12,885 nucleotides of DNA from Nanobdellota archaeon (GTDB lineage: Archaea; Nanobdellota; Nanobdellia; SCGC-AAA011-G17; JACPNG01): contig JBBSWJ010000015.1 in the NCBI GenBank assembly GCA_038046345.1, positions 1 through 12,885 of the forward strand, in the 5' to 3' direction. Every line of letters begins with the position of its first letter. Positions within the stretch are counted from its first letter, which is position 1. The translations under genes and the position numbers were made by a program. Under the pieces are notes generated by a model. That model was not told the origin of the DNA. It saw only the letters and a program-made list of their open reading frames with translations, and searched no databases. This document shows positions 1 through 12,885 of this stretch, piece after piece.

Positions 1-9731: not shown

Positions 9732-10343
9732 TCAGCCCTTTTCAGCCACAAACAGCCTAAAAACATCAAATAACGCAAGGTTTTGATCTTTTATAATTTT
9801 CAGATTAGCATCAATTATATTTTGTTTAGTATTTCTGTTGATATTCGCCCCAGTAAAAAATTTTGTTATTGGGTTATTTAGATGCTCTACCAAGGCAATT
9901 ACTTTATTCTTGCTTAACACATGTTCAATCATGATTAATTTCCCAGTTGGTTTTAAAACCCTCCTTATTTCTTTTAAACCATTTACTGGATTAGGAACAG
10001 AACAAAAAACGCAGCTCGTTATGACATAATCAAATGAATTATCCTTAAAATTAATATTTTCAACATCCATCTGCTTTAGAGTGATATTTTTCTTGCCAGA
10101 TTTAATTAACTTTTCTCTGGCTTCTTCTAACATCTTTTCAGAAAAATCAATACCAACAACTCTTGCATTGTTATTATAATACTCAATATTTTTTCCAGTG
10201 CCTATTCCCACTTCAAGGATCTTTCCTTTTAACGGAGCAAAAAACTTTTTTCTCCATTTGATAAACCATAACTTTTCAGCAATTAGACTGTGTAAATCAT
10301 AAAATCTTGCAGTACAGTTATACTTTTCTTTAGAAGTGCTCAT
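9732..10343 (-). CDS. Class I SAM-dependent methyltransferase (Methyltransf_11/UbiE-like fold), substrate unknown
   Basis: Motif I ILEVGIGTG, VVGIDFSEKML, MDVENINFKDNSFDYV, VFCSV, EIRRVLKPTG. ATGA overlap with the upstream gene. Confidence 0.9.
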   Translation of the reverse strand: MSTSKEKYNCTARFYDLHSLIAEKLWFIKWRKKFFAPLKGKILEVGIGTGKNIEYYNNNARVVGIDFSEKMLEEAREKLIKSGKKNITLKQMDVENINFKDNSFDYVITSCVFCSVPNPVNGLKEIRRVLKPTGKLIMIEHVLSKNKVIALVEHLNNPITKFFTGANINRNTKQNIIDANLKIIKDQNLALFDVFRLFVAEKG

Positions 10344-10612
10344 TTCAAAAGCTCTTTTTTTATTTTCTCATACTGCTTTTGAGATATTTCACCAGAAGCA
10401 TACCTTTTTTTGAGTATGGCTGACGGATCTTCTTCTTTCTTGCCTAAATTGGTTAAATTGATAAGAGTGATAACTATCCATATTAAAACCCCAAAAAAAA
10501 GCAGCATCCAAAAAATATTCCAATAACCATAACCAGCCGGATAACCCAGCATCATATCCATCATGCCCATAGAGTTTATAATCTCATAACCAATATAAAT
10601 GTTCCCATACAT
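10340..10612 (-). CDS. Small membrane protein with one TM helix and a C-terminal SHOCT domain; start uncertain (10612 or 10570)
   Basis: Met/Gly/Tyr-rich N-terminus, hydrophobic IFWMLLFFGVLIWIVITLI, SHOCT-like ILKKRYASGEISQKQYEKIKKEL. Confidence 0.8.
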   Translation of the reverse strand: MYGNIYIGYEIINSMGMMDMMLGYPAGYGYWNIFWMLLFFGVLIWIVITLINLTNLGKKEEDPSAILKKRYASGEISQKQYEKIKKELLK

Positions 10613-10627
10613 CGGAGATACTCGAAC

Positions 10628-10655
10628 AAGCCAAAATATTTATAAATATTGGCTT
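10628..10655. promoter_or_regulatory. Palindromic divergent promoter with a symmetric TATA box (TTTATAAA, 10639-10646)
   Basis: Perfect 16-bp palindrome AATATTTATAAATATT (10635-10650) with AAGCC/GGCTT flanks. ATG 10670 (+) lies 31 nt and ATG 10612 (-) 34 nt from the box start. Confidence 0.65.
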
Positions 10656-10669
10656 AATAATATTTAATT

Positions 10670-10996
10670 ATGGTAGACAAGCACAAACTTCAATATTGGG
10701 ATCATAGAAATAAAGTACTCTCAATAAACTGGGCACACAGCAGAGATTATGTCGCTGGGGATTGCCGAGTTAGAGCTATTCCGGGGGATATGAATGTAGA
10801 TGACCATAATAGAATACAATTCCAGAGACAAACTTATTCTGCTCCTATGACTCTTGAAGAAGCAAGAGAATATATAGCACAGAATTCTGAGATGTTAGGC
10901 AAAGTTCATGATTGTGTTGGTTTAACTCTAGAAGATGTTTGCATAGTAGCAGACTTTACTAAACCAATTGAAGTTAGAAATATTGGAGAGAGATAA
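10670..10996 (+). CDS. Hypothetical protein, 108 aa, no family recognised
   Basis: Open frame with protein-like composition; ATG at leaderless spacing from a TATA box; followed by a hairpin. Confidence 0.7.
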   Translation: MVDKHKLQYWDHRNKVLSINWAHSRDYVAGDCRVRAIPGDMNVDDHNRIQFQRQTYSAPMTLEEAREYIAQNSEMLGKVHDCVGLTLEDVCIVADFTKPIEVRNIGER

Positions 10997-11009
10997 ACCT
11001 TTCGGTTTT
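10995..11009 (+). terminator. Possible terminator hairpin AAACC-TTTC-GGTTT followed by T-rich sequence
   Basis: 5-bp stem with a 4-nt loop starting inside the stop codon of the 108-aa ORF. Confidence 0.3.
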
Positions 11010-11068
11010 CTATATATTTTCGAGCAACGCCATTGTGAGTCTATTGTCCTAGCCCGCCCGCTTATTGA

Positions 11069-11153
11069 AACTAACGTATGCGATTATCTGAAGTTTCACG
11101 AAGTGAAATTTGGGGATTTTTCGCAGGAAAATTCCAGATAATCGCTGTTAGGC
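11069..11153. mobile_element. Integron attC-like recombination site (AACTAAC ... GTTAGGC) with a three-way-junction fold
   Basis: CTAAC(11071-75)/GTTAG(11147-51); perfect 11-bp stem GCGATTATCTG(11080-90)/CAGATAATCGC(11135-45); two inner hairpins with GAA and GCA triloops. GTTAGGC matches the GTTRRRY core. Spacer lengths are non-canonical. Confidence 0.65.
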
Positions 11154-11231
11154 GTCCCGAACGAAGTGAGAGCCTGCAAGGCGTGGTCGGAGCAATTTTG
11201 AAAAAATTGCGGAGAAGTCGGTTTCGGGCGC
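11146..11231. repeat. Left inverted-repeat arm of the purB unit (TGTTAGGCGT ... TCGGTTTCGGGCGC) with internal GNA-triloop hairpins
   Basis: 11146-11155 is the exact reverse complement of 12681-12690. 11218-11231 is the exact reverse complement of 12665-12678. Confidence 0.85.
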
Positions 11232-11238
11232 GGAACAT

Positions 11239-11251
11239 AAATATTTATAAA
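11239..11251 (+). promoter_or_regulatory. purB promoter (AAATA-TTTATAAA), leaderless transcript predicted
   Basis: TTTATAAA at 11244-11251 starts 30 nt before ATG 11274. The same 13-mer AAATATTTATAAA occurs at 10634-10646. No SD motif. Confidence 0.7.
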
Positions 11252-11273
11252 ATTAAGAGCAATTCCTGTTTAT

Positions 11274-12665
11274 ATGGATAAATTAGAAGCAATTAGTCCG
11301 ATTGATGGGAGATATAGAAGACATACAGAACCATTAGCAGATATTTTTAGCGAAAAAAGTTTAATTAGATATAGAATAAAAGTTGAGGTGGAGTATTTGT
11401 TATTTCTATCTGAACATCCTCAAATTGGAACTAGAAAATTTTCTGGTGAGGAGAAAGATTTAATCAGAAGATTATCTGATGTTTCCACAGAAGATGCTGA
11501 CGTTGTTAAAGCAATTGAAGTTAATGGTTATGGAAATATTAAAGCAACAAACCATGATGTTAAAGCAGTAGAACATTTTATGAAAGAGAAATTAAGAGGA
11601 ACTTCGCTTGAAGATTCATTAGAATGGATTCACTTTGCTTTAACTTCTGAAGATGTCAATAATCTTACTTATGGCTTAATGCTTTCTGACGGCGTTGAAA
11701 AAGTAGTCTTGCCGAGTATTGAAGAATTATATGAAACAATTGAAGGATTGGCTCAACAATATAAAGATGTTCCAATGCTGGCAAGAACTCATGGACAACC
11801 AGCATCACCAACAACTTTCGGAAAAGAGTTTAAGGTTTTTGCTTCAAGACTGAGACGACAGTTAGATCAATTAGGAACTTATGAAATTCTTGTTAAGTTA
11901 AATGGAGCTACCGGAAATTATAATGCCCATCAAATTGCTTATTCTGAAGTAGATTGGGTAAGGTTTACGAGAGATTTTGTTGAAAGACTTAATGATGGAA
12001 GAAAAATGCGACTAAAGCCTAATTTAGTAACAACACAAATAGAGTCTCATGATACTTATGCAGAATTATTCGACAATTTACGGAGATTAAATACTATCCT
12101 TATTAGCTTTGACCAAGATATGTGGAGATATGTTAGCGATGATTGGATCAAGCAAAAACCTGTTGAAGGGGAAGTTGGTTCTTCAACAATGCCGCATAAG
12201 GTAAACCCAATAGATTTTGAGAATAGTGAAGGGAATTTAGGACTGGCAAATGCTCTATTTGGCCATTTTGCAACAAAATTGCCAATATCGAGACTCCAGA
12301 GAGATTTATCTGATTCTACGGTTGAAAGAAATTTTGGTGTGGCTTTAGGACACAGCATTATCGGATATAAATCTGCACAAAAAGGATTAAGCAAAATCGC
12401 TGTAAATGAGCAGAAAGTTGTTGAGGAATTGGAAAATCATCCAGAAGTAATATCCGAAGCAATTCAGACAGTTCTCAGAAGAGAAGGAGCAGTAATGCCC
12501 TATGAACAATTAAAAGAATTAACCAGAGGAAGAAAGCCAACAATGGATGATCTCAGAACATTTATTGATGAATTGGATGTTTCCGATACAGTTAAAGAAG
12601 AATTAAGGCAGATCTCTCCAACAAACTATACAGGAATTGCTCGTCTTCTAGTAGAAACTCAATAG
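11274..12665 (+). CDS. purB: Adenylosuccinate lyase, E. coli/proteobacterial-type subfamily
   Basis: AISPIDGRY, TNHDVKAVE, IHFALTSED, MLARTHGQPASPTT, signature SSTMPHKVNPIDFENSEGN, SRLQRDLSDSTV, PYEQLKELTRG. Confidence 0.97.
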   Translation: MDKLEAISPIDGRYRRHTEPLADIFSEKSLIRYRIKVEVEYLLFLSEHPQIGTRKFSGEEKDLIRRLSDVSTEDADVVKAIEVNGYGNIKATNHDVKAVEHFMKEKLRGTSLEDSLEWIHFALTSEDVNNLTYGLMLSDGVEKVVLPSIEELYETIEGLAQQYKDVPMLARTHGQPASPTTFGKEFKVFASRLRRQLDQLGTYEILVKLNGATGNYNAHQIAYSEVDWVRFTRDFVERLNDGRKMRLKPNLVTTQIESHDTYAELFDNLRRLNTILISFDQDMWRYVSDDWIKQKPVEGEVGSSTMPHKVNPIDFENSEGNLGLANALFGHFATKLPISRLQRDLSDSTVERNFGVALGHSIIGYKSAQKGLSKIAVNEQKVVEELENHPEVISEAIQTVLRREGAVMPYEQLKELTRGRKPTMDDLRTFIDELDVSDTVKEELRQISPTNYTGIARLLVETQ

Positions 12666-12690
12666 CGCCCGAAACCGATTACGCCTAACA
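12665..12690. repeat. Right inverted-repeat arm of the purB unit (GCGCCCGAAACCGA-TT-ACGCCTAACA)
   Basis: Starts on the last base of the purB TAG. Exact reverse complement of two blocks of the left arm, without the roughly 60 nt that separates them there. Confidence 0.85.
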
Positions 12691-12747
12691 ACTATTAAAC
12701 GAATATTTATCTCGCTTAATATCAATATTTGGGATAAAAAGCGAGAT
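12683..12747 (+). mobile_element. Second, degenerate or truncated attC-like site
   Basis: GCCTAAC fits RYYYAAC. ATTAAACG(12694-701)/CGCTTAAT(12713-20) pair 7 of 8. Alternative stem ATCTCGCTT(12709-17)/AAGCGAGAT(12739-47). No intact GTTRRRY right end. Confidence 0.45.
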
Positions 12748-12836
12748 TTTGTAAACTTGTCCTGAGTAATAAATTATATGGCAGAAGATAGCAGAGGTTA
12801 TTTATTTGAAGAGGGGCATAAACTTATTGATGTGTA

Positions 12837-12860
12837 ATCAGGTGACATATGTCACCAGAT
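12837..12860. repeat. Palindrome GGTGACATATGTCACC (perfect 16 bp, 12841-12856) with imperfect extension
   Basis: Self-complementary 16-mer; ATC/GAT pair beyond an A-A mismatch. It also contains GGTGA and an ATG at 12849 whose frame runs off the window. Confidence 0.6.
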
Positions 12861-12885
12861 AATATTCCTTGCAAGATCATGAAAT

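Follow-up and report, generated by a model that had tools for sequence, protein, structure and literature searches.

The purB locus and its folded element

The window, that is, the whole 12,885-bp contig (C15) analysed here, comes from an archaeal genome of 821 kb that is 97% complete and has a G+C content of roughly 33%, and it carries split RNA polymerase genes. These archaeal polymerase genes are adjoined on the minus strand (167-2083) by a full-length bacterial-type RelA/SpoT gene encoding HD, synthetase, TGS and ACT domains. A 118-nt tRNA gene at 9414-9531, likewise on the minus strand, was matched by Rfam and missed by ARAGORN; its anticodon region holds 51 extra nucleotides, presumably an intron. 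The site under study occupies a 277-bp gap between the gene for a 108-aa protein (10670-10996), for which no Pfam family was found, and purB (11274-12665).

The original prediction described an 85-bp imperfect palindrome at 11069-11153, bounded by AACTAAC and GTTAGGC, and read it as an attC-like integron site. The sequence is as described. An outer pairing (11071-11075 with 11147-11151) is followed by an internal loop of GTAT opposite T and by a perfect 11-bp inner stem (11080-11090 with 11135-11145), which closes a three-way junction whose two arms are capped by GAA (11091-11111) and GCA (11114-11134). The coordinates correctly enclose this hairpin and are too narrow for the conserved element as a whole, of which the hairpin is the 5′ part and which extends in the 3′ direction to about 11231. 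The features of the region, all on the plus strand, are as follows.

11064-11075, plus strand: left box, or left arm, ending in TAA-C (the inverse-core side of the predicted attC site), recognised from relatives; part of the upstream unit
11069-11153, plus strand: fold-back hairpin with three-way junction (folding z -5.96; covariation in 19/34 pairs; model R2, 94.9 bits; match in relative G024:C27)
11134-11157, plus strand: core-like junction of TAA, 6 nt and TTA, a layout conserved in 32 related sites
11154-11187, plus strand: small three-way junction, called the module below (model R1, 66 bits; covariation)
11192-11217, plus strand: variable GAA-capped hairpin (11192-11210) and conserved tail GGAGAAG, recognised by eye in relatives with the same tail type
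11218-11231, plus strand: arm B, a unit-specific inverted repeat upstream of the purB TATA-like stretch, with an exact 14-nt reverse complement at 12665-12678
11237-12665, plus strand: cargo, comprising a TATA-like stretch (about 11237-11253) and purB (11274-12665; Pfam Lyase_1 plus ASL_C)
12665-12704, plus strand: right end of the purB unit, comprising arm B′ (12665-12678), left arm (12681-12688), 6-nt spacer (12689-12694) and next right arm (12695-12704); inverted repeats I2 and I5

The hairpin fold is real, under selection and specific to the plus strand. Folded as single-stranded DNA, the plus strand reaches -18.6 kcal/mol against a shuffle mean of -6.3 kcal/mol, with none of 200 shuffles as good, and the minus strand reaches -15.0 kcal/mol (z -5.1). 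The arms contain G.T wobbles, one in the GAA arm and two in the GCA arm, that are present on the plus strand only, the conserved ones becoming A.C mismatches on the bottom strand. Across six homologues, 89% of cells pair and both sides have changed in 19 of the 34 pairs, which none of 500 shuffles equalled; one invariant G.U is common to all six, and the loop asymmetry (ATC or GTAT opposite T) is seen again in relatives. In a blast search against 60 relatives, a contig from another family of the same order (G024:C27) proved 96% identical to the window element over 107 nt. The earlier reading had noted an attC-like pattern on the minus strand and left the orientation open; because the hairpin fold covaries and R2 scores the window copy far higher in silico on the plus strand than on the minus strand (94.9 versus 32.1 bits), the orientation can be assigned to the plus strand.

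Many further blast matches are centred on the 45 nt that lie 3′ of the hairpin, and across the matches a common plan recurs, in which a variable-size hairpin bounded by ..TAAC and GTTA.. is followed by the small three-way junction, then by another variable hairpin and a tail that is of either of two types. The module consists of an outer stem, a 2-bp hairpin that carries a GAA loop and has GA on either side, and a 4-bp hairpin whose loop is invariably GCA. In 10 sequences, 96% of cells pair and five of the ten pairs are altered on both sides; in 42 distinct sequences, aligned by fitting to R1 and thus biased in its favour, pairing stands at 91.6%, with compensatory changes in nine of ten pairs, many G.U pairs and none of 500 shuffles as good. 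Two readings of this junction as a known RNA motif were set aside: a hammerhead-like small junction, the core nucleotides of which misfit by eye, and a K-turn, the pairing of which clashes with the covarying GCA hairpin. The minimum-energy DNA fold also offers arm B an alternative partner at the start of the module (11152-11164 with 11219-11231), a pairing that competes with the covarying small junction.

Comparison with relatives extends the element on its 5′ side as well. In G011:C31, from the window's own family, the identical 11-12 nt precede the site, with a 6-nt spacer in place of the large hairpin, and the flanks of the boxes separated by these 6 nt are identical to those of the window. 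Left arms of the ATTG..TATAA type are common in related sites, and the boxes of relatives mostly read ..TATAAC and GTTA... An alignment of the junctions of the 32 sites conserves the layout ..TAA-N3-CTG-TTA.., the arms within one junction being weakly palindromic and matching each other near the spacer only. On the 5′ side of the reported long hairpin the spacer is 9 nt, not 6, and since long-hairpin junctions keep no 6-nt spacer there, the core reading fits the short sites better than the reported one.

Unit boundaries, rows and neighbouring recombinases

The downstream end of purB mirrors the element upstream of it. Arm B′, the reverse complement of arm B, begins on the last base of the purB stop codon, and the ten bases at 11146-11155, taken from the core box of the original prediction, recur inverted at 12681-12690. 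We propose that a unit has complementary ends because each is one half of a single palindromic or folded site. Only a half-site stands at the right end of purB, and the window contains one full hairpin. In the closest relative of purB (G010:C23, 83% identical), the right flank is near-identical up to the TAA box at 12688, with a sharp drop beyond, and on the left side the likeness begins only at the TATA-like stretch, the promoter region and gene being conserved. To judge from this alignment, the comparison places a unit boundary at the position predicted for the right side. Of 240 genomes of the order, only 14 have a homologue of purB, with surroundings that vary, and the gene looks like an acquired accessory gene.

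The same plan, with wholly different arm sequences, surrounds an FcoT gene in G011:C31 and a gene for a 122-aa protein in G057:C38. In all three units examined (purB, the FcoT gene and the 122-aa gene), unit-specific inverted repeats flank a TATA-like stretch and a gene, and the two arms of one unit are complementary across the gene at 8-10 positions; since the FcoT and 122-aa units share the plan and not the arm sequences, the arms are unit-specific and covarying. The purB inverted repeats are flanked by no target-site duplication, and for this reason, together with the unit-specificity of the repeats, a terminal-inverted-repeat transposon was rejected. For the upstream 108-aa unit, no recognisable left end was found in the window, nor any partner for the GC-rich stretch at 11052-11061.

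A blast search of the element against its own genome returned the window copy only; the structure models then found others, so that the site, the status of which the original prediction had made to depend partly on its being more than a single copy, recurs. A second R2 copy lies at C33:148-290 on a 1.35-kb contig and is followed by a gene for a 165-aa protein, and an R1 module copy at C19:76497-76537 is situated 50 nt from the end of that contig. A weak variant of the site, missed by R1 and recovered by profile search and by eye (E 0.88), stands at the end of C5. The copy number is thus about four in the window's genome, against 1-13 in relatives, and the placement of copies at contig ends suggests that a row has been broken up in assembly.

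Among 61 related genomes, R1 matches in 20 and R2 in 13. In these related small archaeal genomes the sites form same-strand rows, often 0.5-2 kb apart, between unrelated accessory genes; four hairpins stand at positions 202, 770, 2694 and 3874 of G024:C27, four sites followed by an Xer gene on G001:C21, two followed by an Xer gene on G023:C3, and 13 copies are spread across the G059 genome. The cargo beside the sites includes a HigB-like toxin, PIN plus RHH, Fic, an APH kinase, an LD-carboxypeptidase, an FcoT thioesterase, a peroxiredoxin, a nucleoside phosphorylase, PLD and purB. There is also mosaicism: G024 and G011 share one right arm and module without any difference, G127 has them in near-identical form, and the cargo that follows differs. 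On both sides of the sites the genes run in either direction (11 to 11 upstream, 9 to 17 downstream), which speaks against a role of the element as leader, trailer or terminator of any one gene. A purine or ZTP-type riboswitch for purB was rejected, as the element also precedes unrelated or opposite-strand genes. A conserved upstream gene, such as one for a small transposase, was likewise considered and rejected: four upstream proteins are unlike by eye, two of them having different Pfam matches (FcoT and HigB-like) and two having none.

A 14-mer of the module, with up to one mismatch, is present in 69 of the 240 genomes of the order, partly in other contexts. Full modules, found as exact 17-mer matches and rescored with R1, occur in records labelled Woesearchaeota, Pacearchaeota, Nanoarchaeota and Nanobdellota, and also in three bacterial records labelled CPR; the records in which an identical relative of the element occurs bear the label Candidatus Woesearchaeota. 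Complete hairpin-plus-module sites are present in the CPR-labelled records L170 (Falkowbacteria), L123 (Patescibacteria) and L176 (Staskawiczbacteria). The nearest relative of the window element, with the same GTAT/T loop and tail type, belongs to L123, a Patescibacteria single-cell assembly, and in L170 the site shares one 128-kb contig with a bacterial ribosomal protein L20 gene. Viral contigs yielded one exact 17-mer match.

A search for a recombinase, which the original prediction had called for with IntI in mind, found an enzyme of another kind. The sole full tyrosine recombinase of the window's genome (C20:12096-12923) is of XerA type, scoring 263 bits against the XerA model (NCBIfam cut-off 220) and 199 and 137 bits against integron-integrase models with cut-offs of 265 and 435, respectively. 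Its alignment skips the IntI-specific region, as do those of four row-adjacent recombinases of relatives. Each of the five enzymes tested has the archaeal XerA model as its best match, and three exceed the cut-off of that model; the integron-integrase cut-offs are reached by none, and neither the window's genome nor the four array-adjacent recombinases yielded an integron integrase. About 100 bp upstream of xerA (C20, approximately 11966-11992, in the window's genome, G000) lies a dif-like perfect palindrome with 10-bp arms and a 6-bp spacer, the right arm of which agrees with the right arm of the sites at 9 of 10 positions in several relatives and at 7 of 10 in the window copy. The palindrome is itself preceded by a partial left-arm copy joined to a GTTAGC-type box.

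In the window's genome no intact recombinase adjoins any copy of the site; what remains of a second Xer-type gene, a C-terminal stretch of 55 aa with 40% identity to XerA, adjoins the weak variant at the end of C5. In relatives, at least 14 site matches in eight genomes, among them G001, G023 (two contigs), G036, G046, G047, G057 and G059, fall within about 3.5 kb of an Xer-type gene, where chance would give about one such case by a rough estimate from about two Xer-type genes per 0.8 Mb. At least two Xer-type genes are present in about 23 of the 61 relatives, so that the acting enzyme cannot simply be equated with the housekeeping XerA, and a dedicated paralogue is possible. Tandem ORF-less units of about 111 bp that contain the module motif were also observed 0.5 kb upstream of an Xer-type gene (locus L045, G023:C8:11937-13078), in a stretch that consists partly of N.

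A probable Xer-linked cassette boundary and its alternatives

What the data show directly is the fold, the family to which it belongs, the arrangement in rows, the limits of the units and, in relatives, the proximity to Xer genes. Building on this, we consider it probable that the hairpin is a boundary or recombination site between two units of a Xer-linked system of gene cassettes, analogous to integrons, in Woesearchaeota-type (DPANN) archaea, with purB as one of the cassettes. Each unit would begin with a right arm (TTA), continue with the module and its variable hairpin, arm B, the TATA-like stretch and gene, and arm B′, and end with a left arm (TAA), after which a long fold-back hairpin, such as the reported one, would be optional. 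The purB unit would then span approximately 11148-12688, and the reported hairpin would be the end of the preceding unit, pairing with the first bases of the purB unit. An XerA-type tyrosine recombinase may exchange strands within the 6-nt TAA/TTA interval that mimics dif, the crossover probably falling between G11147 and T11148 (G|TTA). The covarying stems and GNA triloops point to the folded plus single strand as the putative substrate that is recognised. Given the TAA-N6-TTA layout and the dif-like right arms, the attC-like boxes are equally readable as inner ends of Xer-type arms, with the same predicted cut (G|TT).

It is possible but unlikely that the element is instead a structured noncoding RNA transcribed from the plus strand, a small RNA or cis element with hairpin and junction as its domains, which merely rides on mobile DNA. 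Such an RNA would suit the strand-specific fold, with its wide gap between R2 scores on the two strands (94.9 versus 32.1 bits), as well as the invariant G.U of the hairpin and the many G.U pairs of the module; the terminal GC-rich stretch of several relatives leads into a T-run, and the peripheral hairpins differ in size, as they do in many RNAs. However, Rfam 15 gave no match at the gathering score nor at E values up to 10, and the SRP RNA and RNase P RNA genes are located on other contigs of the genome. In G011 just 21 nt lie between the upstream stop codon and the site, too few to hold a promoter, and a leader or trailer of a given gene is at odds with the mixed orientation of the flanking genes. 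The element further falls where homology breaks off and where unit-specific inverted repeats lie, and nearly all of its loops are C-G-closed GNA triloops, a hallmark of stable DNA mini-hairpins that is unusual in RNA. A selfish or structural palindrome with no role in moving genes, whether REP/BIME-like, a MITE or an IS200/IS605-type end served by a Y1 transposase, seems to us improbable. The site is indeed a short, noncoding palindrome in several copies, contigs break at or near these copies, the 111-bp tandem units of G023:C8 lack ORFs, and one Y1 transposase gene is present in the window's genome (C19:31916-32263), 44 kb from the nearest copy. Yet the copy number is low, the copies cluster with accessory and Xer genes, and no Y1 gene was found in G057 (97% complete, 10 module sites), in G047 (100% complete) or in G001, while elsewhere Y1 is on another contig. 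Inverted repeats that vary from unit to unit are also unlike transposase-binding ends, and those of purB come without a target-site duplication.

A true integron attC that folds on its bottom strand and is served by an IntI encoded elsewhere or acting in trans (CALIN) is very improbable. The attC-like reading of the original prediction holds in part: GTTAGGC fits GTTRRRY fully and AACTAAC fits RYYYAAC at 6 of 7 positions, the order of R box, loop, L box and variable tip is present, with terminal inverted boxes, an asymmetric loop, a covarying stem and a branched tip, and the site lies at a gene boundary and belongs to a family that forms rows. Integrase-less attC clusters have moreover been published for Nanoarchaeota (PMC9668308). 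An integron proper is disfavoured by the tyrosine recombinases, since the sole full one of this genome and the four beside rows are XerA-like and fail the integron-integrase models, by the preference of the fold for the top strand, by a conserved, structured module after GTTAGGC of a kind that attC sites lack, by genes in either orientation and by the TATA-like stretch that each of the three units examined has of its own. The supplementary tables of the same paper, which give only nine attC sequences and primers, contain no motif of this family. The further suggestion that the site might be a variant class with a recombinase of its own agrees with the rows, several of which adjoin tyrosine recombinase genes.

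Relation to known systems and wider meaning

The cassette reading places the site between two known systems. Recombinogenic attC sites fold on the bottom strand, which is marked by extrahelical bases, and integron cassettes are mostly co-oriented and promoterless. As in attC, the present sites are conserved in structure rather than in sequence and combine ..AAC and GTT.. boxes with an asymmetric loop, a covarying stem and a variable tip; as in integron arrays, they stand in rows between small, unrelated accessory genes, and as in integron cassettes, the first bases past G|TT are part of the following unit, whose far end is complementary to them. Unlike in integrons, the adjoining recombinases are XerA-type enzymes without the IntI insert, the fold is on the top strand, the core is followed by a conserved three-way-junction module and a second, unit-specific inverted repeat, the genes run in both directions, and each of the three units examined has its own TATA-like stretch. 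Many sites, again unlike attC, have no long hairpin and resemble plain double-stranded core sites. With respect to the integron criterion of at least two sites within 4 kb, relatives have rows, and the window has one full site and one half-site, the other copies being on other contigs. Archaeal integrons and integrase-less attC clusters (CALINs) have been described (Ghaly et al., 2022; PMC9668308), as has the archaeal XerA/dif system (Cortez et al., 2010; PMC2958812).

A Xer/dif-type core has two inverted arms of about 11 bp on either side of a 6-bp spacer. The likeness to Xer/dif resides in the core of TAA, 6 nt and TTA, in arms that resemble the genome's own dif-like palindrome, and in the XerA-type genes beside rows in relatives. 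Units bracketed by inverted half-sites also recall dif modules, which are known from Acinetobacter plasmids, and the folded single-stranded attP of the Vibrio phage CTX offers an earlier example of Xer enzymes that use such a substrate. In contrast to Xer/dif, the junction arms here are only weakly palindromic and are accompanied by long covarying hairpins and a structured module, and in contrast to the Xer systems described so far, many single-gene units form rows beside the recombinase gene.

A broader idea, which we put forward tentatively and regard as possible rather than probable, is that of an undescribed cassette system common to DPANN archaea and at least some CPR bacteria, in which a XerA- or Xer-type enzyme, not IntI, would move self-promoted single-gene units at cores that mimic dif, with the three-way-junction modules serving for recognition or strand choice. 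Our search of the literature available to us found no paper describing Xer-linked cassette rows. If the cassette reading holds, genome-reduced, host-dependent archaea would acquire and shuffle metabolic and defence genes by an integron-like device built on Xer/dif, the machinery of chromosome resolution, and not on an integron integrase. This would account for the patchy gene complement of DPANN genomes (purB itself being found in 14 of 240 of the order) and would constitute a second, independent solution to structure-specific cassette recombination. As the same sites occur in CPR-labelled bacteria, the system may mark a route of gene flow between two domains. Short oligonucleotides and the 275-aa recombinase offer themselves as testable substrates.

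One further structure was noted close to the end of the contig. At 12837-12867, roughly 20 nt short of the contig end, a perfect 12-bp palindrome is followed by a CCAGATAA box resembling the one in the reported hairpin, and the two together may be the start of a further site.

Follow-up and report, generated by a model that had tools for sequence, protein, structure and literature searches.

A purB gene cassette with exact ends and integron-like organisation in a DPANN archaeon without an integron integrase

Close to the right end of the window (the whole stretch of DNA analysed, 12,885 nt), an uninterrupted full-length open reading frame on the forward strand (11274-12665) encodes PurB, an adenylosuccinate lyase of 463 amino acids with the domains Lyase_1 (1.8e-49) and ASL_C (3.5e-46), both above their cut-offs. 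Its relatives at 65-88% identity make up more than 100 clusters, most of which are named Nanoarchaeota or Woesearchaeota, and a recent import of purB from bacteria is accordingly unsupported. The pathway partner purA was not found in this genome. A predicted TATA/BRE-like promoter, AAATATTTATAAA (11239-11251, forward strand), lies 23-35 nt upstream of the ATG and is kept with purB in G010, L033, L195, L197, L199 and L200.

Inverted repeats enclose this transcription unit. The outer pair, TGTTAGGCGT (11146-11155) and ACGCCTAACA (12681-12690), and the inner pair, TCGGTTTCGGGCGC (11218-11231) and GCGCCCGAAACCGA (12665-12678), are both exact, as described in an earlier note on this DNA, whose positions held when re-derived. 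Seven nucleotides separate the inner left arm from the promoter, and the inner right arm begins at the G of the purB stop codon TAG (12663-12665), so that promoter and ORF, and nothing else, lie between the inner arms. A third nested pair (11257-11272 / 12627-12642, 16 nt with one mismatch) was missing from the note's list. In shuffled sequences, 10 nt is the modal length for inverted repeats with arms at least 1 kb apart, and the outer arm alone is therefore meaningless; repeats of at least 14 nt arose in 3 of 300 shuffles. Taken together, the repeats are beyond chance, because the 14-mer and the 10-mer are collinear, with 2 nt between them on the right side, and because purB has arms of identical sequence around it in other assemblies (L199 and L200). 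Copies of the arms, for which the note had suggested a search, thus exist elsewhere; within this genome the arms are unique.

The note had taken 11146-12690 as the unit. A gene cassette is indeed present, the only one in the window, but its true bounds, given by the limits of homology and by in-silico deletion, are 11075-12688 (1,614 nt), with an 85-nt palindrome at 11069-11153 serving as its recombination site. To its left (11052-11074, forward strand) lies the left half of an interrupted host repeat ('type 2'), made of a GC-rich stretch and the arm ATTGAAACTAA; the genome has five uninterrupted copies of this repeat, to whose 5' part it aligns, and ATTGAAACTAACG within it is identical to the G011 site. 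The palindrome is imperfect and attC-like (AACTAAC ... GTTAGGC), and holds an 11-bp stem (11080-11090 / 11134-11144) and two GNA-triloop hairpins. Compared with the G011 site it represents a 67-nt insert in the spacer; we dropped the idea that this module is a separate empty cassette, because it travels with purB in L199 and L195. Its right-hand part overlaps a dif/attI-type core, ATTCCAGATAA / TCGCTG / TTAGGCGTCCC (11131-11158, forward strand), which contains the outer left arm, is the second-best weight-matrix match in the genome, and agrees in geometry and left arm with the Pyrococcus abyssi dif site ATTGGATATAA TCGGCC TTATATCTAAA (PMC2958812; PMC4640148). As a sole criterion, a site-only weight matrix was insufficiently specific, shuffled genomes reaching 24 bits.

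Between the core and the inner left arm (11159-11217, forward strand) stand the accessory hairpins GCCT-GCA-AGGC and GCAATTTT-GAA-AAAATTGC, with the motif CCCGAACGAAGTGAGAG, which recurs next to array sites throughout the order; the 43 nt at 11144-11186 are 100% identical to G011, a member of a different genus. The inner left arm forms one strand of a closing stem and is identical in L199 and conserved at 13 of 14 positions in L200. The right end of the cassette (12665-12688, forward strand) consists of the other closing-stem strand and the arm ATTACGCCTAA (12678-12688), which the outer right arm overlaps. Beyond it, the right half of the host repeat (12689-12767, forward strand), matched to the repeat family by nhmmer, carries CAACTA / TTAAACGAATA, a TATA-like box, the hairpin ATCTCGCTT...AAGCGAGAT and, after it, a T run, and the contig ends 195 nt beyond the cassette. 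Two TAA-N6-TTA sites with 11-bp arms and a 6-bp spacer (11131-11158 and 12678-12705) therefore flank purB, in direct orientation and with different spacers (TCGCTG vs CAACTA). Integron convention places the cassette on the minus strand, so that purB reads backwards, away from the palindrome.

With the five uninterrupted copies and the one split by the cassette, the host repeat is present six times in this genome. The uninterrupted copies are 'empty' sites. In-silico removal of the cassette restores the host repeat, which then scores 49.7 bits against 40.2 for the actual sequence under a model built from the five other copies. At least five other assemblies contain the same cassette, with the same ends, in other gene neighbourhoods: homology with L199, L195, L200, L203 and L033 begins at 11064-11144 and ends at 12687-12690. 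Nine related loci with purB at 83-88% identity represent nine different neighbourhoods; their homology blocks end at 12687-12690 in seven cases and begin at 11064-11144 in five. At the right junctions the base following TAA is C (7/8), and on the minus strand the unit begins with TTAGGCGT after G in seven of the eight related ones; left junctions read ...ATACG|TTAG or ...GATG|TTAA. The crossover maps to TAA|C, that is G|TT on the other strand, in agreement with the note's notation for a circular junction. In L199 the cassette splits a DUF2683 antitoxin gene at GTGATTAA|CATCGTC, and its in-silico excision rejoins the two parts in frame, giving a protein of 78 aa and a gap-free alignment with an intact homolog. 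At the right end, the stretch 12665-12689 is identical at 25 of 25 positions in L199 and L200, compared with 83.8% identity for the coding sequence.

Judging from this divergence, the cassette is old, because several genomes share its finished form, with a nucleotide identity of about 84%; the 'snapshot of cassette assembly' envisaged in the note does not survive this comparison. Cassette features have decayed in L033, L202, L203 and L197, and G010, L191 and L197 retain purB and its promoter and lack the left arms. An empty allele was not found by synteny, the 108-aa neighbour having no syntenic context and homologs in just 2 of 150 genomes. A search of 240 genomes of the order did not find the symmetric site ACGCCTAA-N6-TTAGGCGT expected on rejoining; it returned ordinary dif-like sites only, two of them adjoining xerA. 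The rejoined junction is predicted to fold at -54 and -49 kcal/mol (z ~ -10).

Several identities as structured RNA were considered and rejected. The stretch CCCGAAC...GAAGTGAGAG resembles a split or permuted 5S rRNA, but the real 5S gene lies at C34:11322-11438 (72.6 bits) and is unrelated; SRP RNA and RNase P RNA are both located elsewhere in the genome, matches to any Rfam family were at noise level, and no bulge-helix-bulge processing stem is present. What might pass for a covarying hairpin of an RNA gene (CTAAC/GTTAG vs GACATAA/TTATGTC) is the two-fold symmetry of a recombinase site. An upstream tandem-duplication remnant of purB was likewise discarded, as similarity is lacking.

No IntI integron integrase was found in this genome. 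The only full tyrosine recombinase, a XerA encoded on C20, matches the IntI model TIGR02249 in two pieces (1-179 and 238-315; 107 + 96 bits, below the cut-off of 265), the IntI-specific domain being absent, and adjoins a different dif-like site, GGTTCGCATAA TGTATC TTATGCGAACT (C20:11966-11993). The array-type recombinase is represented by no more than a C-terminal remnant of 55 aa (C5:99517-99660); two sites precede it, and the contig chain C5-C35-C12-C15 places it about 56 kb away from purB. Every family site in this genome is close to the end of a contig. With just this remnant of the XerA-like paralog left in the genome, the cassette has probably become stranded.

Related genomes offer a fuller picture. 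The pattern ATTGNANNTAANNNNTGTTA has about 160 matches, spread over 69 of 151 genomes (a reversed control has about 25). The matches cluster as co-oriented arrays of small cassettes, mostly of toxin-antitoxin genes, and the gene of a XerA-like recombinase without the IntI-specific domain often lies just downstream of the array. In G023, MazE, ParE and RHH+PIN cassettes are followed by a XerA-family gene; array-adjacent enzymes of relatives belong to the XerA family (230 bits vs a cut-off of 220), and those of G023 give the same two-piece match to TIGR02249 (209 bits). A co-oriented site lies at most 1.5 kb upstream of 9 of 30 such XerA-family genes, and the other 21 have no site within 1.5 kb by the pattern used, so that the association is partial; the related genomes in these counts are not independent samples. 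Complementarity of at least 9 nt across the cassette occurs in 8 of 20 site pairs, compared with 0 of 20 against the site's own flank and 0.75% at random, and in the purB cassette 14 nt at the end are complementary to the flank of its start. The elements CCCGAACGAAGTGAGAGCC...GCA...CGTGG are common to sites in this genome, G011, G023, G094, G068, G139 and others. Most related sites consist of a bare core of 28 bp, the arrays also contain short site pairs, 70-190 nt apart, that enclose no cargo, and family members have arms that agree with P. abyssi dif at as many as 10 of 11 positions. We found no published description of Xer-linked cassette arrays in DPANN archaea.

The segment 11075-12688 is thus an integron-like cassette with exact ends, and purB with its promoter is probably the cargo of a mobile unit that works as integron cassettes do. 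As we picture it, the two ends of a free circular cassette would join into one folded recombination site, with a 14-15-bp closing stem, a 10-bp GCCTAAC/GTTAGGC stem, an 11-bp inner stem and several GNA-triloop hairpins, whose core would have the 11-6-11 geometry of dif or attI. A tyrosine recombinase would cut at TAA|C and join the circle into a matching target, here the sixfold host repeat. The circle junction is expected to read ACGCCTAA|CGTATGCGATT (in longer form ...GATTACGCCTAA|CGTATGCGATTATC...) and the empty site ATTGAAACTAA|CAACTATTAAACG (...CTTATTGAAACTAA|CAACTATTAAACG...). The complementary halves would bracket the cargo as inverted repeats because integration split the recombination site. 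We infer the circular intermediate; the enzyme would most likely be the XerA-like paralog that adjoins such arrays in relatives.

Some observations sit less comfortably with a mobile cassette. The genome has neither IntI nor a complete array-type recombinase, and its full XerA stands beside a dif with other arms. The spacers TCGCTG and CAACTA differ, which ordinary two-strand Xer exchange would not tolerate. Among the assembled sequences, neither a circular junction nor an inverted form turned up, nor an empty allele of the locus itself. Some of the mosaics could come from ordinary recombination between dispersed repeats.

If instead the 85-nt palindrome were a true attC, the cassette would be a classical one, moved by IntI in the past or from another cell, and the genome would hold a lone cassette comparable to the integrase-less attC clusters published, along with archaeal integrons, for this phylum, including Nanoarchaeota (Ghaly et al., 2022; PMC9668308). 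Several features speak for the kinship: in integron cassettes, too, a single gene is delimited by an imperfect palindrome that can fold and has RYYYAAC/GTTRRRY cores, which GCCTAAC/GTTAGGC fit with perfect pairing (10 bp in the rejoined junction). As the note recognised, the first bases of the cassette complement its own inverse core, as they do in integrons. The crossover is G|TT on the complementary strand, a second inner stem of 11 bp is present, though with spacers of 1 and 4-5 nt (Rfam has no attC model), arrays rich in toxin-antitoxin genes are shared, and the L199 insertion is at a secondary GTT site within a gene. We nevertheless hold the classical version to be unlikely. IntI is absent, and the array-adjacent enzymes of relatives are of the XerA family, also without the IntI-specific stretch, and are encoded downstream of the array, on its own strand, instead of divergently. 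The sites here and in relatives are mostly 28-bp cores of dif geometry, too short for attC; the extra closing stem, specific to the cassette, and the accessory hairpins are foreign to attC; and the cassette has its own promoter, its ORF directed away from the site.

Site-specific mobility might also be dispensed with altogether, the inverted repeats being leftovers of duplication, deletion, homologous or microhomology recombination between dispersed structured repeats near purB. Several dispersed repeat families share a common ATTGNANNTAA module in this genome, every family site lies near a contig end and the decayed relatives would fit, but independent loci break at the same 1-3 bases, the DUF2683 insertion is exact and in frame, the ends are more conserved than the coding sequence, and a trace of tandem duplication is absent (alignment score 14 vs a shuffle mean of 16.6), which makes such an origin decidedly improbable. 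We give still less credence to a role in RNA, in which a long 5'-3' helix enclosing the purB message would control its stability, processing or circularisation: the gene is bracketed by three nested complementary pairs, yet the TATA box lies inside the arms, so that a transcript starting from it would not contain the left arms. Moreover, the helix has no bulge-helix-bulge motif or Rfam match, and three loci (G010, L191, L197) keep gene and promoter and not the left arms. Hardly credible, finally, is a cassette in the making or an invertible switch between inward-facing sites. Removal of the cargo would leave a palindromic element, and related arrays do contain cargo-less site pairs; however, the cassette exists in finished form elsewhere, and the cargo is enclosed by the two strands of the closing stem, outside the hairpin and not at the hairpin's apex as the note proposed. 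The core sites are direct and none of the nine related loci is inverted, which speaks against the note's 'invertible segment'.

The mobile cassette that we favour also has counterparts among elements that exploit Xer recombination. Some, such as the CTX phage, integrate at dif, and in the case of CTX a folded single strand can act as substrate. These elements and the dif modules of Acinetobacter plasmids (PMC6449649; PMC7399989) share 11-6-11 cores with TAA-N6-TTA, and dif modules are also small gene modules between such sites, without a recombinase of their own. In dif modules, however, the flanking sites alternate in orientation, whereas those of purB are direct; the purB target is not the chromosomal dif, which adjoins xerA and has other arms; and a dedicated paralog rather than the housekeeping enzyme adjoins the arrays of relatives. 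With the archaeal XerA/dif system of P. abyssi (PMC2958812; PMC4640148) the cassette shares left arms (ATTGGATATAA / ATTGNANNTAA matching at up to 10/11 positions) and a 6-bp spacer, and Thermococcales dif also has conserved flanking sequences and inverted repeats. That dif is single and serves dimer resolution, whereas here there are many copies per genome, arrayed, with cargo between them.

The purB locus offers base-exact ends, filled and empty sites and a recognisable split gene, and its cassette ends stay identical while the cargo drifts. Integrons are the textbook gene-capture system, and on the question of how far their principle reaches beyond IntI this locus is an unusually clean archaeal case. 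Tentatively, DPANN archaea may even possess a gene-capture system of their own, combining a dedicated XerA paralog with a dif-type core within an attC-like fold; such a system would be either related to integrons or invented independently of them. Donor and target are defined to the base by the cassette (ACGCCTAA|CGTATGCGATT with ATTGAAACTAA|CAACTA or, alternatively, the DUF2683 site), so that the proposed Xer-type reaction is directly testable and can be rebuilt in vitro. The combination of a housekeeping-type enzyme that travels with an archaeal promoter of its own and a genome in which purA was not found fits the patchy metabolism of reduced, host-dependent cells, topped up by mobile single genes.

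Both nested pairs of inverted repeats that the earlier note had placed around purB and its promoter proved exact: the outer arms are TGTTAGGCGT (11146-11155) and ACGCCTAACA (12681-12690), the inner arms TCGGTTTCGGGCGC (11218-11231) and GCGCCCGAAACCGA (12665-12678), and only a TATA-type promoter (11239-11251) and full-length purB (11274-12665, identified by its Lyase_1 and ASL_C domains) lie between the latter. A third pair of arms, 16 nt long with one mismatch, is nested inside these at 11257-11272 and 12627-12642. Here the segment right before the start codon of purB is complementary to the codons of YTGIAR towards the 3' end of the gene; the pair is retained with a 1-nt bulge in the related genome G010 and in weaker form at the related loci L033 and L034. 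On length alone the outer 10-mer is at chance level, and an inverted repeat of at least 14 nt arose in 3 of 300 shuffles. The repeats were judged real because the two pairs are collinear and because the same arms recur elsewhere, a search beyond the window having recovered identical arms around purB in other assemblies (e.g. L199).

We rejoined the cassette ends in silico and folded the resulting 190-nt sequence with DNA parameters, which gave -54 kcal/mol for the top strand and -49 for the bottom, versus about -20 and -17 for shuffles (z about -10). The predicted fold has a 15-bp closing stem from the inner arms, a 10-bp stem from the outer arms (ACGCCTAACG on TGTTAGGCGT), an 11-bp inner stem, and hairpins bearing GAA and GCA triloops. 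As its closing and 10-bp stems are built from these very arms, the folding model makes the inverted repeats complementary halves of one folded recombination site, parted by integration. Read as integron cassettes conventionally are, the unit is on the minus strand, starting with TTAGGCGT at 12688 and ending in an attC-like 85-nt palindrome (11153 to 11069); the backward orientation of purB fits its having its own promoter.

The genome (G000) is 821 kb long, with 34% G+C and an estimated completeness of 97%, and the window is an entire contig (C15), last in the chain C5-C35-C12-C15 and closed on the right by an assembly dead end 195 nt beyond the repeats. Genes on this contig include those for RpoB (split), RpoA'/A'' and RpoH. 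Rfam also finds a tRNA at 9414-9531 (minus strand; 44.6 bits) whose anticodon region holds a long insertion of 51 nt; ARAGORN reports none there. Sequence comparison points to one copy of a host repeat as the insertion target of the purB cassette. This repeat of about 100 nt has six copies in G000, of which five are uninterrupted: C5:36090-36196 (C5:36106), C5:38869-38978 (C5:38886), C5:28832-28932 (C5:28917; minus strand), C22:21908-22014 (C22:21998; minus strand) and C14:8735-8826 (C14:8751). Intact copies read a variable GC-rich stretch, ATTGNANNTAA, CAACTA and TTAAGYGAGAT... Each of the six copies has this core together with a TATA-like box, a T run and a pair of mutually exclusive hairpins, and the genes that the copies precede are unrelated (the S13 operon, NAC, a nuclease, a glycosyltransferase). 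In the window, a 19-codon ORF (MAEDSRGYLFEEGHKLIDV; 12778-12837) that may be meaningless follows the repeat, and other copies have gene starts or short ORFs at the same distance downstream.

The sixth copy is split by the cassette: alignment with the five intact copies places its left part (...ATTGAAACTAA) upstream of purB at 11052-11074 and its right part (CAACTATTAAACG...) downstream at 12689-12767. With a model built from the five intact copies, the site joined in silico at 11074-12689 reaches 49.7 bits, versus 40.2 for the real downstream sequence. These two halves and the higher score of the joined site therefore delimit 11075-12688 (1,614 nt) as an insertion at TAA|CAAC. The boundaries were also compared at nine loci, from relatives and metagenomes, whose purB shares 83-88% amino-acid identity. 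Seven of them lose homology with the window at 12687-12690, five begin to match it at 11064-11144, and the neighbouring genes differ among all nine. The window shares the 25 nt of its right end letter for letter with L199 and L200, while identity is 83.8% over the coding sequence and 87-90% at the left end. At seven of eight right junctions a C follows TAA, that is, G|TT on the opposite strand, which is the integron crossover rule.

In one of these relatives the cassette lies inside a gene. At L199 (GCA_053536695.1; L199:2252-4102), a cassette with identical arms splits a DUF2683 antitoxin gene, and when the segment from ...GTGATTAACATC to GTCAAGG... is excised in silico, the reading frame is restored and encodes a 78-aa protein with a gapless alignment to an intact homolog. 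Right at the junction the target's CATC has become CATG, which gives the downstream piece an ATG, so that it may still be expressed. About 800 nt upstream there is a recombinase fragment of 178 aa.

The present layout matches what a tyrosine recombinase would leave after inserting a circle at a core common to both partners, as with integron cassettes and Xer-exploiting elements. Because the spacers of the two sites flanking purB differ (TCGCTG versus CAACTA), a single-strand exchange at TAA|C, which replication would then resolve, is favoured over the standard two-strand Xer reaction. Neither a circular form nor an empty allele of the purB locus itself was seen in assembled sequences. The family consensus is ATTGNANNTAA, 6 nt and TTA..., and several family copies match 10 of 11 positions of the left arm of Pyrococcus abyssi dif, used experimentally as ATTGGATATAA TCGGCC TTATATCTAAA (PMC2958812; PMC4640148). 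Some relatives have ordinary dif arms (TCGCCTAA) similar to the arms of the purB cassette (ACGCCTAA).

The G+C-rich stretch 11050-11235 was also considered as a structured RNA, a reading that was rejected: 5S, SRP and RNase P RNAs are each located elsewhere, and no Rfam family matched the stretch. Within it, 43 nt (11144-11186) are 100% identical to a stretch in G011, which belongs to a different genus. What first looked like hairpin covariation (CTAAC/GTTAG in the window versus GACATAA/TTATGTC in G002 and G004) was reassigned to the two-fold symmetry of the predicted recombinase-binding site.

A profile search of G000 found no IntI; the IntI model aligned to the sole full tyrosine recombinase of the genome in two pieces, skipping the IntI-specific region. 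This recombinase gene (C20:12108-12914) encodes XerA (263 bits), and about 115 nt upstream of this full-length xerA lies a near-perfect palindromic dif-like site, GGTTCGCATAA TGTATC TTATGCGAACT (C20:11966-11993; L107:1074-1101). An extra half-site directly precedes it, and similar sites adjoin xerA in G074 and G084. On the minus strand at C5:99517-99660 lies a 55-aa remnant of the C-terminal part of another tyrosine recombinase, whose C-terminal motif resembles the class found beside arrays in relatives. Two family sites precede it on that strand (C35:1001-1028 and C5:100014-100041), about 1.07 kb apart across the C5/C35 joint. This ensemble looks like a decayed array platform. The fourth family site of G000 is at the end of C19, and all four lie within about 1.7 kb of contig ends, a position that would fit an assembly broken by repeats or population variation.

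Arrays of such sites are present in related genomes. The pattern ATTGNANNTAANNNNTGTTA had about 160 matches in 69 of 151 genomes of the order (about 25 for the reversed control), grouped in co-oriented arrays. In G023, seven sites in 3.5 kb are separated by MazE, DUF7557+ParE and RHH+PIN cassettes, and a 275-aa XerA-family recombinase lies 480 nt downstream; cargo of other arrays includes ParE, DUF2683, a methyltransferase and a YhfC protease. Recombinases with 46-57% identity to the G023 enzyme form one class, found in about 47 of the 151 genomes, and those with 33-43% identity the ordinary XerA class, including the C20 gene of G000. A co-oriented site lies at most 1.5 kb upstream of 9 of 30 genes of the first class (chance expectation below 1, roughly estimated from the background rate), and this class occurs in 23 of 36 genomes with at least two strict sites versus 26 of 115 others, related genomes being non-independent samples. 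Complementary ends are the rule among cassettes of this family: for 8 of the 20 array cassettes compared, 9-13 nt within the 20 nt ahead of the site can pair with the flank of the preceding site (0 of 20 against the site's own flank; 0.75% of random pairings). Some co-oriented sites in related arrays stand only 70-190 nt apart with no ORF between them, for example at 72 (G040:C5), 82 (G077:C66), 108 (G038:C72), 159 (G068:C21) and 191 nt (G023:C8); such pairs could be cargo-less cassettes or composite sites.

The cargo is of a purB type widespread in Nanoarchaeota (more than 100 clusters at 65-88% identity), and thus not a fresh bacterial import; its close relatives mostly bear the names Nanoarchaeota or Woesearchaeota. 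Among genomes of the same family its distribution is patchy, with 3 of 16 carrying it. No purA (PF00709) was found in the 97%-complete G000, which leaves purB without its usual partner for AMP synthesis; in more distant lineages (L036, L007), purA lies directly upstream of purB. The window, L199 and L200 retain all cassette features; L195, L033, L202 and L203 show partial decay, and G010, L191 and L197 have lost the features of the left side, a distribution that looks like repeated domestication of a once mobile purB.

Integrons and integrase-less attC clusters have been published for this phylum (PMC9668308), and Xer-site gene modules for Acinetobacter plasmids (PMC6449649). Our literature searches turned up no description of archaeal arrays on dif-type cores beside XerA-like genes. 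The purB locus contributes a lone cassette whose ends are exactly defined, together with the target it entered, a case of insertion within a gene in a relative, and metabolic cargo that brings a promoter along.
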